Of a stretch of 64,000 nucleotides of DNA, positions 1 through 64,000 are shown piece after piece. The notes beneath the pieces were generated by a model, which saw only the letters and a list, made by a program, of their open reading frames with translations, searched no databases and was not told the origin of the DNA. The translations under genes were made by a program, and so were the position numbers. Numbering within the stretch: position 1 is the first letter of the stretch; every line of letters begins with the position of its first letter. Source of the DNA: a virus; IMG/VR virus record IMGVR_UViG_3300005288_000001, positions 32,001-96,000 of that record. One strand, given 5' to 3'.

Positions 1-46
1 TTATACCATTCATTCACGGATTTACCGTGACGATACCACTTTTCGA

Positions 47-367
47 TTAAGGCTTCCATAGCGGGAATCCTTTCAGAAAGTGTCGTTCGCTTTGGATCAG
101 TGGTTCAGTGGCGAAAGCCGTATGACCATAGTTCCAATCCGGTTCAAAGAACATCTCGCTCCTAATCCCGCAGTATTCACAGTGGGCTTTGGCTCTATGG
201 AGGCTCTCTGCATCGGGAACAGTTAGCATAATAAGTGACGACGGTTCTTTAGAAACAGCCCCAAACACGATACCAGCCTCTAGCGCCGCATGGGCAGCTT
301 GGACTACTTGATCGGTTAGTGGAAGGTCCTTTCGAACAAACACATACACGTAGGTTTTATCCAACAC
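47..367 (-). CDS. Peptidyl-tRNA hydrolase 2 (Pth2)-like protein
   Basis: YVFVRKDL...QVVQAAHAALE and FFEPD..TAFAT resemble Pth2-fold phage proteins. In frame with the upstream ORF across a single TGA (368-370). Confidence 0.7.
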   Translation of the reverse strand: MLDKTYVYVFVRKDLPLTDQVVQAAHAALEAGIVFGAVSKEPSSLIMLTVPDAESLHRAKAHCEYCGIRSEMFFEPDWNYGHTAFATEPLIQSERHFLKGFPLWKP

Positions 368-556
368 TCACGATTCCATTTTGATTTCCTTTAGTAAATT
401 TCGTTTAAAGACGCTGCGAGCATGTTTATGCTCTTTCTTCTTGTCTCTAGCACGAGCCTTTTTAGAGCGTCGGCTAGAATAAGTTTCACAAGGATACTTA
501 TCATGCCCTGGGCAGCACCATCCAGGAGCACAGACAAAAATAATTTCTCGTTTCAT
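368..556 (-). CDS. Small basic Cys-containing protein (MKREIIFVCAPGWCCPGHD...)
   Basis: ATG at 556, just after the tRNA CCA. Lys/Arg-rich; ends in TGA in frame with the Pth2-like ORF. Confidence 0.5.
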   Translation of the reverse strand: MKREIIFVCAPGWCCPGHDKYPCETYSSRRSKKARARDKKKEHKHARSVFKRNLLKEIKMES

Positions 557-557
557 T

Positions 558-634
558 TGGTGGCCCGTGGGGGATTCGAACCCCCGACATTCGGTTTTGA
601 AGACCGCCGCTCTAACCAACTGAGCTAACGGGCC
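558..634 (-). tRNA. tRNA with UCA anticodon (opal suppressor, Trp-like anticodon arm)
   Basis: Cloverleaf: acceptor GGCCCGT/ACGGGCC-A-CCA, anticodon loop CTTCAAA, T-arm GGGGG-TTCGAAT-CCCCC. No Sec-type long arm. Confidence 0.9.
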
Positions 635-641
635 ATATCTA

Positions 642-1760
642 TCAGAAGGCGTGGAAGTTAAAGCCACCCGATTCAGGTTGGGGCTTGACCACGCGAACCA
701 GGATACGGTTCTTCTCAACAGGAGTGATGTACTCGTAAACGATGCTACCACCCTTCTCGATCTTCAGCACGCGCTCATCACTCAGCTCGAAGTCCGGACA
801 CTCGAAGTACAACGGATTGTCCTCAGCGTCCTTCTTACCGTTCGGAACGCCGTAGAAGTCCATTTCAGGCTTGCTATTGGCATCCGAGACCAGAGGCGAA
901 CCACGCAGCTGACGCGGGTGGTAGAAGCTCTCGAGAACCTTCTGGCCGTTGATCGAGACTTCGACGTCGTACGCACGGGTCGTCAGGTCGAACTCGAGAC
1001 GAGCGTTCACGTTCTGCATTGCGCTCGGTGCCGATTCGCTGTAACGGTTCATTTCTTCAACGACCGCTGCGAGCATGTCGAAGTTGAAGTTCGTGAAGCA
1101 GTCGGCGATGAGCACCAGACGATCGATTTGGGTCTTGTCGTTCAGGCAGTCTTCACAGTACTCGCGAATGAACTCAGCAGTCAGGCCACGATACGTATAC
1201 TGGTAGTAGATACGACCAGGACGGTTACGCATGTGGGGGTCGATGTAACCGGAGTTCATCGTCAGCAGGAAGAGCTTCTTGCTGGAGAATACACCGTCGA
1301 GCAGGGTCAGGAGCTTTTCCTGATCATCCTTATCGTACACCTTCTCGAACTCATCGAACAGCACCACGCAGGGTTGCTGGATGGTTTGGATAAACTTGTT
1401 GAAGCTATCGCCGTGGAAAGGAGTGTTGATGATCAAGGTTGGCACATTGTGCGTCTTGGCCAATTCAATCGACAGGCTCTTGGTCAGGAGCGTCTTACCC
1501 GAACCCTTTTCACCCGACAGCAGGACGCCAGTCGAACGAGGGCGGTCCATGAAGGTCTCGATGATACGGTCGCGGCGACCATCATTGGCACCGTAGACCT
1601 TCTTCGGCAGGGTAAACGTGTCAACTTCCTCGAGGAAGAACACGCCGAACTGGTCGATCTTCACGACGTAATTCGTGTTGGCCGGCAGAGCGTCATAAAC
1701 ATCCAGCGAACGACTGTCCTTAACTTGGACCGTGTTACCGCTCTTAAAATAATGCGTCAA
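642..1760 (-). CDS. AAA+ ATPase
   Basis: Walker A GEKGSGKT, Walker B VVLFDEFEK, sensor TMN, arginine finger RPGR. Confidence 0.85.
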   Translation of the reverse strand: MTHYFKSGNTVQVKDSRSLDVYDALPANTNYVVKIDQFGVFFLEEVDTFTLPKKVYGANDGRRDRIIETFMDRPRSTGVLLSGEKGSGKTLLTKSLSIELAKTHNVPTLIINTPFHGDSFNKFIQTIQQPCVVLFDEFEKVYDKDDQEKLLTLLDGVFSSKKLFLLTMNSGYIDPHMRNRPGRIYYQYTYRGLTAEFIREYCEDCLNDKTQIDRLVLIADCFTNFNFDMLAAVVEEMNRYSESAPSAMQNVNARLEFDLTTRAYDVEVSINGQKVLESFYHPRQLRGSPLVSDANSKPEMDFYGVPNGKKDAEDNPLYFECPDFELSDERVLKIEKGGSIVYEYITPVEKNRILVRVVKPQPESGGFNFHAF

Positions 1761-1814
1761 ATCAAATACTCCATCAAATCAAAAGTTAATTATAAACCAT
1801 GCTAAGGAACAAAC

Positions 1815-1890
1815 TGGTACCCCGACTGGGACTCGAACCCAGAGAAAACAGCTTTTGAGACTGCCGCGTATGCCATTCCGCCATCAGGGC
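1815..1890 (-). tRNA. tRNA-Leu(CAA), short variable arm
   Basis: Loop CTCAAAA, T-loop TTCGAGT, CCA end. Confidence 0.85.
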
Positions 1891-1896
1891 ATTGTT

Positions 1897-1983
1897 TGGT
1901 GCGAGATGCGGGCATCGAACCCGCATGACCTTCCGATCGTCAGATTTTAAGTCTGGTGTGTATACCAATTCCACCAATCTCGC
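1897..1983 (-). tRNA. tRNA-Leu(TAA)
   Basis: Loop CTTAAAA, long variable arm, CCA end. Confidence 0.9.
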
Positions 1984-2028
1984 GTGAAGAAAAGCCACGG
2001 TAACATACATCACTCGTGGCCTATCTTG

Positions 2029-2319
2029 TTATTTTCTCATCTGCAGTAGCTTAGTCGTGATGACATTGGCTACGGTCGATCCATTGTGTTTGTCGGGATG
2101 GCAGAGTCGAATTAGAGCCTTGATTTCGTCAGGGGAGAAAGTCGCCTTCGACATTTTACTGTCTATCGCTTCCAACCCACCACGATTTCTGATCCAGATA
2201 ATCAGATTGTTATAGTCGGTGACCAGATTGTTCATCTTGGCCCGCAAAACCTTGTTATCAGTCTCAAGTCGTTCGGACTTCTGTTTAGCCTCATCGTACT
2301 TTGCTTTTCGTACAAACAT
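2029..2319 (-). CDS. Coiled-coil protein with C-terminal truncated J-domain
   Basis: LIRLCHPDKHNG carries the HPD J-domain motif. Confidence 0.65.
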   Translation of the reverse strand: MFVRKAKYDEAKQKSERLETDNKVLRAKMNNLVTDYNNLIIWIRNRGGLEAIDSKMSKATFSPDEIKALIRLCHPDKHNGSTVANVITTKLLQMRK

Positions 2320-2332
2320 AATGTAATCCTAT

Positions 2333-2409
2333 TGGTGCCCTGGCGGGGCCTCGAACCCCGAAAACTACGCTTCTAAGGCGCATATGTATGCCAATTCCAT
2401 CACCTGGGC
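2333..2409 (-). tRNA. tRNA-Leu(TAG), short variable arm
   Basis: Loop CTTAGAA, CCA end. Confidence 0.85.
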
Positions 2410-2415
2410 AATATT

Positions 2416-2491
2416 TGGCCCGTCCTGTAGGTTACGCTCCTACCTCCCTGGGGTTTCAATCCAGTGCTATCACTAGGTCAGCTGAGGACGG
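2416..2491 (-). tRNA. tRNA-Phe(GAA), atypical T-loop
   Basis: Loop TTGAAAC, T-loop AGCGTAA, CCA end. Confidence 0.75.
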
Positions 2492-2496
2492 TTAAT

Positions 2497-2572
2497 TGGT
2501 CGGTCTAGAGGGATTCGAACCCCCACTCCCGGCTTCGTAGGCCAGTAGTCTATCCAGTTGGCGTATAGACCG
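2497..2572 (-). tRNA. tRNA-Arg(ACG)
   Basis: Loop CTACGAA, canonical T-arm, CCA end. Confidence 0.9.
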
Positions 2573-2577
2573 ATATT

Positions 2578-2653
2578 TGGAGCCGCTTGAGAATTCCGAG
2601 ATCTCAACCTCTCCCATACCAAGGGAGTGCTCTGCCTTTGGAGCTAAAGCGGC
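2578..2653 (-). tRNA. tRNA-Thr(GGT), atypical T-loop
   Basis: Loop TTGGTAT, T-arm GAGAT-CTCGGAA-TTCTC, CCA end. Confidence 0.8.
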
Positions 2654-2960
2654 AATTCCCTGGTACGCAGCGAACGTACAAACTCACCGTTATCTCGGTG
2701 TGTTGCATCATAGGGCGGGCCCATACAACTTCAGGGTAAAACTAACACTGTATACGATACACTTCTCGACCGTACTTCTTTCGAACGAACCAGTTGGCCC
2801 TTCTTCAGCATGTACCGCAGATCGCGATCGTATTTCAGCAATGGGCAATACTTTCGATTGACCATTATGTAATTGCCTGGAGTTGACGCAAGGTACTCGA
2901 GAATCTTTTTACGACGCTCGGCACCCTGTGGCCAGTTCCAGATCAAGTCTGTGTAATTAA

Positions 2961-3036
2961 TGGTGCGGGCTACAGGGTTCGAACCTGCGACATCCGCGTT
3001 GGCAACGCGGTGCTCTACCAACTGAGCTAAGCACGC
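2961..3036 (-). tRNA. tRNA-Gly(GCC)
   Basis: Loop TTGCCAA, canonical D and T arms, CCA end. Confidence 0.9.
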
Positions 3037-3150
3037 CTTTTTCTTACCACCACTTCGAGATAAAGTGGTACGCGACATAAGCAATCCCACCCCAAAAGGC
3101 GAGGACTAGAATGAAATAAATGCCAAACAAGGCAGATACTGCCTTCATCA

Positions 3151-3381
3151 TTACTTCTTGGCGGACTTACCACCACCCAAGCCATTCTGGCGAGGATCGC
3201 CACCCTTCCAACCATCAGGAGGTGGATAGGCGATATAAACACGGGGACGGCCTGAACCAGTACGTGATCCCTTGTTCTTCTTGTCGATTTGTTTCGACTT
3301 CCACGTACCCATAGAAAGGTAACGGGACTTTACGTCTCGGGGGACAGATACTGCCGGCCCTCTTGCTTTCGCCATAATCAA
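3151..3381 (-). CDS. Small basic hypothetical protein
   Basis: ORF between RNA genes with AAGGA upstream; K/R/G-rich. Confidence 0.4.
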   Translation of the reverse strand: MIMAKARGPAVSVPRDVKSRYLSMGTWKSKQIDKKNKGSRTGSGRPRVYIAYPPPDGWKGGDPRQNGLGGGKSAKK

Positions 3382-3407
3382 TCCTTCAGGATGGTTAATA
3401 AAATCAA

Positions 3408-3514
3408 CAGAATCGTTTTTGACATCCCGAGGACTCGAACCTCTGTCATACCCCCAGCGGGCCAGGCACTTGGTTTTGGTAGTGGTAGTGGTTTGTATTG
3501 CTGATACGATTCTA
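3408..3514 (-). ncRNA. Stem/CAGCAA ncRNA #1, containing a T-arm mimic
   Basis: Closing stem TAGAATCGT...ACGATTCTG, ATCAGCAA motif, internal GAGG-TTCGAGT-CCTC hairpin. Confidence 0.6.
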
Positions 3515-3518
3515 AAAT

Positions 3519-3594
3519 TGGTACGCCCCGCAGGTTTCGAACCTGCCTATTCTGGGTCAAAGCCAGATGCCTCCACCGAGTTGGCTTGGAGCGA
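3519..3594 (-). tRNA. tRNA-Gln(TTG)
   Basis: Loop CTTTGAC, T-loop TTCGAAA, CCA end. Confidence 0.85.
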
Positions 3595-3627
3595 ACGAGG
3601 ACTTCTCAAGCTGTCCTTTTTAAACTA

Positions 3628-3682
3628 CAGGTTCCGCTTTTTTCATTTCAATGTGAATTTTTGTATTGCTGAATGGAACCTA
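3628..3682 (-). ncRNA. Stem/CAGCAA ncRNA #2
   Basis: Stem TAGGTTCC...GGAACCTG, ATTCAGCAA motif. Confidence 0.6.
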
Positions 3683-3686
3683 AAAC

Positions 3687-3761
3687 TGGTAGTCGGTGAG
3701 AATTCCGAGATCTCAACTTCCTGGATGTCGACCAGGTACTCTGCCTTTGAGTTAACCGACT
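3687..3761 (-). tRNA. tRNA-Val(GAC), C33 and atypical T-loop
   Basis: CCTGG-TCGACAT-CCAGG, CCA end. Confidence 0.8.
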
Positions 3762-3767
3762 AAAAAC

Positions 3768-3842
3768 TGGTACGCGATGAGAATTTCGAAATCCCGACCT
3801 TCGCCTTGTAAGGGCGTTGCTCTGCCTCTGAGCTAATCGCGC
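3768..3842 (-). tRNA. tRNA-Val(TAC)
   Basis: Loop CTTACAA, CCA end. Confidence 0.9.
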
Positions 3843-3848
3843 ATAAAT

Positions 3849-3923
3849 TGGTAGTCCTAGGCAATTCCGAGATGCCGACCTTGTCCGTATGAAGGACCTG
3901 CTCTGCCGCTGAGCTATAGGACT
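3849..3923 (-). tRNA. tRNA-Met/Ile2(CAT)
   Basis: Loop TTCATAC, T-loop CTCGGAA, CCA end. Confidence 0.8.
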
Positions 3924-3934
3924 AGAATATTCTT

Positions 3935-4009
3935 AGGGTTGACCTATGGGTTACGCTCCCATTTAACCGGCTTCACAGGCCAGGTCCGTACTATATGGAT
4001 CAGGCCAAC
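3935..4009 (-). tRNA. tRNA-His(GTG), no encoded CCA, extended acceptor helix
   Basis: Loop CTGTGAA, G-1:C73 pair; ends CCT and pairs further with the 5' leader. Confidence 0.8.
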
Positions 4010-4019
4010 CCTAAGAACA

Positions 4020-4199
4020 CTATGTATACCAAACGTTGAACTCGTGTCCGCAATTCAGACACTTGTAACGATCAACGTCATCACATTCGTTAATTAACTC
4101 GACGTCTTCATGAAGCCACCATTGTTGGAGTTCGACTACCTTACCGGCAATCTCAATGGGCATTGGGCTTTCTTTTGTACAGCGATGTTCAGTTGTCAT
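4020..4199 (-). CDS. 59-aa zinc-ribbon-like protein (MTTEHRC...YKCLNCGHEF)
   Basis: Translated by hand; TATAAT lies 7 nt upstream of the ATG. Confidence 0.55.
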   Translation of the reverse strand: MTTEHRCTKESPMPIEIAGKVVELQQWWLHEDVELINECDDVDRYKCLNCGHEFNVWYT

Positions 4200-4219
4200 A
4201 CAGTTAATTATACGTTACT

Positions 4220-4309
4220 TGGCGGAAGAAGGAGGTATCGAACCCCATCCGAATTACTCCAGACTGACTGCTTAGCAGGCAGCACGTAACCCTGTTACGA
4301 TCATCTTCC
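4220..4309 (-). tRNA. tRNA-Ser(GCT)
   Basis: Loop CTGCTAA, long variable arm, G73, CCA end. Confidence 0.85.
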
Positions 4310-4314
4310 TAAAT

Positions 4315-4438
4315 TGGTGCCGATGGCCGGATTCGAACCGACGTCTCGTCCTTGAAATGGAGTGTAAAGTATGCTGGACAGAACCTTGTCAGGCTCCGGT
4401 TTGGTACATACGCGTGCTAACCATTACACCACATCGGC
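4315..4438 (-). tRNA. tRNA-like RNA (anticodon TTC) with 49-nt insert in the anticodon stem
   Basis: Acceptor, D and T arms are intact. Deleting 4362-4410 gives a 75-nt cloverleaf with CGTCC-ATTTCAA-GGACG. Confidence 0.75.
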
Positions 4439-4445
4439 ATTAAAC

Positions 4446-4521
4446 TGGCGGTTCTAGGGGGTAACGCTCCCCACTCTTCTGCAGTGACAGTGCAGTATGC
4501 ATCTATGAACATCTTAGAACC
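4446..4521 (-). tRNA. tRNA-Asp(GTC)
   Basis: CTGCA-CTGTCAC-TGCAG, T-loop AGCGTTA, GCCA end. Confidence 0.85.
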
Positions 4522-4527
4522 TAAACT

Positions 4528-4601
4528 TGGTACCCAGTGAAAGTAACGCTCTTTCGTTCTCGCCTTATCAAGACGCCGTTCTACTTTTGAACTAACCGGG
4601 C
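4528..4601 (-). tRNA. tRNA-Ile(GAT)
   Basis: Loop TTGATAA, T-loop AGCGTTA, CCA end. Confidence 0.85.
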
Positions 4602-4604
4602 AAA

Positions 4605-4675
4605 TGGTGGGGAGGCAGATCATATAACCATAGCCTCATCTTTTATCGCCCTTCTCGACCAGGGGCGACCTCCCC
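4605..4675 (-). ncRNA. CCA-ended non-cloverleaf mini-tRNA
   Basis: Acceptor helix GGGGAGG/CCTCCCC-A-CCA; internal TCGCCC/GGGCGA hairpin. Confidence 0.6.
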
Positions 4676-4684
4676 ATAAAAACT

Positions 4685-4761
4685 TGGCGGGCCAGAGTGG
4701 ACTCGAACCACTAACATTCGGTTTTGGAGACCGACGTTCTGCCAATTGGAACTACTGACCC
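4685..4761 (-). tRNA. tRNA-Trp(CCA)
   Basis: Loop CTCCAAA, canonical arms. Confidence 0.92.
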
Positions 4762-4770
4762 ATAAAACAA

Positions 4771-4826
4771 CAGGATGCTTATTTTTCAATTAAAAGTTGA
4801 ATTTTAAGATTGCTGAACGCATCCTA
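4771..4826 (-). ncRNA. Stem/CAGCAA ncRNA #3, with tRNA-Lys anticodon-loop mimic
   Basis: Stem TAGGATGC...GCATCCTG, TTCAGCAA, internal TTCAA-CTTTTAA-TTGAA hairpin. Confidence 0.65.
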
Positions 4827-4833
4827 GATACTA

Positions 4834-4912
4834 CAGAGAAGTAATAAGATTTAGGCTCTTATCGTTGCCCGCCTTTCGGCATCCAGATTAATGGTTTGCT
4901 GAATCTTCTCTA
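4834..4912 (-). ncRNA. Stem/CAGCAA ncRNA #4
   Basis: Stem TAGAGAAG...CTTCTCTG, TTCAGCAA, hairpins GCC-GAAA-GGC and ATAAGA-GCCTAAA-TCTTAT. Confidence 0.6.
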
Positions 4913-4917
4913 AAAAC

Positions 4918-4992
4918 TGGAGAGGCAAGTAGGTATCGCGCCTACCTTTACAGGGTTGCAATCTGTCACACATCTGTCTATGTCATTGCCTC
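4918..4992 (-). tRNA. tRNA-Cys(GCA)
   Basis: Loop TTGCAAC, U73, CCA end. Confidence 0.8.
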
Positions 4993-4997
4993 ATATT

Positions 4998-5069
4998 TGG
5001 AGCGGGCTACAGGGTTCGAACCTGCATCTTTCAGCTTGGAAGGCTAAACGTATTCCACAAACAACCCGC
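4998..5069 (-). tRNA. tRNA-Gly(TCC), reduced D-arm
   Basis: Loop CTTCCAA, U73, CCA end. Confidence 0.8.
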
Positions 5070-5078
5070 ATAAAAACT

Positions 5079-5153
5079 TGGTAGGCCCAGACGGTATCGA
5101 ACTGTCTTCTTCCGGTTAAGAGCCGGGTGCATCACCATTAATGCTTTGAACCT
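5079..5153 (-). tRNA. tRNA-Lys(CTT)
   Basis: Loop CTCTTAA, CCA end. Confidence 0.85.
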
Positions 5154-5155
5154 AT

Positions 5156-5227
5156 TGGTGCACTGGTGGCCCTGTTCATTAGTGGGTACGATAAGACCCA
5201 TCCTTTTACTTAGAACACTCACAATGC
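5156..5227 (-). ncRNA. CCA-ended non-cloverleaf mini-tRNA
   Basis: GCATTG/CAGTGC-A-CCA; inner helices TGTTC/GAACA and TGGGT-CTTATCGT-ACCCA. Confidence 0.5.
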
Positions 5228-5233
5228 GTAAAT

Positions 5234-5311
5234 TGGTGGAGGATATCGGCATCGAACCGATCTGTATCCTACGTGCAAGGCAGGTGTCCACCCCAAGCAG
5301 ACCCATCCCCC
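5234..5311 (-). tRNA. tRNA-Ala(TGC)
   Basis: Loop CTTGCAC, G3:U70, CCA end. Confidence 0.9.
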
Positions 5312-5317
5312 AATATT

Positions 5318-5373
5318 TGGTGATCTCGACGCGCTTACCCATGCATGGTTTCAGCGGCCACACTTTCGTGATC
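5318..5373 (-). ncRNA. CCA-ended mini-tRNA
   Basis: GATCACG/CGAGATC-A-CCA with one mismatch; spaced like the neighbouring tRNA genes. Confidence 0.45.
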
Positions 5374-5381
5374 AGTAACTT

Positions 5382-5459
5382 TGGTGCCCCCGGACGGACT
5401 CGAACCGCCAACCCTCTGCTTACAAGGCAGTCGCTCTACCAGTTAAGAGCTACAGGGGC
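5382..5459 (-). tRNA. tRNA-Thr(TGT)
   Basis: Loop CTTGTAA, canonical arms. Confidence 0.9.
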
Positions 5460-5468
5460 AAAATACAA

Positions 5469-5616
5469 CAGAGTGTCAGGAGCGTTTCGGCCGCGATTCC
5501 CAGGTGCCTGTACTACGATTTGGCAGGTAGCCTTCCTATCTGGCCTTGGAGGGGTTTGATGCCCTCTTACTTCACCAGCATTGCGATTTTATATATTTGT
5601 TGCAGAACACACTCTA
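5469..5616 (-). ncRNA. Stem/CTGCAA ncRNA #5 (long)
   Basis: Stem TAGAGTGT...ACACTCTG, TTCTGCAA motif, about 125-nt interior. Confidence 0.6.
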
Positions 5617-5622
5617 ATAACT

Positions 5623-5696
5623 TGGTCAGGGTGGTAGGTAACGCTCCTACGCTCCGAAGTTCCAAACCTCAGCGACTACTATTATCATACACCCAG
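5623..5696 (-). tRNA. tRNA-Pro(TGG) copy 1, atypical T-loop
   Basis: Loop TTTGGAA, T-loop AGCGTTA. Confidence 0.8.
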
Positions 5697-5700
5697 AAAT

Positions 5701-5742
5701 TGGTGTCGGGGGTTTCCAGATCATACTGGCAGCTATCCCGAC
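5701..5742 (-). ncRNA. 42-nt CCA-ended minihelix
   Basis: GTCGGG/CCCGAC-A-CCA plus CCAG-TATGAT-CTGG hairpin. Confidence 0.55.
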
Positions 5743-5763
5743 GGCTGTCCCATCCCGGAGATT

Positions 5764-5810
5764 TGGTGGAGTGGCCCAGAATTTAGTGAGCTCTGGTATT
5801 CAACCACTCC
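5764..5810 (-). ncRNA. 47-nt CCA-ended minihelix
   Basis: GGAGTGG/CCACTCC-A-CCA plus CCAGA/TCTGG hairpin. Confidence 0.6.
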
Positions 5811-5814
5811 GTAT

Positions 5815-5868
5815 TGGTGGGGAGGACCGCAACAAAGCGGTTGAGGCAACTAATTGAAGCTACTCCCC
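5815..5868 (-). ncRNA. 54-nt CCA-ended minihelix
   Basis: GGGGAG/CTCCCC-A-CCA plus ACCGC-TTTGTT-GCGGT hairpin at the T-arm position. Confidence 0.6.
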
Positions 5869-5873
5869 GAAAC

Positions 5874-5950
5874 TGGTCCGAGTACAAGGATTCGAACCTT
5901 GGACCCCCGCGTCCCAAACGCGGTGCGCTACCGGGCTGCGCTACACTCGG
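5874..5950 (-). tRNA. tRNA-Pro(TGG) copy 2
   Basis: CCGCG-TTTGGGA-CGCGG, canonical arms. Confidence 0.92.
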
Positions 5951-5952
5951 AT

Positions 5953-6026
5953 TGGCCCCTTATCATGGCAACGAACCACGGACCCCCGTCTTAAATAAAC
6001 GGTACTCTACACTGAGCTAATAAGGG
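5953..6026 (-). tRNA. tRNA-Lys(TTT)-like variant with A33 and G73
   Basis: CCGTT-TATTTAA-GACGG; acceptor CCCTTAT/ATAAGGG. Confidence 0.6.
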
Positions 6027-6036
6027 ATACATAACA

Positions 6037-6116
6037 TGGCGGCCGGGGGAGGATTCGAACCATCCGTTACAACGCGGATTAGGCGTAGTGTCCTGGAGCC
6101 GCTAGACGACCCGGCC
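6037..6116 (-). tRNA. Aberrant tRNA, Glu-like D-arm, loop CTAATCC (anticodon AAT?)
   Basis: GGCCGGG/CCCGGCC-G-CCA; bulged T-stem; identity undetermined. Confidence 0.55.
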
Positions 6117-6120
6117 ATGT

Positions 6121-6200
6121 TGGTTGCGCAGGGTGGATTCGCACCACCGATCTCGAGGGTTATGAGCCCTGCGGGGACGGCTAAACTCCCCTACCGCGCC
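6121..6200 (-). tRNA. Initiator-like tRNA-fMet(CAT)
   Basis: GGG-CTCATAA-CCC (three G:C pairs); unpaired 1:72. Confidence 0.8.
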
Positions 6201-6206
6201 AATTCA

Positions 6207-6413
6207 TTACTTCTTCTTTTTCTCTTTCGGAGTCTCATACTCCCGGGCAAACTCGAGAGCCTGACCGTAGTTCGTGAACACTTCCACACGGCGAAGAGGG
6301 CGGATGCCAGTCTTCTCGTGTTGGTCGCCATAGACCATTGCTTCATTGCCGCAAACAGCGACTACCGGGTGTTTATCACGTTCTTGCATTTCACTTCTTT
6401 CATGGTTAAACAA
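6207..6413 (-). CDS. Hypothetical protein
   Basis: 68-aa ORF filling the gap between tRNAs. Confidence 0.4.
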   Translation of the reverse strand: MFNHERSEMQERDKHPVVAVCGNEAMVYGDQHEKTGIRPLRRVEVFTNYGQALEFAREYETPKEKKKK

Positions 6414-6417
6414 ACTA

Positions 6418-6495
6418 TGGTGGGACTACTGAGATTCGAACTCAGGGTCTTACTGGTTAAAAGCCAGATGTTTTGGACCGCTAAACTATAATCCC
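6418..6495 (-). tRNA. tRNA-Lys(TTT)
   Basis: Loop CTTTTAA, CCA end. Confidence 0.9.
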
Positions 6496-6496
6496 T

Positions 6497-6571
6497 TGGT
6501 ATCCTGTATGGGTTACGCTCCCATCTATGCCGGTTGAAAGCCGGGTGACCACTCTAGCAGTCGCACAGGAT
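6497..6571 (-). tRNA. tRNA-Glu(TTC), atypical T-loop
   Basis: Loop CTTTCAA, T-loop AGCGTAA. Confidence 0.8.
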
Positions 6572-6582
6572 GTAAATACATT

Positions 6583-6661
6583 TGGCTCCACACACTGGAA
6601 TCGAACCAGTCTAATCATTGATTAACAGTCAAGTCCTTGCACCTTGCTTGGATTCTGTGGA
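6583..6661 (-). tRNA. tRNA-Asn(GTT)
   Basis: Loop CTGTTAA, GCCA end. Confidence 0.85.
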
Positions 6662-6669
6662 ACATAATA

Positions 6670-6747
6670 TGGTGGGGCAGGGTGGACTTGAACCACCGAC
6701 TCACCGGTGCAAAACCCGGCCGCTCTAATTCACTGAGCTACTACCCC
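6670..6747 (-). tRNA. tRNA with 8-nt anticodon loop (GTTTTGCA), identity undetermined
   Basis: Canonical acceptor, D and T arms; GCCGG-GTTTTGCA-CCGGT. Confidence 0.7.
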
Positions 6748-6754
6748 GAAAATT

Positions 6755-6837
6755 TGGTGGACGCCGTAGGTAACGCTCCTACTCAGTCGTAACGGGTGCT
6801 TTACAGGCACTTAGGCTCTCTTAGGCCCAGGACGTCC
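6755..6837 (-). tRNA. tRNA-Tyr(GTA)
   Basis: Loop CTGTAAA, extended variable region, T-loop AGCGTTA. Confidence 0.8.
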
Positions 6838-7060
6838 AAATTTATCATTAGAAAGAACACTCATTTTCGTCGTCCACCCACACTATTCTCGGGGCTTCAA
6901 GACCTATAAGAGCTCTTACTAATGATATCCCGACGGCGGCGCTTCACAGCGAGCCAAACGTTACTGCCGTACAAACTGGCAGCCGTTATAGTCAGGAATC
7001 ATTTCCTACAAATTTTTAAGGAGCGAAGCGGTAACTACGATCAGCTACCAGCGTTTAGTA

Positions 7061-7190
7061 ATTATACGCTACTTTCGTTAGAACAGCTAGCGTTTAACAA
7101 CCGATTTTACGACTTAGTAGTTTCAGCGTTTAGCTTCAACTACCGGGTCAGTACGTTAATTATACCGTGTATAAGCAGGGTTCACATAAA
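7061..7190 (-). promoter_or_regulatory. Tandem sigma70-like promoters driving the tRNA array
   Basis: GCGTATAAT (near 7061) and CGGTATAAT (near 7159), upstream of the first tRNA. Confidence 0.55.
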
Positions 7191-7210
7191 ACAAACTCAA
7201 CTGCTCCAAC

Positions 7211-7243
7211 AAAAAGACCCTGTCACTTTTCAGCGGCAGGGTC
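7211..7243 (-). terminator. Rho-independent terminator
   Basis: GACCCTGCCGC-TGAAAA-GTGACAGGGTC followed by TTTTT. Confidence 0.7.
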
Positions 7244-7423
7244 AAGTTATCATGGGGACGACTTGACGCACTACCGATCGAATTCTCCGCGAATTGCTTG
7301 AGCGACCGTATTCCAACCACAGGCTGGTACGTTATGCTTCGGCAGTGTATAGAGACTTTTTGTCATAGTGGACTACTTATACGCGATCTTCGAGTTATGG
7401 AGGAGAAATTACAAATATTTACT

Positions 7424-7675
7424 CTATCCAGCAAAAGTATCTGATGATCCTTCGATACAGGCTTGTCCATCGCTGGCCAGATCAGCCACACGGTGGACAC
7501 GAAGACCATTGACATATACTGAGGCGGATGCACCAACGGCAGTGGAACCGTCCTGATACAGGGAACCAACTACGGCACAAGGAATGCCGTTGATAAAGAC
7601 GCTGCCGGAATAGTTAGCAACGATTGGTGACAGGTTGGTTTTTCTGTCGAAGCGACGAGCAATATTAGAGGCCAT
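7424..7675 (-). CDS. PAAR-repeat spike tip protein (gp5.4-like)
   Basis: SVFINGIPCAVVG and SVYVNGLRVHRVAD repeats, C-terminal EGSSDTFAG; late-type CTAAATA upstream. Confidence 0.8.
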   Translation of the reverse strand: MASNIARRFDRKTNLSPIVANYSGSVFINGIPCAVVGSLYQDGSTAVGASASVYVNGLRVHRVADLASDGQACIEGSSDTFAG

Positions 7676-7678
7676 CCA

Positions 7679-8257
7679 TTATTTAGGCGGCAGTATGATA
7701 TGTACTTTGTCGTTATCGATACCAAGAATCTTTTCGCAGTCACGATAGTTCTTGAAACTGAAGCCTTCGTTAGCGTCACACTTGACAAAGTGATCGGACA
7801 GTTCATCGCGGAACTGTGTCACCCCATGAAACTGATCCACGTCATCTAGGATAATGAAGTTCTCAATGTTGAGCCCTTCGTTCAGTTCCAACCAACGATT
7901 GATTTCGTCACCACGTGTTCGCGTTGGAGTGGTGATGTCAGGAGTGGCATCGATGACTAGAGTGTAGTCAAGACCCAGTTCCTCCAGGTAAAGACCCATA
8001 CGAAACAGGTCTACCTGATCCCTTGAAAAGCCACCTTCAACTGCCACTGTACCAGGCAGTAGATAGTCGTACCGGTGGCTAGAGCTTAGGACAATGAGCA
8101 GGTTATTGTCCTTACAAAGACGATTAACCATGGCGACGGCAGTTTTGTCCATACCGTCGATCATGATCTGCTTAAAGGTCTTACTCTTCATCGGAGTTAC
8201 GAGAGCCGTACGACTGGAGTTAAGGACACCGTCGATGTCCAGGAATAGAATCTTCAT
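7679..8257 (-). CDS. HAD-superfamily phosphatase (RNA-repair 'Swiss Army Knife' type)
   Basis: FLDIDGVLN, IVLSSS, RGDEI, IILDD motifs. Confidence 0.8.
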   Translation of the reverse strand: MKILFLDIDGVLNSSRTALVTPMKSKTFKQIMIDGMDKTAVAMVNRLCKDNNLLIVLSSSHRYDYLLPGTVAVEGGFSRDQVDLFRMGLYLEELGLDYTLVIDATPDITTPTRTRGDEINRWLELNEGLNIENFIILDDVDQFHGVTQFRDELSDHFVKCDANEGFSFKNYRDCEKILGIDNDKVHIILPPK

Positions 8258-8802
8258 GATCTTCGGCGGGTTAGACCCGCCTTTACGTCTTTCATGTCTT
8301 CGTCAGAAACATACATAGGACCACCCTTGTTATACAGAGGAGCGGTCCTATGCGCTAGAGCAGCTTTCGCTTGCTCAAGGTCCTCATCATACGTAATAGT
8401 CCCTCCAGCCCCCATTGGCTGGCTTTTGATCCGCAGGCTTGGGTTCGTCGTGTCTCTTGGGATGGGGCCAAGGACTTTTGAGATAATCAGCGGTTCGCGA
8501 ACGGAGCGGGATGAAACCCTTCGGCTCGAAACCACGGTCGATTGCGGCTTGGAGTTCTTGTGCGAGGTCAGGGAGCGGGTGGGTTGAGGTGAGGATGGAC
8601 CCCCAGTCTGGCTCGAGAACTTTCCTGAAAGAGGATCCGTCTTCTCGTATGCAGTGAGTTTCCGGTCGGACTTCAGGGAATTCGTCTGGTATTTCCCGCT
8701 GAACGGCTGCAGCTTCTCGTATTTCGAAGTAATCCCATTCCACTGATCCTGCAGCTCTTGCTGCTTCTTCGTTAACTTCTTTGATGTCCGTGATTTTGTC
8801 AT
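8254..8802 (-). CDS. Basic hypothetical protein
   Basis: K/S-rich ORF with C-terminal APLYNKGGPMYV; ATGA-coupled to the HAD gene. Confidence 0.6.
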   Translation of the reverse strand: MTKSRTSKKLTKKQQELQDQWNGITSKYEKLQPFSGKYQTNSLKSDRKLTAYEKTDPLSGKFSSQTGGPSSPQPTRSLTSHKNSKPQSTVVSSRRVSSRSVREPLIISKVLGPIPRDTTNPSLRIKSQPMGAGGTITYDEDLEQAKAALAHRTAPLYNKGGPMYVSDEDMKDVKAGLTRRRS

Positions 8803-9277
8803 ACGCGATCTCTAAGTCAGTATTGAGATTATACCGTAGACTCAGACGATGTATAGCATCAATATCAGGCAACACTTTGTGAATCGTAGCGCCATTCTTA
8901 AGAAGAAATCGGAGACCTGCGTCATCCCTGTAGTGCCAACGGAAGTAGTAGTCGCGAACGCCTGCATGATAAAGGTCCTGGGCGCATTCAATACAAGGTG
9001 CATGGGTCACGAAAAGTGCTGCGCCAGTGGCCTTCTCGTTGGTGGTCCATAGCTTGTTAAGAGCATTGATCTCTGCATGTCGCACGGTTGGAAGGGTCTT
9101 ACCGTCGGCACCTTCACAACAGTTATCTTGACCAGGTTTGGTTCCATTGTATCCAATGGCAATCGGAGTCCCATCCTTAACAAGGAGAGCACCCACTTTG
9201 AGTCGCTGGCAAGAACTAAGTTTAGCATACTCTGTCGCCACATTCATGTGGGCGAATACGAATTTACGTTTGATCAA
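8387..9277 (-). CDS. cd: dCMP deaminase (ComEB-like) with long C-terminal overlap
   Basis: SSCQRLKVGA, GYNG, HAEINAL, PCIEC zinc motifs. Confidence 0.9.
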   Translation of the reverse strand: MIKRKFVFAHMNVATEYAKLSSCQRLKVGALLVKDGTPIAIGYNGTKPGQDNCCEGADGKTLPTVRHAEINALNKLWTTNEKATGAALFVTHAPCIECAQDLYHAGVRDYYFRWHYRDDAGLRFLLKNGATIHKVLPDIDAIHRLSLRYNLNTDLEIAYDKITDIKEVNEEAARAAGSVEWDYFEIREAAAVQREIPDEFPEVRPETHCIREDGSSFRKVLEPDWGSILTSTHPLPDLAQELQAAIDRGFEPKGFIPLRSRTADYLKSPWPHPKRHDEPKPADQKPANGGWRDYYV

Positions 9278-9624
9278 AACAGTTTACCTCCATGGCGAAA
9301 CGGCCGAGTTGAATTGTACGTCATCTTGGCCAACATAGCTTCCGCAATACGCAGATTGTTGGAAGCCGCATAGTCCATAACTCGAAGAACCACGTCAGCC
9401 AGTTCTTCCTCTTCACTTGTGTAATAAGGAATCTTTTCTGATGGTGGGTTACCGACTCGTAATGCGTCCTGGGTTTCAACCACTTCGCCAACGATCTGGA
9501 GCAGCTTCGAGTTACGCTCCATGATGGAATCCTCACCAGTGCGAGGACCCCAAACCTTGTCAGTAATATCTCGCGTCTCAGCCTGGGCGTCATACCAGGC
9601 TTCGATGAATTTACTCGGATTCAT
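9274..9624 (-). CDS. MazG-like nucleotide pyrophosphohydrolase
   Basis: GEVVE...EEELADV..R, KMTYNSTR. Confidence 0.8.
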   Translation of the reverse strand: MNPSKFIEAWYDAQAETRDITDKVWGPRTGEDSIMERNSKLLQIVGEVVETQDALRVGNPPSEKIPYYTSEEEELADVVLRVMDYAASNNLRIAEAMLAKMTYNSTRPFRHGGKLF

Positions 9625-10150
9625 TTACTCCTTCTGTTGATTCGCTATCAGCCACGGACTCGTCGTCTTTCGGCTTGTTCTTTGCACCAGGTGGACGACC
9701 CTTTCCACGAGGCTTTTCTTCACTTTTAGGAGGGGCCACGGCGGCAAACTCCTCTGGAATGTCAAGGATAATCTTCTTGATTACATCGAACGTAATGTTC
9801 GGGTAGAGACGACCGATGTCCTGATCCTTCATTGCGATAACCAGCTCAGCTTCGCTGACATGAAGTCCTTCCAGCAGCTGTACGAACTTTGCTTCACGGC
9901 GCAGCGGTGTTAGGTCGCTTCGCTTGTAGATGTAGAAGGTTCGCGTCTCCATCTGAAGGTTGCTTGGACTCATACCAAGAGGAGCTGCGTCCTGTCGGTA
10001 TGGTGGCGTTCCCTCCGGAAGCTCGAACTTGTTACGAGTATCGAAGCCATAGTAGAGCACCATGCGGAGGGCTACGTTGTCTTTGTATTTCAGAATGGCT
10101 TCAGGAGTTTCATTGATCTCCTTGAGAATCTCTACGATAAATTTTGTCAT
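9611..10150 (-). CDS. Conserved T4-like hypothetical protein with AT-hook-like tail
   Basis: LPEGTPPY, RREAKFVQLLEGLH..EAE, KGRPPG. Confidence 0.7.
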   Translation of the reverse strand: MTKFIVEILKEINETPEAILKYKDNVALRMVLYYGFDTRNKFELPEGTPPYRQDAAPLGMSPSNLQMETRTFYIYKRSDLTPLRREAKFVQLLEGLHVSEAELVIAMKDQDIGRLYPNITFDVIKKIILDIPEEFAAVAPPKSEEKPRGKGRPPGAKNKPKDDESVADSESTEGVNESE

Positions 10151-11064
10151 TAGAACTCTTGAATGTTGTCAATCAGTTGACGCATACGATGTTGGTTGAA
10201 ATAAGCCAGGATTTGCTTTTGGTCAGCTTTCCGGCCGCTCTTTGCTATGTAGTCAGCTACAATGTCGTCAGAAACTGACGCGGGGATTTGGGTCAGGTCA
10301 ACCAGCTTCTTGTTACGATCGAAGTTCTTACGTTCTTCATCGTTCAGGCAAGCGTCTCGACCCTTGATAACGAAATCTGCCAGGCGACCAGCGGTCACTG
10401 ACTTCTGGCGTGGCTTAGGGTCCAGCGTGAAGTGGTTATCTGGAGAATAGATGTTTGGTACACCGTCACCAGTATCACCCTTAACGATCTTCTCCATCAG
10501 ATCGAAAGCAATGCCGTCTCGGCTTGCCGTAACGTATTTCTTCAGAAGAGGGCTCCACTGACGCACGTTGGAATACTTGTGCAGCTGCTTAAAGTCGCCG
10601 TCAGACGAAAGGATAAGCGTTGGCTGTGGAACGTCGGTCTCAAGACCTACAGTGATCAGTTCATTCTCTTGGGTGAACTCACAGAGAACTGCGATTACGT
10701 CATCGGCTTCAGCCTCGTCTACACGAATCACTGGATAGGGGAAGATTTGAGTGAACTCTTCCTTAAACTGATTCGTCACGTCATGGATCAGTTGCCAGTC
10801 AAGTTCCGAGTCCTTGCGCATCTGTTTTCGCGACCACTTGTAGAACTCGAAGTCAGCACGGCGCCAGTAGTTACGACCGTCAGTGGCAATCACCACCTGA
10901 CCGTATTGGCGGCCGTACAGGCGCTTGTAAGACAACAGTGTAGCCAGGGTACTATGACGCACCAAATTGATGGCGGTGGCAGCATCGGTAACACCCTTCT
11001 TGAAGTCTTCAGGGTGTTGAACGATGTTGGCGATGCAGAGTTGAGAGAAGTCAGTTAGAATCAT
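10150..11064 (-). CDS. rnh: T4-type RNase H (5'-3' flap exonuclease)
   Basis: D-F-SQ, NYWRR, EADDVIA, SSDGDFKQL, KGDTGDGVPN. Confidence 0.95.
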   Translation of the reverse strand: MILTDFSQLCIANIVQHPEDFKKGVTDAATAINLVRHSTLATLLSYKRLYGRQYGQVVIATDGRNYWRRADFEFYKWSRKQMRKDSELDWQLIHDVTNQFKEEFTQIFPYPVIRVDEAEADDVIAVLCEFTQENELITVGLETDVPQPTLILSSDGDFKQLHKYSNVRQWSPLLKKYVTASRDGIAFDLMEKIVKGDTGDGVPNIYSPDNHFTLDPKPRQKSVTAGRLADFVIKGRDACLNDEERKNFDRNKKLVDLTQIPASVSDDIVADYIAKSGRKADQKQILAYFNQHRMRQLIDNIQEF

Positions 11065-11070
11065 AATGTG

Positions 11071-11286
11071 TTACATGAAGTCCTCGAGGTCCCCAAAGGT
11101 ATCCATCTTACCTGTTTGGGGAAGCACCTTTGGCTTGTCAGCCGGCGCATTCATGGACTGGAGTAGTTGATCGAGCGTTACGTTCTTAACGTAACCGTTG
11201 GCGATGAGGTATTGAGCGTGACGAATCTTCTTGTCACGCTCGTTTTCATCGGAGGGAAGTGTTGGTTCAGGTGCTACGGAGGTCAA
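11071..11286 (-). CDS. Small protein with C-terminal clamp-type peptide (LEDFM)
   Basis: 71-aa ORF coupled to its neighbours. Confidence 0.55.
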   Translation of the reverse strand: MTSVAPEPTLPSDENERDKKIRHAQYLIANGYVKNVTLDQLLQSMNAPADKPKVLPQTGKMDTFGDLEDFM

Positions 11287-12383
11287 GAGAATGCCTTAAT
11301 AAGGATCATGTCATCGGTAATACGAGCCGGAGGATTACCTCGCGAAGATTCGATACCAGCAAAGGCAGCACGCATGGATACCTTTCCTGTATTGAAGTTA
11401 GCGAAGAACTTCTCAGGCTTCTTCACGGTTTTGGCGCCGGAAGCTTCCTCGTCATAGTTCATAACCGTTTGGCCCGCGATACTCAGCTTCTCACCGGCCT
11501 TCGCCTTGTAGTAGATGAATCGGCGGTTCGTACGATAGGCGAAGAATTCATCAGCGCCAAGGATCGTTTCAGGATTAACTGATCGTAAGTTCAGTTCCAT
11601 AAACGATTCGAGATACTTCAGCTTGGCCACCGGTGAGGTCTTCGGAGCCTTGCTAACGCGAGGCTTACGCATCGCCTTGACGACTTGAGCGTGGTTCACC
11701 AGGTCCTGGAGAATGCCACGTACAAAGTCGTAAATTGTAGAGATTTCCTTTGCCTTCATGTGGGCATAGGCTTCATTGATAAACGGATCGGAACGTTCAA
11801 CCGCTGCCTTCAGTTCGAGAACCGTAGTGACGAGCTTCTCAGCCATCAGTTCGGCCACTGCAGGAGTGATATTGTTGTACAGGAGCCAGGGCTTCAGGGC
11901 GAACTCAGTTTTACCTGTCGTCCAGAATTCATCGACGGCACCCTGAATATCCTCACCATAGAACAGACGAGCGAGGGCTTCGTTTTTCTGATCAGCGGTA
12001 GGTCCGGCCTTAACGGCTTCAACGGGAGCCGCATCCTTCGCTTTGTACTTAGCGACGAGGCGGTTAACTTCCTTATCGATAAAGCTCAGATGCTCGTTCG
12101 ACAGATACATGTCGCGGTCGCGGGCATGCATCAGAGGACCGATTTGACTCAGTTCAAAGTCGGTAGAATCTTCAAGCCATTGGATGTCATCACGGCGATC
12201 CATCGATACCATACCGAACGCAACCCAGCGACGTCTTTCATCATCGCTCGAGCAGGTGGAATGGTAGTTCATATAATTCAGGATATCCTGATCATATGTA
12301 AGCATATTGATTGCAGGTTCCGCCTGACCCTTGATCGCATTACGCGCATGGGTTCGCTTTTCCTGTTCTGACATCTTGGCCAT
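11283..12383 (-). CDS. Conserved hypothetical phage protein
   Basis: 366-aa ORF with AGGAG RBS and upstream TATAAT. Confidence 0.75.
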   Translation of the reverse strand: MAKMSEQEKRTHARNAIKGQAEPAINMLTYDQDILNYMNYHSTCSSDDERRRWVAFGMVSMDRRDDIQWLEDSTDFELSQIGPLMHARDRDMYLSNEHLSFIDKEVNRLVAKYKAKDAAPVEAVKAGPTADQKNEALARLFYGEDIQGAVDEFWTTGKTEFALKPWLLYNNITPAVAELMAEKLVTTVLELKAAVERSDPFINEAYAHMKAKEISTIYDFVRGILQDLVNHAQVVKAMRKPRVSKAPKTSPVAKLKYLESFMELNLRSVNPETILGADEFFAYRTNRRFIYYKAKAGEKLSIAGQTVMNYDEEASGAKTVKKPEKFFANFNTGKVSMRAAFAGIESSRGNPPARITDDMILIKAFS

Positions 12384-12429
12384 ATTTACTCCTTTAGCAC
12401 ATTATACGTGCTTGAGTGGAAGGTTTGGC

Positions 12430-12582
12430 TGGTGGCCGACAAAGAGCCGGGACCGGCTTTCGCTTATTCTTCTGGGGTTTCGGGGAGACAGGTGTACTCT
12501 GGACTGACGATATTGTCGGTCGCAGAAGCCAAGCAACTTGCATAGGGATGGACGATGAGGGTTAATCGGTCACAGAGTACAT
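12430..12582 (-). ncRNA. Structured CCA-ended RNA downstream of tRNA(CAT)
   Basis: GACCGACAA/TTGTCGGCC-A-CCA; AGCCG-GTCC-CGGCT hairpin; TGTACTCTG/CAGAGTACA inverted repeat. Confidence 0.45.
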
Positions 12583-12589
12583 AATATAA

Positions 12590-12665
12590 TGGTGAGACGT
12601 GTTGGATTCGGACCAACGATCAAGGAATTATGAGTTCCCTGCTTTAACCTCTAAGCTAACGTCCC
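12590..12665 (-). tRNA. tRNA-Ile2/Met(CAT)
   Basis: GGGAA-CTCATAA-TTCCT, CCA end; GGTATAAT just upstream. Confidence 0.88.
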
Positions 12666-12710
12666 ACTTACCTCAATTATACCGCGACTATGCCCTGCGT
12701 AAAGAGCATA

Positions 12711-13115
12711 TCAATCTATTTTAACATGCTTAGTGTGGCAACGGAGCATGATCTGACGGTTGTAGAACTTGTCAGGGTTTTCTAGCACCCGTCTATCCAT
12801 CTGCTCACGAGCTTCAAGATAACCAAGGCTTCCCTTGTTCTTACAGTAATGGATGATCTGACGTAGGAAGGAATCTTCACCAAGCAATTCAATGTCAGCC
12901 TTCAGGAGCTCAGATGAACCCCAGTATTCCTTCCAATCTGAATCCACCTTGAAGCGTTTCTTCTTACCCTTCACCATCTTTGTCTTGGCGAACTTGGCGA
13001 GCTTCTTACCGATGTACTCGCGCCCGTCCTTTACGTTGATAATCCTATAGACAAAGCCAATGTATTCTTCTGGAATCGATTCAACGGGCATCCCGTTGTG
13101 ATCAATCCAAGTCAT
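12711..13115 (-). CDS. GIY-YIG family endonuclease
   Basis: GFVY..I...YIGKK, YWGSS, E..E, FYN. Confidence 0.8.
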   Translation of the reverse strand: MTWIDHNGMPVESIPEEYIGFVYRIINVKDGREYIGKKLAKFAKTKMVKGKKKRFKVDSDWKEYWGSSELLKADIELLGEDSFLRQIIHYCKNKGSLGYLEAREQMDRRVLENPDKFYNRQIMLRCHTKHVKID

Positions 13116-13254
13116 CTAAATCATCGTCTGGTTGACTAATGTCTGCAGCGCATACAGGACACACTGAGATATCGTGTTTCTTGAATTCGTCGTTCTTGAT
13201 TGTAATTTTGCCTTCGGCTCCGCAGCCGGGGCACTCGAAAAGTAGAGTAGCCAT
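13102..13254 (-). CDS. 50-aa zinc-ribbon protein
   Basis: Translated by hand: MATLLFECPGC...VCPVC...DDDLDDLD. Confidence 0.6.
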   Translation of the reverse strand: MATLLFECPGCGAEGKITIKNDEFKKHDISVCPVCAADISQPDDDLDDLD

Positions 13255-13273
13255 ATTGTTCCCTAGATGGTTG

Positions 13274-13297
13274 AAAAGGACCCCGAAAGGTCCTTTT
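13274..13297 (-). terminator. Rho-independent terminator after nrdA
   Basis: AAAAGGACC-TTTCGG-GGTCCTTTT. Confidence 0.8.
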
Positions 13298-13316
13298 ACT
13301 TAGGGATTTTTATCCT

Positions 13317-15032
13317 TTACATGCAGGCAGCACATTCTGCTTCAGTGGCACCTTGTACACCCGAAGACGTATACACGTAATACAGCCCCAGAATACGAGG
13401 GTCAAGGAAGGCAAGTTTGTGAATCTTGGCAATGTAACGAGGCGATGCATCGGCAGGGAAGAACAAGTTCAGTGATTGCCATTGATCCAGATATTGCGCA
13501 CGGGTCGAAGCCATACGAATGATTGCTTCTTGGGGAATCTCAAAGGCGGTGCGGAACACACGCTTCTCATCATCCGAAAGCCAATCAAACTGCTGGACCG
13601 ATCCCATACGATCCTTCAGGACCTTGAGAACCTTCTTGTTATGTACTCCGCGTTCCTTCATGATCTTCAGGAGCGCAGGGTTCACACGTTCAACTTCACC
13701 GGCAGATGTAAGCTGCGTAAAGCTCATAGCTGGGTCTGGATTGATACCTTCGCTAACGCCACCCATTAGAAGCGCAGTACTCTTTGTAGGAGCAATGGCC
13801 ATGCGGTGGGTATTGCGGATACCGTGTCCCTTACACCAGAACGGCTCACCCATTTCTTCTGCTAGATAGACAGAAGCACGGCGACTTTCCTTATTGATGT
13901 GATCGAAGATTTCCATGTTGGCAAAGTGCGCCTCCATAGAATCCCAGGCCATCATGTTATCTTGGAAGTAAGTATGAAGACCACAAGCACCAAGGCCCAG
14001 AGCCCGACCCTTTTCTGTAAAGCGAACGGCCTTTTCAAGACCGGGGATATTACGTGCACGTTCCAAAAACTCAGACACGACAGCGTCCAAGAAAACAGTT
14101 GCCCAAAATACTGCATCAGTGTCCTTCCATTCCTTGAAGCGAGCCACGTTCATAGACGAAAGCACACAAGTAAACGTGTGATCCTTGTCAGCGAACAGGG
14201 TGATTTCCGAGCAGAGGTTCGACGCCTTAACGAAAAGCTCATGCTCCTTGTAAGGGTTAGGACGTACACGGTTGATCTTGTCAGGGAACAAGAAGTATCC
14301 CTTGCCGTAGGTCATCTTCAGCTTCATGACCTTCTGGAAACGACGCAGGGCCTCGAAGTCCTTCGGGTCATCCAGACGCTTCAGGAATGCGTCGGAGATA
14401 TTCCAACCCACGTTAGCATCGTCAGGCTCAGCAAGAATGAAGTCTGCTAGCTCATCAAAGTCGCCATGTTCAATGTCCAGATAGCCAGCCCATGCACCAC
14501 GACGAGCGGTCCCTTGACTAACGTCGCGGGTCAGGTTGACGTGATCCTTATAGACTGGCATCATACCACTGGCTTTTCCACCAATGCTGATGTTCGCGCC
14601 ACGGTTACGGATATCGCCCATGTATGAAGAAGTGCCGAAGCCATTCTTCGTTAGCATAGCTGTCTCTAGCTGATTGTAATAGAAGCCATAAATCGAATCG
14701 TCAACCACACTCCCAGAACAGCTGATGGGGAGACCGCGATTAGTGCCCATGTTCGCCAAGACTGGAGTCGATGGCGAGAGCCAACCGTCCCAGAGAAGTC
14801 CGAAGAACTTGGTTTCAACGATGTCTTGGGAGTATCCCTTGAGGAAGACATGCTTGGCAGCGGTTTTTGCGATTCGCTCAAACTGTCCTCGGACCGAGCG
14901 ACCTTTGGTGTCGTATTCATACTTGTCCTTGAACATTTGATATCCGCCGGTGGAATACCACAGAGGGACTAGTCCCTCTAGCTGTAGACGTTTACGCTCT
15001 TCTGAGAGAGCTGTATATAGATTCTCTGACAT
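13317..15032 (-). CDS. nrdA: Ribonucleotide reductase class I alpha subunit
   Basis: PSTPVLAN, ISC, SNLCSEI, AIAPT, GLYY, C-terminal CAAC. Confidence 0.95.
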   Translation of the reverse strand: MSENLYTALSEERKRLQLEGLVPLWYSTGGYQMFKDKYEYDTKGRSVRGQFERIAKTAAKHVFLKGYSQDIVETKFFGLLWDGWLSPSTPVLANMGTNRGLPISCSGSVVDDSIYGFYYNQLETAMLTKNGFGTSSYMGDIRNRGANISIGGKASGMMPVYKDHVNLTRDVSQGTARRGAWAGYLDIEHGDFDELADFILAEPDDANVGWNISDAFLKRLDDPKDFEALRRFQKVMKLKMTYGKGYFLFPDKINRVRPNPYKEHELFVKASNLCSEITLFADKDHTFTCVLSSMNVARFKEWKDTDAVFWATVFLDAVVSEFLERARNIPGLEKAVRFTEKGRALGLGACGLHTYFQDNMMAWDSMEAHFANMEIFDHINKESRRASVYLAEEMGEPFWCKGHGIRNTHRMAIAPTKSTALLMGGVSEGINPDPAMSFTQLTSAGEVERVNPALLKIMKERGVHNKKVLKVLKDRMGSVQQFDWLSDDEKRVFRTAFEIPQEAIIRMASTRAQYLDQWQSLNLFFPADASPRYIAKIHKLAFLDPRILGLYYVYTSSGVQGATEAECAACM

Positions 15033-16024
15033 TATTCCTCACCCTCTTCGATCCAAACAAATTCCGACGCATCCCATTCACGGTGATACTGATTACCAAT
15101 TCCACTGAAGAAGTCGTTGAACGAGTATCCATTGATACCGTCATAGAACCAGTCAGCGATAGGGTTGTATTTCACTTCATAAATCTTTTCAAGACCCAAC
15201 TGTACCAGCTGTTCGTTGATACGTGATTGGGAGAAGTGATTCATTTGGAGACAAGTGATACCGGAGATCGTTCCCTTTTCAAAGATTTTCTCATTGATTC
15301 GGCATTCATGTTCATAGAGTTGTCGCGCAGCTGCATAGATCAGGGAAGTAACTTCCTCGAATTCTTCATCGGATAGCTGCTGTTCTTTCAGCAGCTCACG
15401 GAAGCACCAGGCGCCACCAAGGGCGTGGATGTTCTCATCGCGTACCGAGAAGTTAATGCCGCGCACGATGTTGGTGAGCTTATTCTTTCCTTGGCTTTGG
15501 AAGTGCTTGAGGAATGCAAACGAGCTATAGAGAATTGCGCCTTCGACCATGGAGAAGACGGCGAGGGATACAAGGTCAGATGGATGACTGAGAATATTGT
15601 CAATAAACTCCATTCGATCGTTGAGGACCGGGTCATTGACATATCCAAGATAGAAGTCATCGGTATTGAGGTGGAGTAACTCATTGATCTTGTTGTAGAA
15701 GGGAGCGTGTACAGCCAGTTCAAACATACTGAACACGGAACCCATACGAGTAAACTCGGGACGGGGGAACATTGTCTTGAACCGTCCGGACCAGTACTCG
15801 TCACCAGCCAGCAGTTCATACTTCGTAAACAGTCGTAAAGTGGTAATGACTCCGTGCTTCTCAGCAGGAGTCATATTCACCAAGATATCTTGAATATCCT
15901 TCTCGACTTTTACTTCACCATGAAGCCAAAAGACCGCCAATTGCTTGTCGGCCAGGGTGATTGGCTCTTGGTACTTAACGACGTATGACTCTGTCGGCGT
16001 TTGAATTCTTGTTTTTGCCGACAT
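15032..16024 (-). CDS. nrdB: Ribonucleotide reductase class I beta subunit
   Basis: FW..E, E.AVH..FY, EG..LYSSF, RDENIH. Confidence 0.95.
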   Translation of the reverse strand: MSAKTRIQTPTESYVVKYQEPITLADKQLAVFWLHGEVKVEKDIQDILVNMTPAEKHGVITTLRLFTKYELLAGDEYWSGRFKTMFPRPEFTRMGSVFSMFELAVHAPFYNKINELLHLNTDDFYLGYVNDPVLNDRMEFIDNILSHPSDLVSLAVFSMVEGAILYSSFAFLKHFQSQGKNKLTNIVRGINFSVRDENIHALGGAWCFRELLKEQQLSDEEFEEVTSLIYAAARQLYEHECRINEKIFEKGTISGITCLQMNHFSQSRINEQLVQLGLEKIYEVKYNPIADWFYDGINGYSFNDFFSGIGNQYHREWDASEFVWIEEGEE

Positions 16025-16027
16025 TTC

Positions 16028-16480
16028 TTATTTACCTGCGCGTTCCTGCAGAATCGACTTGATCATCGGTTCTGGTTTCCAGTAATTCGGACCCTTTTGG
16101 AGCTTACCACGTTCGTCATAGATTGGCTTACCGTCAGCACCCATCTTCGAGAAGTTCGATTGCATAATGGCATCCAAAGTCAGCTCTAGAGGGAGACCGA
16201 ACTTGGCCATTTCCGAGGCACAGTACACTTGAATGTCGCCCAGCAAGTCAGCAAGGGAAGTCAGAACATCAAGTTCGTCTGCACCGTCCTTAATGGATTC
16301 GATGATAGGAACGATTTCGGCAAGTTCTTCATCGAGGATATCACGGAAGTTTTCGAGGCGTTCGATTGCTGTTGCGGCCGTTTGGGAGTCAGCACGAAGC
16401 TTGTAGAGGGAAGGGGTGGTAGAGACTGGGAGTTTGTACATCGCGTTGAACTTCGCGATATCAGCTTGGAATTGGGACAT
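16028..16480 (-). CDS. PRA-PH/MazG-like NTP pyrophosphohydrolase
   Basis: EELAE, DLLGD..VY, SNFSK...GKP...GK..KGPNY. Confidence 0.85.
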   Translation of the reverse strand: MSQFQADIAKFNAMYKLPVSTTPSLYKLRADSQTAATAIERLENFRDILDEELAEIVPIIESIKDGADELDVLTSLADLLGDIQVYCASEMAKFGLPLELTLDAIMQSNFSKMGADGKPIYDERGKLQKGPNYWKPEPMIKSILQERAGK

Positions 16481-16509
16481 GTTTCCTTGAATTTTGATTA
16501 GAGGTGTAT

Positions 16510-16782
16510 TTAGCGTAAGTGGTCGGGTGGAATGGTATCAGGAGCTTTATTTTTCACTGCCCAATTGAATTTGCATTCAATACCATCCCAAACAAAAGAG
16601 AAACCAATTGGCTCGTTGTCTTGGCTATTCTTGAATTCACCGAATTCATATTGGTCAATCATGCTCTGCGAACAACGACGAGCGTAATCTTGCTTGTCCA
16701 TGGGACCGACGATATTACGCCAGTGTCCGTCAGTGATTAGGCCATTGGCCCAATGAATCTTAAAGAAATAGGGCATGCTCAT
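16510..16782 (-). CDS. Hypothetical protein
   Basis: ORF coupled to thyX. Confidence 0.5.
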   Translation of the reverse strand: MSMPYFFKIHWANGLITDGHWRNIVGPMDKQDYARRCSQSMIDQYEFGEFKNSQDNEPIGFSFVWDGIECKFNWAVKNKAPDTIPPDHLR

Positions 16783-17618
16783 TTTGGCACCTTGTTTTCT
16801 ACGAGTTGGCGGTATTGCAACCAGCCGATAAAGTTCTTCGACTGATACTCAGGGTCCTTAAGGGACATTGCCGAGTGTTCAGTGGGCGAAGCGTGAATAG
16901 GAACTGAACCGACGAGGCGCTCATACAACTCAAGATCCTTATCGACGCTTGGATGTTCACCGTCATGGGTCAGGTACGATACTCGGGCGCAGCGGGCAGT
17001 GCTCAGCTTAACGAGCAGATCAGTACCAACAGTTGCTCGTTCCTGATCGGAAACATAGGGCAGATGCCAGCAAGCCTGGTTCTGGAAGTCATATTCACCG
17101 TCCGGACGCAGCACAGGAGTGGATTCACCCATGGCGGTTTGCATCTGAACAGCAAGTTCCTGGAACTCAGGTTGAGCGTCAGGGTGCGCGCGAAGCATGA
17201 AGAAGTTTGCCCACTCAGTCGAAGTGACGAGGGTACGCATCCATTGGAACGGCTCGAGGATACGGTTGGCGACCTGCTTATGAGCGCCCAACTTATTCAT
17301 CTGTTCAGCAATCTTAGCTGCAGCTTCGGCAGCGTTTTGCCATTCGAGTTGAACAGCCAACAGGTTATCGCCTTCCAACTGTGTATTCGCTTGCATGCCA
17401 GGTTGGTTCTTACCCCAATGGATAGGTGTCGCTGGATTCGTGCGTACCTGTTCAATCATCTTTGCTACGGGAATAGCACGTGACGACATTGCATTACGAC
17501 TGAATAGTCGGTGAGTCATAACCTCACCATGAATGAATCGCTGATACTGTAACTCGAACGTGACAATTCGCTTGCCGCGTGGAGTAATAGAATCAGCTAC
17601 GATTTTTGCATAAATCAT
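16779..17618 (-). CDS. thyX: FAD-dependent thymidylate synthase (phage type)
   Basis: E.MTHR.FSRNAMSSRAIP, HKQVANR.LEPF, LRAHPDAQPE, HASPTEH. Confidence 0.9.
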   Translation of the reverse strand: MIYAKIVADSITPRGKRIVTFELQYQRFIHGEVMTHRLFSRNAMSSRAIPVAKMIEQVRTNPATPIHWGKNQPGMQANTQLEGDNLLAVQLEWQNAAEAAAKIAEQMNKLGAHKQVANRILEPFQWMRTLVTSTEWANFFMLRAHPDAQPEFQELAVQMQTAMGESTPVLRPDGEYDFQNQACWHLPYVSDQERATVGTDLLVKLSTARCARVSYLTHDGEHPSVDKDLELYERLVGSVPIHASPTEHSAMSLKDPEYQSKNFIGWLQYRQLVENKVPK

Positions 17619-18653
17619 TTAGCACTTTTTCCATGTAGTGAAACGTAATTGAGCGCGAAGTCCCTGGAAGCAATTAGCATCAATAATTGCCTTCAATTCT
17701 TCACGAGTCATACCTTCCTTAATAGCCTGATTCAGGTCTTTAAAGGGAAAGTTTTCAGGGGGTAAAAAGCAATTATACCCTTCTTGGATAGTCTTCGCTA
17801 CTATCTTAGTCACCTCTTTGCTCCGTGGTTCATTGTCGTGAATCAGGATCAAATTGCTTTTGAGGGCTTCCATTGGTGGCGACATGAACGACGACGCACC
17901 ACCAACAGCAACACAGTTATCCAACATTAGGGAGTCGAACTCACCTTCTGTTGCATAGATTTTCTTGGCGTAATCAATCCTATCTAGTCCGTATATCTTT
18001 TCCGCATCGTCGTCTAGGCGAATCATCATATACTTCGGTTCACGATCGTCCATTGCCCGAGCGTTGAAGTGGACGACTTTACCGTGGCGGTTGAAGTAAG
18101 GAATGATTAGGCGTGGATGTTCGTTTTCGAGGTTAGTAAACTTCTTAACGATACCATTCACATATGCTTTAAACTCAGGAGCATAGTAGAAGAGCTTTTC
18201 AAATTCAGCAGGTATCTTGCGACCCTGTATATATTTTCTAGCTGGGTGATCCCCCAAAGTATCAAGACGTTGGAGTGGAGCAAGAACGTCATCGAGCAGT
18301 TCCTCTTCGATTGGAATAGTAAGCACTTTGCTTGGCTGGAACAAAGCACCGATATCCTTGTGGTCAGAGAACTTGGAGACGTTATTTTGGTAACGTTCGA
18401 CTACATACTGCTTATAGAGTACTTCGTCGAAGTGTTTGATGAGATTTCCAACATTCGAACCATGTCCACAATGGTGGCATTTGGTGAAAAGGTCAGTCTT
18501 CTTTCGATAGATGTATGCGCGGGCCTTCGGCTTCTCAGAACTCCAGTCGGAGCAGTGAGGGCACGTATATTGCCATACATATTGTCCTTTCTGCTTGAAG
18601 TTCTTGATCCGGCCACCTACGAGTGCGGCATATTTTACGTCAACGTACAGCAT
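17619..18653 (-). CDS. 61: DNA primase (gp61)
   Basis: Zinc finger CPHC..CHHC, TOPRIM EGEFD, DNEPR, KDLN. Confidence 0.95.
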   Translation of the reverse strand: MLYVDVKYAALVGGRIKNFKQKGQYVWQYTCPHCSDWSSEKPKARAYIYRKKTDLFTKCHHCGHGSNVGNLIKHFDEVLYKQYVVERYQNNVSKFSDHKDIGALFQPSKVLTIPIEEELLDDVLAPLQRLDTLGDHPARKYIQGRKIPAEFEKLFYYAPEFKAYVNGIVKKFTNLENEHPRLIIPYFNRHGKVVHFNARAMDDREPKYMMIRLDDDAEKIYGLDRIDYAKKIYATEGEFDSLMLDNCVAVGGASSFMSPPMEALKSNLILIHDNEPRSKEVTKIVAKTIQEGYNCFLPPENFPFKDLNQAIKEGMTREELKAIIDANCFQGLRAQLRFTTWKKC

Positions 18654-18736
18654 TATATAAACAAGGGTGAGTTAGACCGACTAGTATACCTGACCCCTGA
18701 TGGAATGTTTAAATTTCAACCTTCCGCGGAACAGCC

Positions 18737-18774
18737 CTTTACTTCTACTTTACAGGGGCGCATAATAGCGGTGT
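18737..18774 (+). promoter_or_regulatory. 38-bp repeated promoter-like element, copy 1
   Basis: TTTACT-N17-CATAAT; 35/38 identical to 61401-61438. Confidence 0.65.
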
Positions 18775-18816
18775 AGTGTTTGAGAGATAGACTGAATACA
18801 GTTATTGAGTACGACT

Positions 18817-18969
18817 ATGAAACAATACGACGACCTGAAGTTTGACATCTATAAGTTAACAAAGAAGCCTGAAACGCGTGAGGAGTATATGGCTCTGTTA
18901 CAGGAAGCGATACTAATAGTGCAAAACCTGAACGAAGACCTTGAGGATATCCTCAATCGCCCTTCTTAG
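18817..18969 (+). CDS. 50-aa plus-strand protein (MKQYDDLKFDIYKL...)
   Basis: Translated by hand; downstream of the plus-strand promoter-like element. Confidence 0.5.
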   Translation: MKQYDDLKFDIYKLTKKPETREEYMALLQEAILIVQNLNEDLEDILNRPS

Positions 18970-19300
18970 TTTTGTCCCAGTTCTTCTTTTGTTCATTGAT
19001 CCACTTCTGCAGCTTCTCTAGCTGTATGTTAGTGAGATTTTGATTGGTAAGATTGATGGCCTGAACTCGGCCCACCTCAGACAGCTTAGTGTCTACAGGA
19101 TCATCATTACTTAGAGTTGCCGGTGGCTCCGGTAGCAGGAGTGGTGGTTTTGCCTGTTGCATCAGTTCCGCCGGTGGCTTCGGGAAGTCCGGTATTTTTG
19201 GCTGCCTCGTTAAGAAGCCGCACGAAACCTGCAGGCACAGGACAACGCTTATCAGACTCCACTGTAATGTACGTAGGAATTTTGACGACAATTTGTTCAC
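18953..19300 (-). CDS. o-spanin (Rz1-like lipoprotein)
   Basis: Signal peptide with lipobox-like QVSC, Pro-rich; overlaps the i-spanin. Confidence 0.7.
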   Translation of the reverse strand: MNKLSSKFLRTLQWSLISVVLCLQVSCGFLTRQPKIPDFPKPPAELMQQAKPPLLLPEPPATLSNDDPVDTKLSEVGRVQAINLTNQNLTNIQLEKLQKWINEQKKNWDKTKKGD

Positions 19301-19622
19301 CCTTTTGTTTGACGATCTTCACTCGATCGACGTATTCAGTAACGATTTCAGATGTGATTTCAGGAGCACGACTTTCTAGCTGACTGATCTTCTGATTGAG
19401 CACGGCTACTTCGGCCTTTCGGCTGGACTCGGAAGCATCAATTCCGTACCAGACAAGTCCGAGGACCAAACACGCCACTGAGATGACTTTGAAGGCCCAC
19501 TGGTACGGACCAATGAACGGTATCGTCGGTACAAAGGCAGCAAGAAGCGAACCAATAATGCCGAAGACCAAGACGAAATGTAAAAGAGCCGCAGGAAGCA
19601 GCTCGTAGAGGAAAAGCATCAT
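19107..19622 (-). CDS. i-spanin (Rz-like)
   Basis: N-terminal TM segments, coiled coil, VTEYVDRVKIV...CPVPAGFVRL. Confidence 0.75.
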   Translation of the reverse strand: MMLFLYELLPAALLHFVLVFGIIGSLLAAFVPTIPFIGPYQWAFKVISVACLVLGLVWYGIDASESSRKAEVAVLNQKISQLESRAPEITSEIVTEYVDRVKIVKQKGEQIVVKIPTYITVESDKRCPVPAGFVRLLNEAAKNTGLPEATGGTDATGKTTTPATGATGNSK

Positions 19623-19626
19623 AGGC

Positions 19627-20601
19627 TTAATTAGGCGAACCCTTGGTGACCGTGAAGTTAATCGTCGGCGCTTCGTTGAGAGTAATGTTCGTTGTCAGGT
19701 TCTGCACAAGGACTCGGAAACCACCGGTCACGACTTTGTGGGCATAGACCCAATACGTGCCAATCGCACCACCGGAACCTTGGACAGCAACCACTGTGTC
19801 TCCCTCAACTACAGTGTTATTTGAGACGTTGAAAATAACCATCTCTCCAGGTGCCATAATCGACGAGAACATCGTAATGATACCACAGGGACGATTAACA
19901 GTTACGTCAGTGGACTTGCTGGTAGATTGATTTATCGCACCACCTGCTCCTGGGGCATAACCGATACCACCTGTTGGAGATGAAGAACGGATCGATCCTG
20001 CCGACCAAAGCGCACCAGTGATAGCGTTGACTGTGTACACATCGGTGCCGAGGGCATAGACACGGAAAGCATTGGCGAAACTAGCACCAGCACCACCATC
20101 TCCAACGTAGTATCCATCTCCAGTATTCATGCCATAATTCTTCACCACGGTCATACCATAGTGTTTGTTATGCACATTGTCCACGATGCCAATAGCAGTC
20201 TGGATACCTTCGGTGATTACGTTACCGGAAATAGCACTGGTAGTTGATTCCATCGCAGCCATGAAGCCAGTCCCGTAGGTGGCTACGTTGGCTAGAATAG
20301 CACAAGAATCGGATGTTGGACCGCCTTGGCGAACAACGATGTTCAACCCGTCCATCTCGCCGGGAACTGTTGTACTGGAGAAGTTCTTTTTGATAATCGA
20401 AATGGTCTGGCCGAAGTCAGCATTCGTTGGTCCGTTGGCGCCTGATCCTACAGGACGACTCTCGATGGCAACGACGCTATCGTCGGAACCAACATGGGAG
20501 CCAGCGTTAGACGTACGCAATATACTCTTGGCTGTATGCGTGTTCTCACCTGATTCGAGATACATATTGACCTTCGAATCATCAAAATTAGTGGAAGACA
20601 T
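19627..20601 (-). CDS. Putative virion structural / fibre-associated protein
   Basis: G/S/T/N-rich, beta-type composition, late-gene context. Confidence 0.55.
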   Translation of the reverse strand: MSSTNFDDSKVNMYLESGENTHTAKSILRTSNAGSHVGSDDSVVAIESRPVGSGANGPTNADFGQTISIIKKNFSSTTVPGEMDGLNIVVRQGGPTSDSCAILANVATYGTGFMAAMESTTSAISGNVITEGIQTAIGIVDNVHNKHYGMTVVKNYGMNTGDGYYVGDGGAGASFANAFRVYALGTDVYTVNAITGALWSAGSIRSSSPTGGIGYAPGAGGAINQSTSKSTDVTVNRPCGIITMFSSIMAPGEMVIFNVSNNTVVEGDTVVAVQGSGGAIGTYWVYAHKVVTGGFRVLVQNLTTNITLNEAPTINFTVTKGSPN

Positions 20602-20606
20602 GGAAT

Positions 20607-20795
20607 TTATAGAGGAGAGTGGCGTTCAGCACCAACAGCAAGCATTTTACGATTAAGCGTCTTAGGCTTCTTCGTATTTACGTTGGTAGATGTCGCATTG
20701 GGTTGAGCCGGAGGGCTAATACCAGAAGGAAGGCCAACCGAGTTGGCAGGAGCATCCTCATTCAGCTTACGCATAAGCTCTTTGAATGTGATCAT
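20607..20795 (-). CDS. Small late protein (LNEDAPANSVG)
   Basis: TFKE..LNE motif resembles T4-like head-associated peptides. Confidence 0.5.
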   Translation of the reverse strand: MITFKELMRKLNEDAPANSVGLPSGISPPAQPNATSTNVNTKKPKTLNRKMLAVGAERHSPL

Positions 20796-21163
20796 AATTT
20801 TCGTAGTGCCTCAATAATTCTATCGTCGATGACGATCTCTGATAGATTGATTCCGTATTCAGGAATCTCGTTGGGCATTCGGTGAAGGTAGAGAAGAAAA
20901 GCTATCATAGGTTCCCAACATTCTTTGTCGATCTTGAAGAATAACATCGGAAGTGCTGCGCTGCCAAAGACGTTGAAAAGAACGATGATGTGATTAAGAA
21001 TCAATCGTTCTTTCAGTTCTCCGTCGCGCTTGTACCTGAGGATTAGTTTTCTCAGGTACAAGAACTTCTTAACATCTTCTTCAAATTCAGCTAACGACAA
21101 GCAGTTAGTCTTGTCGTAGTGATGCATCGCGAAGACGAGGAAATTATCCTCTGATAGCTTCAT
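20792..21163 (-). CDS. Conserved T4-like hypothetical protein
   Basis: NF..FAM.HY, EFEED, ERLILNHII.LFNVFG. Confidence 0.75.
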   Translation of the reverse strand: MKLSEDNFLVFAMHHYDKTNCLSLAEFEEDVKKFLYLRKLILRYKRDGELKERLILNHIIVLFNVFGSAALPMLFFKIDKECWEPMIAFLLYLHRMPNEIPEYGINLSEIVIDDRIIEALRKL

Positions 21164-21168
21164 TCAGA

Positions 21169-21972
21169 TTACGTTCCGAATGTCAGCGTTGCAGCCGAGC
21201 TATTCAGTGCCTTAGCACCGCCGCCGGACAGAACAACACGGTACTTCTTGCCGGTATCACCAGTAACCACACCAGCCAGGACCAGAGTCGAGGCAGTTTC
21301 ACCAACGATATTGGTGAACTTGGTTGGAGCAGCTGCTGTAGCGACTTGCCATTGGTACAGGATCGTTCCACCGCCAGTAATAGCAGCAGTAACACCGAAG
21401 GTTGCAGCACCAGCAACGGAAGTTTGGTTAGCTGGTTGTACCGAGATCGACAGAACAGCTTCAACGTCAGGAGCGATCAGGTCTTCTTCCTTATCACCGG
21501 TTCCAGTTGTTACGCTGGTAATCGAGACAAGCAGTTCAGCCTTGTACTTTGTATCGCCATTGCTGTCTGGGAAAGTCACGAATTTCCACCAGCCTGGGCT
21601 GTGGATACCCTTGGACTTCGTAACTGCCAGGGCAGCTTCCGTATCATCAACGAACACGATGTTAGCGTTCAGGTCGTTAAGCGGCTGGCGCTTAGCAAGG
21701 AACGTTGCACCAGTACCGCCAGGAACGGTGAAGGTTGGATCGGACGTGTAGCCATAACCACCGGACGTGACAGTGATCGACTGAACGATCCCGCCAACCA
21801 CCAGCGCAGTAGCTGTAGCACCCGTACCACCGCCACCAGTAATGGTGACAGTCGCTGCGACGTTATTTGTATATCCTGTACCACCAGTTAGAACCGAAAC
21901 GCCATGAAGACGACCGATCTCAACGTACTTTGGTAGAGACGCCAGAGCGTCAGTTTTTCCCCATAGAGGCAT
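21169..21972 (-). CDS. Virion decoration protein with C-terminal Ig-like domain
   Basis: MPLWGKTD start; ISVQP...YQWQ...YRVV Ig pattern. Confidence 0.7.
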   Translation of the reverse strand: MPLWGKTDALASLPKYVEIGRLHGVSVLTGGTGYTNNVAATVTITGGGGTGATATALVVGGIVQSITVTSGGYGYTSDPTFTVPGGTGATFLAKRQPLNDLNANIVFVDDTEAALAVTKSKGIHSPGWWKFVTFPDSNGDTKYKAELLVSITSVTTGTGDKEEDLIAPDVEAVLSISVQPANQTSVAGAATFGVTAAITGGGTILYQWQVATAAAPTKFTNIVGETASTLVLAGVVTGDTGKKYRVVLSGGGAKALNSSAATLTFGT

Positions 21973-21996
21973 AAGTTTCTCCTAATAGTTTATTTA

Positions 21997-23577
21997 TTAC
22001 TTGTTCTTCTTATAAGAACCATACTTACCAGCTGGACGTCCACGACCGCGTTTCTCAGTGGATGGAGCTGCTGCCTTTTCGGATGCACGCTTCTTAGGCG
22101 CCAGACGTTGGACAGTTGTACCCTTTTCGTGGTAATGGAATTCACGCACTTCACCTTCGTGATCTACGTGACGGATAACGGCCTTCTTTGCTTTGTGATC
22201 ATAGTCGTGGTGAACGACCATACCGCTATTCTTGTGGTTAGCCAGCTTCGATTCGAAGTCAGAATGGCTAATGAATTCTTCGGACAGTTCTTCTGCTTCG
22301 AAAACAAACGCTTCCGAAATAGTGCCTTCCTTGAGGTAGTCCTTAAATGAGATCAAAGTATCTTCCTTCTTTACGTCATTGGCGAATTGCTTCTTTGTGG
22401 CCTTAACGATACCACTGAAGCGCTTGTTTCCGCGAGCAAAATTGCCTGCCTTGTCAGCGGCCGAAGCATCAGCACCAGCTGCTTTCTTGTACTTTCCCAG
22501 AGTGTCGTTAGATAGCTCGTCGATCTGCTCAACTTCTTCCTTGACTTGTGTGCCGGGAACTTCTACGTTAGTGTGAGAAGCGTACTTTGCCTTCTGGACC
22601 ATAGCCAGCATCTTCAGCTGACCCTTGGTAGATAGCTTAACATGTTCAGCTGCCTTTGGCGCCTGACCGATATCACCACACATTTCGTCATGTGCTGGAA
22701 TCTTTACAGCTTCACCAAGACGCTTCTCCGCACGTTCAACTCCGGCCATACGCATATGAGCCTTGGCGCTTGTCTTCTTGTCAGATTCGCTCGATGGACC
22801 AGACTTCTTCATGGCCTTTCCGAGATGCGTGATCTTCTTATCCAGGTCACCTTCAGCCTTGTGCTTGTAGCTGTTCAGAGTGTCACGGTTCAATTCGTCG
22901 ATTTGTTCAGCTTCCTCATGAACCTTTGCGCCACGTTTCACGGTAACGTCATAGTGATGTCCCCAAACGTCGCCAGTTGGTTTTGCCGCTGTACGTTCGC
23001 CTTCTTTGCGCTCACTGTGACGCGCAGCTGCTGCACGGGCCTTACGCTCGGCGTGTGCCTTGGAAGCCTTTTGTGCCTTGGAAGCACCGAAGAGTCCCTT
23101 CACCGCATCAACAACACCCTCACTTAGCCCCTCAGCGCGCTCATCGAGGCGCTTGGTGGCCGCCTGAACGCCTTGCTGGCGCTTACGAGCGGTTGCCAAA
23201 ATACGACCCGCAGTAGTGTCACCACCCTTTGTGATTGGGGCCGAAGCTGCAGCCTTTTTATAGTTCGTAAGAGTGCTGTTGGATAGTTCGTCGATTTGTT
23301 CCACGTCTTCCTTTACTTGTTTCTTTAGGTGATCAAGATGCTTTGCAGTTTTGGCATGATAGTCACGGCCAATATCTCGCATCTTGTCAAGCAGTGGGTG
23401 GCCCGTTGGCTTATCCGCCACCTTGTGGTTAGCCAGTTCCTTTTCCGTATTGTGGACAGCCTTCTTCAGCAACGAATTAACATGCTGTTTGTGGCGAACG
23501 TGCGTGTCATGCACAGGATCCATCTTTTCTTGGATATTTTTATCGGTCATTTTATTCCTTCGATTCTGGAGCACCAC
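21997..23577 (-). CDS. Internal head / prohead-core-like repeat protein
   Basis: Three E(V/A)EQIDEL(S/N)..TL..YK repeats, K/E/A-rich, C-terminal KRGRGRP. Confidence 0.7.
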   Translation of the reverse strand: MVLQNRRNKMTDKNIQEKMDPVHDTHVRHKQHVNSLLKKAVHNTEKELANHKVADKPTGHPLLDKMRDIGRDYHAKTAKHLDHLKKQVKEDVEQIDELSNSTLTNYKKAAASAPITKGGDTTAGRILATARKRQQGVQAATKRLDERAEGLSEGVVDAVKGLFGASKAQKASKAHAERKARAAAARHSERKEGERTAAKPTGDVWGHHYDVTVKRGAKVHEEAEQIDELNRDTLNSYKHKAEGDLDKKITHLGKAMKKSGPSSESDKKTSAKAHMRMAGVERAEKRLGEAVKIPAHDEMCGDIGQAPKAAEHVKLSTKGQLKMLAMVQKAKYASHTNVEVPGTQVKEEVEQIDELSNDTLGKYKKAAGADASAADKAGNFARGNKRFSGIVKATKKQFANDVKKEDTLISFKDYLKEGTISEAFVFEAEELSEEFISHSDFESKLANHKNSGMVVHHDYDHKAKKAVIRHVDHEGEVREFHYHEKGTTVQRLAPKKRASEKAAAPSTEKRGRGRPAGKYGSYKKNK

Positions 23578-24136
23578 CGGTAGTCTCGCCCGAGTTTACT
23601 CGTTTGTGATGCTTTGGTGGAATTGGGTGAACGGTCTTATCGAGCTTACGCACGAAAGACTTAAGAGAACGTCTATCGTCATCATTCTTAATTAGGTTCT
23701 TGTATGGATTGCTCACTGGCTCAGGCTTAAGAGTGAGTGGCTTACCAACGCGGTGCGTGTCTTTCACGATACGCTTGGACTTCGTAATCATACCACTGTT
23801 CGCGAATTCGATTCGCTTAATGTGATTCTTACGACGTGAGCCGTCTTTATTCTTTGTCTGGGAGTAAACGTAGTCGGCGCCGTATTGGTCTTCGTTAACT
23901 TGAACGAGAGTTAGTTCCTGTGGAAACTTTCGAACGGTTTCGCCTGCCTCATTTTCGAGGACTAGATGGTTTGTACCGCGATAGACAATCTTGTATTGAA
24001 TGCCTGCGGTTTCAACGATGTCGCCAATGTTGAAGATTTTGCCTTGAAAGTACTGTTCACGGATTGGGTCCGTAGTTGGTACTGAAGCCACAGGATGTGG
24101 CTGTAGGTCTTCCAGCAGTTGCTTTAGTGTCTTCAT
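23552..24136 (-). CDS. Late hypothetical protein
   Basis: MKTLKQLLE start; REQY..G.IFNIGD; CTAAATA upstream. Confidence 0.6.
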   Translation of the reverse strand: MKTLKQLLEDLQPHPVASVPTTDPIREQYFQGKIFNIGDIVETAGIQYKIVYRGTNHLVLENEAGETVRKFPQELTLVQVNEDQYGADYVYSQTKNKDGSRRKNHIKRIEFANSGMITKSKRIVKDTHRVGKPLTLKPEPVSNPYKNLIKNDDDRRSLKSFVRKLDKTVHPIPPKHHKRVNSGETTGGAPESKE

Positions 24137-24350
24137 AAGCCCATTAAGATAATTAACGAGCTATTTAGCGTATTTAAATTTTCTAGCCGAATGTACGCTT
24201 GGCCATATGAAGATCTTTATTGATTAGACTGGTGAAATAATCTTCCCGTCTATTCTCAAGAACACAACACCCGGCACGGCAGGTGTGAGTTTTCTTACCA
24301 CGCATTTTCAGGCGACCACTGCCGCCACCACGTTGCTTCATCTATCTCCT

Positions 24351-24623
24351 TTATCGTTGAGGACCTCTTGAAACTACCTTATCTTCCCAGACCTGCGGCT
24401 TTGGGCCAGCATCCGGTGCCTTGATATCACGAATATTCTTCGTGTCAATATAGACCTTTTCATTGCAGACTGGGCAATTGAAGACAGCGTTCGATCGCTG
24501 ACCCGGATCACCGTATTGCCACTCGACTTCCTTCTTCTGGAACTGGAGGGTAGAGTTGCAATTGGTGCAATCACATTCCTTCCAGTATTCATCTGGGCGA
24601 ACACCACGTTTTACGATAATCAT
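24351..24623 (-). CDS. Zinc-ribbon protein, paralog 1
   Basis: CTNC..CPVC. Confidence 0.65.
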   Translation of the reverse strand: MIIVKRGVRPDEYWKECDCTNCNSTLQFQKKEVEWQYGDPGQRSNAVFNCPVCNEKVYIDTKNIRDIKAPDAGPKPQVWEDKVVSRGPQR

Positions 24624-24624
24624 A

Positions 24625-24870
24625 TTAATCCTTGAAAATTAGGTCGTTTGGGAGATGTAAATGGCTCTTTGGTATGGTCACTACCTTATTGGCCGTCGTA
24701 ATCGCTGCGCGTGAGCAAACAGGGCACTGGAACTCAACGTAAGATCCCTCGCGTTGGCTGTGCTCCCAGCGAACTTCCTTCTTCATAAATTCCAAAACTG
24801 AGGAGCAGTGATTACAACGAGCCTGATAAAGCTCTTCTTCAGGAAGAGCGCCCTTGACGATGACTTTCAT
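24625..24870 (-). CDS. Zinc-ribbon protein, paralog 2
   Basis: CNHC..CPVC; shares F.KKEV.W with paralog 1. Confidence 0.65.
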   Translation of the reverse strand: MKVIVKGALPEEELYQARCNHCSSVLEFMKKEVRWEHSQREGSYVEFQCPVCSRAAITTANKVVTIPKSHLHLPNDLIFKD

Positions 24871-24888
24871 TATTTATCTCCCGGCTCC

Positions 24889-26433
24889 TTATCGGTGCCA
24901 TTTTCCTTTGATGATGTTGACGAGTTGTCGCTTACCGTTGCTGTGGATGATACAGTGGGTATTGAGCCAACTGCTCGGGCCACTGTTGTACTCAAGGTCG
25001 AGGTACGAACTTGTTCCGACTTGATAACAGCCCTTTTCAATGCCCGGAGAATGACTGTGGCCGATGATCGTTTTAGAAGGTAGTTGAGAGAACTGTTTAC
25101 GACTTCCCCGTGAGCCATTTGATCCTTTATCGCCATGATTCGCTACCTCGATATCTTTGATTTTGTAAACTTCTCGTCGTTCCACGAAACGAACATTGGT
25201 AGCTCGTGCCTTGAATAGTGGTTCAGTATAAAGTTGGAAGGGGTTAGGATAAGCCGTACCTGTTTCAGTAGAGCGTGTACGCTTGAGCATTTCATACATG
25301 AGACCGTGGTAAAGCACGGCGTTCCAAGGTTCTTCTTTTGGGTCACATTCCATCAGCCAACGAGTCAGATGGTCGTTGTGGTTCGACGATACAATAATAT
25401 TGACAGCGCCTGGTGGAGTCGTGTTGACCACGTGGTTAATCGTGTCTTCAAGCTCATCCTCCATACGATTCATACCCGATTGATTTTTCGCGAACTGGAT
25501 AAAAGGGTTGTGTTTGTGGTGATGCGATACAGCGTAGCAGTCCAGAAGGTCGTGTCGGACGATTTGCTTTGGCTTGAGTACAGCAGCAATGGACGTCTTG
25601 CTACCATAAGTCGCTTCTCGAACTGTCGGGTCTGCGAATATAGCGTGTTCATCGCCTGTGACCAGGGCTTCAATGGACTCATGGCTTACCAGATCAGAGG
25701 CATATCGCGTATCAAGGTCATGGAAACTTTCACCGTCCCAGTTGAGATGTCGTAGGTGAAAGATGGGACCATCGAGTTCAACCACAACGGCTGAAAACGA
25801 ATGGTTGAATCCAGCTTTGTACCCGCTCTTCGTTTCAGAATATGCACGCTCGGAGATAGTTCCGGTGGAGCACATGATGACGGGATGGTCGTCGGAGTTG
25901 ACCGGAAGTGTGGTGAGCTGGAGCTGATTGTGTCCGACCACAATTGAATCTCCTTGAGAAATTGCTGCAAGTCCGGTGAGGGGATTTTCGGTTGTGGCGG
26001 AGATACGAATAGATCCAAGTAATCGTAGATTATCATGGAGTCGGACATTGTTTTCGACGATGTACTGTTTGATGTGGTCGTCGAAATGATGCTCTCGAGA
26101 AGTTGTTCCGTACTTAATGGGAACGATAAAGAGCTCTGCTTTTCGGTGTCCGCAGTAGGCGAGAAGGGTATCAAAGAATTTGTCATTGACTGGGGAATTA
26201 CTTTGAGCGGAGGTGATAACGAAAGTCTGTGCCTTTAGCTTCGGCTTGAACCATGCATCGTCACGGACGAATGATTCAACGCTATCTTCCACAGGCTCAC
26301 CACCATGTTCAAATGGCGTTGTATGGTACTTGCCACAATCTCCGCAGAGATATTGGTAGCGAGGTTCACCTGTGGTTGTAGTTCGAGTTGCTTTGAGTTT
26401 TAGATTTTCTGATTCGCAATTTGGGCAGGTCAT
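24889..26433 (-). CDS. Zinc ribbon plus calcineurin-like metallophosphoesterase
   Basis: CPNC..CGDC; GDEH, HDLLD, SNHNDH, HGD, GHSH. Confidence 0.75.
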   Translation of the reverse strand: MTCPNCESENLKLKATRTTTTGEPRYQYLCGDCGKYHTTPFEHGGEPVEDSVESFVRDDAWFKPKLKAQTFVITSAQSNSPVNDKFFDTLLAYCGHRKAELFIVPIKYGTTSREHHFDDHIKQYIVENNVRLHDNLRLLGSIRISATTENPLTGLAAISQGDSIVVGHNQLQLTTLPVNSDDHPVIMCSTGTISERAYSETKSGYKAGFNHSFSAVVVELDGPIFHLRHLNWDGESFHDLDTRYASDLVSHESIEALVTGDEHAIFADPTVREATYGSKTSIAAVLKPKQIVRHDLLDCYAVSHHHKHNPFIQFAKNQSGMNRMEDELEDTINHVVNTTPPGAVNIIVSSNHNDHLTRWLMECDPKEEPWNAVLYHGLMYEMLKRTRSTETGTAYPNPFQLYTEPLFKARATNVRFVERREVYKIKDIEVANHGDKGSNGSRGSRKQFSQLPSKTIIGHSHSPGIEKGCYQVGTSSYLDLEYNSGPSSWLNTHCIIHSNGKRQLVNIIKGKWHR

Positions 26434-26608
26434 GTAACTAATTATACCTTGCCGTCTGGAAGGATTGGCGGTCCCGCAATTAGGGAAAGTTTGTCATTTC
26501 CCATCGCGGCATAGAGTCGGTCATCGACGATTTCAATAGTGATATTCTCCATATCTGGTGCGTCCAGAATCATACAAAAGAGAACATCAGTTTCGTGTTG
26601 GGTGAGTT

Positions 26609-27151
26609 TCATAGAATCTCCCTAATCATATTGATAATCTTGTACATGTCTGTCGGGTTCTCGTTCGGGACTTCAGTGATGTAGTCCATGTAATCGAAGT
26701 TGGACAGGATGTTGTCGATCTTCGATGCACGGCCAGCCAGGAACGTTTCATTCTGGTCGCTACCACGGTCAGCGTATCGCTTCTCGAGAATATCTTTGGC
26801 AGGCTTCTTTAGAACGATGAAGGTCACTTCGGTTTCCGGAAGAGCCAGCAGAGCATCATAAAACTTCTGCCCGGTGAGCCTATCGCCTTCATACAGCACG
26901 TTAGAACTATGCGACTGAAGCCATTTTGTTACTTCAGGTTGACATGCCATTGAGAGCTTGTCCGTACCAGCAAACACTTCGCCGTCTTCATACTTGCCGA
27001 GGATGTGAAGGTCGAGTTCCTTACAATACATTGTCTCAACCAACTTCGCGGGAGACTGTCGTTCCCAGTCGTAGCTGTCCATGAAGTTGCGCATAAGGGT
27101 GGTCTTACCCGTGCCGGGCACACCAGCAATAGCAATGATTTGTCGTGTCAT
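26609..27151 (-). CDS. P-loop kinase (candidate 5-hydroxymethylpyrimidine-DNA kinase)
   Basis: GVPGTGKTT, GTDKLSM, YEGDRL, RY..RGSDQ. Confidence 0.75.
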   Translation of the reverse strand: MTRQIIAIAGVPGTGKTTLMRNFMDSYDWERQSPAKLVETMYCKELDLHILGKYEDGEVFAGTDKLSMACQPEVTKWLQSHSSNVLYEGDRLTGQKFYDALLALPETEVTFIVLKKPAKDILEKRYADRGSDQNETFLAGRASKIDNILSNFDYMDYITEVPNENPTDMYKIINMIREIL

Positions 27152-27501
27152 TAGAAAAGAGATTTTTGGATATTACAAGGTGGAAGCATTGGATTCATCC
27201 AAGAGATATAGTCCGGCGGACCTTCAATCTTCTTGAGTGACGAGCAGTCCTTCCAAACTGCGTCATAGATAGTGTCGCCAAGTTCAAACGATTGGGTCAG
27301 AACATGGGTTTTCTTGTTGTACTTTGCTTTGGTATTGTGGTGTCTATTGATGAATTCCCAAATGTCGCTGAACATAGGGTCGTCGAAATCGACATGTCGT
27401 CGCCAGACTCCTTTGTAGAATTTGTACAGAAACTCATATTCTGCAGTGTTCAGACGAGGATCGTCAGGATCATTGGCGAGTTGATTGATTTGGCTGGACA
27501 T
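27151..27501 (-). CDS. Hypothetical protein
   Basis: ORF coupled to the kinase gene. Confidence 0.55.
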   Translation of the reverse strand: MSSQINQLANDPDDPRLNTAEYEFLYKFYKGVWRRHVDFDDPMFSDIWEFINRHHNTKAKYNKKTHVLTQSFELGDTIYDAVWKDCSSLKKIEGPPDYISWMNPMLPPCNIQKSLF

Positions 27502-27544
27502 AGTTCACCTTTAAGCAGCGATCCCACGATTGGGATCACATTAC

Positions 27545-27952
27545 TTATTCGTCGAACATATGCTCAATAGTCGCTATGGCCGCTTCTTTATAGAAGTCTT
27601 TCCGGACGTAGTTGTAGATATAGACCGGCTTGCCCGACTTCTGGGATAGCTTGATCGTATTCTTGGTGCCCGCGCTTTCGCCGTCCCAGAAGGCAACGAT
27701 GATGTCGCTGTTCTGGACGATGGTACGGTTTCTCATCATACCAGCGCTCTTACCATACTGGTCCCACTCAGGACGGAACACAATCATGGGGATACCGTTG
27801 TCGTGGGCGTAGCATTCACCCAGAGTGTCGGCACCATTAGCTCCACCAGAAATGATGGCTTCAACGACAAGACCTTCAGTGACGATAGCCATGTAAGCCT
27901 TAACAGCTTCATAGTCGTCAAAGGTACGAGTCCCCACGATTGCGATTTTCAT
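27545..27952 (-). CDS. SLOG/YspA-like (DUF2493) protein
   Basis: IVGTR.F.DY, SGGANGAD, AGMMRN, FWDGESAGT. Confidence 0.85.
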   Translation of the reverse strand: MKIAIVGTRTFDDYEAVKAYMAIVTEGLVVEAIISGGANGADTLGECYAHDNGIPMIVFRPEWDQYGKSAGMMRNRTIVQNSDIIVAFWDGESAGTKNTIKLSQKSGKPVYIYNYVRKDFYKEAAIATIEHMFDE

Positions 27953-28209
27953 GTTCTTCCGTATATTTGGGTTTGGGTTTCGAGATACGAGATTCGGTTA
28001 CTTTGGGCCCGAACCAGTTTCTCAAGTTCGCGAACCCTTATGGCCAAATCCATTATGACCATCGTGTCGGGAACTTTACTCCCGCCAGTACGAATCATTT
28101 CCTCAGCGCGTTCCATGTTGCCTTCGCACATGACGAGGCACATTTTACACTGCATCAGCGGAGCATCGGTTTTGTCACGAAGCTCCTGGACCATAATCGC
28201 AGTGATCAT
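27949..28209 (-). CDS. EF-Ts N-terminal (UBA-like) domain protein
   Basis: ITAIMVQELRDKTDAPLMQCKMCL..CEGNMERA matches the EF-Ts N-domain pattern. Confidence 0.7.
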   Translation of the reverse strand: MITAIMVQELRDKTDAPLMQCKMCLVMCEGNMERAEEMIRTGGSKVPDTMVIMDLAIRVRELEKLVRAQSNRISYLETQTQIYGRT

Positions 28210-28940
28210 TTCCCGATCAACCTTCCGAACGCGAGATCATGGTGGGCCTCCATCTTGGCCAGGGCGGCTTCGCCAGCCATACGCTGAAGGGTTTCGCGAT
28301 GGAACACTTCGTCCGGGAGAATGATCTTCAGGGCGTAGCGGACATCAACGTCAGTATCAGGGTGGTCCAGGATAATTTCGAATCGCTCAGCGGCCAGCGA
28401 CTCACCGAAGTGGTTAACCGCTGCGTACGTCTTCAAATCATCGTACTGTTGATTCATGTAAGTCCAGTAGGAACTACACGTTTCAATCGTTGGTTCGACC
28501 AGTTCGATTCCACGATAATTCATCAGACCAGTAAGGATGTTTGAGTGTTTCATCTCATCCTCCGCAATGTTCATCAAAATCTTGGCCGAACGTTCGTCGT
28601 ATCCGATACCACTTTTGAGGAAGTCAACGTGGTCAGTATAGCCGCCGATTTCAGTAATCTGCAGCTTCTGCATCCACTTAACGAAGCGAGCGGAGTCCTT
28701 GCAAACCGCCGACCACCACGTCTTCGTGAATTCTATTTCGTCCTTATTCACTGCCAGCCTTGGCGTGGAAGTCGTTGAGACGATCCAGGGTTTTCTGGGC
28801 CATTTCCAAGGTCTTGCTGCGATGGACACATTGGCAATCCCAGAAAACACAATGCTTGTCACTGACTGGAATGATGAAGTTGCGGGTGCCTTTTTCAAGG
28901 GCAATTGCTTCCAGATCGATCTGGGCGATAATGGTGTCAA
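28206..28940 (-). CDS. Ferritin-like di-iron protein (true start probably near 28720)
   Basis: E...EDEMKH...E..AAE...DEVFH four-helix di-iron pattern. Confidence 0.7.
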   Translation of the reverse strand: MTPLSPRSIWKQLPLKKAPATSSFQSVTSIVFSGIANVSIAARPWKWPRKPWIVSTTSTPRLAVNKDEIEFTKTWWSAVCKDSARFVKWMQKLQITEIGGYTDHVDFLKSGIGYDERSAKILMNIAEDEMKHSNILTGLMNYRGIELVEPTIETCSSYWTYMNQQYDDLKTYAAVNHFGESLAAERFEIILDHPDTDVDVRYALKIILPDEVFHRETLQRMAGEAALAKMEAHHDLAFGRLIGK

Positions 28941-28985
28941 TACCGTGTGTCATAAGTCTATGTCAATATCAAAGTCAAGATTGAG

Positions 28986-29555
28986 TCAGTCGAAACTGCT
29001 CGACGAAGAGCTACTGTCCGACGAGGAATAGCTGTCGCTGGAACTGTAGCTTGAGGAACTCGAATAGCTCGGAGCTGGCGCACTGTACGTTGGTTCGTAC
29101 GAAGGTGCCGGAGCAGGCGATGGCGAATACGTTGGCGGGTCGATCGTTCGATCCTCGGTCTTCACCTCAACGTGAGGAGCCGGCGCTGGCGTAATTGGCA
29201 TCTTCGGAACCGAGTGGGTGCTCAGAACAGATTGCATCAGGAGCGCATCAGCAACCGCGTCAGAAGCGTCGCTAGTAGTGCTACGGGTGCTATCGAAAGA
29301 AGCCTTTGGTGGGGCTGTACGGGCCTTGGCTGAGGGTTGGTAGCCGTCGGTCGGGCGGCGTGGCGGATAGCTTGGCGTCAGGACTTCACGGCGAGCTTCG
29401 CGCGATTCCCACTTCTTCACGGCCTTGGGGCCACCGTTCTTGAAGACTTCGGCACGCTTCTTTTGTTGCGCGATGTACGCATCGCCAATCGAAGGTGGAC
29501 GCAGGTCCGCTTCAGCGGGCTTCGACTTGAAAAGGTTCTTGAGCCAGTTAATCAT
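28986..29555 (-). CDS. Hypothetical protein with Pro/Ser-rich tail
   Basis: MINWLKNLF start; poly-Ser C-terminus. Confidence 0.65.
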   Translation of the reverse strand: MINWLKNLFKSKPAEADLRPPSIGDAYIAQQKKRAEVFKNGGPKAVKKWESREARREVLTPSYPPRRPTDGYQPSAKARTAPPKASFDSTRSTTSDASDAVADALLMQSVLSTHSVPKMPITPAPAPHVEVKTEDRTIDPPTYSPSPAPAPSYEPTYSAPAPSYSSSSSYSSSDSYSSSDSSSSSSSFD

Positions 29556-29702
29556 AATTCCTCAGAGATGTTTCGATTTCGTGTTCAAAGATCATGTACA
29601 TACCACGCCCTTCAGGGAACTGTACCTTCAGTTCTTCTTTGCTAAACGTGTTAGCATCGAATACTCCTACAATACAATCCCAACCAAGGTCAAGACCAGT
29701 AA

Positions 29703-30122
29703 CTACAAAGACTTTTTGTGCCATACGTTTTCTGGACTGTGCCAGACATTTTCCTTATTGGTTATATCGTGGACAAGACGCACGACCGTGGTCGGAGTCA
29801 AACCCTTCAATGCCTCTTCGATAATCTTAGCCTGAACCTCGTCATCCTCGAAGTGCACGTTGATAGTATAACCGCTACGATAGAGCATTAGCAGCGTACG
29901 AGCCTTATGTGCTCCCGAGGTTTCACGGGACTTGTGTTCGAAACGGCACGTGTTGAAGAAGATTTGGTTGTGAATACCGGCCGCATCGAGTTGACGACGG
30001 GTGGCAGTAAACTCCTCAACCGAACGACCAGTGATGATCACATCCTTCGGACCTGGATAAACACCAATCAATCCTTCTTCAAGAACGATGACGCCGTCGA
30101 TGTCAAAACTATTCATTCTCAA
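29703..30122 (-). CDS. Small capless HAD phosphatase
   Basis: FDIDGV, ITGRS, K, FEDD. Confidence 0.8.
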   Translation of the reverse strand: MRMNSFDIDGVIVLEEGLIGVYPGPKDVIITGRSVEEFTATRRQLDAAGIHNQIFFNTCRFEHKSRETSGAHKARTLLMLYRSGYTINVHFEDDEVQAKIIEEALKGLTPTTVVRLVHDITNKENVWHSPENVWHKKSL

Positions 30123-30398
30123 ACTCCTTCTTCAGTTGTTCGTATTGTTTGCGGCGGTATGCCTTCTGTTCGCTTTCCAGACCATACAGGCGATCGACTT
30201 CAGACTTGGTCATTGGTCGCTCCCATTGCAGGCGAATGGCGGGATAACCCTTGCCATCTTCTTCGAGCCACATATGCAGACTCGCTTCGTATTCTTCGGG
30301 AACCTTGGCTCCGATCATTTCACCGATGTACTTCAGGAAGTTATCGGGACGCATGGCGCCGGGGATACGAATCCAATCACCTTGTTGGATAGTGTTTG

Positions 30399-30644
30399 TC
30401 ATTGTGCTCTGCACTCCATAGGAATATTCTTGGTTAAACGGATTGATTGTCGATAGGAAACTGTCGCGCAAGAGTCAACTACCTCGTCCCAATCGTTGTA
30501 TTTGGTGGCCTGAGGACCCACTGGGAGACCCTTCATGCAAGCATTGAACAGTTCTGCTCTAATGCATTGATTCGGAGAATTGTCTGGCGGACCCTCGCAA
30601 CCAACGAGAAAAGCAGCGGTAAGAATAATCAAAAGTTTCTTCAT
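30399..30644 (-). CDS. Putative lipoprotein
   Basis: MKK signal peptide plus LVGC lipobox. Confidence 0.65.
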   Translation of the reverse strand: MKKLLIILTAAFLVGCEGPPDNSPNQCIRAELFNACMKGLPVGPQATKYNDWDEVVDSCATVSYRQSIRLTKNIPMECRAQ

Positions 30645-30647
30645 AGT

Positions 30648-30668
30648 AAAAAGCCACCCGAAGGTGGC
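30648..30668 (-). terminator. Rho-independent terminator after ino1
   Basis: GCCACC-TTCG-GGTGGC-TTTTT. Confidence 0.85.
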
Positions 30669-30675
30669 GTAGAGT

Positions 30676-31971
30676 TTATTCGTAGTCGTTCTTAACGTCT
30701 TGGAAGGTGTACTTCAGATCAGCGGCCTTCGGAGCGTTTTCCTTCAGCTGTGCCTTGGTCAGATCAGTCAGGACTCGGCGGGACAGAGCATCGCATTCCC
30801 ACTTGGCGTCTTCGGTTTTCATCTGAAGAGGCGGGGTCTTTTGGGTCCAGGCTGAAGCTCCGCGGATAAAGCCCACGATACCCATCTCCGAGGCAACTTT
30901 GCAGAAACGAATCGCGCTGACCACGACCGAGCCGCTGTTAGGCGAATCTTGGACTGACAGACGGGCCGACATTTCGTAACGTGCACCACCGAACCCATAG
31001 GCAACAATATCAAAATTGGCGATCTTGTTATCCGACCCGACATACTGACCACCCGGTTTTTGTTGGACCGTGAGAGACGGTCCAGCGTAAAGGGTAGTGC
31101 CCGCGACGCTTTCGCCTCGGACCGTGCTTTGGCCTTTGAGAACATTTTCTTTGCTGATGTGCTTCGAGTGGAGACGTTCCTGCTTGGCCATATTCAGGAA
31201 GTCAGTATTGGCAGTACGACCGGTTCGGATATGTTCCTGACCTTGGGTCGAACCAGCGGCCATGTTCATTTGAATATGCTGGGTAACGTACAGGCCACTG
31301 TCCATCATCGCTCCTTGCAGAACTTCGGACATACGGCTGGCACCCCAACCCGAACGCATATCGGAACCGATGATTGTCAGACCCTTATCGATGAACTTCT
31401 GTTCAACTTCGCGGGCCTTCTCGATACCAATCATGGTGGGGATGCAATTCACGAAGTGGCAACCAGCGTTCAGGGCAGCTTGAACGTAGAACTCGGTAGC
31501 TTCTTCGGAACCGACTGGCAGGTAGTTGATGACGACGTCGACGCGAGCTTGCTTCAGCAGATGCGTTGCAGCTTCCAGATCGATGTGTTGCGGCAAGGTA
31601 TCCGGACGAACACGGAAAGAAACTTCACCAGGATAGTCCAGCATGTGGGGAGCCACGCCGTCAAGAACAGGGCCTGGCCATACCTTAGCACCAGGTTCGA
31701 TACAGAGTTCGTTAACGTATCCCACATGATCCATAGCACAGTTCGGAGCAGCTCGAATAGCTTCACGAAGTGGCTTGTTAATCTTGCGGGAATCAACGTC
31801 AAACCCAATCACGAACTCGATGTCGTTGACGGTGTATCCGCCGATGTCTTCATACATCAGACCGACTTTGTCTTGGGGATTTTCGATGTAGTATTGGATG
31901 CCTTCTACGAGAGACTTCGCACAGTTACCAACACCAACGATTGCTACGCGGATGCGTTCTTTATTTGACAT
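30676..31971 (-). CDS. ino1: myo-Inositol-1-phosphate synthase
   Basis: IVGVGNCAKSL, YLPVGSEEA, FVNCIP, NTDFLNM..RL.SK.ISK, DNK, DSPNS. Confidence 0.93.
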   Translation of the reverse strand: MSNKERIRVAIVGVGNCAKSLVEGIQYYIENPQDKVGLMYEDIGGYTVNDIEFVIGFDVDSRKINKPLREAIRAAPNCAMDHVGYVNELCIEPGAKVWPGPVLDGVAPHMLDYPGEVSFRVRPDTLPQHIDLEAATHLLKQARVDVVINYLPVGSEEATEFYVQAALNAGCHFVNCIPTMIGIEKAREVEQKFIDKGLTIIGSDMRSGWGASRMSEVLQGAMMDSGLYVTQHIQMNMAAGSTQGQEHIRTGRTANTDFLNMAKQERLHSKHISKENVLKGQSTVRGESVAGTTLYAGPSLTVQQKPGGQYVGSDNKIANFDIVAYGFGGARYEMSARLSVQDSPNSGSVVVSAIRFCKVASEMGIVGFIRGASAWTQKTPPLQMKTEDAKWECDALSRRVLTDLTKAQLKENAPKAADLKYTFQDVKNDYE

Positions 31972-32328
31972 GATTTCCTTTTTCATATGTCAGTTGTTTC
32001 CCAGTTTTGGTGAGACTGGAGGCAGAAGTTCTTGACGGAGGGGACCGTGTAGCTGCCTTACTAACTCAATTATACGCCGGAGTTACCCGGCGCACAAGTT
32101 TATTTAGGGAAATTTTACTTTGGTCTAGCTAACCAATCAACTAAAACAGTCAAACCACCAGGGCGCCAAGTAAGAGAAATTTCTTTGAGACCCTTCTCTA
32201 CCAGTCGGCAGGTCAGCATATAATCGAAAACGTGTTTGGCTTCGTTATATGCAGCCTCGGTGTAATATCCACTGACGTCTTCAAAACTGCCAAGCAAGAC
32301 ACCATCTCTGGTGACGTACTTGACTGTA

Positions 32329-33462
32329 TTAGAAGAAGTCTTCGAGGCTACCGCCTTTGCCGTACTTTTCGATTTTGTCTTTGATGATCGACTCATATTT
32401 TCCTTCAGGATCAAATAACCACTCCGGGTTAATCCCCAGCACTTCATACATGTTTGGCATGTCTTTGTACTGCTCATGCATATTGATTGGACTACCCGTT
32501 GCTTCGAACAATTTCATCAGGGCTTTTGACTCTCGCTTCCACTGAATAGTTGGATATATTTTATCATTGACCGTGTCCCGAAAGCCGTCGAAATTGATTT
32601 CAGGCCACTTTGCTTTGAATTCCAAGTAGCGGTTAACGGCATCGCCCGTATTCTGACCAGGATAATCTCGCCCGACGAAGAGCTTTTTACACTGACAGAG
32701 GTGGGTTTCGAGAGTGAAGTATGATAGATAATGATCGCTAATTCTATCGCGTGCCTTGGCCATGAGCTCTTTCTCCCACTTTGCAGCGCGCTCGCGGTCT
32801 TGCGGAGTTGGTTTGTGATTCGCGTAATGCTCGCCGACGGTGTACTGTTCTGCATTGTTGAGGAAGTGAAGACCGTTCCACACCGAAGTGTTGGCGGGAT
32901 CGTTGATGAACATTGTGTCGGGACGAATTGGCAGATCGCAAGTTTCCGCAAGAGCTTGGCTAAACAACCAACCAGTCATACGCCCAAACTTATGGAGCTT
33001 CTGAATCTCTTCGTTTACGTTGTGGTAAGATTGAGTTTCGGAATCGACCAAGCACGACTCAAACGCATCTTTAATTGACCCTTTACCTCTACGATCCACA
33101 AATTCCTGTAAGGATTGGACCATCTTGACGATATGTCCTTTGTTATATCGAGTGTCCGTAGCGAACTTTTGTCTGGGCATGGTTTCACGATTCCATTCAT
33201 CCAGAAGCTTGAAGTCCAGTTTGTCATAATCGGGGAAGGTTTGGTAGAAAATCCAAGCCATAGAACTCTGATACGTCATACCGAACAGGTAAGCGAACCA
33301 AAACTTCTGGTCTTCAGTCATAGGAGCGCCAGTAACACTGTGCGCTGTATCACGGTAGCCATTATTCCACAAATAATGATCAATGCCACCTCCCTTCAAC
33401 CGCCAGTCCAGCCAGCGGAAGAAGAGTTCATCACGGTTTTCGTTTAATCGCCAGTCTTTCAA
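32329..33462 (-). CDS. aGPT-Pplase / amino acid:DNA transferase-like enzyme (HhH glycosylase fold)
   Basis: W..YL.G.TY, TD.RY.K, FGRM..W, LETHLCQCKK; C-terminal SLEDFF. Confidence 0.8.
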   Translation of the reverse strand: MKDWRLNENRDELFFRWLDWRLKGGGIDHYLWNNGYRDTAHSVTGAPMTEDQKFWFAYLFGMTYQSSMAWIFYQTFPDYDKLDFKLLDEWNRETMPRQKFATDTRYNKGHIVKMVQSLQEFVDRRGKGSIKDAFESCLVDSETQSYHNVNEEIQKLHKFGRMTGWLFSQALAETCDLPIRPDTMFINDPANTSVWNGLHFLNNAEQYTVGEHYANHKPTPQDRERAAKWEKELMAKARDRISDHYLSYFTLETHLCQCKKLFVGRDYPGQNTGDAVNRYLEFKAKWPEINFDGFRDTVNDKIYPTIQWKRESKALMKLFEATGSPINMHEQYKDMPNMYEVLGINPEWLFDPEGKYESIIKDKIEKYGKGGSLEDFF

Positions 33463-34340
33463 AAGAAGTCCTCAAGAGTATTCGCACTGTCATCCGGTTT
33501 ATCCTGCATAAACCCAGACCAGCGGAGCTCTTTACTTAGGGGAAATTGCTTACGGAGCTCACGGATGTTTTTCAGGCGCAAGCTGTAGAAGTTCATTGAT
33601 TCGATAAAGACGGGATCTTGTTGGTAATAATCGCGAACGTAGGGCTCCTGCAAAGCTCGATAACAAGCATCCTTAGTTGCAGTTGCTCGTTCGTCGGTTC
33701 CTCGATCTCCTGAAGATTGCATACCTCCTCGGTTAGTGCCAACAGCTGTTGTGGCAACAAGCCAGTTGATAGAACCAACTCCGCCGTGGTTATGAAGAGC
33801 TCGAGCAGTTCTGATGTTATCGTCTTCATGGGACTGTTCTGTTCTAAGGGCTGACTTGTCATTGACGGCTCCCCACCAGGCGCCACCGATTTTGCGGAGC
33901 TTGAATTCAGCAAAGGGTTTCCCTTGCTTGAACATGAGATTTGGGGTGAAATCAAATCCAAAAGGCGTGGATCCAAAACATCCAAACGCGTATCCAAAAA
34001 GTCTTCCCAGAGCGACTTCATTGTCACGGCTGTCCTTATCCATAATGTCTTTGTACATCTTCACGGCAGAAATGTCATCGTCCATGAAGATAATCTTTTC
34101 CCCATCTGGGAAGTAATCGATCAGACCGTTGGTGGCGTTGTGGCCACCCTTCGGTACGATGATCATATCCAGCATAGGAACAGCTGGCAACTCAGCCTTG
34201 TATAGAGGATACTCGTCCTTCGTAACAGCCAGCACAAGCTGACGACCAAGGTCCAAGTCTGTCTGAGCGCTCAGGGTGCTGAGTGTTTTCTTCCAGATGT
34301 CTTTATGACGGCCATATGACCGTACAGCGATCTTAATCAT
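33459..34340 (-). CDS. GT-A fold GREB1/TAGT-like glycosyltransferase
   Basis: IAVRSYGR, IFMDDDI, EDD..RT, GGMQ; C-terminal TLEDFF. Confidence 0.75.
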   Translation of the reverse strand: MIKIAVRSYGRHKDIWKKTLSTLSAQTDLDLGRQLVLAVTKDEYPLYKAELPAVPMLDMIIVPKGGHNATNGLIDYFPDGEKIIFMDDDISAVKMYKDIMDKDSRDNEVALGRLFGYAFGCFGSTPFGFDFTPNLMFKQGKPFAEFKLRKIGGAWWGAVNDKSALRTEQSHEDDNIRTARALHNHGGVGSINWLVATTAVGTNRGGMQSSGDRGTDERATATKDACYRALQEPYVRDYYQQDPVFIESMNFYSLRLKNIRELRKQFPLSKELRWSGFMQDKPDDSANTLEDFF

Positions 34341-34674
34341 TCGTGGTACACCCGCATTCCGGTAGACAAGGTTTGCTCAAGAGCCATACCTTCTGTCATC
34401 TTCTTCAGTGTCTCTTTGTCCTTAGCCATCAGGGCTTCTAAATCACCATTCTTTCTGCGGACCATGAAGAATATTTTCTTAATCATAGATTGTCCAATCT
34501 TTCACTTTTAGCTTCCTATCGCCAATCTGTTTATAGGTTCCGGCTTCGATACGATCCAGAGTTTCAACGATCTCTTTGGCCACCTTCGGGTTCCAACCAA
34601 TGCCAGGGATATGGCAGCTGCAAAAGGATCCATCGTGGCGGGGATCAAGTCTCTGGCAAATTCGGCAAGGCCCA

Positions 34675-34908
34675 TCAAACATGCTCATCTGGTATCTCCA
34701 TTAGTGGCATCCAATGCGTTGGATTTCGTTCAGGGTGGTCTGTGACATGGATTGTCACACCTGAAGATGTGACCCAGTTGGTGATAAAATATCCCGCCAT
34801 CCATGGACGCTTATCACCAGGCCACACCACGATACATTGTTGGCCCTGCTGTGGCTTTTCGTCCTCAAACTTGTACCACTTCATTGCTTCGTGTAGGAAT
34901 ATGTCCAA
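34675..34908 (-). CDS. DUF551-like protein
   Basis: W....KP ... PTHWMPL. Confidence 0.6.
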   Translation of the reverse strand: MDIFLHEAMKWYKFEDEKPQQGQQCIVVWPGDKRPWMAGYFITNWVTSSGVTIHVTDHPERNPTHWMPLMEIPDEHV

Positions 34909-35074
34909 GTTCCCATTTTTGTTTGAGGATTGAACGTTGCTCGATAGACCATCGAGATGATGGGATTACCCACAGTCATGGAGACACCTTGTGTACCACA
35001 GAATTCCTCAGTGGGTTCTGGCAAGGCGCCAACATAGTCAGGTGTAAATCCCTTTCGGGAGATTGGAGTATGTA

Positions 35075-36409
35075 TCAAAAGAAATCCTCAAGTGATGCAC
35101 CCTTCTCGGCGTTCGGGTGGTGTTTCAGTAGTTCTTCCCGGCCCACGCGTTTCTCGCAATACTCAAACCACTCCTCCGAGTCCCACATACCTGGAGCGAT
35201 TCCGTTCCACTTGTAGCGTTGAAGCGGATGGCTAGGATCAAGGCGTCGACCCTCGACGAAATCTTCACGCGCTTTCTCATATTCGTAGCTGCCCAGCTCC
35301 AGCATGCCCTCTCGTAAGTAAACAACAAGACTTACTCTCTCGGAGTCTGGACTACCGAGAACAATTGGCGTGTTCCCATGAATAATGTCGTGGTTATTGA
35401 CGAGTAGTAGGTCCCCAGGCCGTACATTGACGGCCACTCGATACTCTGGGAATACGAGGTAGCCTCCGGTGTAATTTCCATCATTGGAGAGGACGAGGAG
35501 GTTAGACATACCTTCTGTATAATCGCCCGCGTCCCGATGGGCAGCCGTCCGAAACGTTGAGTTGACCGTAATCGTCGTGAATGGAGTACCCGGGATAACG
35601 AACGCTGGATCAATACTATCGGAAGCAGCTTTTTGGTTTGCGTATCGAGCCGGTAGCAAATCTCGGAACCCTTCGGCGAGACGCTGTAGAAATGGATATG
35701 CTTTGATGAAGTCTTCATAATGATCTCGTGTGTATCCAGTTGCACGGCCGAACGGGATGCGGGGATAGCGATCAAACCATCCAGCGATACCCGAACGAAC
35801 CTTGTTGCCATAGGTCGAAGTGGAGATGTAACCTGCTACTTCCTGAACTTTCTTATGGCGCTCAGGCTTCGCAAGAGGAATAAGGGAATCAACCCAACGC
35901 TCAAAATCGAAAGAAGGATCAAAACGAGCATAAACCCAAACAGTGTGCTTACCATTCCCGGTGACGACTTCTCGGCTTTCTTTCGTTGGGTAGCGCGCGC
36001 GAATTTTGTCAATTATTTCTTCCTCGACCAAAGCGGACGTAACCGAGTCTTCATCAATGGCTTCCAACATATCGTGTTGGTAATTTGTGACAAAGGCCCG
36101 AGCAACACGACCTTCTTCTGTTGTATGGCCTTCAAGGATCCCAGATGCCAGACCGCGATTTTCTGTTTCACGCGCCGCAGCACGTAAGCCTTCATATGCG
36201 GCTTGTTGGTCTTCCGTACGGAAATAATTTTTACGAAACTTGAACGCAATGCGTTTTTCGTCAAGGGGCGAACCCCCGACCGATTGGTCCGGTATGTAAC
36301 AGTCAGTGTCTTCATTGACTAGAATGTCGTAATGTGAATCGTCGATGAATCGGCCGATGGTGTTTTCGGCTTCTTCGTATCGTTGGGGAGCTACTAGAAT
36401 TTTTGTCAT
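35075..36409 (-). CDS. TET/JBP-family 2OG-Fe(II) dioxygenase (5-methylpyrimidine oxygenase)
   Basis: FTTITVN...AAHRDAGD (HxD), GGYLVFP, HGNT, RVSLVVYLRE; C-terminal SLEDFF. Confidence 0.85.
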   Translation of the reverse strand: MTKILVAPQRYEEAENTIGRFIDDSHYDILVNEDTDCYIPDQSVGGSPLDEKRIAFKFRKNYFRTEDQQAAYEGLRAAARETENRGLASGILEGHTTEEGRVARAFVTNYQHDMLEAIDEDSVTSALVEEEIIDKIRARYPTKESREVVTGNGKHTVWVYARFDPSFDFERWVDSLIPLAKPERHKKVQEVAGYISTSTYGNKVRSGIAGWFDRYPRIPFGRATGYTRDHYEDFIKAYPFLQRLAEGFRDLLPARYANQKAASDSIDPAFVIPGTPFTTITVNSTFRTAAHRDAGDYTEGMSNLLVLSNDGNYTGGYLVFPEYRVAVNVRPGDLLLVNNHDIIHGNTPIVLGSPDSERVSLVVYLREGMLELGSYEYEKAREDFVEGRRLDPSHPLQRYKWNGIAPGMWDSEEWFEYCEKRVGREELLKHHPNAEKGASLEDFF

Positions 36410-36427
36410 CAGTTATATAGATTGCTT

Positions 36428-37834
36428 TTAAAAGTTGAAGTCAAAGCCACCGCGCTTCTCAGCCGACTGTCCCTTTCCGAAACTAGTCTTATCAAAGGCT
36501 GGACCGGTGTCCTTGCCGCCAGAGTCAGCCAAGTCATCTTGGGCATCGTCTTCGACATTATACAACTTCATTCGAGCTTTGTCAACACCAACAACGAATC
36601 GCTTATAATAGCTTGGATCGCCATATCGATTCTTCAATTGCTTAATCATTAGCTGGTTCAACTCATCTAGCTCTTCAGTACGTATTATAGCTAGATAAAG
36701 ATCAAGCGCGTGGACGAGGCCCATAGACTCCGACGTATCGGTCATGGAAATATCCGACGAACCAATACCACCACGATTAACCTGGGTCGCCGTCAGGATA
36801 GGAACATTGTATTCCACAGCCAGACCACGGACTTCTTCGGCAATCGCCTTAACCGTCGTGTAGCTATTCGCGTTGGCGTTCGCACGGATACGCTGCGAGG
36901 CACAGATGTTCAGGTAATCGATAACGATCAAGTCTGGAACGAAACCACGCTTCTGCTTCAGATCCTCGATAAGAGCACGGAAGTGTCCAGCATGAGCACC
37001 GGAGGTTGGATACTCCTTGACGATTAGCTTACCAGTCGTACGGGAGGTAATCTTTCCCATACGCGAGTTGAACGTTCCCTGATCGATGTTTCTAAGTTGC
37101 TTGATCGGAGTATTGAACAGGTTCGCATCAATACGTTCCGCATAGCTGAACTCGGACATTTCCATCGAGATGATCAGGACGTTCTTACCCTGCATCAAAG
37201 TCGCTGCGGCGATGTGAGACATAACCAAAGACTTACCACCACCGGTTTCGGCGGCCAAACAGGTCAGGGTCTTGTTTCGTAAGCCGATACCATCCGTGAT
37301 CTTGTTGAGCAGATCAATGTCGAACTTGATACCAGTTTCTTGGGAGTGATAGTGTGCAAAACGATCGTCTGCATTCTCGAAGTAATCGTGACCAATGTTC
37401 GTGTCAAACGAAACGGCCAGGGCTTCTTGAAGCAGGGTTGGAATAGATTCTTGGGTACGCTTCTTGTCAACACCTTCCACAATCGCAATGGAATTGTAGA
37501 TAGCATTGTATACCGCCTTGGCCTTACAGAACTTCTCAGTTTCGTCTAGGAGCCATTGCTCGTTAACAGTTTCTGCCGCGAGCCCGTCAATAATTTCCGT
37601 CGTTGTTTTAATGTCCGCTTCCGTCAAATCCTTACGATTTGCAATAGCGATATTCAGCACCTCATGTGTACATGCCTTGGAGTACTTCTCAAAGAACTCC
37701 ACTGCGGATTCAATAAGCACTCGCTCATGACGATTCTCAAAGTATTCTGGCTTTAAGAAAGGTACAACCTTTCGGGTGTACTTTTCGTCATAGAGCAAGT
37801 GGGAAAGGATAGACTGCTCAATGCGTGCTGTCAA
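36428..37834 (-). CDS. 41: Replicative helicase (gp41)
   Basis: GHDY, GGGKS, SMEM, DYLNIC, TATQVNR, KNRY. Confidence 0.95.
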   Translation of the reverse strand: MTARIEQSILSHLLYDEKYTRKVVPFLKPEYFENRHERVLIESAVEFFEKYSKACTHEVLNIAIANRKDLTEADIKTTTEIIDGLAAETVNEQWLLDETEKFCKAKAVYNAIYNSIAIVEGVDKKRTQESIPTLLQEALAVSFDTNIGHDYFENADDRFAHYHSQETGIKFDIDLLNKITDGIGLRNKTLTCLAAETGGGKSLVMSHIAAATLMQGKNVLIISMEMSEFSYAERIDANLFNTPIKQLRNIDQGTFNSRMGKITSRTTGKLIVKEYPTSGAHAGHFRALIEDLKQKRGFVPDLIVIDYLNICASQRIRANANANSYTTVKAIAEEVRGLAVEYNVPILTATQVNRGGIGSSDISMTDTSESMGLVHALDLYLAIIRTEELDELNQLMIKQLKNRYGDPSYYKRFVVGVDKARMKLYNVEDDAQDDLADSGGKDTGPAFDKTSFGKGQSAEKRGGFDFNF

Positions 37835-37836
37835 GA

Positions 37837-38112
37837 TTAGGTTCCACCTGTGTAAATAATAGAGTTTTTCTGCACTCCTTCTCGAAGCAGGTCCGTCAGG
37901 TGATCACCTAATTCCTGCTCAAAGGCTTCAACATCGAATTCCTCGAGGGGATTTTCGATGATATCATAATCAAATTTAAGTGCCAGCTGATCGTTCTTTT
38001 TGTCTTCAAGCAGCTGAACCTTGGAGTAACTAAAAATTATACCCGCAAACGGTCCCTCTGTAAAGGCCAAGGCCTCGATTGGTCCGTTGATGTGGCTCTC
38101 AGTGTTTCTCAT
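37837..38112 (-). CDS. gp40-like protein
   Basis: Lies between uvsX and 41; acidic. Confidence 0.5.
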   Translation of the reverse strand: MRNTESHINGPIEALAFTEGPFAGIIFSYSKVQLLEDKKNDQLALKFDYDIIENPLEEFDVEAFEQELGDHLTDLLREGVQKNSIIYTGGT

Positions 38113-38320
38113 TTACACCCTTCGTAATGTAGTCGGCTGGATAATGTGCTCCGTTAGGGAGTCGAATGTAGAACTTGTCCCATGGAACAGTCATGTAATA
38201 GGTCGTCAGGATAACATCGAATGGACCGGTGATAACATCGATCCATCGCTCACCCTGGAAACCCACCAAGACACATCCCTTCTTGTACTCGAAAAGCTGC
38301 TCGATGATTTCCTTCTTCAT

Positions 38321-39439
38321 TTATTCCACCTTTAGGTTAATTCCAATTGGTTCGTCTAGGTCGGAGTAGTCGTCATCCAGAAGTGAATCTGCAATGTCGT
38401 CATCCATATCGCTAGACATGATGTTACCGTTCGCTACTTGGTACTTCTGACGAATCCATTCCTTGAACGTTTCATCTGCCAGAATCTGATTCCAGAACAC
38501 CGAGTGATTCGTCTGCGCTTCACGCCAGTTCTTTTCCTCGATCTCACCAGTACCAGTGTTCACACGAGCGTACCAGCCGTTCTTTGGCTTGATAACGTGG
38601 CCGGATTCAAGTGCCATATCCAACAGACCGGACCACTTGTTAATCCCCTTCTCGTACATAACGTTGATAATGATCTTCGACTTTTCGCGAACGTAACGTG
38701 ACTTCTCAACATTAATCACGAAGTTCCAACCAACGATCTCAGTACCGTCCTTCTCTTGCTGACGACCGATAATGTAGATGTTATCTGCCGAGTAGTAAAT
38801 ACCCGTACCACCAGAAACGACTGCCTTCGAGTACATTTCCTGGGTTTGGTATGTATGGTTAACAACGTCCATCTTGATGTCCTTCAACTTCAAGTGAGGA
38901 GTGACCATACGGAAGACCGACTTCAGCTGTTTAGCACGAGTCATGTCGCCAACCGACTTACTATCAAGAGCGTCGTCAACTTCCTTCTTGGATGCCAGGT
39001 TACCAATCGAGTCAACAGCGATGAATACCTTATCACCACGTTCGATACCGTCCAGCTGGTTCATGACGTCAAATTTGAATTCTTCGATGTTGGTAATCGG
39101 AACGTGTAGCACACGAGACATGTCGATGTTGTATGCCTGGAAGTATGCTTGGGGAGTACCAAACTCACTATCATAGAAGATACAGATTGAGTCCTTATAC
39201 TTGTCCAGATACGACTTGATCATCAGGAGAAGATAGGAGGTCTTGAAGTGCTTGGAAGGACCGGCCCAGATGGTCAGGCCAGGTTCAAATCCACCATCAA
39301 GGTCACCCGAAAGGGCAACGTTAATTGCGGGGACTTGGGTTGTGATCATGTCCTTCTTATGGAAGAACTTAGAAACAGCTAGAACAGCCGTATCCTTGAT
39401 CGTTGAGTTTTTCTGTAGTTTATCGAGTAGTTTGGACAT
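38321..39439 (-). CDS. uvsX: RecA-like recombinase
   Basis: GPSKHFKT, YDSEFG, DSIGNLASKKE, GGTGIYYSAD. Confidence 0.97.
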   Translation of the reverse strand: MSKLLDKLQKNSTIKDTAVLAVSKFFHKKDMITTQVPAINVALSGDLDGGFEPGLTIWAGPSKHFKTSYLLLMIKSYLDKYKDSICIFYDSEFGTPQAYFQAYNIDMSRVLHVPITNIEEFKFDVMNQLDGIERGDKVFIAVDSIGNLASKKEVDDALDSKSVGDMTRAKQLKSVFRMVTPHLKLKDIKMDVVNHTYQTQEMYSKAVVSGGTGIYYSADNIYIIGRQQEKDGTEIVGWNFVINVEKSRYVREKSKIIINVMYEKGINKWSGLLDMALESGHVIKPKNGWYARVNTGTGEIEEKNWREAQTNHSVFWNQILADETFKEWIRQKYQVANGNIMSSDMDDDIADSLLDDDYSDLDEPIGINLKVE

Positions 39440-39477
39440 ATGTGTTAGAAGTATAGTAAAATAGTAAGAAGCCTTAC

Positions 39478-42018
39478 TTAGCCGAAGAAATCTTCAAGCG
39501 ATGCAGTCTCCTCAGCCGCCCACCCAAGAGGACCAATAACGGCGTTCAACGGTGCCAGGAAGGCTTTATCAAACATCGTGTCGTAGTCAATGTGCTGGTC
39601 AATCTTGAACTCTGCAGGGATCTTACTGATGTACGAAATAACGTTTTCGTGAAACGCGTTGGGCATACGGAGGTACGTATATTTGACCTTGTCTCCTTCC
39701 TGGATCATCGGATATTTGGTGTCGATCTTAAGTCGCTTCGCATGATGGTTGAAGAGCAGGGCGCCACGAACTTGGATAGGTGTGCCGGAACGATAGACCG
39801 GACTACCGGACCACTTGGCCAATCCATTACAACCACGAGGGAATGCAATCTCATTCACGTCCAACTTCATAAATTCCTGACGCGTATTCGCCACCAGCTT
39901 CTGTACGGACTTTTCGTCACCATACAGAACTGTCTCAACGGCGGAACGCAACTGTGTACGAACCACTGCTGGAGTAGACGACTTAACCAGGGCCAGACCA
40001 CGCACCTTCAACTTCGGCTTCTCATAACGAACACCTTCAGAGTCCCACACGCTGAGCGCGTAGTTCTTCTTGGCAACGAAGACCGAAACGTCAGCAAGAA
40101 CTTCTCGCTTCATGGACATCGCTTGTTTATACGAGTTCATGTATTTCGCCAGGTCTTCATACGATTGCTTAATCAGCGGCTGGATGACCTGCTCACAGAC
40201 CTTATCCATGAAGTCAATCTGGGACTTCACATCCTTGCCCGGCATCGTCTTATCTACAAGAGCCTCAAGAGTCAGGTAGAACGCGTCCGTGTCAATCGTG
40301 ATAACGTAATCCTTATCCTTCGTACCAAGAATCTTGTTCATCTTCTCGTTCATACGGTTAGCCATCCAGCGAATTGCCAGCTGACCAGATAGGGTAATGC
40401 CTTCGGCGATACGGAGATCGTAATAGCGGAAGTAGTTGGAACCGATCGCACCATAAGCCGAGTTCAGCTGAATCTTACGAGCCAGCTGCAGATTGTTCAG
40501 GCGAGCAATTTCATTGAGCAGGCTTGAGTCCTTCGTCTTCTCATACTTATCCTCAAGCGCAAGCATTTCCTTCTTAAACTTCTTACGTTCAGCATACATC
40601 TTCTCCATCAGGAACGGCAAGAAGCCTTGCTTAGACCTGGTATAGCAGACGCCGTTGGCCGTCATCGTCGCGTTGTTATCGTAGAGCCATTGAAGGTCCG
40701 TATCCTGTTCCAGGAGCCCATCCACTGTCACGTTGAAACGCTTATCCTGGATCATTGTCTCAGGACTGATGTTTGCCCACATCATAATGTGTGGATACAG
40801 ACTGTCCAAGTCGAACGAGGCGACGTTACGGTGCTTACCGACAATCGGAGGCTTAACGTAAGCTCCTTCGAACTGGCCACCCTTGCTGGTATGGGTCTTG
40901 TTCGGGATAACGATCTTCAGGTCACGGAAGTGATTGTAAATCAGGACGTCCCAGACTCGAATCTGACCAGACACGTCTTCATAGTTAACCTTCGCGTCAT
41001 AGGCCACCGTCAGCGTCAGGTCTAGCAGCTTATGCTTCGCGTCAATACCACGGACAATTTCATTGTCGATAATATTGTATGCTACGAACTTGTCCCAGTT
41101 CCCTTCATAGAATGCTCGGAAGGTATCGAACTCATCGTGGTTCAGTTTCTTTCGCTTCAGTTCTACGTCACCGATGTGGTCCAGACGATAGTTCTCTTGC
41201 TTCGGAATCGATGTCGACTTCTTATAGATTTCGATGTAATCGATGGCAGAAATACCGGCGATGAAGTAATAGATGGTCGTGTCTTCCTCAACGACTACTC
41301 GCTTCTCACGGATGACACCCCATGGCGAAATTTGCTTTGCGAAGTCTTCTCCCATCACCTTAATCATCCGACGAATCATGTAGGGGACGTCGAAGGTATC
41401 GATGTTCCAACCAGTGATAACGTCTGGATAATTATTGGCCCAGAACTTCATGAACTCTTTGAAGAGCGAAATCTCATCGGCACAGATCGTCTTCTCAATG
41501 ACAGGAATATTCTCCGGGTCATGCTCAAAGTATTCCTTCTTGATGGTAAAGTCTTTGGCCGAGAAGACATGATAGCGTTTGTGGAGGCTATCATAGAAGG
41601 AGATAAGCAGCACTTCCTGGTCGGTGGTTTCCATGTTCGGGAAGCCGTTTTCAGCACGGGTCTCGATGTCCAGGAAGTAGGTCCGAATCATATTCATATC
41701 CGGAGAACGAATGCCAGGATATGTGTCGGCGATGTACTGATACTCATAGCTGGTCATTCCATAGACGTTGAATCCATGGACATCCTTGTACTGCTCAATG
41801 AAGTTTCTACAGTCTTTGATGCTACCAGGCTTTACTGGATAGACTGGTTTACCCTCAAGAGTCGTCCACTCTGAGGTCACGCCTGTTTTCTTGGCGTCCG
41901 TGAAAAGCGTTGGTTCGAACTTGACCTTGCGCATGAATCTTTCGCCATTCCGAAAGTATCCACGTTCTAAAATCTGATTCCCGTATTGGAAAACGTTAAG
42001 GTAATTGTCTTGGCTCAT
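39478..42018 (-). CDS. 43: Family B DNA polymerase (gp43)
   Basis: DIET, GWN...FD, SFDLDSLYP, KIQLNSAYG, DTD; C-terminal SLEDFFG. Confidence 0.98.
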   Translation of the reverse strand: MSQDNYLNVFQYGNQILERGYFRNGERFMRKVKFEPTLFTDAKKTGVTSEWTTLEGKPVYPVKPGSIKDCRNFIEQYKDVHGFNVYGMTSYEYQYIADTYPGIRSPDMNMIRTYFLDIETRAENGFPNMETTDQEVLLISFYDSLHKRYHVFSAKDFTIKKEYFEHDPENIPVIEKTICADEISLFKEFMKFWANNYPDVITGWNIDTFDVPYMIRRMIKVMGEDFAKQISPWGVIREKRVVVEEDTTIYYFIAGISAIDYIEIYKKSTSIPKQENYRLDHIGDVELKRKKLNHDEFDTFRAFYEGNWDKFVAYNIIDNEIVRGIDAKHKLLDLTLTVAYDAKVNYEDVSGQIRVWDVLIYNHFRDLKIVIPNKTHTSKGGQFEGAYVKPPIVGKHRNVASFDLDSLYPHIMMWANISPETMIQDKRFNVTVDGLLEQDTDLQWLYDNNATMTANGVCYTRSKQGFLPFLMEKMYAERKKFKKEMLALEDKYEKTKDSSLLNEIARLNNLQLARKIQLNSAYGAIGSNYFRYYDLRIAEGITLSGQLAIRWMANRMNEKMNKILGTKDKDYVITIDTDAFYLTLEALVDKTMPGKDVKSQIDFMDKVCEQVIQPLIKQSYEDLAKYMNSYKQAMSMKREVLADVSVFVAKKNYALSVWDSEGVRYEKPKLKVRGLALVKSSTPAVVRTQLRSAVETVLYGDEKSVQKLVANTRQEFMKLDVNEIAFPRGCNGLAKWSGSPVYRSGTPIQVRGALLFNHHAKRLKIDTKYPMIQEGDKVKYTYLRMPNAFHENVISYISKIPAEFKIDQHIDYDTMFDKAFLAPLNAVIGPLGWAAEETASLEDFFG

Positions 42019-42032
42019 TAATCTCCAAAGGT

Positions 42033-42067
42033 AAAAAGACCGGTTACCACCTATTGTAACCGGTCTT
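42033..42067 (-). terminator. Hairpin/terminator immediately upstream of gene 43
   Basis: AAGACCGGTTAC-AATAGGTG-GTAACCGGTCTTTTT. Confidence 0.7.
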
Positions 42068-42445
42068 GGAGGGTTTGGCTAGTTTTCAGCTTTTACTGTT
42101 CGCTGCCATAAAGATTTTCTTGTACGAAGCGATGCTGCCCATGAAGTTGATGTGGCAAGCGTCTTTGTCTTTCATCGGCTGCACCTTATTCAAGTGCTCG
42201 ATAAAATGCTTCCAGGCTTCTTCAAGTTCCGTAGAAGTCATTGACTAGTTTCGTTAGTGATGCCATATCTTGGGCTACTGTCAACGGCGAACGCGACTTG
42301 AACACGTCGACTTGGTTGACTGTATCGATTACAAGGCTGGCTCGTGCCATCAAGTCTTGAGGAACTGACTTAAAGGTCCCCTCGACCAGGAAGTTCTGGA
42401 CTTGTGATCCGCTCCTTGCACTGAACGCGGAGAACTGTAAGAAAA

Positions 42446-43006
42446 TCACTTGCCGTACCTCATCATCATAATGTCGTATGCGCAGTCATGGACTGGGTCG
42501 TGCTTCTTGACTTCGGTCTTATCGAAGCCAGGAACATCGCAGTATCCATTCTTGGCCGTTTCACATAGCAAATCAATTGCCGTACGAACGTCTCGATACA
42601 CCCAGAATTTGGCTAGATCAGGGACCCCGGCCGAACGTGTGAGCGAATCGATGGCGAGTTGGTCGAGCGAACCTCGAACCCAAATCGTATCTCCCTTGAC
42701 AGGAGCATTCTTGTAGTAGTCGCGAAGCGCATCCATACCTTCGTCCACATCATGATCGAGAGCATGAGGGACGAGACTCAGGTTGCGAGCGTGATCAGAT
42801 TGTTGTGCCCACCAGTCGAGGGTGGACTTATCCGTCGAACGCTTGTACTTCTTGATCTGCTCGGAAGCATCAAACTTGATAAACTTAGCTCGCTTGATCA
42901 AGTCATTGTAGGTGAATTCTTCTTCATGCGTCCAATGAATGATCGCAGCGGAAAGAACGACGGAGGTGGATTCAATACCTGCCGTCTCAATGTCGAACAT
43001 GAACAT
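42446..43006 (-). CDS. DEDDh 3'-5' exonuclease (DexA-like)
   Basis: FDIET, RDVRT, HDPVHD. Confidence 0.8.
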   Translation of the reverse strand: MFMFDIETAGIESTSVVLSAAIIHWTHEEEFTYNDLIKRAKFIKFDASEQIKKYKRSTDKSTLDWWAQQSDHARNLSLVPHALDHDVDEGMDALRDYYKNAPVKGDTIWVRGSLDQLAIDSLTRSAGVPDLAKFWVYRDVRTAIDLLCETAKNGYCDVPGFDKTEVKKHDPVHDCAYDIMMMRYGK

Positions 43007-43413
43007 TAGCTTTGTGCGGCAATTGCCGTTGTTCGCATGTGAATTGGGGGATTCAGTAGATCATTGATCATACGAGCCCAGGCATCATCTGCCAGAGCAC
43101 CCAACTTCATGTAGGTTTCGAAGAAGGGATTAAGCATTGCCGCCACCACGCAGAACGATACGAGCCATGGTGGAGACTGCTGCGCCGTCGCCAGCGTCAG
43201 CAAAGTCCTTTGCCATGAAGTAGAGAGGCGAGATCACCTTCTCTTGCTTGCCGGTCGTTTCGTTGATTTGGAACGAGGTCATCTGTTCCTTAATGAAACG
43301 GAGCGGGCGCACGATAATGGCTGGACCAAGGGCTTGCCATGCAGCCAGCTTTGCCTTCTTGGCGGCAATACGGTTTTCGGTGTCGAATTGTAGAGTCATT
43401 TGTTTCTTTCTGA

Positions 43414-43869
43414 TTAGTCGTGCGAGTATTCGTCGACGCTGATGCCTTCTTTGGTGGCGGTCACACGAACATGGTTACCGAAGAGCGCTTCGAACAAGTC
43501 ATCCATCACGCTGAAACCCCAGAGGCCGGTCAGCTCATCCATGGCTGCTTCTTCAGCTGCTGTTGGTGTACCTGAATATTCGCCATAAGCGTCTTCACCA
43601 TACAGCCAAGAATCTTCAAGTTCGCTCTCGAGTTCATCGTACTCGATTTCACCATCTGCATCGTTCGTGAACGTAGGATAGTTCACACTGAAGACACATT
43701 CATCGCCGTCATTGAAGTATGGTGAATACTGAGTCCAGGTGAACTTGGCAATGCCGGGATTTACTTCGAAGAACTTCTTAAATTCTTCAGTCAGGAGGGT
43801 CTTACCATTCTCAATAAATGCTGCTTGGGCGGCAGCAATTTCTTTGACCATATCAATCAATGTACTCAT
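43414..43869 (-). CDS. Acidic conserved phage protein
   Basis: WTQYSPYFNDGDEC.F. Confidence 0.65.
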   Translation of the reverse strand: MSTLIDMVKEIAAAQAAFIENGKTLLTEEFKKFFEVNPGIAKFTWTQYSPYFNDGDECVFSVNYPTFTNDADGEIEYDELESELEDSWLYGEDAYGEYSGTPTAAEEAAMDELTGLWGFSVMDDLFEALFGNHVRVTATKEGISVDEYSHD

Positions 43870-44236
43870 TGTCGTCTTTCTTAAAAGGAATAAATGTGGC
43901 CTTAGCCGTGTTACGTTTCTCGGTACCAGACATCCAAGGCTGGATTGTCATGTTCAGAAGATACTGCTCCATCGTTGGGATGAAACCGAGGTCTTGTAGA
44001 ATATGATCTTCAGCAACATCACGGGGCGAATATTCTTTGCCATCGGAGTTGAGTCGAGTTCTACCGAATACTTGCTCTACGATAAAGCAGCCAAAGGCAG
44101 AATGTAGAATTGCCCTATGGCGAATGTCAGGCATCGCTGCTTTGGAGCTATCGATGAAGTCGTCGATGTCGGCATAGTCTTCAGCCTTGCCGCCATACTT
44201 CTTCACATGGATTCGACTATGCAGAAACGGCTTCAT
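43853..44236 (-). CDS. His-rich conserved phage protein (DUF6915-like)
   Basis: H....K.GG..EDY, D.RHRAILHS, AE.H...DLGFIP. Confidence 0.7.
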   Translation of the reverse strand: MKPFLHSRIHVKKYGGKAEDYADIDDFIDSSKAAMPDIRHRAILHSAFGCFIVEQVFGRTRLNSDGKEYSPRDVAEDHILQDLGFIPTMEQYLLNMTIQPWMSGTEKRNTAKATFIPFKKDDNEYID

Positions 44237-44402
44237 TTCATGCTAGCCGTGGCATCAACGAGAAGAAGGATACCAAGCAAAAGCCAGAATGAAATGGTGA
44301 AAGCATTTATACCATTCTGTCCGAGGATGTATCCAAACAACCCGTACAAAAGCAAGCTTAGAATAAGTTTCATATTACCTCTATTATAACCGCTGGACTG
44401 GA

Positions 44403-44834
44403 TCAGTCCGGCAGCTGTTCCAGCAGGCTGGAAATGTCGTATTGGAATCGTTCCTTCATCGCATCCAGAACGTCGTCAGGAACACCGTGTACGTTGCCCC
44501 AGTTGGTTTGGCAGACGAAGACCGTAGGTTGCTTCCCATAGGTATGGATCATGTCAACATACGGCTTCATTTCCTTGAGGGTCGTGAAGGTATTCGAGAC
44601 GATAACATGCCCGCCACGTCCCAGTGCTTCGGCCGTAGACTGCTGACACCAAGCATGGGCCTGGCGCAGCTTCTGGCGGTCAAACTTGTATTCCCGGCCA
44701 TCCATGAAATACTGGTCAGCCTCGAAATGATAGCCCACAAGACCCAGAGAAATCCACGAATTAACCAAATTCTTTGCCAAGGTAGACTTACCTGATCCAG
44801 GGATGCCACGAATAAGAGTGAGAGAAGGATTCAT
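44403..44834 (-). CDS. Polynucleotide-kinase-like P-loop protein (AAA_33)
   Basis: RGIPGSGKST, EADQYF, VSNTFT, HGVP. Confidence 0.85.
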   Translation of the reverse strand: MNPSLTLIRGIPGSGKSTLAKNLVNSWISLGLVGYHFEADQYFMDGREYKFDRQKLRQAHAWCQQSTAEALGRGGHVIVSNTFTTLKEMKPYVDMIHTYGKQPTVFVCQTNWGNVHGVPDDVLDAMKERFQYDISSLLEQLPD

Positions 44835-45430
44835 CAGTCAGTTCCCGATCCATGAGTTTTGATATCGCCGGTGAGGCAGTATCCTACAACGTCATCCATT
44901 CGACGAACCACAGCACCGTCAGAATAGACAGCAGAATCAACACCAACGTCCATTGCACGATAACGCTCCAGACCACTAACCGAACCGTGAAGGTGTCCAT
45001 ATAGGTGTACCGCACCATGATGGCAGCGATTCCATTCGGCAATCGGGAAATGGAACATAACGACCTTGACAGGCTTCTTAGGTTCATTCTCACGTGGTTC
45101 TTCCAAGGTGTATTCGATTTCGAGATAGTCGTGGATACTCACGAATTGCTTCCGGAACCGATCGTTTTGCAACATCTTCTTGTCGTGGTTACCCACAACC
45201 AGAATCTTCTTGCCGAACAGACGATAGGCAATATCAGTTGCCTTGTCCGCAGCCAGGAAGGCGAAGTCTCCAAGAATGAAAACCGTGTCGGTCGGATGAA
45301 CCTTGGTGTTCCACTCTTGGATGAACTTCTCATTCATTTCATCGATATCCGCAAACTTCCGGGTTGCCGGATTGAATTTGAGGATGTTAGCGTGACCGAA
45401 ATGCAGATCACTCGTTACCCATGTTGTCAT
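44834..45430 (-). CDS. Calcineurin-like metallophosphoesterase
   Basis: SDLHFGH, LGD, GNHD, HFP, GHLH, DVGVD. Confidence 0.9.
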   Translation of the reverse strand: MTTWVTSDLHFGHANILKFNPATRKFADIDEMNEKFIQEWNTKVHPTDTVFILGDFAFLAADKATDIAYRLFGKKILVVGNHDKKMLQNDRFRKQFVSIHDYLEIEYTLEEPRENEPKKPVKVVMFHFPIAEWNRCHHGAVHLYGHLHGSVSGLERYRAMDVGVDSAVYSDGAVVRRMDDVVGYCLTGDIKTHGSGTD

Positions 45431-45434
45431 TCTT

Positions 45435-45917
45435 TTACCAATCAAACGTGAAGCTGTGGTATCCTTCGGCCAGGATAGCTTCCTTAAAGTCATCGAGATT
45501 CGCCGGAGTGAATGGCTTCATGCGTTCCAGATTTTCCGGATCCACTTCGGTTTCGCCGTCTTCGAGTTCAAAGTAGCTGGCGATTTGTTCATCTACCAAA
45601 TCAAGCAGTTCTACGCTGTCGTACTTAGAATCCACGAAAGTGTCGTACCATTCGATGTCGCCATGCTTCTTCTCAAATTCAGGGAAGTGCATGATCCATT
45701 GATGGTTGTCGCGCAGTTCATTAGGAACTCCACGGAAGAAGTACCACCGTTCATCCAAGGAAAGTTCCTTATCAGTGTAGATGCTACGCAGTTCCTTCTT
45801 CATCGCCTTGATCGAATCGACCAAAACGCCGCAAACTTCCAGACATGCGTCCGGGCCAGTGGTATCAAGTTGTTGTTCCATAATCTTCCTTAGAGAGGTA
45901 TTGTTCAATAAAAGCAC
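45435..45917 (-). CDS. Acidic hypothetical protein
   Basis: ORF between the ligase and the phosphoesterase. Confidence 0.55.
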   Translation of the reverse strand: MLLLNNTSLRKIMEQQLDTTGPDACLEVCGVLVDSIKAMKKELRSIYTDKELSLDERWYFFRGVPNELRDNHQWIMHFPEFEKKHGDIEWYDTFVDSKYDSVELLDLVDEQIASYFELEDGETEVDPENLERMKPFTPANLDDFKEAILAEGYHSFTFDW

Positions 45918-46761
45918 GACGTTCTTGTTCTTCCATCACGTCGAACGTCTCACGGTTCGCGGAGAGGTAATCGAGGAGAGGATAGTACTCCTCATCGATC
46001 TTCTGCTTCGCGTTTCGTGCAATCAACGTTTCCATATCCCGGCCACGCATAAACAGCTTCTTCACCAGGTAATGGGGTGACTTAATTTTAGCTGAAACGC
46101 CGTCCTCGGTATAGAACACGTAGCCCTCGTGCTGGCAGGTCTTGATCTGTTCCTTGAGGGCACCGATAGTTGTATACCAAGCCATCGGACGACCATACTG
46201 GGTCCACATATGTTCCATGCCACGAGTGATGTCGTTGTAACGGACGCCGATTTCGTACATTCCCGGTGCTTCATAGATGATATGTGGGTCTTCGGGATGG
46301 CAGCACTCGAACAACATGGTGGCGTTCTTTCCGCGCAGGTATGCGTTGAGCGAATCCATATAATCCGTTCCCATCTTTTCCAGCATTTCAGTTGCCATTA
46401 GGGCAAACGACGAATCAATTGATCCGGTCGTCGAAACGAACAGCTTACCCTTGTACGAGCTGACAGCGGCCATGAAGCCATTGTACTTTCGCATCGCCAC
46501 AATTTTGGTATCGTCGGCCAGCTTCGGAGCTTCCTTCTCGATGCCATAGTTATAGACCTTCCGGAAGGGAAGGCTGACGATGTTCCAGTCCTTGTCAACC
46601 ACGGTCCCTCGACAGTCTTCCAGGAAGCGATTCCACAGACCATCGTAGAAGACCTTACGCTTGTACTTCAGCACAAACAGGTCGGGATTGCTGGTTGGTT
46701 TCTTGTCTACCAGCTTCGGGTTTGCCTCAACCCAACGAATAAAATCAAGAGGAAGTTTCAT
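45865..46761 (-). CDS. RNA ligase (Rnl1-like)
   Basis: CRG.V, PF.K.YN, motif I KYNG, FE, EGYV, KIKS. Confidence 0.85.
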   Translation of the reverse strand: MKLPLDFIRWVEANPKLVDKKPTSNPDLFVLKYKRKVFYDGLWNRFLEDCRGTVVDKDWNIVSLPFRKVYNYGIEKEAPKLADDTKIVAMRKYNGFMAAVSSYKGKLFVSTTGSIDSSFALMATEMLEKMGTDYMDSLNAYLRGKNATMLFECCHPEDPHIIYEAPGMYEIGVRYNDITRGMEHMWTQYGRPMAWYTTIGALKEQIKTCQHEGYVFYTEDGVSAKIKSPHYLVKKLFMRGRDMETLIARNAKQKIDEEYYPLLDYLSANRETFDVMEEQERRAFIEQYLSKEDYGTTT

Positions 46762-46763
46762 AA

Positions 46764-47708
46764 TTAAGCCATTGCAGGTTGACCGACGTAAGGAGTGACC
46801 ACGCCAGATTTCACATCTTCCCAAAACTGATTGACATAATTGGGGTCATAAAGTTCCACGACAGCATCGTAGTGGTCCCAGGCAAACTCGCGGAACCATC
46901 CGGAAGTAATGCTGGTGCAAACCTTTTCGAGCGCCATCAGGAAACTCTCCAACGGAGTCTTCATCCCAGGGAATGGTATTTGTGAACGTTCAAGAGCCAG
47001 CACCATTGACTCCTCAAGAACGCCATGCAGGCGAATCTGTTGGGGAGCTGCATAGAACAGTTCCCTCGAACAGAAGACGTCTGCCTCATCTTCCTTGTAG
47101 ACTTCATACGCAGGTTGGTATCCTCGCATCACACTCCGATGAATCGAGTCGTGGTCATACTTGTAGTCCACGCCATCACCGTTGAAGAACCGCGACTTAC
47201 TAACATTGAGCTTTGGGTGCCCATAGTTGTAAGTCGCAATTTCTCGCCGGCGATAGAAATCCATATGGATTGGATCAATCTCAGCGCCAAGATTTCTCAT
47301 CATCTTGATGTCCGCCATTGTCTTGTGAAAGTGCGGCGAGTTCTTCAGATACCGATGACTCATCTTCAGCATGTACAGGAAGTTGAAGCTCGGCACAAAC
47401 ATCTGGGAAGACCTGATGTCATAGCCTTGTGTATCATCATCTGCCATTGCCGTCTCGTACAGGTCTTCTGCAGAACTGTCAGGCCAAACGATCTCAGCCT
47501 CGAAGATTTGGCTATTTTGGTACTTCGCTACCAGCTTCTTCCCTTGGCTGATTGGAATCAAACTACGAAGACCATGCTTCGATTTGAAATACTCAACCAG
47601 ATCATCGTAATATCCTACCAGGTCATAGTCCTGGCCATAGCTACGATGATCAATTGGGTGGTGAAAACGTGCAGCATGGCTACCAACCAAAAGCAAGGGA
47701 TGTTTCAT
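46764..47708 (-). CDS. Pol-beta-fold nucleotidyltransferase-like protein
   Basis: VGS.A...DYD; LKMSH; YDHD.IH; ALER; SGWFR. Confidence 0.65.
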   Translation of the reverse strand: MKHPLLLVGSHAARFHHPIDHRSYGQDYDLVGYYDDLVEYFKSKHGLRSLIPISQGKKLVAKYQNSQIFEAEIVWPDSSAEDLYETAMADDDTQGYDIRSSQMFVPSFNFLYMLKMSHRYLKNSPHFHKTMADIKMMRNLGAEIDPIHMDFYRRREIATYNYGHPKLNVSKSRFFNGDGVDYKYDHDSIHRSVMRGYQPAYEVYKEDEADVFCSRELFYAAPQQIRLHGVLEESMVLALERSQIPFPGMKTPLESFLMALEKVCTSITSGWFREFAWDHYDAVVELYDPNYVNQFWEDVKSGVVTPYVGQPAMA

Positions 47709-47709
47709 A

Positions 47710-47904
47710 TTAGCAGTTGCTGGAGTTCCAGCCAGAAGCTTCGGCAGAGTCGGTGACCAGGTCGTTGATCACCGAATTGTCGCTCAGGTCGAGACCAAGA
47801 CTGAAGTCGCGGTTGAGGGCGTTGAATTCACCGATCGCGTCCGCGATGATTTGGGTGATAACGCTTGCCTTTTCGAGGGCTTCTTCACGAGTCATTTGTG
47901 TCAT
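47710..47904 (-). CDS. GW-x-SS-x-C tail protein, paralog 1
   Basis: Ends GWNSSNC. Confidence 0.6.
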   Translation of the reverse strand: MTQMTREEALEKASVITQIIADAIGEFNALNRDFSLGLDLSDNSVINDLVTDSAEASGWNSSNC

Positions 47905-47913
47905 GTTTAGTCC

Positions 47914-48144
47914 TTAGCAGCTTTGGCTGGATGGATACCAACCGTTTTGGGATTCACCGTAACCACCACCTTCTTGGTCGGCATCGGCTCCTTTGAAGTA
48001 ACCACCCATTCCATAGGCGACTTCAAAGTTGAAGGTGAGATCGTATTCGATGGCAAGAGCCTCAGCAGCGTTGATAGAAGCATAAGCCGCAGCCAGGTGC
48101 TCAGAGATTTTAGCATTTGCTTCTTGTTTGGTGAGTGTTGTCAT
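47914..48144 (-). CDS. GW-x-SS-x-C tail protein, paralog 2
   Basis: Ends GWYPSSQSC. Confidence 0.65.
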   Translation of the reverse strand: MTTLTKQEANAKISEHLAAAYASINAAEALAIEYDLTFNFEVAYGMGGYFKGADADQEGGGYGESQNGWYPSSQSC

Positions 48145-48152
48145 ATTTCCTT

Positions 48153-48404
48153 TTAGCAGTAAGAGCTGCTATTTCGCCAGCCCGGTTGTTCAAGTTGTTC
48201 GCGTTGCCAGTCTTCATACCACTCGGCATCTTCAGGTTGGATACCTGGCTTGCCTTCGTAATATCCTTCGATGGATTCGTCGTGTTCGAAACGGAAGGTC
48301 AGACCGAACTGCTTGGCGAGTTCTTCACACTCGTTTAGCAACGCGGTCACTTCTTCCATCTTGACAGCGATTAGGGCATTCGCTTGTTGTTCCGTCAATG
48401 ACAT
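48153..48404 (-). CDS. GW-x-SS-x-C tail protein, paralog 3
   Basis: Ends GWRNSSSYC. Confidence 0.65.
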   Translation of the reverse strand: MSLTEQQANALIAVKMEEVTALLNECEELAKQFGLTFRFEHDESIEGYYEGKPGIQPEDAEWYEDWQREQLEQPGWRNSSSYC

Positions 48405-48467
48405 AGAGTCCTTGGTTAAGTTAATCAGCCTAAGCACTAATTTTACCTTTTGTCAAGGAGCAAATTG

Positions 48468-48490
48468 AAAAAGCGGCCGAAGCCGCTTTT
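48468..48490. terminator. Bidirectional terminator
   Basis: AAAAAGCGGC-CGAA-GCCGCTTTT. Confidence 0.8.
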
Positions 48491-48491
48491 G

Positions 48492-48782
48492 TTAAGGAAT
48501 TAGAATACCGGAAGTCTGTTTAGTGTATTCTTTGATGAGAGCTCCTACAGGCTCTCCAATGGCCACAATACCATTGGGTGGAAACACTGCAACGTTCTTT
48601 TCAACGTATGGGAGGAACGGGATAAGACCCATCTGCAGCTCACCTTGTGGCGACCATTGAGTCTTTACCTCGAATGGATCGTTCAGTTGGAAACAACCAT
48701 CGGTCTCATGGGCGTTCCAGGCATTGGAAACCTTGCCGATAATTTCTTGACCAGTGGTCAGCTTAAGAATAATGTAGCTCAT
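48492..48782 (-). CDS. Sm-like T4-family hypothetical protein
   Basis: ILKLTTGQEIIG ... SGILIP. Confidence 0.65.
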   Translation of the reverse strand: MSYIILKLTTGQEIIGKVSNAWNAHETDGCFQLNDPFEVKTQWSPQGELQMGLIPFLPYVEKNVAVFPPNGIVAIGEPVGALIKEYTKQTSGILIP

Positions 48783-49036
48783 AGAATGTAATTAGGGTCC
48801 GGTTACCAGTTCCGGAAGGTTGTCTAGGCCACCTGGAGTAAGCACCTCATAACCGGTCCTAAGGCTATGTTCTTTATCCGTTAAGCTGTTCAGGCTTCGC
48901 GGTTGTTTCGTTCGATTCAGTAACAGGTGGCGCGACTTGCTTGTCGCCCTGAGTCTTGATCGAATGGATGATGCTGGCCACTTCACCATAAGGAAGTGAC
49001 GATAGTGCCTTCAGGACGGTGTTCGTCTCGTCGACA

Positions 49037-49483
49037 TTAAGGTTGAGGTTTAGCATTTGTGTCATGTTCTTTCTTGGTATTTCCAATAGAGTATTTAGGA
49101 ACGAGAGTCCAGTTCACCTTTTCCTTGAATGAAACGATCTTAATCTGGTTCATAGGAGCCTGGGGAACAGCCTTGGTAGCGTCAACGATATATAGCAGAC
49201 CCCAATCTTGCAGAAGAACTGCGATCGAGTTTCGGCGCTCTACATCGTTGACGGAGATATCGGAAGCCTTAGAATCAAGATTGAATAGCTCCTTGAAGTG
49301 GACAATGTAATAGCGTCCTTGCTTATGGAGAATGTGACACGATTGAAACAGAGTTTGGTCCTTCTTGGACGCCACTCCGATTCGCGTCAGCGTTTCTCGA
49401 ATCTTCAAAAAGTTATCCGGAGTCGATAATGTAACCTCCAACATGGACGCAGGGGTCCATTCATAACGAACTGCTTCAGTCAT
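49037..49483 (-). CDS. regA: Translational repressor RegA
   Basis: PDNFLKIRETLTRIGVAS, QSCHILHKQGRYYIVHFKEL. Confidence 0.97.
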   Translation of the reverse strand: MTEAVRYEWTPASMLEVTLSTPDNFLKIRETLTRIGVASKKDQTLFQSCHILHKQGRYYIVHFKELFNLDSKASDISVNDVERRNSIAVLLQDWGLLYIVDATKAVPQAPMNQIKIVSFKEKVNWTLVPKYSIGNTKKEHDTNAKPQP

Positions 49484-49863
49484 CTTCCACCTTTATCGTG
49501 CATCTGAGCGATACACTTTAATTGATCAGGCGTGAGGAGCTTCAAAATCTCCAAGGCTTTCGGCTCGGAAACAGTGTAGTGCTTCTTCACTAGCGCAACT
49601 TCGGCTGAGCTTTCCTTTTTCGCCCACTTAGAAAACCGTTTACGCTTTGAAACACTACTTAGTAGAAACTCGTACTGGAGCTTCTTGTCAAGGAAGGAGT
49701 ACCGATTCATTTCGTTGGCGTGCATGACCGTGTCCGGAAAGTAGGACAGGCCACGATTGACCATGAAAGGCAGATAGCCTTTCTCGCTATCCGGGTCTTC
49801 CTTGATTAAGTTCGTCTTCGAATCATTGATGGTGTTGAGCCAGTCGAATGGATTACTTGACAT
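49480..49863 (-). CDS. 62: Clamp loader small subunit (gp62)
   Basis: Y.PFMVNRGLS, ANEMN, KRKRFSKW; synteny. Confidence 0.9.
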   Translation of the reverse strand: MSSNPFDWLNTINDSKTNLIKEDPDSEKGYLPFMVNRGLSYFPDTVMHANEMNRYSFLDKKLQYEFLLSSVSKRKRFSKWAKKESSAEVALVKKHYTVSEPKALEILKLLTPDQLKCIAQMHDKGGR

Positions 49864-50157
49864 CAAACCCCACTTTCTGCATTTCCGACAGCGAGGCATA
49901 GATATTCTTGCCAGGAAGGTTCAGCTTCACATGGGCAACCAATTCTTCCTTGGTCTTACCCTGACCCGCAAACTTTCCGTTCTGATCGTACGCATAGACA
50001 ATCCCGTTCTCTTCACGAGTCAGGGTGAGATGCGCCGTGTGGTACACCATTGACTCGAGAATCTCGTCCAGTTCTTCCTTTTGGGCAAGCCGAAACGATT
50101 TGTACGAATGGTATCCCCAAACAATTAGTCCGAAGCCGACGATGCAATAGAAGGTAT

Positions 50158-51105
50158 TCACTTGAACTCCACAGATGACATAATCTCAGTCATAGCTGCC
50201 ATGACATTGATTTCGGGGTCGGCCACGAACGCAGCCTTGTACTGGTAATCGGCAAGGATCAGGATCAGTTGAGGGATAGATGCCGGTACAAGAAGATCAA
50301 CAGACTTGTCGTAGAACATACGAAATAGAGCAGAAGTGTCCACATCGCTGTTCTTACCCACCCATTGTCGGACTTTGTTAAAAGCCTTCGCTCGAACGTT
50401 ATCAACCAGTTCTTTATACGATTCATCGCCAAGGTTCACCAGAATGCCAGCATCAATCTTTCCTGATACGGCATAGCTTTGCAGTTCGTTGAGGGTGCGA
50501 CGGAAGTCCGGAAAGTACTTCGTCACCAGTTCCGCCACTACTTTGGCGTCAAACTCAACACCCTCGGCCTTCAGAATTTCAGTGACGCGCTTGTGGAATT
50601 GCATTGCAATCTTGGGCTTGTCAGCGGCCGCAACCTTGAACGAAATAGTTGTGCAACGGCTGTGGATCGGTTCAATGATCTTTGCCTTTTGGTTACACGT
50701 CAGAATGAACGAGCAGTTGGAGCTAACCGCTTCCATCACCGCTCGGAGCGCTGGTTGGAACGAGTTCGGGTTAAGGCCGTCAGCCTCGTCAATAATAATG
50801 ACCTTCTTTGCATCAGTCAGGGAGACGGTCGTTGCGAAGCCCATGAGTTTCGTGCGAAGCGTATCAATGCCAGACTCTTCCGAGCCATTAATAAGCATGT
50901 AGTCTGCACCGAGTTCGTTACATAAGGCCAATGCAATTGTGGTCTTACCAACTCCCGCAGTTCCGGGTAGAAGGAGGGACGGGATGTTTCCTTTTGCTGC
51001 ATATTCCTTGAAGATGTTCTTGATGTTGGCGGGGAGAATGCAATCGTCAATTTTGCTGGGACGGTACTTTTGATACCAGACGAATTCTTTAGCGTTGTGA
51101 TCCAT
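50158..51105 (-). CDS. 44: Clamp loader AAA+ subunit (gp44)
   Basis: KYRP, GTAGVGKTT, DEAD, SRC, PDFR. Confidence 0.97.
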   Translation of the reverse strand: MDHNAKEFVWYQKYRPSKIDDCILPANIKNIFKEYAAKGNIPSLLLPGTAGVGKTTIALALCNELGADYMLINGSEESGIDTLRTKLMGFATTVSLTDAKKVIIIDEADGLNPNSFQPALRAVMEAVSSNCSFILTCNQKAKIIEPIHSRCTTISFKVAAADKPKIAMQFHKRVTEILKAEGVEFDAKVVAELVTKYFPDFRRTLNELQSYAVSGKIDAGILVNLGDESYKELVDNVRAKAFNKVRQWVGKNSDVDTSALFRMFYDKSVDLLVPASIPQLILILADYQYKAAFVADPEINVMAAMTEIMSSVEFK

Positions 51106-51142
51106 AATGTAATAGAGTGAAAGTCAATTATACCGCAAACGA

Positions 51143-51445
51143 TTAGTCTTCGCCGCGTTCTTCCGGAGGCAGGTCTACAAAGAACTCGTCCGCGTAATCA
51201 TCGTCCAGAACACTGATTTGCAGCGACTCGGCCGTGCATTCAACCGGAACCTGGATGACGTCGTAGTGGAAACCATCACCGTCAACACCGATACCATTAT
51301 CGTAACACATCAGGTCCAGGTCATAAGCCTTCTGGAGCTTATCGATCAATTCTGAATTGAGTGAGTAGCGGGGATAGCTCGAGCCATCACCACCGTCGCT
51401 GGTCAGGACGTAAAGAGGTTTGGTTTTCATAATGTATTCAATCAA
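51143..51445 (-). CDS. Acidic hypothetical protein
   Basis: ORF between genes 45 and 44. Confidence 0.5.
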   Translation of the reverse strand: MIEYIMKTKPLYVLTSDGGDGSSYPRYSLNSELIDKLQKAYDLDLMCYDNGIGVDGDGFHYDVIQVPVECTAESLQISVLDDDYADEFFVDLPPEERGED

Positions 51446-51532
51446 AAAGAAGAACGAGGAAAAAGACTAAAAAGAGAAATAGGGCACCTGCCGCTATTCC
51501 TCCTAATAGCAACGCAAGCGCTGCCACAATTC

Positions 51533-52192
51533 TTACTCGAAAGTCGAGTCAGCTTCAATCGCGATGAAGTATTCCAGTTCGCCGTTGACAGCCTTGAAAC
51601 GGCTAATCTTCTTCGAGCTAATGGAAACGTCATACGAGCCAGCGACCAGCTTCAGGTTTTCCACCTTCAGGTTTACGCGGAACGTTCCGGTAGCAGCGCC
51701 AATCTCGATGACCGACTGGTTCGAGGTTGCGTTCTTCTTATCGGATACGACCACCGACAGCTTCGAGCCGTCACCGACAATAGCCAAGTCACCACCACGG
51801 AGAACCGCACTGGTACGTTGAATCATGGCCAGGTCTTCTTGCGAGAGCGTGAAGTTGACTTCTGCCGTCGGGAAGGTAATCTTCTTGGTTGGAGTAACCA
51901 GAACCGAGCTATCGGCAGCGAAGTACTTGATCGAGTTCGAGCCTTCTTGGATCAGAACAAACTTCTCGGTGAAGGACAGTTCCGGTTCGTTGAAGAGGCT
52001 CAGGGCGCCCAGGAATTCGCTCAGGTCATAGATACCGAACTCAGCGTCGAAGGTCTCGGTCACGACTGCGGAAGCCATGATGTTCTTCTGTGCGCTGATA
52101 GTTGCGATTTCGTTACCCGGCTTCAGCAAGAGATTGCTGTTGATGCTAGCGAAGTTCTTGAAGCGGGCGAGGGTGTCTTTGGATAGTTTCAT
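51533..52192 (-). CDS. 45: Sliding clamp (gp45)
   Basis: MKLSKDT..FKNFASIN, FGIYDLSEFL, YFIAIE. Confidence 0.95.
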   Translation of the reverse strand: MKLSKDTLARFKNFASINSNLLLKPGNEIATISAQKNIMASAVVTETFDAEFGIYDLSEFLGALSLFNEPELSFTEKFVLIQEGSNSIKYFAADSSVLVTPTKKITFPTAEVNFTLSQEDLAMIQRTSAVLRGGDLAIVGDGSKLSVVVSDKKNATSNQSVIEIGAATGTFRVNLKVENLKLVAGSYDVSISSKKISRFKAVNGELEYFIAIEADSTFE

Positions 52193-52646
52193 AATTAATT
52201 GGTTTCTTCAATGATAATGCGGCGGCTGGAGTGGATGAACTGCTCGGAGAGTTGGGTGGGATTGTTGAGCGAGGTAATCACGTCGTCAACCCATTCGCCA
52301 GCAGCGTTCTTCACTTGGACAATCAACTTCACCTTGTGAGTCGAGAGGTCCGCGTTTTCAATTCGTACTAGTTTTGTCATTTCGTTTCTTTGGCTTATAC
52401 TCCAACGGAGCATCAATTTTCGGTTTGGATTTAACGGGAAGTTTCGCGTCAGCCCTGTCGATCCAGTTCAGATTAATGGTCCAACCAGACCATTCAAAGA
52501 GTGCATCGACATAGGCGTCAGCACGGTCCTGTCCGCGACCGTATGAAAACTCATCTACTCTACGTATTTTACCGTTGACTTCAACGGTTACGTAGCGATA
52601 AGACTGCTGAAACTTCTTGTCCGTTTCCAGATAATGTGTGACGACA

Positions 52647-53069
52647 TCAACCCGGACCGGCCCCGACTTTAGGACCAGGGATTCGGTCGAAATTTGCGGC
52701 ATCTCGGTTTCGCTTGGCGTCAGCGAGCTGGAGGTCGGCAATGAACTGGAGACAACAGATGGCGTGGGCCATGTGGTGGAGTCCAGTTTCTTGGTCGTAC
52801 GTTTGACCTTGCTTCCAGGCCCAGAGGTGGCGTTGGGCGGCGTCAAAGTATCGGTCGATACCGTTGGGGACTCGACGCCAGTTGTCGGGTTCGTATTTTT
52901 GCGCGCCAAAAGTCAGTACCTTAACGTTCTCTTCAAGAGCAAGTGGTGGCAGCAAGCCGTAAAGAAGTTTACCGGCATCGAACTTTCGTCCGCCGGTTGT
53001 TGCTGTTTGGGAGGCAGCAATCCGAGCGTTTGCTTGGCTCGGACTTTCCCCAGGGCGAAGCTCGATCAC
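52647..53069 (-). CDS. dATP/dGTP diphosphohydrolase-like (DUF5664)
   Basis: GRKFDAGK..Y.LLP, FGAQKY..DNW, RH, D.ETGLHH.AHA. Confidence 0.85.
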   Translation of the reverse strand: MIELRPGESPSQANARIAASQTATTGGRKFDAGKLLYGLLPPLALEENVKVLTFGAQKYEPDNWRRVPNGIDRYFDAAQRHLWAWKQGQTYDQETGLHHMAHAICCLQFIADLQLADAKRNRDAANFDRIPGPKVGAGPG

Positions 53070-53310
53070 TTCGCCTGGAGACCCTTCTTGATTCGTTCAG
53101 CGCGGCAAAGACCGGTAGAAGCGAATCGCTTGTTGCGGCGAACCACAGTGGCGTTCCATGCCTTGATGTCTTCAGCAGCCTGAAGACGGGCCGGTGCCGT
53201 CAGTTCAGCCTTGGCATGCATACGCTCCTGGGCTGGCGAGAGGTGGTTGTTGTAAGGTGATGCGCCCAGACGGGCGACCAGCTTCTGAATCAGACTTGGT
53301 TTGATTTCGA

Positions 53311-53526
53311 TCATGGCTTCACGGGTTGGATGGAGTACTCGACGATCGCGTGGCGACGCTTATTGATCGTTCGGGTGAGAGGCTTGGACACGATATTGAT
53401 ACCCATGTTTCGCAGGTAGTGAATGTGTCGGCCAGGGTTCTGGATGCCGTAGACCTTGGTAATGGTCGAGGCGGTGATCTTACGACCCTTTTGCAGGTCC
53501 TTAAGAAGGGAAGCGGTCATCGTCAT
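53311..53526 (-). CDS. Winged-HTH protein
   Basis: IT......YGI.N....I..LR..G.NI. Confidence 0.6.
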   Translation of the reverse strand: MTMTASLLKDLQKGRKITASTITKVYGIQNPGRHIHYLRNMGINIVSKPLTRTINKRRHAIVEYSIQPVKP

Positions 53527-53538
53527 AATAAACTCCGG

Positions 53539-53928
53539 TTAAAAGGAAATACCAGCGGCCAGCAGCTCAGCTTCAAACTCAGCGTCGGATAAGGTACGTT
53601 CAGGTTTCAATTGTACTACGTCTTCGTCCGTAGCACAACCCTTCTTCGGCAACTGTTCCACCTTGGTGAAGTTGTCGATATCTTCCTGGGAAGCGAAAGG
53701 CACAAGGCCTTCCGACTCACCAGTCTTATTTTCAACAAAGACCCATCGTGGCCAGCCGATCTTTTCGCCGCCATTCTCACGAGCGGCCAGCAATTCGTGA
53801 TGAAGGGTCCTCACGAAGCTGGAAGAAACTACACCGGAAGGATCGCGGTTGGGGCGATACTTCGCAAGGATGATGCAATAACGTTGTTGCGCTTTGGACA
53901 GTTGTGCAAAGTTAGTACGAAGCATCAT
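53539..53928 (-). CDS. Hypothetical protein
   Basis: ORF with AGGAG RBS. Confidence 0.6.
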   Translation of the reverse strand: MMLRTNFAQLSKAQQRYCIILAKYRPNRDPSGVVSSSFVRTLHHELLAARENGGEKIGWPRWVFVENKTGESEGLVPFASQEDIDNFTKVEQLPKKGCATDEDVVQLKPERTLSDAEFEAELLAAGISF

Positions 53929-53937
53929 GATCTCCTA

Positions 53938-55098
53938 TTAGAACGGGCTAGACTTGCTGTAGTTTGCGGCGGTTGGGCGATTCGTTTGAGTCGCAGCCTT
54001 AACTGGCACCGGCGTCAGCTTATCGAACAATTCGATGAAAGCGTTCTTGGTGGACTTGTCGAAACGGTTGCAGCACAGTTCGATGGCCTTCTTCTTGTTA
54101 CGGAAGACAGCGTAAGCGCGAATCACGTGACCGATACGACGAGTCGTGATGGTTTCATCGACCGCACCGTCGTCAAACGACTTACGAACCGACTCTGCCC
54201 ACTTGGTCAGGGTAGTTGCGAACTCCTGATCATCGATACCGAAGGACTCGAGCAGGCGAACGATAATCTTGTTCTCGATCAGCGCTGCCGGATATTCCTG
54301 GTTGAAGGTAACTGCGAAACGTTCCAGGAATGCCTCATTCAGCACATTCGTACCGATGTAGCGGCCGTCATCCGAACCCTTACCCTTTGTATTGGCGGAA
54401 GCGATGATGTTGAAGCCTTCTGCCGGAATGATCACTTCATTCTTCAACTTGAAGTAATACGGCTTGCCTTCCAGAATAGGTTGTAAGCAAAGCAGAGTGT
54501 TAGCCGCGCCAGCGTCAACTTCGTCCAGGAGCAGGGTCGCGCCAGTACGCATCGCGATAAGCACCGGACCTTCCACGATTTCGACGTCACCGTTCTTCAG
54601 GGTCTTCGAACCAATCAGAACTTCCTCGTCAACCATCACGTTCAGGTTAATTCGGATAAGCGGCTTCTTGTGCTTCGAGCAGATTTGTTCCACCATCGTG
54701 GACTTGCCGTTACCGGTCGGGCCGGACACGTATGCCGGATAGAACAGATTCGACGCGATGATCGTTTCGAGGTCTTTGAAGTTGCCGAAGGGAACAAAGT
54801 TCGGGTCCTTCTTCGGAATCAGAGACTTCAGATCGAAGCCGGAAGCCTTGCTCATCGCCTCGATATCGTAGGCAACCTTTGAGTCGGTGGCCTTCGCGAA
54901 CGGATCGAGATCCTCGGGATTCGCCTGTGGTTCGGTCAGAGCACGAATTCGATCTTCGCTTTCGTAGTTCGTTACACGGGCCAGCGTCTTTTCGGCACCT
55001 TCCTTGGTCTTGGAACGGTGCACGACCGAGCCTTGGAAGTAAACGAAGTAACGTTGAGTTCCGGTGTCGTACTCAATACCAGTCTTATTTGGGTCCAT
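53938..55098 (-). CDS. MoxR/CobS-like AAA+ ATPase
   Basis: GPTGNGKS, LLLDEVD, ANTKGKG, NEAFLERF. Confidence 0.9.
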   Translation of the reverse strand: MDPNKTGIEYDTGTQRYFVYFQGSVVHRSKTKEGAEKTLARVTNYESEDRIRALTEPQANPEDLDPFAKATDSKVAYDIEAMSKASGFDLKSLIPKKDPNFVPFGNFKDLETIIASNLFYPAYVSGPTGNGKSTMVEQICSKHKKPLIRINLNVMVDEEVLIGSKTLKNGDVEIVEGPVLIAMRTGATLLLDEVDAGAANTLLCLQPILEGKPYYFKLKNEVIIPAEGFNIIASANTKGKGSDDGRYIGTNVLNEAFLERFAVTFNQEYPAALIENKIIVRLLESFGIDDQEFATTLTKWAESVRKSFDDGAVDETITTRRIGHVIRAYAVFRNKKKAIELCCNRFDKSTKNAFIELFDKLTPVPVKAATQTNRPTAANYSKSSPF

Positions 55099-55159
55099 AT
55101 TTCTCCATGATAAAAATTCACACTCAGTCTATTATAACCTAAGACTGATTATTGACAAG

Positions 55160-57313
55160 TTACGCGATGCTTTTAATAAACCTATCCAGCAACACGCGGT
55201 TTCGCTTACGATTGTTCATTTGCGCCGTAAGAGCATTGGCTGCTTGTTCAGCAGTGGCCTTCCCAGTAACAGCATTCAGATTTGCGGTTTGGGTTGCAAG
55301 ACTCTGATTTGAGATGATGAACATCTCATCCCGGGATTTCGATTTCAGCATGTAGACGTTATCCTTCAGGATGTCCGCTCGACACTGCGTAGCCATTCTG
55401 GTAATTTCCACCGAATTGACCGAGCGTCCGATCATCGATTGAATGGCATGCCCATAACTCGTGCTGGACTCGATGTGGAAACCAATACTGGTCACCGTTG
55501 CCGTGTCCTTCAGATATGTGAGAATAGCATGTGTCTGTCCTGATTCTCCTTCGTTTACTTCATAGTCCACCTTCGTCTTTTCGTTACGAATCCAGTGGCG
55601 AGCCTTAACCGACTTACCACCCAGGTATGCTGTTGATGGGAAGGCATGGACGCTGTGTCCTTCACCATCCGTCATCGTAATGAAACTCAGCTTTTCCAGA
55701 TTGTGCTTTGCACGAAACTCCGGCAGATACCGAGTCATAAAGATCAGAGCTTCGTTAAGTGGTGTTCCACCAAGCCCGTATCCAGGAAGAGCCGTAAGTG
55801 CCTGTGAGAGTAAACGATCCGTCATACTCGAATATTCCTTATTCGTCATCTGGCTAGACAGCAGATTCAGCAAATGGAAGCGACCGTCACCAACCTGCAT
55901 CGCGTTCTTACTCTTTGCTTGACGAAGTTTCTCACCTTCACGAATCTTTGCATTGGCTGTTCCGGCACGTTGCTCTGGCGAATAAGCCAAATAGCCAGTC
56001 GTGAAAGCGAACACCTCAAAGGGAATTTGGCAGCGTCGGCAGAAAGTGGCAAGGTCAATCGTTTGACGCAGAACCTGGTCGATCGTATACATCATCGATC
56101 CACTCCAGTCAACCAAGAAGACCATACCATGGTTCTTACCCTTGGGGATAACTGAATTGCGTCTGAAGATGTCGTCCTTGAGCGAGTAGGCGAAGAGCTT
56201 CCTCGAATCAAGCATACCCGTCTTGGATACCGTTACACGCTTCTGTGCTTCGGCTGACTTGCGCATCTCGAATTCCTTAATCAGGAACCCGATGTCATTC
56301 TTGGAACGTTCCTTGAAGTCGCGGATGGAAGCAAGCTTGGCCTGAGTGATCGATTGGTCGATCGTAGCTGTTTCCTTGAGGACTCGTGCGAACGGGACCA
56401 CAGGATGGTTGCCATACAGCGGCACGATGGTGTGATAGTTGTACTTCACGTCCATCACAGCTGAGTTGGAAATCGCCTTATCGAATGCAGCGGTAGTCTT
56501 CGACTCCAGATAATTGGAAACACCCGGCTTGGATTTCAACCCACCGCCACCCATGCTTCCCTTCAGGCCAGGAGTGGTCTTTTGGCCATTCTTGCCATCG
56601 CCGTCTCCATCCTCAGAGTCACCATCACCTCCGCCACCTTCACCGTCCTCATCGCCGGAACACGAGTCACCGTCTTCTTCCTCACCATCTTTGTCGCCAG
56701 AAGAAGGTTGACCCTTGCCTTTGGATTGTTGCGGAGGCTTTGGGGGAATTGGTGGGACTTTGCCTTGACTACGTTGGTACTCGAAGATATCGGCAGCAAG
56801 GTCAAGAGCGTCTTGTTCGGACTCGGTTTGGCCGGCACGAACCACAAAATCGTATTCTTCGTCAGTGAAGTCAACGCCGCAATCGTGTCCAACCTTGTAA
56901 AAAAGATTGATACGGTCGATCAGGTTGTACTCGTCAAGGTTCTTTCCCTTGGCACCGAAGAAGTCCAGGTCATTGAGTTCCTTGTACATACCGGACAGCG
57001 ACTTGCGCAGACCAGGGAACTCACGCTTCATGTGCTTTTCGATGCGGACGTCTTCGACGACGTTGAAATAGCTAGGGAGGCGTTCGTCGATGTTGTTGGC
57101 TTTTTCGATAAGCTTCCACGACGTATGTTTGGCGTGTCCAACCTCATGGCCGACCATACCTTCTTCGATGGTGTCAGTCATTCCCTTGAAGATTGGCATG
57201 GTCAGGACACGTTCCACGACGTCAAAGGACGCAGTGCGAACGTTATCCCGAATCACAGATAGGTTTTCTGTCGCTAGGAGGCGGGCGACAATGTCAATGA
57301 CTTTTTCACTCAT
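55160..57313 (-). CDS. CobT-like protein: HExxH peptidase-like domain plus vWA
   Basis: HEVGH, NVVEDVRIE, MIDAS DWSGSM, GGTPL, TDGE. Confidence 0.85.
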   Translation of the reverse strand: MSEKVIDIVARLLATENLSVIRDNVRTASFDVVERVLTMPIFKGMTDTIEEGMVGHEVGHAKHTSWKLIEKANNIDERLPSYFNVVEDVRIEKHMKREFPGLRKSLSGMYKELNDLDFFGAKGKNLDEYNLIDRINLFYKVGHDCGVDFTDEEYDFVVRAGQTESEQDALDLAADIFEYQRSQGKVPPIPPKPPQQSKGKGQPSSGDKDGEEEDGDSCSGDEDGEGGGGDGDSEDGDGDGKNGQKTTPGLKGSMGGGGLKSKPGVSNYLESKTTAAFDKAISNSAVMDVKYNYHTIVPLYGNHPVVPFARVLKETATIDQSITQAKLASIRDFKERSKNDIGFLIKEFEMRKSAEAQKRVTVSKTGMLDSRKLFAYSLKDDIFRRNSVIPKGKNHGMVFLVDWSGSMMYTIDQVLRQTIDLATFCRRCQIPFEVFAFTTGYLAYSPEQRAGTANAKIREGEKLRQAKSKNAMQVGDGRFHLLNLLSSQMTNKEYSSMTDRLLSQALTALPGYGLGGTPLNEALIFMTRYLPEFRAKHNLEKLSFITMTDGEGHSVHAFPSTAYLGGKSVKARHWIRNEKTKVDYEVNEGESGQTHAILTYLKDTATVTSIGFHIESSTSYGHAIQSMIGRSVNSVEITRMATQCRADILKDNVYMLKSKSRDEMFIISNQSLATQTANLNAVTGKATAEQAANALTAQMNNRKRNRVLLDRFIKSIA

Positions 57314-57352
57314 ACCTCAAGTATACCTGAGGTTTTAGAGCAGTTTGGCCTG

Positions 57353-59074
57353 TTATTTCAGTTCAGCCATTGCCGAGTAATTACCCTTCTTCTCGAACTT
57401 CAGAACACGAGCGAATTTGTCAATATGCTTATCCACCGAGTGTGATACGACGAACACATGGGTGCCATCGGCAGCGAGCGCATTGATCAGGTCTTGAGCA
57501 GAGTCATTACCTTCATCATCCAGGGAACCGTCCATCACCTCATCAAGGATTAGCAAATTGGTATTTGCCGAGTTCTTCATGCGAGCAATCTGGCGCCATG
57601 TGAATAGAATAGATAAATCAATACGCTGACGTTCACCTTCAGAGAAAGATGCGTAAGAGAATTCATCCCGATAACGAGATTTAATAGTTTCTTCGAATTG
57701 TTCATCTAGTTCAAATTGAATAAAGCTATCCTGGACCTGGAGATACTTGTTAATGAGCTTGTTCATTAGCGGCAGATACTCGCGGACCACGTTGGTCTTA
57801 ATGCCGGAATCCTTTAGCAGCGTCGAGGCAACTTCTTGCAGATTACGCTTCTCGGTTAGCTCGATCTTCTCTTCCAACATAGCAGTAATAGCTGCTGCAA
57901 GGGTTTTCAGCTTGACCTTTTCCTTATCTATGTCACCAGTGTTCGCGCTCAATTCCTTAATTTGATTTTCATAATCAACTGTCTGGCGGCGAATAGTTCG
58001 AACTTCAGATTGGATACCTGAATGATCAATCTGCAATTGCTGGAGGTCTGCATAGCATTGGTCGAATTGATTGCTCTTATCGATCAGTTCTTGTTGCTTT
58101 ATCTTTAGTTCGTTACGACTAATATGGATATCTTGGCGTTCGGACTCAAGTTTTTCATTGATTTCATGCTTGTGTTCGGTGTCAATACCCTGTCGGCAAA
58201 CCGAACACTCATCATGGTTTTCAAAGAAACTGAGTTCACTCATCACTTCCTGAAGGCGGCTGATCTTTTGACGGATATCAGAATTGACTTTTTCCAGGTC
58301 TTCCTTGAAAGAAAAGGACTCAAGTTCAAGTTTCTTAGCCTGCATCTGGTCTTCCAGAATTGTCAGGTCTTTCTCAAGAGCTTCGATGCGGCGATTGTTA
58401 TTATCAATCTTATGCTCAAGATCAGCTGTATTGTCTTCTTTGGACTTCTTCATTAAGTCAATGAAGGATCGCTGCGATTCGATTTGATTCTTGAGAGACG
58501 CGATATTCAAATTGATATCGGCCAATGCGGTCTTGGCTTCCGCTACCTTTTCCTTAAGGACGACTCCCATTGTCGAGAAAATCTTGATGTCAAGAATGTC
58601 CTCAATAACTTCGCGACGGTGACCAGCGGGCAGCTTCATAAAAGGAGTGAAGCTTGACGCGCCCAGGATGACTACTTGGGTAAAGGTCTTGTGGTTGAAT
58701 TTAAGGATTTGCGTTTCAAGAACCTTTTGATAGTCCTTTGTGGCCGCGTCTTGTTGAAGGAGCTTTCCGTCAATCTTAATCTCGAACAGATTCGGCTTAA
58801 TTCCACGTGTGACTTCGTAGTGTTTTCCTTCAGTCTTGAAGTTAACGCAAACCTTACACGCCTTTCCATTAACCGAATTGACAAGCTGGTTCTTAGTGAT
58901 ATTACGGAACGGTTTGCCAAAAAGAGCAAAGCATAAAGCGTCAAGGAGGGTGCTTTTGCCGTGGCCGTTCTTCCCGATGACGAGTGTGGTCGGCGCGCCG
59001 TTAAGCGAGATCTTAGTCCCGGCATTACCCGTCGAAAGGAAGTTTTGCCAGAAGACATCTTCAAAGTTAATCAT
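57353..59074 (-). CDS. 46: Rad50/SbcC-like recombination ATPase (gp46)
   Basis: GKNGHGKS, CSVC hook, FSEGE, LDEVMD, SH. Confidence 0.97.
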   Translation of the reverse strand: MINFEDVFWQNFLSTGNAGTKISLNGAPTTLVIGKNGHGKSTLLDALCFALFGKPFRNITKNQLVNSVNGKACKVCVNFKTEGKHYEVTRGIKPNLFEIKIDGKLLQQDAATKDYQKVLETQILKFNHKTFTQVVILGASSFTPFMKLPAGHRREVIEDILDIKIFSTMGVVLKEKVAEAKTALADINLNIASLKNQIESQRSFIDLMKKSKEDNTADLEHKIDNNNRRIEALEKDLTILEDQMQAKKLELESFSFKEDLEKVNSDIRQKISRLQEVMSELSFFENHDECSVCRQGIDTEHKHEINEKLESERQDIHISRNELKIKQQELIDKSNQFDQCYADLQQLQIDHSGIQSEVRTIRRQTVDYENQIKELSANTGDIDKEKVKLKTLAAAITAMLEEKIELTEKRNLQEVASTLLKDSGIKTNVVREYLPLMNKLINKYLQVQDSFIQFELDEQFEETIKSRYRDEFSYASFSEGERQRIDLSILFTWRQIARMKNSANTNLLILDEVMDGSLDDEGNDSAQDLINALAADGTHVFVVSHSVDKHIDKFARVLKFEKKGNYSAMAELK

Positions 59075-59223
59075 GTTTGTTGAGAATTTTCTTCGCTGTT
59101 TGTTCCAGCGTCAATTTGTTTTGCGAATGTTTCCAACGTGTATATCTTCGAGACATTTCGCCATACATCTCATCGTACGCCCAAACTGTACGACACATTA
59201 TGGCCAACGCATATTCAACGAAA

Positions 59224-60270
59224 TTATGTTTCAATGTTAATTGCCTCAATGTACAGAGATTTCATATATGATTTGATCTTCTCTTTATCGGCCGTTGTTT
59301 CTACCGAGTCAACATAGCTGCTCATGAGGGAAAGGGTATCTTCCAGATCAACCGTTTCGTCCACTGTGCCTTGCTTAAACTCGGTCATGTCCTCGATGAT
59401 CTTTACCTCGTATGCATTGGCTGTTTGGATGCCAGTCATAAAGGCGTCGAACTTCTTAATGTCTTTCTTATTGGTCACGACAATACGAACGAACTTTTCA
59501 AAGCACTCAGCAGGGTCAAGAGTAATTGGCTTATCCTCGTCGTATTCATAGCGGATATGAATCGTATGTGGATTCTCAATGAACTCTAGTTTTCGCGTTT
59601 CGGTGTCGAAGACATGAAAGCCACGAGGATCACCTGCATCTTGCCAGGTAAGTTCGTAAGGAGTTCCAACATAAGTGATGTTTCCATTTTCAGATCTTGT
59701 ATGGAAGTGACCGGAGAGTACTCTCTCATATTTCGCGAATACAGATGGAGAAAGACCACCGTGAGCGGCCATACCACGATACATTGCAAAACCGTCAATC
59801 TCAAAATGTCCAACGCAAAGATCAGACTTCGAGTCCTGAATGTATTCATTGATTGCATCGTAATTCTCTTTGCATATCCAGGGGATAACGTCGATACTCG
59901 TTCCGTCGCAATCCAATGTGGTTGGGCTATCGTAACACCAAACGTTCCCGAATTCACCGAGGACCTGTTGGGTAGAATTAACCTTCAGACTTTCACGATA
60001 ATAGATGTCGTGATTGCCTAGGAGGGTGTGGATTTCGTATTGGCCACCCGATGCTGGCGCGAAGAATTGAGCCTTGCAGTCAGCCAGCGACTGCATATTG
60101 ATATACTTCCGAACGTCAAAAAGATCGCCAAGTTGTATAATATATTTGATCCCGTTCGCCCGAAGGTATGGGAAGAAGATATCTTGGTAGAAATATCCCA
60201 TATACTTCGAGAAAGCCGGCGAAGCATTTCGCGCGCCAAAGTGTGTATCGCCTAAGATTGCAATCTTCAT
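59224..60270 (-). CDS. 47: Mre11/SbcD-like nuclease (gp47)
   Basis: GDTHFG, GDLFD, GNHD, GHFE, SGHFH. Confidence 0.97.
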   Translation of the reverse strand: MKIAILGDTHFGARNASPAFSKYMGYFYQDIFFPYLRANGIKYIIQLGDLFDVRKYINMQSLADCKAQFFAPASGGQYEIHTLLGNHDIYYRESLKVNSTQQVLGEFGNVWCYDSPTTLDCDGTSIDVIPWICKENYDAINEYIQDSKSDLCVGHFEIDGFAMYRGMAAHGGLSPSVFAKYERVLSGHFHTRSENGNITYVGTPYELTWQDAGDPRGFHVFDTETRKLEFIENPHTIHIRYEYDEDKPITLDPAECFEKFVRIVVTNKKDIKKFDAFMTGIQTANAYEVKIIEDMTEFKQGTVDETVDLEDTLSLMSSYVDSVETTADKEKIKSYMKSLYIEAINIET

Positions 60271-60660
60271 GGATTAGCTGACGGTTTTAGAATGTCCTCA
60301 ACCAGTTTCACAGGGAGAACAAACATATGGCCCATTATCATTTCGGAGTCTTTTTCGGGCATATCAGTTTTCGTGAATGTGATATCGTCTATGAGCATTT
60401 GAGCCAGAGCCAGAGCCATTTGGCGCTTGACCGAGATCTTCCATTCTTGCTCAGAATTGTACAATTCACGATTACCACTGGCAACCTCCATACGAACTTC
60501 GTACAGATGCTTGTCCATCTTAACAGCCAAGAGACCCATCTTAGTCCATTTGGCGTAAGGAGTTCCTTCTGGCTCCTTCACGACCGCAACTACTCGATGT
60601 TGCTGGCTAAGAGTTCCACCAAGTTTGGGATCGTAAGCGTCAGGAAGGGGAAGCAAGGTT

Positions 60661-61320
60661 TTAGGAGTCGTCATCATTAAGTAAGTCTTCAGGAATTGGA
60701 AGACCCTCAAAGTCTGGGTCAGCCAACTCTTCTATCACAGGGTCCTCGACAAATTCGGCGAGGGACGGTTCGCTACTCTTCTTGGATTTCTTAGGCTTCT
60801 TTTTATCGAATACCGAAGTATCTACGTCGGAATGTTGTTGCATGAATTCAACCATAGAATTCGTGAACAAGCCGTCTTCATCATGCACTTGGAGGTCAAA
60901 CTGATTCTCCCATAGCATGCTGGTAACCATCTTTCCCTTAATCGCAGCTTGCTTCTTTTCGCGCGTAATGCGGCGAACGAAAGCATAGTAATTGATCTGG
61001 GTAAAATAGGCAAACGGCTTTGCGTAGTTGTAGGGATCGTAATTATCCAAATATCGAAGACAGTTTTCGATCCCGTCACTAATCATTTCGTCGCGGTATG
61101 AGTAACCTATAAAGTTTGACTTATAAGCTAGATGGCGCGCTATCTGGTAGATGCATGTTCCAATATACTCGGAAACTTGTGGCTTTTCTAAGCCTGCTTC
61201 TTTGGCAGCGTCGACTGCGGCACGGCGTTCCAGCATCGCAGCTTGGAACATCTCGTTATCCACGTAGTGGTGGGCGGTCGATTCAGGGGGATTTTCGGGG
61301 GTCAGTTCTGGCTCACTCAT
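60661..61320 (-). CDS. 55: Late-transcription sigma factor (gp55)
   Basis: HYVDN, NFIGYSYRDEMISDGIEN, PFAYFTQI. Confidence 0.95.
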   Translation of the reverse strand: MSEPELTPENPPESTAHHYVDNEMFQAAMLERRAAVDAAKEAGLEKPQVSEYIGTCIYQIARHLAYKSNFIGYSYRDEMISDGIENCLRYLDNYDPYNYAKPFAYFTQINYYAFVRRITREKKQAAIKGKMVTSMLWENQFDLQVHDEDGLFTNSMVEFMQQHSDVDTSVFDKKKPKKSKKSSEPSLAEFVEDPVIEELADPDFEGLPIPEDLLNDDDS

Positions 61321-61400
61321 AGATAAATTATACCCTAAGATGGACAGAATGGCTAGTTTCACTCCAACTGGGTAATAGTTGGTAAAATAGTGGAACACCG

Positions 61401-61438
61401 CTTTACTTCTACTTTACAGGGTGTCATAATAGCGGTGT
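61401..61438 (+). promoter_or_regulatory. 38-bp repeated promoter-like element, copy 2
   Basis: 35/38 identical to 18737-18774. Confidence 0.65.
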
Positions 61439-61463
61439 GGTGTCTGAAGTATGCCGTTGAAGT

Positions 61464-61814
61464 CTATTGCAAAGTATCTACGGGTTCTACGTAAAATGTT
61501 TCTAAGTTATCTACGCGAGCAGGTTCGTCGGGAGCCGCTTCGTAGGCATCAACCATGTCCTTGTACGCCTGCATTAGCTCTTCCTTGAGAGGGGCAATGT
61601 AGATAAAGTGCTCGGGGTTCATCATCAGAACCTTGTCATCTGTGTAAGGACAGAAGGGTCGTAACATAGTTTTCACAACCATATAATCTCCATCCTGTAC
61701 AGTTTCCTTGGTCACCTCGAATGGGCATACGAGCTGAAGAATGTCTTTGTGAGGTTCACCGGCCAGAGCCACGATAGTTTCACCGGTGATAAGTTTGCCA
61801 ACGAGATAGTCCAT
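61464..61814 (-). CDS. Sm-like hypothetical protein
   Basis: KLITGETIV; lies between uvsW and 55. Confidence 0.65.
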   Translation of the reverse strand: MDYLVGKLITGETIVALAGEPHKDILQLVCPFEVTKETVQDGDYMVVKTMLRPFCPYTDDKVLMMNPEHFIYIAPLKEELMQAYKDMVDAYEAAPDEPARVDNLETFYVEPVDTLQ

Positions 61815-61821
61815 ATCCTAC

Positions 61822-63315
61822 TTAGCTGCTGATTGGTACGTTGATAATTTCGTACTCAAACTGCTCTGCATTATAAATTTTCACCCGTTCCATACAATGA
61901 ACCAAAGTCATGTTGGGCTTCTTTTTATAGCTCAAATCGTCGGCCAAATCAAAGAGACGGCAGAACTTCTTTCCGTCCTGGAGGCGGATACCGCGACCGA
62001 TGGATTGGAGGTTTCTGATCTTGCCTTTGCTCGGGCTGCTGAATATAATGTTGGCAATTTTCGGAAGGTTCTGGCCGGTCGCGAAGCTCTGCGAGCTAGC
62101 AAAGAGCACCGCATTCTCTTCACGAGAAAGAGCGTCCTTAATTCTGTCACGCTCCGCCGTACTGATTCCTCCATGGATGAGGTACGCTGGCGTGTCCGGG
62201 AACTGCGCCCTGAATGCTTCGTAGAGTGGCTTCCCGTGTTTTTCCACGAACTGGAAGAGCACGAGCGTGACGCCCTTCTGAGCTGCTGCGAGCTTGCAGA
62301 TCATTTTGTTACGCTTACCATTTCGCACTATCCAATCGAGTTCGCCCTGGTATTCGAGGTCCTTAACAAACGCCTTATCCTCCGCCGAGTAACCAAGCAT
62401 GAGAATCTTGATCTTGAGATCAGAAACTCGTCCGGCGTCCATAAGCTCCCGAGTCGTTGATACCTGGTGAACGGGTCCGAAGTGTCCTTCTAGAGTTAGC
62501 TTGTTCACCTTGCCGTCTTTGATTGTGCCCGTCGTGCCGATACGATAGGACACATCAGTCATCTTGGCCATGCAAGTCGAAAGGCTTGCTGCCGCAAACA
62601 GGTGCGCTTCGTCACCGATCACACAATCGAATTGGTTAAACCAGCTTGCAGGCTGTTTGTAAACACTCTGCCAGGTGGAAACCACCACCTTCGTGTTCAC
62701 CGTCTTGGTGAAGCCAGAGAAGATTGGTTGAGTGTGTTCTTCCACATCCCAGCCATTGGCCGTTGAGTAGTCAGCAAAGTCGGCGCGTAGCTGTGTCACC
62801 AGCGTCGTGGTTGGTACGAGGATTAGAATGGTGAAACCATGCTTGACCAAGAGCCAACGCATGATAAGGTAGATGATAAGCGATTTACCACTTGCCGTTG
62901 GGCTCAGTAGGAGTCGACGCTTATCATTAAGTCCGATAAGGCATGCCAGAGATTGGTAGTCGTAAACTTCGATGGATTTTCCTCGGGCGTGGATGTCCAG
63001 GTCGGAGATAAACTCAGCAAGGTCATCAGCTGACACTGTTGCAACTGGCTCAGGACTCGGACCCACGGTTTGAAGTTCGATGTCGCGCTCTGCGCAGAAG
63101 TGTTTGAGGTATCCATAGAGTCCTGCTGGAAGTGTTTTACGGACGATTGAATACATCCGTGCTTTGCCGTCCCACAGCTTCGCGCGGAACTTTGGCATGA
63201 ATTTGTAGCCGTCAACGAAGAACGAGAAATAATCCTCGAGCGCGTATTCGACGTCAGCGTCGCCCCAAACTAGCAGGTTACTTTCGTCCCGCTTTTCGAC
63301 TTTCAGAATTGACAT
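61822..63315 (-). CDS. uvsW: SF2 helicase UvsW
   Basis: YMPK-like FMPK..WDGK, SPTASGKS, DEAH, GTTGT, LQSIGR. Confidence 0.95.
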   Translation of the reverse strand: MSILKVEKRDESNLLVWGDADVEYALEDYFSFFVDGYKFMPKFRAKLWDGKARMYSIVRKTLPAGLYGYLKHFCAERDIELQTVGPSPEPVATVSADDLAEFISDLDIHARGKSIEVYDYQSLACLIGLNDKRRLLLSPTASGKSLIIYLIMRWLLVKHGFTILILVPTTTLVTQLRADFADYSTANGWDVEEHTQPIFSGFTKTVNTKVVVSTWQSVYKQPASWFNQFDCVIGDEAHLFAAASLSTCMAKMTDVSYRIGTTGTIKDGKVNKLTLEGHFGPVHQVSTTRELMDAGRVSDLKIKILMLGYSAEDKAFVKDLEYQGELDWIVRNGKRNKMICKLAAAQKGVTLVLFQFVEKHGKPLYEAFRAQFPDTPAYLIHGGISTAERDRIKDALSREENAVLFASSQSFATGQNLPKIANIIFSSPSKGKIRNLQSIGRGIRLQDGKKFCRLFDLADDLSYKKKPNMTLVHCMERVKIYNAEQFEYEIINVPISS

Positions 63316-63505
63316 AATTTATCTTTGGAATGGTTCGCAAGTTCTTCATCAGATCAAGCTGGAATTGTGTAGTAGTGTGTGACGGAGTGTAAGTGTTATC
63401 TTGGCCAGGTATGTATGGCGCAAAGAAATAGCCAGTGTCTATTGTTGTCTGGCCCTTGTATCCAATGTCAACCGCTGGATACTTATCAACGTAGATATTC
63501 ATCAT
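63278..63505 (-). CDS. Small protein carrying a major-capsid (gp23)-like peptide
   Basis: GYKGQTTIDTGYFFAPYIP; ATGA-coupled to uvsY. Confidence 0.55.
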   Translation of the reverse strand: MMNIYVDKYPAVDIGYKGQTTIDTGYFFAPYIPGQDNTYTPSHTTTQFQLDLMKNLRTIPKINYVNSESRKAGRK

Positions 63506-63939
63506 GCGCCTGCCAGGAATTTCTTATATTCAATTGCGTTCTTGATATCCCAGCCTCGCGACTTGATACCGTTCATAATCGACTCAAGGAAGTAAACCAT
63601 GGTTTCCATGTATTCAATCTTGATGGCGATCTTCGTCAGGTTGCCGTCGCCTTCCAGCAATTCATCCATAACGTTCTTGATTGGTTTGACGCCTTGATAC
63701 TGTTCCCATTTCTGGGCATCAAGTTCTTCACGGGTGAGTTCGCCTCGATAGTAACGGAAGCGAAGCTGACGCATGTTGTTGTATTCCATATTCAACGCCG
63801 ACTTTTTCATGCGCGCGTCGATAAGCAACCGAACATATTTTGCGTGAAGTTTTACGGTCTTCAGGGATTCATCATCTAGGTGGAGAGGATTGATTTCACA
63901 ATCGCGTTCCCACTCGTCCTTCAAGTCATCTAATTTCAT
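63502..63939 (-). CDS. uvsY: Recombination mediator UvsY
   Basis: W..D..I, LHAKY, YY.G, RGWDIKNAIE..KF.AG. Confidence 0.93.
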   Translation of the reverse strand: MKLDDLKDEWERDCEINPLHLDDESLKTVKLHAKYVRLLIDARMKKSALNMEYNNMRQLRFRYYRGELTREELDAQKWEQYQGVKPIKNVMDELLEGDGNLTKIAIKIEYMETMVYFLESIMNGIKSRGWDIKNAIEYKKFLAGA

Positions 63940-64000
63940 AACTGTAGTTATACAGTCTTAAACTAGCGTGAAATAGTCGTATGTAAAGGTCGCCTGGCAG

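Follow-up and report, generated by a model that had tools for sequence, protein, structure and literature searches.

The window analysed here, a 64,000-nucleotide stretch of phage DNA, probably carries a conserved phage module in its opal (UGA/UCA) form, comprising a suppressor tRNA, a Pth2-fold gene gated by an early stop, and an HD-hydrolase gene; we assign this reading a probability of about 0.68. The Pth2-like enzyme is probably made mainly when the suppressor tRNA overrides the early stop. We estimate a chance of roughly two in three that gating operates in this particular phage, and a greater one for the family as a whole. The first-pass annotation of this DNA had proposed a readthrough cassette made up of the tRNA and the stop-interrupted Pth2-like gene, and the proposal is supported by about 90 related loci and by the matching of stop codon and anticodon.

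The window corresponds to bases 32001-96000 of the virus record IMGVR_UViG_3300005288_000001, which is listed in IMG/VR as complete (172,501 bp) with terminal repeats. The phage genome has 49% GC and 23 tRNA genes. The first 8 kb of the window were submitted to megablast against GenBank phages with no match, which indicates a phage without a close sequenced relative. The features of the locus are as follows.

1..59 (genome 31574-32059), minus strand: start of the HD-type hydrolase gene, 161 aa, phrog_14850 (PHROG match E 1.5e-42; AlphaFold2; fold)
47..367, minus strand: Pth2-like protein, 106 codons past the gate (Pfam PTH2 E 0.018; AlphaFold2; Foldseek)
362..367, minus strand: GTG TTG right behind the stop, possible suppressor-independent restart codons (sequence)
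368..370, minus strand: gate codon UGA, with the purine G as +4 base (position homologous to the TAG of loci L051 and L005)
368..379, minus strand: mini-frame ATG GAA TCG TGA, serving both as the end of the 62-aa gene and as the Pth2-like leader (sequence; relatives have ATG-(0-7 codons)-TAG)
368..556, minus strand: gene for a 62-aa Cys-rich basic protein, phrog_5428, ending at the gate TGA (full-length PHROG match, E 2e-28)
387..391, minus strand: Shine-Dalgarno-like AAGGA, 7 nt before the ATG at 377-379 (sequence; like layout in 80 of 90 gated relatives)
558..634, minus strand: opal-suppressor-type tRNA, anticodon UCA, class I, A73 (ARAGORN, Rfam, cloverleaf, tRNA alignment)

The anatomy of the locus is directly observed. 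On the minus strand, AAGGA (387-391) is followed after seven nucleotides by ATG (377-379) GAA TCG TGA (368-370) GTG (365-367) TTG (362-364) GAT AAA, and the coordinates first given for this layout were all right. A single TGA (368-370) separates the Pth2-like frame from both the Shine-Dalgarno-preceded ATG and the 62-aa ORF, as originally described. The frame past the gate reads GTG TTG GAT AAA ACC TAC GTG and continues for 106 codons to a TAA at 47-49. The gate TGA is located six codons ahead of the YVYVF strand, as is the TAG in L051 and L005. The tRNA(UCA) lies 188 nt upstream of the gate on the same strand, and the ATG of the 62-codon ORF (371-556) begins 1 nt past the 3' CCA of this tRNA. 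The promoter and terminator scan of the minus strand yielded nothing above shuffled expectation, and co-transcription is likely because no such signal was found between the tRNA and the genes. Folding of the gate-region RNA likewise revealed no stable or stimulatory structure (z = +1.3).

The 62-aa ORF ends with AAG GAA ATC AAA ATG GAA TCG TGA, in the same frame as the Pth2-like gene. Its C-terminal KEIKME is kept in the homologues of phiR1-RT and Serratia phage 92A1, and the homologues with this ending belong to T4-like phages of Yersinia and Serratia in which no Pth2-like gene follows. The residues MES are the conserved phrog_5428 C-terminus rather than a dedicated leader. A conserved fusion of the 62-aa and Pth2-like parts was rejected, as the two halves match different phages and no record covers at least 80% of the joined query. 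Judged from these matches, the 62-aa ORF represents a conserved gene in its own right (phrog_5428) and belongs to no conserved fusion.

Within this genome, 18 other adjacent gene pairs share a frame with one stop between them. By this comparison, the gate layout could arise by chance if this genome is considered singly, and its significance comes from the relatives; taken alone, the layout in the window could be compatible with ordinary stop/start coupling. The Pth2-like locus is the only plausible case in the whole genome of a Shine-Dalgarno motif, an ATG, at most three codons and a TGA before a long ORF. A second candidate for a TGA-gated gene at genome position 29939 was false, its real start being an overlapping ATG in another frame, and the region at 29.9-31.5 kb contains ordinary genes.

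The Pth2-like part was found by tblastn in 33 GenBank phage records. Besides GenBank phages, the comparison set included 23 IMG/VR loci and 80 metagenome loci processed by scripted analysis, and 111 usable loci in 64 clusters (85% identity) were obtained. The conservation of the early stop is plain in these data. In ME3, Kaldavass, CBB, and Arash, a Shine-Dalgarno motif, an ATG, one to three codons and a TAG are followed by the conserved core without a start codon, and the same early-TAG arrangement is present in 21 of the 23 IMG/VR loci and in most of the 80 metagenome loci. The TAG-gated loci amount to 89-92 of 111, depending on the counting of GTG-started leaders and of XacN1, in which the annotated start of ORF364 lies just 3' of ATG AAG TAG. 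One locus, L115, is TAA-gated, and about 15 loci, such as those of RaK2 and Hallingskeid, are ungated with a normal ATG. Whether Pth2 homologues share the in-frame stop, a question raised in the first-pass annotation, is thus answered by about 90 loci carrying it at the same position.

The gated relatives have a Shine-Dalgarno motif, an ATG, and 0-7 codons before the TAG at the homologous position, with an SD-like motif recognized in 80 of 90 gated loci. Among 56 distinct gates, eight have no sense codon between ATG and stop (ATG TAG), 27 have one, 12 have two, five have three, and four have more. The +4 base of these gates is A in 40, G in 15, and C in one; a purine therefore occupies this position in 55 of 56 gates, compared with a 52% purine background. 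In E. coli, a purine after the stop reportedly favours tRNA suppression (Bossi; Miller and Albertini). No ATG, GTG, or TTG occurs between the stop and the core in the approximately 90 gated relatives, with the exception of L010, where the TAG is directly followed by ATG. The post-stop stretch begins with a Val codon in seven gated relatives, and the codon is GTG in none of them. The window phage has a Shine-Dalgarno motif, an ATG, and a few codons before a stop ahead of the first strand, a cognate tRNA, and an HD partner downstream, as the module does; however, the core is preceded by GTG and TTG behind the stop, where the module has no canonical start. The window phage is almost the sole gated locus with a canonical start directly behind the stop.

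The match between stop and anticodon is likewise observed. A tRNA(CUA) on the same strand was found in the fetched flank of 49 TAG-gated loci, either 0.1-0.7 kb upstream or 0.8-4.3 kb downstream, and none of these 49 loci had a tRNA(UCA) nearby. When the comparison was limited to 85% clusters flanked on either side by 4.5 kb or more, the tRNA(CUA) was present in 14 of 23 TAG-gated clusters versus 0 of 6 ungated clusters (Fisher p = 0.017). Nine well-flanked gated clusters had no tRNA within 6-10 kb; one of these is RsoM2USA, with a tRNA(CUA) 13 kb away (also PMC8504454), and another is XacN1, with two such tRNAs in its terminal repeats (PMC5852040). The ungated homologues L116 and L123 have a tRNA(CUA) nearby nonetheless. 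As the short tRNA(CUA) pattern missed the known XacN1 tRNAs, no absence was concluded for RaK2, Hallingskeid, and LR756511.

The closest relative of the window phage is L051, with 72% identity in the Pth2-like protein and 83% in the HD gene. In L051, the 3' part of a tRNA(CUA) lies at the contig edge and is followed 40 bases later by ATG ATG TAG ATC GAA GAG AAA ACC TAC GTG. The same codon is therefore TAG with tRNA(CUA) in L051 and TGA with tRNA(UCA) in the window phage. From its sequence, Atu_ph07 is a second TGA/UCA pair: the profile search located a canonical Pth2 gene that reads ATG ATT GGC GAA CAC TTT TGA ATT AAT, with no start past the stop, and Rfam and ARAGORN placed a tRNA(UCA) at 430.7 kb, in agreement with PMC6102473. 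One pattern match in Atu_ph07 was not a tRNA. In L012, the frame opened by ATG extends for ten codons to CAG TAG G, and the core is in the +1 frame, which would be reached exactly if UAGG were read as one codon; the enlarged anticodon loop of a tRNA 500 nt upstream contains CCUA. The blocking codon thus changes together with the unusual tRNA of the phage across the family.

The first-pass annotation placed a tRNA with anticodon UCA at 558-634, and ARAGORN and Rfam both recovered it. ARAGORN reports 77 nt with UCA in a 7-nt loop, and the Rfam tRNA score of 72.8 bits is the highest of the tRNAs in the first 8 kb of the window. The fold is a normal 7/4/5/5 cloverleaf with a variable loop of 5 nt. 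A tRNA-Sec would have a long variable arm and 8/5 or 9/4 acceptor/T stems; this identity was rejected in view of the 77-nt length, the 7-bp acceptor stem, the 5-bp T stem, the 5-nt variable loop, and the plain tRNA family as best Rfam match. A selenocysteine or pyrrolysine tRNA was rejected on the shape of the molecule. As a canonical tRNA with a UGA-complementary anticodon, the molecule is a putative opal suppressor. Its exact sequence had no match in IMG/VR. As first noted, a single base separates the anticodon arm from that of tRNA-Trp; however, the arm is equally one base from the tRNA-Ser(UGA) of the same phage. Outside this arm, the tRNA is 73% like tRNA-Trp and has A73 instead of G73, which argues against charging by bacterial TrpRS. 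Taken together, a Trp-derived tRNA is not specifically indicated.

The 106-codon protein matched PF01981 with 15.7 bits (E 0.018), under the gathering score of 23 bits, and PF01981 searched against the six-frame genome translation found nothing. A profile of 18 relatives reached a peptidyl-tRNA hydrolase among PDB sequences at E 0.12. The AlphaFold2 model, based on an 18-sequence alignment, had a pLDDT of 93 and a pTM of 0.86, and the best 12 Foldseek matches in the PDB were all Pth2 (3erj, 1rlk, 1q7s, 1wn2, 1xty, 2zv3; TM 0.73-0.81, E 4e-6 to 1e-4). The predicted structure confirmed the Pth2 alpha/beta fold. This fold and a Q..HA helix motif are common to the phage protein and the archaeal and eukaryotic Pth2 (PF01981; 3erj, 1q7s, 1wn2, 1xty, 2zv3), whereas the phage protein is only 14-23% identical to them, falls under the Pfam cut-off, and appears to lack the GK motif; its hydrolase activity is putative. 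In Pth2, catalysis is attributed to the GK-motif Lys and to the Asp ahead of the G.T motif. In the sequence-based HMM alignment, a near-invariant Gln stands at the position of this Lys; directly ahead of Y80-G81, most relatives have D and some have E, and the window protein has N. The gene is unannotated or truncated in many GenBank records, and in Arash it was called only as a 50-aa fragment. Gene callers cut it short or overlook it, which gives the finding practical relevance.

The HD-type hydrolase gene overlaps the stop of the Pth2-like gene and runs past the window edge. In 71 of 112 loci it directly follows the Pth2-like gene, and in XacN1 an HD domain is fused N-terminally to the Pth2-like domain. 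The invariant residues of the protein are H11, H53-D54, H74, D98, and H102. Its AlphaFold2 model (pLDDT 97) adopts a predicted HD-superfamily fold. The best structural match was residues 258-447 of 3wfo_A ('tRNA processing enzyme', Z 12.2), and many HD phosphohydrolases followed with Z 7-9, including the HD domain of GlyRS. A predicted ester hydrolase encoded next to an HD phosphohydrolase hints that the pair may act at tRNA 3' ends. This association directs attention to tRNA-end chemistry, a matter of interest for the contest between phages and tRNA-targeting defence systems.

From the sequence, we infer both that readthrough occurs and what it is for. Ribosomes would start at the ATG at 377-379, using the AAGGA motif, or would arrive from the 62-aa gene, and would then encounter the UGA at 368-370. 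The hydrolase frame would be entered only if the tRNA(UCA) out-competes the release factor RF2. With the stop ahead of the folded domain, the inserted amino acid would be immaterial, and a failure would cost just a tetrapeptide. In the reading that we prefer, the private codon would link the dose of the hydrolase, an enzyme that would act on tRNA esters, to the activity of a dedicated tRNA unneeded by ordinary decoding. If the hydrolase attacks the ester bond of this suppressor tRNA, the loop would be self-limiting, with possible feedback through the gate tRNA itself. Amber, opal, ochre, and four-base gates are all unreadable by host tRNAs, which would tie expression to one dedicated phage tRNA. 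The GTG and TTG past the stop may add some tRNA-independent expression in the window phage.

The ATPase gene upstream terminates with TGA TAG (639-644), which the first-pass annotation called readthrough-proof. The two stops are there, but they represent no trend: an immediate second stop occurs in only 5 of 55 long TGA-ended genes, and the next stop lies at a median of 16 codons. Tandem back-up stops as a protection of TGA-ended genes were rejected on this count. Since the 55 long TGA-ended genes show no enrichment of back-up stops, a strong suppressor would be costly, and suppression is expected to be weak or limited by context.

The locus could also be explained by ordinary coupling, in which the 62-aa gene stops at the TGA, the Pth2-like gene restarts at the abutting GTG or TTG, and the tRNA(UCA) has another role or none. 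A stop followed by GTG and TTG and abutted by a real gene means that termination-reinitiation could yield the 106-aa protein independently of the tRNA. In favour of coupling, stop and start abut in TGAGTG, a weak GGAA precedes the GTG by 7 nt, the 62-aa gene is real with a C-terminus conserved elsewhere, 18 further same-frame neighbour pairs exist in this genome, and L010 also has an ATG directly behind its TAG. However, the stop occupies the exact codon gated in approximately 90 relatives without a start behind it, its type fits the adjacent tRNA, unlike the TAG/CUA of the closest relative, and the strong Shine-Dalgarno motif is spaced for the ATG at 377-379 rather than for the GTG. We consider coupling unlikely, while giving it real weight. 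A decaying gene or a sequence or assembly error, with the TGA as a nonsense mutation and the tRNA(UCA) unrelated, would be conceivable for a genome known from a single metagenome-derived IMG/VR record; it is rendered highly improbable by the intact downstream frame with its pLDDT 93 model, the stop position conserved across 64 clusters, and the retention of gene, tRNA, and HD partner together.

Two further explanations concern how UGA is read. The first-pass annotation suggested that the gate senses the level or activity of RF2 in the manner of prfB, with readthrough rising when RF2 is scarce. Readthrough is inherently a competition of suppressor tRNA and release factor, which is established knowledge and speaks for this role. 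UGA is read only by RF2, and UAG is read by RF1. Nearly all relatives nevertheless use UAG, an RF1 codon, one uses UAA, and one uses the quadruplet UAGG; in addition, the conserved partner is a tRNA, and no release-factor-related gene was seen in the module. The use of UAG in most relatives and of UAGG in one points to the private tRNA/codon pair as the common factor instead of RF2, and the sensor role was not supported; we regard it as quite improbable. A partial change of the genetic code, in which TGA would encode an amino acid in numerous genes, the situation of code-4 or code-25 phages, could account for the presence of a tRNA(UCA). Against it, TGA terminates 75 of 259 crude ORF calls and approximately 28% of genes, genes are dense and intact under code 11, and there is a single early in-frame TGA candidate, none of which fits a genome-wide reassignment of the code 4/25 type. 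The comparison of total ORF length among alternative codes was uninformative. That the genome is not recoded had been stated at the outset and was borne out by these counts, and we hold a partial code change to be virtually out of the question.

The gated Pth2-like gene resembles several known systems. In prfB, the ribosome passes an early in-frame UGA by a +1 frameshift, the sensing is of the gene's own product, and no tRNA is dedicated to the passage. What prfB and the gated gene share is an early in-frame stop within a gene of the translation-factor type, which makes synthesis dependent on stop decoding; in the phage, a co-encoded tRNA would be needed and feedback by the product is only hypothetical. 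Phages with their own suppressor tRNAs have been described as recoding stop codons, with late genes in which TAG or TGA has been reassigned (Borges et al., bioRxiv 10.1101/2021.08.26.457843). The recoded phages of that report also bring a stop-reading tRNA into a standard-code host; they differ in having many in-frame stops in many genes and a switched code, whereas here one gene has one stop, at the fourth codon and near the tRNA. In synthetic amber-suppressor gates and feed-forward loops, a suppressor tRNA and an in-frame stop act as an AND gate against leaky expression (PMC7969014). Those gates are engineered, whereas the phage module is natural and conserved across many lineages.

Orphan suppressor tRNAs of the same kind were reported in the standard-code lytic phages XacN1, RsoM2USA, and Atu_ph07, all three of which have a homologue or analogue of the gated gene. 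The XacN1 paper identified no target of its suppressor tRNAs (PMC5852040), and the RsoM2USA (PMC8504454) and Atu_ph07 (PMC6102473) papers assumed many possible targets; the early-stop gene, in contrast, supplies a specific candidate. In a full-text literature search, no publication was found to connect a phage suppressor tRNA with a Pth2 gene interrupted by a stop. New in the window are the clean switch between TAG/CUA and TGA/UCA in close relatives, an inserted 62-aa gene that lends its final codons to the leader, and the possible GTG/TTG leak; the UAGG/CCUA intermediate form in L012 is new with the analysis of this window.

A broader and speculative proposal, which we judge doubtful in its entirety, is that the tRNA serves as a dedicated orthogonal sensor. 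The Pth2-like/HD pair would strip acyl and phosphate groups from tRNA 3' ends, for instance after the action of host tRNA-targeting defence toxins, and an enzyme that deacylates its own gate tRNA would constitute a substrate-sensing autoregulatory switch, of which amber, opal, ochre, and four-base versions would be interchangeable.

Suppressor tRNAs are recurrent in large lytic standard-code phages, and the gated gene would give them a concrete, testable job. If this reading is true, the phages would possess a natural, gene-specific control by a private codon/tRNA pair of the kind that synthetic biologists build deliberately.

The Pth2-like gene is accompanied by a gene for an HD-superfamily protein (phrog_14850) in 71 of 112 loci, and in the window phage this neighbour lies directly downstream, across the window boundary:

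Window 1-59 plus genome 31574-32059 (1675-2160 of locus L144), minus strand: HD-superfamily protein gene (phrog_14850).

The two domains are fused in one protein in XacN1 ORF364, and the top structural match of the HD-type protein is part of PDB 3wfo, described as a 'tRNA processing enzyme'. The HD-type gene itself contains an in-frame TAG in the CBB-like, L006 and L009 lineages, after ...LDTG or ...DLPP, and it is split into two ORFs in the GenBank annotation of CBB. The window copy has no in-frame TAG. The positions in the relatives are as follows:

L003, 1986-1988: in-frame TAG of the HD-type gene.
L006, 10468-10470: in-frame TAG of the HD-type gene.
L009, 10479-10481: in-frame TAG of the HD-type gene.

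The annotated start of XacN1 ORF364 lies five codons 3' of SD-ATG-AAG-TAG (L030 5455-5480; AP018399.1, about 243.7 kb). The XacN1 genome paper reported two tRNA(CUA) genes, with their target not identified (PMC5852040). In the IMG/VR relative L012 (9404-9481 and 9961-10000), the frame of the Pth2-like core is shifted by +1 from that of the SD-ATG leader; decoding UAGG as a single codon joins the leader exactly to the core frame, and CCUA lies within the enlarged anticodon loop of a tRNA 500 nt upstream. Besides its tRNA(CUA), one Arash-like relative also encodes a tRNA(UUA) (L027 15138-15216).

Further tRNA and tRNA-like genes lie elsewhere in the window:

6670-6747, minus strand: tRNA whose anticodon loop has 8 nt, GUUUUGCA (ARAGORN anticodon 'tttg'; Rfam tRNA, 50.3 bits).
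4318-4438, minus strand: extra tRNA-like gene of 121 nt (Rfam; not called by ARAGORN).
4531-4601, minus strand: extra tRNA-like gene (Rfam; not called by ARAGORN).
4921-4992, minus strand: extra tRNA-like gene (Rfam; not called by ARAGORN).

The tRNA at 6670-6747 could be a four-base decoder, and the 121-nt gene may contain an insert or intron.

Upstream of the gate, the AAA-type ATPase (window 642-1760, minus strand) has its nearest GenBank match in Microbacterium phage Pumpernickel, with 51% identity; other genes of the window phage are similar to those of enterobacterial phages. The 62-aa gene has no SD, and its ATG follows the 3' CCA of tRNA(UCA) by one base (window 554-558, minus strand). 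Processing at the 3' end of tRNA(UCA) would leave a nearly leaderless mRNA for the 62-aa gene.

Follow-up and report, generated by a model that had tools for sequence, protein, structure and literature searches.

The stable RNAs species 1 and 2 of bacteriophage T4 (rnaC and rnaD) are encoded by small non-tRNA genes that lie within a T4-type tRNA cluster, on the tRNA strand, and they come from the same precursor transcript as the tRNAs (PMC2330249). In the T4 record, a canonical T arm stands beside an acceptor-like 3' end in rnaC, and after rnaD the DNA continues with ..CACCA. Synthetic minihelices and microhelices built from the acceptor stem and T arm are model substrates of aminoacyl-tRNA synthetases, RNase P, the CCA-adding enzyme, FaRel2 and Cas12a3, and enzymes that read the tRNA end accept such minihelices (PMC11245113, PMC12851939). 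These laboratory constructs consist of a 7-bp acceptor on a short hairpin, a discriminator and CCA. Among natural tRNA derivatives, the armless mitochondrial tRNAs of enoplean nematodes are about 42-50 nt long, have neither D nor T arm and keep the acceptor stem; they retain the anticodon arm and still decode. Finally, MALAT1 mascRNA, the tRNA-like RNAs of murine gammaherpesvirus 68 and the tRNA-like domain of bacterial Y RNA are processed, CCA-tailed and non-decoding. Their fold remains cloverleaf-like or L-shaped, and their CCA is mostly added after transcription.

We analyzed a window of 64,000 nucleotides of viral DNA in which a T4-like phage carries an array of about 45 tRNA genes, with short genes consisting only of an acceptor end interspersed. 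These units resemble T4 species 1 and 2 in their setting but are shorter (40-72 nt vs 119-139 nt), and the T4 RNAs lack a clean 7-bp acceptor helix (5/7 pairs for rnaC by our reading of the T4 record). No sequence likeness to the T4 RNAs emerged: units A and B (see below) gave no match when run against the phage database, and a query covering positions 4300-6200 returned tRNA matches only. The plan of the units is that of the synthetic minihelices, as illustrated by the 40-nt form of unit A; unlike these constructs, they are encoded in a genome and carry a bulge of 5-21 nt in place of the former D and anticodon arms. They are similar in length to the armless nematode tRNAs, but their surviving hairpin occupies the position of the T arm and not that of the anticodon arm. 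With mascRNA and its analogues they share the lack of decoding, the CCA end and, presumably, the use of tRNA processing enzymes, but here the CCA is encoded and the fold is reduced to the acceptor end.

The seven units proposed in the initial annotation are all present on the minus strand, where they tile the tRNA array with tRNA-like spacers. The six units within 4605-5868 begin 2-9 nt from the adjoining unit where they abut, as tRNA genes do. Every unit ends in A and CCA and has a terminal helix of 6-7 bp, with 7/7 Watson-Crick pairs in units A (4605-4675) and E (5764-5810), 6/7 pairs in units F (5815-5868), C (5318-5373) and D (5701-5742), and 6/7 pairs including one G-U in units B (5156-5227) and G (2661-2708). 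As had been predicted, tRNA scanners overlook them: neither ARAGORN nor Rfam (E<=10) called any of the seven, and the only match of the Rfam mascRNA model was a real tRNA in the window, at chance level. Full-size tRNAs of the array already cover all 20 amino acids, so that the mini-units are superfluous for decoding; the well-supported ones sit in tRNA slots and cannot decode.

We scanned for 7-bp helices followed by A and CCA within a span of 36-74 nt, using the rate outside the array as background. Perfect helices occurred at 0.0088 per kb-strand outside the array, and two were seen in 2.38 kb of array gaps vs ~0.02 expected, an enrichment of about 100-fold. Helices with 6/7 pairs are much more common (0.88 per kb-strand; seven seen in array gaps vs 2.1 expected), and the helix alone is therefore weak evidence for the 6/7 units, for which only tiling and relatives count. 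Relative to dinucleotide shuffles, the z-scores of the folds were -3.3 for D, -3.3 for E and -3.5 for F, and -1.3 for A, -1.1 for C, -1.8 for G and -0.3 for B.

We then compared the units with the syntenic arrays of four related metagenomic phages. The alignments show that the acceptor helix and ACCA are under structural (purifying) selection in A, E and F, which on this basis are solid members. Unit A (71 nt) lies between tRNA-Trp and tRNA-Ile(GAT), and its acceptor is GGGGAGG/CCTCCCC. Its interior keeps a D-arm-like hairpin (GCCC..GGGC) and has neither anticodon nor T arm; it had no relative in the search of phage records or among the compared loci. The same slot is empty in L081/L086 and holds a 40-nt minihelix in L080 (4852-4891; 7 bp + 5 bp with a 7-nt loop), whose acceptor GGGGAAG/CTTCCCC differs by a compensatory change at pair 6 (G-C to A-U). 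A 40-nt cassette of this type that carries the acceptor of the window's own unit A follows tRNA-Pro in L090 (3776-3815). Although they occupy different slots, the L080 and L090 cassettes are identical at 38/40 positions (95%), compared with 74% for the coding DNA of these two phages and 59-100% for their tRNAs. This indicates a constraint at the sequence level.

Unit E (47 nt) consists of the acceptor GGAGTGG/CCACTCC, the linker TTGAATA, the hairpin CCAGA..TCTGG and a G before A and CCA. Its counterpart in the same slot of L080 (3661-3702, 42 nt; acceptor GGGGAAC/GTTCCCC) keeps the GAATA linker and has a different hairpin, and four of the seven acceptor pairs are altered on both sides with pairing intact throughout. 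The unit is missing from L081/L086 and L089, and an A-type cassette stands at that place in L090. Unit F (54 nt) is a tRNA without an anticodon arm: its acceptor GGGGAG/CTCCCC (6 bp and a U.C mismatch) is followed by a D-arm-like 5' segment, TAGCTTCAATTAGTTGCC, and by a T-type hairpin (stem ACCGC/GCGGT, loop TTTGTT) that directly adjoins the 3' acceptor strand. The earlier statement that the units lack any D or T consensus thus does not quite hold for A and F. Orthologues of F were found in L080 (3601-3654), L086 (7959-8009) and L089 (7568-7630); they show a change from G-C to A-U at pair 3, a paired G/T insertion completes the helix to 7/7 in L089, and the T-type hairpin is retained with varying lengths. 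The chance of one compensatory pair is 0.008 for A and about 0.012 for F (among three random substitutions).

A tRNA origin of the units is supported by a further unit, X (6670-6747, minus strand), which lies outside the coordinates of the initial annotation. With 78 nt it is full-size and tRNA-shaped (acceptor GGGGTAG/CTGCCCC, A and CCA), has an 8-nt anticodon loop and is called 'tRNA-???' by ARAGORN. The unit in the Tyr-to-Asn slot measures 78 nt in the window (X) and 76 nt in L090, where the 8-nt loop is a different one; it is 68 nt long in L086 and 53 nt in L089, which has the acceptor, D arm and T arm without an anticodon arm. All of these are 7/7 paired, and three pairs covary. Unit X is the long end of a truncation series, which ties the minihelices to full-size tRNA-shaped units. 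The geometry is that of a T arm, as the inner hairpin lies 0-1 nt from the 3' acceptor strand and the 5' linker measures at least 5 nt; hairpins in this position have loops of 4-11 nt and no conserved anticodon. Derivation of the units from tRNA genes by internal arm loss was not part of the initial annotation. Unit C (minus strand, 5318-5373; 56 nt), between tRNA-Thr and tRNA-Ala, is probably also a former tRNA gene that keeps its acceptor end (GATCACG/CGAGATC, interrupted by an A.A mismatch and followed by A and CCA). L080 has the identical sequence; L081/L086 match it exactly over the first 19 and the last 16 nt, with the inner hairpin replaced, and in L090 only the 5' part remains, the 3' half and the CCA end being gone.

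Our leading reading, which we hold tentatively, is that units A, E, F and probably C are former tRNA genes that keep the acceptor end and act as non-decoding tRNA mimics. The D and/or anticodon arms would have been lost and the tRNA 'top half' retained, that is, an acceptor helix of 6-7 bp that in most cases stacks on a T-type hairpin, with the discriminator A and an encoded CCA. The units would be transcribed within a long tRNA precursor, cut by RNase P at their 5' ends and trimmed to CCA at their 3' ends as their neighbors are, which would release RNAs of 40-72 nt presenting a tRNA-like acceptor end. Host factors that recognize a tRNA by its acceptor stem and CCA tail could be drawn away by such mimics, which would serve them as decoys or competing substrates; tRNA-tail-directed defense enzymes are candidate targets. 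Two enzymes make this plausible, as both Cas12a3 (PMC12851939) and the toxin FaRel2 (PMC11245113) act on hairpin or minihelix RNAs that carry an acceptor stem and CCA. Several results count against it. Neither a defense target nor a partner protein nor a CCA-adding enzyme of the phage was found; the fold of unit A in the window itself is weak; and in a survey of 31 unrelated phage tRNA arrays, the array strand carried no more such units (11) than the opposite strand (19). The turnover of units among relatives (A and E absent from L081/L086, B confined to the window, C partial in L090) also speaks against it. The inner sequences of E and of the window's A are replaced rather than conserved, which fits dispensable remnants and an arms race equally.

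A close rival, which we also consider possible, is that the units are unused remnants of tRNA genes selected for RNase P cleavability, the minihelices having no role of their own. In a tight array, the 3' end of a tRNA would be freed by the RNase P cut at the 5' end of the next unit, and a remnant would be tolerated only if wholly deleted or still a substrate (an acceptor/T-type helix with RCCA). The spacers of merely 2-9 nt agree with this, as do the clean deletion of whole units and their variable presence among relatives, the interiors that vary freely (indels included) while the helix is kept, and the truncation series, which suggests stepwise loss. Two studies describe separating polycistronic tRNA transcripts as the essential role of RNase P in E. 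coli (PMC2190699, PMC7049720). However, RNase P recognition should leave loop and linker sequences free, yet L080 and L090 have the same 26 inner bases in their 40-nt A cassettes, which sit in different slots. Moreover, tRNAs simply abut where units are missing, so a spacer module is not needed, and several such units are kept in all five phages despite the turnover.

It is unlikely that the units are merely dying tRNA pseudogenes or random helices whose structure is unselected. The initial annotation had argued for structural selection on the helix. Compensatory changes preserve the helix in A, E and F, which are therefore not neutral pseudogenes; these units and the X and Y series stay 6-7/7 paired through many two-sided changes, the two single compensatory events (A and F) taken together have a chance of about 1e-4, and perfect helices are strongly enriched in the array gaps. 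The points in favor of neutral decay or chance come from the other four units, and the proposed uniform family of seven is not supported. The helix of C shows no variation and thus yields no evidence of covariation. Unit B (minus strand, 5156-5227; 72 nt; acceptor GCATTGT/CCAGTGC, A and CCA), between tRNA-Ala and tRNA-Lys(CTT), has a single inner hairpin, TGGGT-(8 nt)-ACCCA, and no stable fold. It occurs only in this genome, as an insertion flanked by repeated CACCAAT; tRNA-Ala directly precedes tRNA-Lys in L080 and L081, and nothing similar was found in phage records or the compared loci. It is probably a degenerate tRNA-like unit. Support for unit G (minus strand, 2661-2708; 48 nt; ATGCAAC/GCTGCGT with one mismatch and one G-U, A and CCA) is weak: its helix class occurs at the chance rate given above, its minimum-energy fold bypasses the proposed acceptor helix, and L080 has the stretch in nearly identical form, whereas L081 and L084 lack it altogether. 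Membership of B, D and G in the family is not established.

It is very improbable that the units are charged by an acceptor-reading host synthetase and act as amino-acid donors outside the ribosome or as charging sensors. In favor of this, AlaRS charges minihelices, a discriminator A with a GGGG-type acceptor recurs in units A, F and X and in E of L080, and F of L089 carries the alanine identity pair, G3.U70, together with A73. But this pair occurs in that one orthologue only, the window units have G3-C70 or A3-U70, which AlaRS rejects by its identity rules, no other acceptor-only identity set fits, and the ORFs in or next to the array yielded no aminoacyl-tRNA-dependent transferase.

Unit D (minus strand, 5701-5742; GTCGGG/CCCGAC, A, CCA) was rejected as a conserved CCA-ended minihelix. 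Its CCA is lost in L081/L086 (GACAACGT), neither L080 nor L089/L090 retains its terminal helix, and the unit overlaps another hairpin, which is itself conserved. The sequence TATGATCTG, noted earlier as common to the units at 4605 and 5701, is indeed present in both, but such sharing is near chance across all unit pairs (estimate 0.1-0.2). The larger conserved element that contains D (5701-5763) starts with the 17-mer AATCTCCGGGATGGGAC, which is invariant in five phages (alignments A5 and A7). Its apical stem covaries (CAGC/GCTG, CGGC/GCCG, CAGT/ACTG), and the proposed 5' acceptor strand of D falls within the loop of this stem.

The source record is 172.5 kb long with direct terminal repeats, and the window corresponds to its bases 32001-96000. 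The minus strand carries a tRNA array extending from approximately 1815 to 6840 in the window. ARAGORN predicted 21 tRNAs in the window and 23 in the genome, and Rfam added five. We also used a cloverleaf check of our own that ignores the sequence of the T-loop, which identified more full-size tRNAs with the T-loops AGCGTTA, CTCGGAA, and CGCGATA that were missed by both programs. Six such tRNAs on the minus strand, with T-loops AGCGTTA/AGCGTAA or CTCGGAA and unseen by ARAGORN and Rfam, are located at 6755-6837, 6497-6571, 5623-5696, 4446-4521, 3849-3923, and 3687-3761 and present Tyr, Glu, Pro, Asp, CAT, and GAC anticodons. Two others were read by eye from the sequence: a tRNA-Asn (6583-6661) and a tRNA-His-like unit (3930-4012, minus strand) with an encoded G-1 opposite C73 and with CCT, not CCA, after the discriminator. 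The leader and trailer of the latter lengthen its acceptor to a helix of about 15 bp, again as judged by eye. With these two, the full-size tRNAs found by the programs and by our own check cover all 20 amino acids, and short units are therefore unnecessary for a complete decoding set.

Seven short units are nevertheless found on the minus strand: A (4605-4675), B (5156-5227), C (5318-5373), D (5701-5742), E (5764-5810), F (5815-5868), and G (2661-2708). As the initial annotation had described, each presents a terminal helix followed by A and then CCA; in A and E, all seven helix positions form Watson-Crick pairs (7/7), and the other five units reach 6/7. The tRNA-like spacing was also recovered, since the six units within 4605-5868 begin 2-9 nt from any abutting neighbor, as real tRNA genes do. 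Elsewhere in the window, perfect helices with A and CCA have a density of 0.0088 per kb-strand; at that density, the 2.38 kb of array gaps should hold approximately 0.02, and two were observed. The 6/7 class occurs at 0.88 per kb-strand by chance (2.1 expected, 7 observed); because it is this frequent, the helix by itself is weak evidence in B, C, D, F, and G. Folding energies of D, E, and F were clearly below those of dinucleotide shuffles (z about -3.3 to -3.5), and those of A, B, C, and G were unremarkable.

We considered as canonical a tRNA forming a cloverleaf with D, anticodon, and T arms and either scoring at least the Rfam gathering threshold of 29 bits or called by ARAGORN. No ARAGORN call and no match to the Rfam tRNA model (RF00005) at E<=10 were obtained for the seven units, as anticipated from the sequence, and all seven failed our own cloverleaf check, which 30 neighboring units passed. 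Annotations of phage tRNA arrays are thus incomplete, because standard tRNA finders miss such mini units. The string TATGATCTG, which had been noted as common to the units at 4605 and 5701, was found at near-chance levels and was rejected as a family signature. Scans for terminator and promoter consensus sequences on the array strand revealed nothing above shuffled expectation, and these roles were also rejected.

Public phage records and IMG/VR contained no close relative of this phage. Searching IMG/VR with the flanking AAA ATPase returned only phages of about 50% identity without such arrays, and the ORF embedded in the array retrieved no relatives. Four related phages, each with a syntenic array, were identified in metagenome assemblies by protein-level searches that used the flanking AAA ATPase and HAD-family genes: L080 (92% ATPase identity), a phage represented by the loci L081/L086/L087 (86%), and the more distant L089 and L090. 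Our comparison is therefore based on five phages and on few independent events. When the array region and units A and B were compared by blastn with 50,697 phage records, only tRNA matches were returned. In exact-pattern scans, an odd T-arm 17-mer matched 70 viral loci, several of which are phage tRNA arrays, but none could be aligned to the mini units, and a conserved tRNA 23-mer had no match in metagenome contigs. Across 31 unrelated phage tRNA arrays, the array strand was not enriched in such units (11 vs. 19 on the other strand), so the mini units are established for this clade only. The AAA ATPase gene is also adjoined by a suppressor-type tRNA in the window (558-634, minus strand) and in related loci (L080 8829-8905, L084 2405-2481, and L081 11124-11200). 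Its anticodon is TCA (reading UGA) in the window and L081 and CTA (reading UAG) in L080 and L084, so that close relatives differ in the stop codon that is suppressed.

Unit F is present in four phages. Its third pair, G-C in the window, is A-U in L080 and L086; in L089, insertions on both sides (G in the 5' strand, T in the 3' strand) lengthen the helix to 7/7. The hairpin adjoining the 3' strand is retained across relatives, with differences in length. The slot of unit A is occupied in L080 by a 40-nt minihelix (4852-4891) whose acceptor differs from that of the window by a compensatory change at pair 6. This slot is empty in L081, and L090 presents the 40-nt cassette with the window's acceptor in another slot, after tRNA-Pro (3776-3815). 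The L080 and L090 cassettes are identical at 38 of 40 positions despite their different slots, both differences being the compensatory pair, whereas elsewhere these phages are 74% identical in coding DNA and 59-100% in tRNAs. The loop of the cassette had no viral match and 26 metagenome matches, which we attribute to chance because none has an acceptor/CCA context. Under simulated random substitution, the probability of a single compensatory event was approximately 0.008 for A and 0.012 for F. Unit E of L080 shares its design with that of the window (7-bp acceptor, GAATA linker, hairpin, one base, acceptor, ACCA) with a different sequence: four of the seven acceptor pairs have changed on both sides and all remain paired. 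E is missing from L081 and L089, and the two versions may represent different cassettes in one slot rather than diverged orthologues.

The initial annotation had argued for structural selection from stems that differ while pairing is kept, and had proposed covariation among related phages as the check. Both-side changes in the acceptor pairs of A, E, and F bear this out; the argument fails for D, which has lost its helix or its CCA in relatives, and B, C, and G showed no variation or had no relatives to compare. The ends of C are invariant in three phages, its inner hairpin is replaced in L081, and its 3' two-thirds, including the CCA, are gone in L090. G is unvaried in L080 and absent from L081 and L084. 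B was found in this genome only, with no similar sequence in any of the searchable phage records or loci, and it is flanked at both ends by a repeated CACCAAT (5154-5233, minus strand). This repeat suggests that recombination between neighboring genes, at their CCA-plus-spacer ends, adds or removes units.

Unit D is of another kind than the mini units. It is contained in a conserved element (5701-5763, minus strand), found at the same place in L080, L086, L089, and L090, that starts with the 17-mer AATCTCCGGGATGGGAC; this 17-mer is invariant in the five phages and had no exact match in viral contigs. The hairpin after it is the best-supported structure, with a covarying apical stem (CAGC/GCTG, CGGC/GCCG, and CAGT/ACTG), and the strand previously read as the 5' acceptor of D falls in its loop. 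The element is always located just 5' of the tRNA at 5623-5696, whose T-loop is odd and whose sequence is the same (100% identity) in the five phages. Neither a minihelix nor a pseudoknot was supported for D, and both were rejected: L080, L089, and L090 do not preserve the terminal helix, and L081/L086 have lost the CCA.

The inner hairpin of the well-supported units is spaced asymmetrically, with 0-1 nt between it and the 3' acceptor strand and 5-21 nt on the 5' side, and this asymmetry is that of a T arm. A T-position hairpin stacked on the acceptor and followed by NCCA was found in F, E, and the 40-nt form of A in L080 and L090, but was not evident in A, B, C, and G of the window. The 40-nt form has the classic minihelix build, with 7 + 5 bp and a loop of 7 nt, and the hairpin of E is separated from the 3' strand by one nucleotide, or by none when a U.G pair is counted. 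The units had been described as lacking any D, T, or anticodon consensus, which is too strict: the F hairpin (ACCGC/GCGGT) abuts the 3' strand at the T position and a D-arm-like 5' segment is recognizable, and A of the window retains a D-arm hairpin. The well-supported units are tRNAs that have lost the D arm, the anticodon arm, or both. Between tRNA-Tyr and tRNA-Asn, one slot presents a truncation series of 78 nt in the window (6670-6747), 76 nt in L090, 68 nt in L086, and 53 nt in L089. The anticodon loop has 8 nt in the window and 8 nt of different sequence in L090, and the L089 member consists of acceptor, D, and T arms without an anticodon arm; the acceptor is 7/7 in every member, with three covarying pairs. 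The mini units are thus the shortest members of a broader set of tRNA-shaped, non-decoding units carried by this phage clade.

The same slot is a hot spot of such non-decoding units (window 6670-6747, minus strand; L090 2971-3046; L086 6954-7028 and 6878-6947; L089 6680-6748), including a loop with A at position 33. A second family there has the acceptors CCCGAGT/CCTGACG, a G discriminator, and three covarying acceptor pairs.

Non-tRNA small RNAs have been known in the tRNA cluster of T4 for about fifty years. Among these, rnaC and rnaD (stable RNAs species 1 and 2) are the nearest natural precedent: like the mini units, which lie between tRNA genes, they are encoded in the tRNA cluster on the tRNA strand, as confirmed from the T4 layout, and in the T4 record rnaC has a canonical T arm beside an acceptor-like end and rnaD is followed by CACCA. 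In contrast to the mini units (40-72 nt), they are larger (119-139 nt) and unrelated in sequence. Species 1 and 2 are made from one precursor with the tRNAs (PMC2330249) and are still described as lacking an assigned function. Relative to the T4 RNAs, the window offers a simpler case, with the acceptor end only, visible selection, and a stepwise series linking the units to tRNA genes. Synthetic minihelices have the same architecture as the well-supported units. Armless mitochondrial tRNAs of nematodes keep the anticodon arm and do not match: in the mini units, the hairpin abuts the 3' acceptor strand and the loops (4, 6, 7, and 11 nt) have no triplet conserved between orthologues. We found no description of genome-encoded CCA-ended minihelices in phages in the literature searched, whose coverage was incomplete.

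The analysis demonstrates selection on the acceptor helix and ACCA end, placement in tRNA slots, and inability to decode. RNase P and 3' trimming would free the minihelices from the array transcript, as they do tRNAs, and the products would then offer a tRNA end to factors reading acceptor stems and CCA tails. That this mimicry, or decoy activity, is the selected property is plausible, if still short of probable, because RNase P recognition alone would not fix the sequence of loop and linker (38/40 in the 40-nt A cassette); in addition, all five phages retain several such units despite turnover, and the CCA-cleaving Cas12a3 (PMC12851939) and the CCA-pyrophosphorylating toxin FaRel2 (PMC11245113) both accept hairpins with an acceptor stem and CCA as substrates. 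It is also possible, though somewhat doubtful, that the units are cutting marks, a dying gene persisting only if it is still cleavable by RNase P or else disappearing whole. With spacers of 2-9 nt, each tRNA 3' end depends on the RNase P cut at the next unit, and presence/absence polymorphism, free interiors, and the truncation series all fit; in E. coli, the separation of polycistronic tRNAs by RNase P is established (PMC2190699; PMC7049720). Such cleavage would not, however, hold the loop and linker of the A cassette constant.

A narrower form of the mimic reading, which we consider rather unlikely, is that a changing set of tRNA "top halves" serves as counter-defense by soaking up host immune enzymes that attack the acceptor stem or CCA tail of tRNAs. 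Its targets would include CCA-cleaving nucleases and CCA-pyrophosphorylating or CCA-extending toxins. If true, the rapid swapping of acceptors between relatives would reflect an arms race about the choice of host tRNA end to mimic. As for partner enzymes in the phage, we detected no Pfam match to a CCA-adding enzyme or PTH2 and the ORFs in or beside the array were uninformative; an Rnl1-type RNA ligase is present, as in T4. Neutral decay is the likeliest account of B and G, but is excluded for A, E, and F, whose acceptor pairs are kept through both-side changes instead of accumulating substitutions regardless of pairing. Aminoacylated minihelices are unlikely, since the alanine pair G3.U70 was found only in the L089 form of F, the units of the window having G3-C70 or A3-U70.

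If made and stable, the units would be natural counterparts of the minihelices made in biochemistry as probes of synthetases, RNase P, and tRNA-directed toxins, and decoy candidates against recently described defenses that cut or modify tRNA tails. If they are mere cutting marks, they would show how packed tRNA arrays constrain gene decay.

The array also contains stem-enclosed AT-rich cassettes with a (T)TCAGCAA motif (3400-3520, 3624-3690, 4764-4912, and 5462-5622, minus strand) that are kept in L080, L081, and L090; two of them gave sub-threshold matches to the Rfam Dictyostelium Class I RNA (30.9 and 28.4 bits vs. a cut-off of 41.5). Finally, a 50-nt unit, TTGATGT..A[T/C]ATCAA followed by T and CCA, was found in three unrelated viral contigs with tRNA arrays (L013 1068-1117, L017 3006-3055, and L073 1904-1953), with one helix change that keeps the pairing (U-A to U.G).

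What the first reader, a model, noticed from the sequence alone, without database searches (positions are those of the whole stretch)
4315..4438. tRNA with a 49-nt structured insert in the 5' strand of the anticodon stem
Seen: removing 4362-4410 restores a 75-nt cloverleaf with anticodon arm CGTCC-ATTTCAA-GGACG (anticodon TTC). The insert folds (GTATG/CATAC enclosing GGAGCCT-GACA-AGGTTCT) and lies at position 28/29 or 29/30. It is far too short for a group I intron, and bacteria lack the archaeal splicing endonuclease. The phage encodes an RNA ligase, kinase and phosphoesterase. Inference: either a non-canonical intron removed by cleavage and phage ligation, or an unspliced five-arm tRNA mimic.
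Basis: partly seen in the sequence, partly recalled or inferred. Interest (0 to 1): 0.7.

Follow-up and report, generated by a model that had tools for sequence, protein, structure and literature searches.

The report
tRNA carrying a Ro60-type docking arm
A phage tRNA-Glu gene is split in its anticodon stem by a conserved 49-base fold that matches, in swapped order, an RNA "handle" found beside the phage's Ro60-like protein gene. It is therefore more likely a tRNA-shaped partner RNA of that protein than a tRNA with a new kind of intron.

Summary
On the minus strand, 4438..4315 is a 124-nt CCA-ended tRNA (Rfam 47 bits). Removing 4410..4362 leaves a 75-nt tRNA-Glu(UUC).

Five related phage contigs carry the same gene, interrupted at the same place (28/29 or 29/30) by a 41-53-nt insert. 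All helices covary, including the insert hairpin and the anticodon-stem pairs on both sides of it. The anticodon drifts: UUC, GUC, GUA, and one 9-nt loop.

I found no bulge-helix-bulge motif, no splicing endonuclease or RtcB gene, and no Rfam intron or ribozyme family.

The insert contains S'6-CUG-loop-RAG-S6-N-NCWGCAW. This is a circular permutation, with the same spacing, of a cassette (UAG-S6-N-NCWGCAW-cargo-S'6-CUG). The genome has six such cassettes: five in the tRNA array and one just upstream of a DUF2828/DUF7788 gene. The leader copy recurs in four relatives, one of them distant. The protein's predicted fold matches Ro60 over its full length.

Best reading (0.5): a tRNA-shaped Y-RNA-like partner of a divergent phage Ro60. 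An excised intron remains possible (0.25). Binding and RNA size are untested.

Earlier notes of this scan describe similar CAGCA modules on other phage DNA.

The parts
4315..4438 (-). Whole 124-nt tRNA-shaped RNA gene, with complete acceptor, D, anticodon and T arms, encoded CCA and one extra arm.
   Evidence: Rfam RF00005 47 bits, model 1-71. My own model R1 scores it 122 bits, against 43 bits or less for ordinary tRNAs.
4411..4438 (-). tRNA nt 1-28: acceptor 5' strand, D arm, G26, and C27-G28 of the anticodon stem.
   Evidence: Alignments A2 and A5. Pairs 27-43 and 28-42 covary across the insert, with three pair types at 28-42.
4362..4410 (-). 49-nt insert (the extra arm) after nt 28. It consists of a 5' linker UAUGUACCAAAC, the handle helix, the CCAGCAU motif and a 9-nt AU-rich tail.
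   Evidence: It is single copy in the 172.5-kb genome by model R2.
4379..4398 (-). Handle helix CGGAGC-CUG-AC-AAG-GUUCUG (S'6-CUG-loop-RAG-S6).
   Evidence: 4 of 7 hairpin pairs show compensatory changes among six homologues. The parts and spacing are the same as in the free cassettes.
4371..4377 (-). Conserved single-stranded motif CCAGCAU (family consensus NCWGCAW), one nt 3' of the helix.
   Evidence: C-W-G-C-A is invariant in all six homologues. CAGCAUAC is identical to the motif of the cassette in front of the Ro60-like gene.
4315..4361 (-). tRNA nt 29-76: remainder of the anticodon arm (anticodon UUC at 4354-4356), 4-nt variable loop, T arm, acceptor 3' strand, A73 and CCA.
5469..5616 (-). 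Free-standing handle cassette UAG-AGUGUG-U-UCUGCAA ... GACACU-CUG with a 148-nt cargo-bearing body.
4834..4912 (-). Free-standing handle cassette UAG-AGAAGA-U-UCAGCAA ... ACUUCU-CUG.
4771..4826 (-). Free-standing handle cassette UAG-GAUGCG-U-UCAGCAA ... AGCAUC-CUG.
3628..3682 (-). Free-standing handle cassette UAG-GUUCCA-U-UCAGCAA ... CGGAAC-CUG.
3408..3514 (-). Free-standing handle cassette UAG-AAUCGU-A-UCAGCAA ... ACGAUU-CUG, whose cargo includes a T-arm look-alike.

Best explanation
The 124-nt RNA is most likely not a precursor that must be spliced. I read it as a tRNA-shaped non-coding RNA that displays, from the 5' strand of its anticodon stem, the docking 'handle' of a phage Ro60-like protein. 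That protein is the 463-aa DUF2828/DUF7788 product encoded 6.4 kb downstream on the same strand, just outside the window at genome 28564-29952.

Shown: the insert has the same parts, in the same spacing, as six cassettes of this genome, but circularly permuted. In the cassettes the RNA ends lie at the UAG/CUG end of the helix and a cargo sits between the CAGCAA motif and the returning strand. In the tRNA the UAG/CUG end is closed by a 2-4-nt loop and the tRNA body takes the place of the cargo. One cassette lies 19 nt upstream of the start codon of the Ro60-like gene, here and in four other phages. The predicted fold of the protein matches Ro60 over its whole length.

Inferred, by analogy with Rsr/YrlA and with phiLo Ro60/Yrl1-2: the protein binds the handle. 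The tRNA-like body then serves as the second module, acting as a tether or decoy for tRNA-binding enzymes such as nucleases, RNase P, modification enzymes or anticodon nucleases. The leader copy would let the protein regulate its own mRNA.
For: (1) Six homologous genes in syntenic tRNA arrays keep the insert at the same site, with compensatory changes in every helix.
(2) The insert is about as conserved as the tRNA part within each subtype: 81% against 81% for window versus L128, and 77% against 71% for L020 versus L126.
(3) The anticodon changes among orthologues (UUC, UUC, GUA, GUC, GUC, and a 9-nt loop) while the body and insert persist. GUA is combined with G73 and a 4-nt variable loop, which does not fit bacterial tRNA-Tyr (the identity rules are from my own knowledge).
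(4) An uninterrupted tRNA-Glu(UUC)-like gene exists at 6571..6497.
(5) Cassette and insert share RAG-S6-N-NCWGCAW and S'6-CUG with identical spacing. S and S' covary between copies.
(6) The genome has 6 cassettes, all on the minus strand in the array or in the leader, against 0.5 expected. It has 1 permuted copy against 0.13 expected.
(7) A leader cassette lies directly upstream of the DUF2828/DUF7788 gene in G000, L020, L021 and L128, and in a distant phage L140 whose protein is 58% identical and whose neighbouring genes differ.
(8) The AlphaFold2 model has pLDDT 76 and pTM 0.73. The top 12 Foldseek PDB hits are all Ro60/TROVE (phage phiLo 9l5y at E 8.6e-8, Xenopus 1yvr, Deinococcus 2nvo, human 9nen), each aligned over about 500 columns. 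The next hits are vWA domains only. The MIDAS motif DVSGSM is invariant.
(9) Published precedent: Y RNAs lie next to Ro60 genes and mimic tRNA (PMC4201824), and phage phiLo Ro60 binds two RNAs encoded just upstream of its gene (PMC12135203).
(10) No splicing signal or enzyme was found.
Against: Binding of the protein to the handle is inferred from gene neighbourhood and analogy only. The handle lacks the GNCGAA/CGAA motif of known Y RNAs, and Rfam's Y RNA and YrlA models do not match. The Pfam TROVE model does not detect the protein. The Ro60 likeness rests on a medium-confidence model with TM about 0.55.

The tRNA part is a complete, canonical tRNA with encoded CCA, a 7-nt anticodon loop with U33 in five of six members, and Glu-type features (U11-A24, U13-G22, 4-nt variable loop), which fits a working decoder. 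Nearest-neighbour energies put the five-arm fold with an intact split anticodon stem 5-11 kcal/mol above the minimum free energy. The covarying pairs 27-43 and 28-42 are therefore easier to explain in a spliced molecule.

The tRNA gene is 6.4 kb from the protein gene, not within the 4 kb used for YrlA.
Confidence: 0.5

Rival explanations
1. It is a true intervening sequence. The insert is cut out at 28/29 by an unidentified host or phage endonuclease. The two exon ends remain aligned on the 3' strand of the anticodon stem as a nicked duplex, and a phage RNA ligase seals them to give a decoding tRNA-Glu. The handle could even be what recruits the machinery.
For: Removal restores a perfect tRNA in all six homologues. 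Anticodon-stem pairs on both sides of the insert covary. The split stem is predicted to be unstable before removal. Every insert begins with UA. The Asp-anticodon members have G73 and the Glu members have U13-G22 with A46 (identity rules from my own knowledge). The phage encodes an Rnl1-like and an Rnl2-like ligase, an AAA_33 kinase, a metallophosphoesterase and a HAD phosphatase. Short unexplained inserts have been published for Lak megaphage tRNAs (PMC6784885).
Against: At best 2 of the 4 central bulge-helix-bulge pairs can form. The genome has no tRNA-splicing endonuclease, RtcB or RNase III gene. No Rfam intron or ribozyme family matches. The 3' tail varies from 5 to 11 nt. The insert is as conserved as the tRNA part. 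The RNA-repair genes are standard T4-type equipment and are not specific to this gene. The permuted-handle identity gives the insert a role of its own.
Confidence: 0.25
2. The handle, both in the free cassettes and in the tRNA insert, is a processing or stability signal for the long tRNA-array transcript, or the site of some factor other than the Ro60-like protein. The interrupted tRNA would then be cleaved there into tRNA halves or a nicked tRNA without being rejoined.
For: The cassettes start 1-5 nt after the CCA ends of tRNAs and tile the array. The linkers on both sides of the insert hairpin are AU-rich and single-stranded. The link between the handle and the Ro60-like gene is positional only.
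Against: A plain processing site does not explain why a copy sits in the leader of the same protein gene in five phages, including one with different neighbouring genes. It also does not explain the conserved non-helical CWGCAW motif. The cassettes carry structured cargos of their own.
Confidence: 0.15
3. It is a decaying tRNA gene hit by a chance insertion, or a mobile mini-element.
For: An uninterrupted tRNA-Glu(UUC)-like gene exists in the same array. One relative has a 9-nt anticodon loop.
Against: The gene is kept in phages whose neighbouring AAA protein is only 51-56% identical. Thirteen pairs show compensatory double changes. Its tRNA part is as conserved as ordinary array tRNAs. The module occurs once per genome, with no dispersed copies in 354 kb of related DNA and no BLAST repeats.
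Confidence: 0.05

Closest known systems
YrlA, the tRNA-like Y RNA of bacteria and mycobacteriophages (Rfam RF02553; Chen et al. 2014, PMC4201824; Wang et al. 2018, 10.1101/312249)
   Same: Both are RNAs of 80-130 nt that combine a protein-docking stem with a tRNA-like module, are encoded on the same strand near a Ro60-type gene, and occur in phages. M. smegmatis YrlA is even cut by RNase P and receives CCA.
   Different: In YrlA the RNA ends form the Ro60-binding stem and the acceptor-like stem is closed. Here the ends are a normal acceptor stem with CCA, and the docking helix is a closed hairpin inserted after nt 28. A complete anticodon arm is kept. The GNCGAA motif is absent and replaced by CUG/RAG plus CWGCAW. 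There is no Rfam match. The partner protein belongs to DUF2828/DUF7788, not to Pfam TROVE.
Thermus phage phiLo Ro60 with Yrl1 and Yrl2 (PMC12135203; PDB 9L5Y, 9KOP)
   Same: It is the best structural match of the partner protein. It is a phage Ro60 with partner RNAs encoded directly upstream of its gene, as the leader cassette is here.
   Different: The phiLo RNAs are classical stem-bulge-stem Y RNAs with a CGAA motif and no tRNA body. Sequence identity of the proteins is about 17%.
'Enigmatic' introns of Lak megaphage tRNAs (Devoto et al. 2019, PMC6784885, Table S6)
   Same: They are short, non-self-splicing-sized inserts in otherwise normal phage tRNA genes, conserved between genomes, with an unknown mechanism.
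   Different: The Lak inserts are 79-114 nt, sit in the anticodon loop near 37/38 and are themselves tRNA-shaped with a GGUUCGAAUCC T arm. This insert is 41-53 nt, sits in the anticodon stem and is a hairpin plus the CWGCAW motif.
Archaeal and algal non-canonical tRNA introns (positions such as 29/30 and 30/31; PMC4090602)
   Same: The place in the anticodon stem and the size range are the same.
   Different: Those introns require a bulge-helix-bulge motif and a splicing endonuclease. Neither is present here.
Phage T4 stable RNAs rnaC and rnaD (species 1 and 2) in the tRNA cluster
   Same: They are stable RNAs of 119-139 nt of unknown function, encoded among the tRNAs of a T4-type phage. rnaC has a T-arm look-alike.
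   Different: They have no tRNA cloverleaf with an insert, no handle motif and no sequence similarity.

Membership tests
Protein-spliced tRNA intron (archaeal/eukaryal type) | Bulge-helix-bulge motif (two 3-nt bulges around a 4-bp helix) carrying both splice sites. | tested here: not met
   A script tried all registers for six homologues. At best 2 of the 4 central pairs form.
Protein-spliced tRNA intron (archaeal/eukaryal type) | A tRNA-splicing endonuclease is available. | tested here: not met
   PF01974 is absent from the complete 172.5-kb genome at E<=1. The host is unknown, so its enzymes could not be checked.
Group I (or other self-splicing) intron, small self-cleaving ribozymes | Match to the catalytic core (Rfam models) and adequate size. 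| tested here: not met
   The insert is 41-53 nt. cmscan of 4200-4700 at E<=1 returns only tRNA-clan hits. Gathering-score scans of the window and of relatives give only tRNA.
Y RNA / YrlA (RF02553) | tRNA-like module with D and T arms. | tested here: met
   A full tRNA cloverleaf, RF00005 47 bits.
Y RNA / YrlA (RF02553) | Encoded close to (within 4 kb of) a Ro60 orthologue and on the same strand. | tested here: inconclusive
   The strand is the same, but the gene lies 6.4 kb from the Ro60-like gene. A sister copy of the handle lies 19 nt upstream of that gene's start codon.
Y RNA / YrlA (RF02553) | Ro60-binding stem formed by the 5' and 3' ends, with a GNCGAAN0-1G (CGAA) motif. | tested here: not met
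   The ends form an acceptor stem. The handle has CUG/RAG and CWGCAW instead. There is no Rfam Y RNA or YrlA hit.
Y RNA / YrlA (RF02553) | Physical binding to the Ro60 protein. | not testable with these tools
   This needs EMSA or RIP. No protein-RNA docking tool was available.
Ro60 / TROVE proteins (the partner gene) | Ring of HEAT-like helices followed by a vWA domain with a MIDAS motif. | tested here: met
   The top 12 Foldseek hits are all Ro60 over about 500 columns, E 8.6e-8 to 1e-4. Helices span residues 3-250, followed by an alpha/beta domain. DxSxS (DVSGSM) is invariant in 27 sequences.
Ro60 / TROVE proteins (the partner gene) | Match to Pfam TROVE (PF05731). | tested here: not met
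   No hit at E<=1 in the genome. The protein matches only DUF2828 and DUF7788, and phmmer against PDB finds nothing.
Handle cassette family of this phage group | 9-bp helix ending in RAG/CUG, then one nt, then NCWGCAW on the strand that leaves the helix 3' of S6. | tested here: met
   All six tRNA inserts and 24 cassettes in G000, L019, L020 and L128 fit one template with the same spacing. Counts exceed random genomes.
Lak-type 'enigmatic' tRNA introns | Insert in the anticodon loop that is itself tRNA-shaped. | tested here: not met
   Table S6 of PMC6784885, compared with the anatomy found here.

The most novel reading that the evidence does not exclude
The handle makes this a protein-guided splicing substrate. 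The Ro60-like ring would dock on the insert of a genuine pre-tRNA-Glu and hand it to nucleases and to the phage heal-and-seal enzymes (kinase, phosphoesterase, Rnl1/Rnl2), which would excise the arm and reseal the nicked anticodon stem. That would be a ribozyme-free, endonuclease-family-free tRNA splicing route in a bacterial virus, possibly used to switch the tRNA on only in infected cells.
Probability: 0.12. Interest if true: 0.92.

Novelty: new variant of a known kind. Interest (0 to 1): 0.72.

Why it matters
If the reading is right, a Ro60-type particle exists in a large, widespread group of T4-like phages. The protein family is catalogued only as domains of unknown function. It would use a new RNA handle and a layout not published before: a complete, CCA-ended tRNA with the docking arm plugged into its anticodon stem.

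This would extend the Y RNA/tRNA-mimic theme from bacteria to phage tRNA arrays. It would give a concrete candidate function for the many odd RNAs in those arrays. It would also caution against calling every short insert in a phage tRNA an intron.

The claim is directly testable with one purified protein and a few transcripts. If the RNA turns out to be spliced after all, it would be the first protein-dependent tRNA splicing known for bacteria or their viruses.

Tried and rejected
- Exact-pattern scans of IMG/VR for the insert core, the 5' half and the 3' half found nothing.
- A degenerate T-arm/acceptor pattern in metagenomes returned mainly bacterial tRNA-Leu genes and two att-like fragments.
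- The HAD protein gave no related loci.
- AAA-protein relatives in IMG/VR at 45-55% identity lack the gene.
- An exact look-up and a homologue search with the 59-aa neighbouring ORF found only the nearest relative.
- BLAST against INPHARED phages found no relative of the region or a close cultured relative, so the host remains unknown.
- ARAGORN's intron mode proposes tRNA-Trp(CCA) with a 26-nt loop intron and a 27-nt variable arm. I rejected this because the CCA and the outer stem are absent from the L020-type homologues.
- A deletion scan with ARAGORN was too permissive to serve as a control: 173 deletions gave 'tRNA' calls.
- T4 rnaC and rnaD are not similar.
- Rejected after checking: a bulge-helix-bulge motif, a RegB GGAG site (not conserved), an RNase III gene, a pseudoknot through the hairpin loop (the loop varies freely between near-identical relatives), pairing of the insert with the anticodon (by inspection), and riboswitch or type III antitoxin families (no Rfam hit).
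- A 9-bp pairing of the 3' linker with tRNA nt 4-12 in L020 is not conserved.
- The Pfam TROVE search was negative and nearly led me to dismiss the Ro60 idea. The fold comparison reversed that.
- A literature search for DUF2828 gave only unrelated plant and animal papers.
- No paper describing inserts at 28/29 in phage tRNAs turned up.

Full report
**What is there.**
The window is part of a complete 172,501-bp phage genome with direct terminal repeats. It has T4-type genes: an RNase H with the T4 C-terminal domain, SegE-like and Rnl1/Rnl2-like proteins, and ribonucleotide reductase. A tRNA array runs on the minus strand from about 6750 to 560.

The element in question is on the minus strand, 4438..4315, and is 124 nt including CCA. 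Rfam's tRNA model matches it end to end at 47 bits, with a 60-nt local insertion in the anticodon arm. Ordinary ARAGORN skips it. Removing 4410..4362 (49 nt) gives a 75-nt tRNA-Glu(UUC) with a perfect 5-bp anticodon stem. A U on each side makes the junction 28/29 or 29/30.

**Relatives.**
Exact-word scans failed. The AAA ATPase at 642-1760 has homologues of 92, 86, 56 and 51% identity whose contigs are syntenic (HAD phosphatase, tRNA array, AAA) and carry the same interrupted gene. These are L019:5059-5183, L020:7645-7761, L021:200-314, L126:10-130 and L128:5646-5773.

A covariance model scores the six genes at 87-136 bits, against 43 bits or less for all other tRNAs. In the structural alignment 99.4% of cells are paired and 13 of 28 pairs show changes on both sides. 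None of 500 shuffles or slid registers comes close. The alignment was fitted to the model, which favours it somewhat, but MAFFT gives the same columns.

The insert hairpin has 4 of 7 compensatory pairs. The anticodon-stem pairs 27-43, 28-42, 29-41 and 31-39 all covary across the insert. The inserts are 41-53 nt and always begin with UA. They share the layout UA, AAAYY, a 7-8-bp hairpin, NCWGCAW and an AU-rich tail. The outer GUAUG/CAUAC stem is not conserved. More distant relatives lack the gene.

**Tests of the intron idea.**
No bulge-helix-bulge motif can be drawn. The genome has no splicing endonuclease, RtcB or RNase III gene. No Rfam intron or ribozyme matches.

The phage does have heal-and-seal enzymes: an AAA_33 kinase, a metallophosphoesterase and an Rnl1-like ligase side by side at 44499-46824, an Rnl2-like ligase just beyond the window, and a HAD phosphatase at 7679-8257. 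These are usual for T4-type phages.

Two results favour splicing. The exons always rebuild a canonical tRNA. The five-arm fold with the split stem intact is 5-11 kcal/mol above the minimum free energy.

Four results speak against a throw-away intron:
- The insert is as conserved as the exons within each subtype.
- The anticodon drifts among orthologues (UUC, GUA, GUC, and a 9-nt loop). GUA is joined to G73 and a short variable loop.
- The array already holds an uninterrupted tRNA-Glu(UUC)-like gene at 6571..6497.
- The module is single copy, so it is not a mobile repeat.

**The handle.**
Notes from this scan on other genomes mentioned CAGCA(A) modules in phage tRNA arms linked to a Ro60-like protein. 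I tested that lead here.

The array holds five cassettes of the form UAG-S6-N-NCWGCAW-cargo-S'6-CUG. The 9-nt strands pair at 8-9 of 9 positions, and S and S' differ between copies in a compensatory way. The tRNA insert reads S'6-CUG-(2-4 nt)-RAG-S6-N-NCWGCAW. These are the same parts with the same 6+1 spacing, circularly permuted, and an A-rich stretch precedes S' in both layouts.

In the whole genome the cassette pattern occurs 6 times, all on the minus strand, against 0.5 expected. The permuted pattern occurs once against 0.13 expected.

The sixth cassette lies at genome 30037-29972 and ends 19 nt before the start codon of a 463-aa DUF2828/DUF7788 gene (28564-29952, minus strand). Its motif UCAGCAUAC is the same as the insert's CCAGCAUAC. 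The same leader cassette precedes the orthologous gene in L020, L021 and L128. It also precedes it in L140, a distant phage with a 58% identical protein and different neighbouring genes.

**The protein.**
Pfam TROVE does not detect it, and phmmer against PDB finds nothing. An AlphaFold2 model from 27 sequences has pLDDT 76 and pTM 0.73. It shows about 250 residues of helices followed by an alpha/beta domain, with an invariant DVSGSM MIDAS motif.

Foldseek against PDB returns Ro60 or TROVE structures as the top 12 hits: phage phiLo, Xenopus, Deinococcus and human. E-values run from 8.6e-8 to 1e-4 over about 500 aligned columns, and only isolated vWA domains follow. I take it to be a divergent Ro60-like protein.

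**Reading.**
Ro60 proteins bind Y RNAs encoded next to their genes. Bacterial and phage YrlA RNAs pair a Ro60-binding stem with a tRNA mimic (PMC4201824). Phage phiLo Ro60 binds two RNAs encoded just upstream of its gene and engages the host PNPase (PMC12135203).

The simplest account of the present data is that the insert is the docking handle of the phage Ro60-like protein, and that the 124-nt RNA is a tRNA-shaped partner RNA in a layout that mirrors YrlA. Binding, RNA size in vivo and function are not shown.

I give this reading 0.5. I give an excised intron 0.25, a processing or other-factor signal 0.15, and decay 0.05.

It is not a member of the YrlA family by Rfam or by motif, but it appears to work like one.

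Noticed in passing
window 6497-6571 (-) and 4446-4521 (-): These are an uninterrupted tRNA-Glu(UUC)-like gene and a tRNA-Asp(GUC)-like gene. Both fold as clean cloverleaves but have the T loop AGCGU(A/U)A instead of UUCGAAU. ARAGORN and Rfam both miss them.
   Followed up: partly
window 44499-47708 (-): An RNA heal-and-seal cluster: AAA_33 kinase (about 44499-44822), metallophosphoesterase (44834-45493), DUF7020 (45435-45917), Rnl1-like ligase (45865-46824) and DUF7275/DUF7277 (46764-47708). An Rnl2-like ligase lies just past the window end (L011:1369-2430).
   Followed up: partly
genome 28564-30037 (-), about 2-3.4 kb before window position 1 (locus L139): A DUF2828/DUF7788 protein with a predicted Ro60 fold, preceded by a handle cassette 19 nt from its start codon. 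The family is very large and is catalogued only as domains of unknown function.
   Followed up: yes
window 642-1760 (-); L134, L135: In distant relatives the AAA ATPase beside the array sits directly next to an Rnl1-like or PF09414 ligase, a metallophosphoesterase and an AAA_33 kinase. It may therefore belong to the RNA-repair set.
   Followed up: no
L126:137-251, L126:1390-1504, L126:1883-2010, L128:7203-7301: Four further over-long tRNA-like genes in related phages. They have other inserted hairpins in or near the anticodon arm and do not match the handle model.
   Followed up: partly
window 558-634 (-) and the same place in relatives: The suppressor-type tRNA next to the AAA gene reads UGA (anticodon tca) in the window, L020, L021 and L127. 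It reads UAG (anticodon cta) in L019, L023, L126 and L128, although L019 is 92% identical in the neighbouring protein.
   Followed up: no
window 12711-13115 (-): A SegE-like GIY-YIG homing endonuclease gene lies right beside an isolated tRNA-Met (12590-12665). This recalls segB inside the T4 tRNA cluster.
   Followed up: no
L020:7645-7761: In this homologue the 3' linker AACUGCAUC can pair over 9 bp with tRNA nt 4-12, which would lock the acceptor and D region in the minimum-free-energy fold. The pairing is weaker or absent in the other five homologues.
   Followed up: partly
insert types against neighbouring protein identity: Insert subtype does not follow the AAA protein tree. The window (AAA 86% identical to L020) shares its insert type with L128 (AAA 51%), while L020 shares its type with L126 (56%). 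This suggests exchange of array segments between phages.
   Followed up: partly
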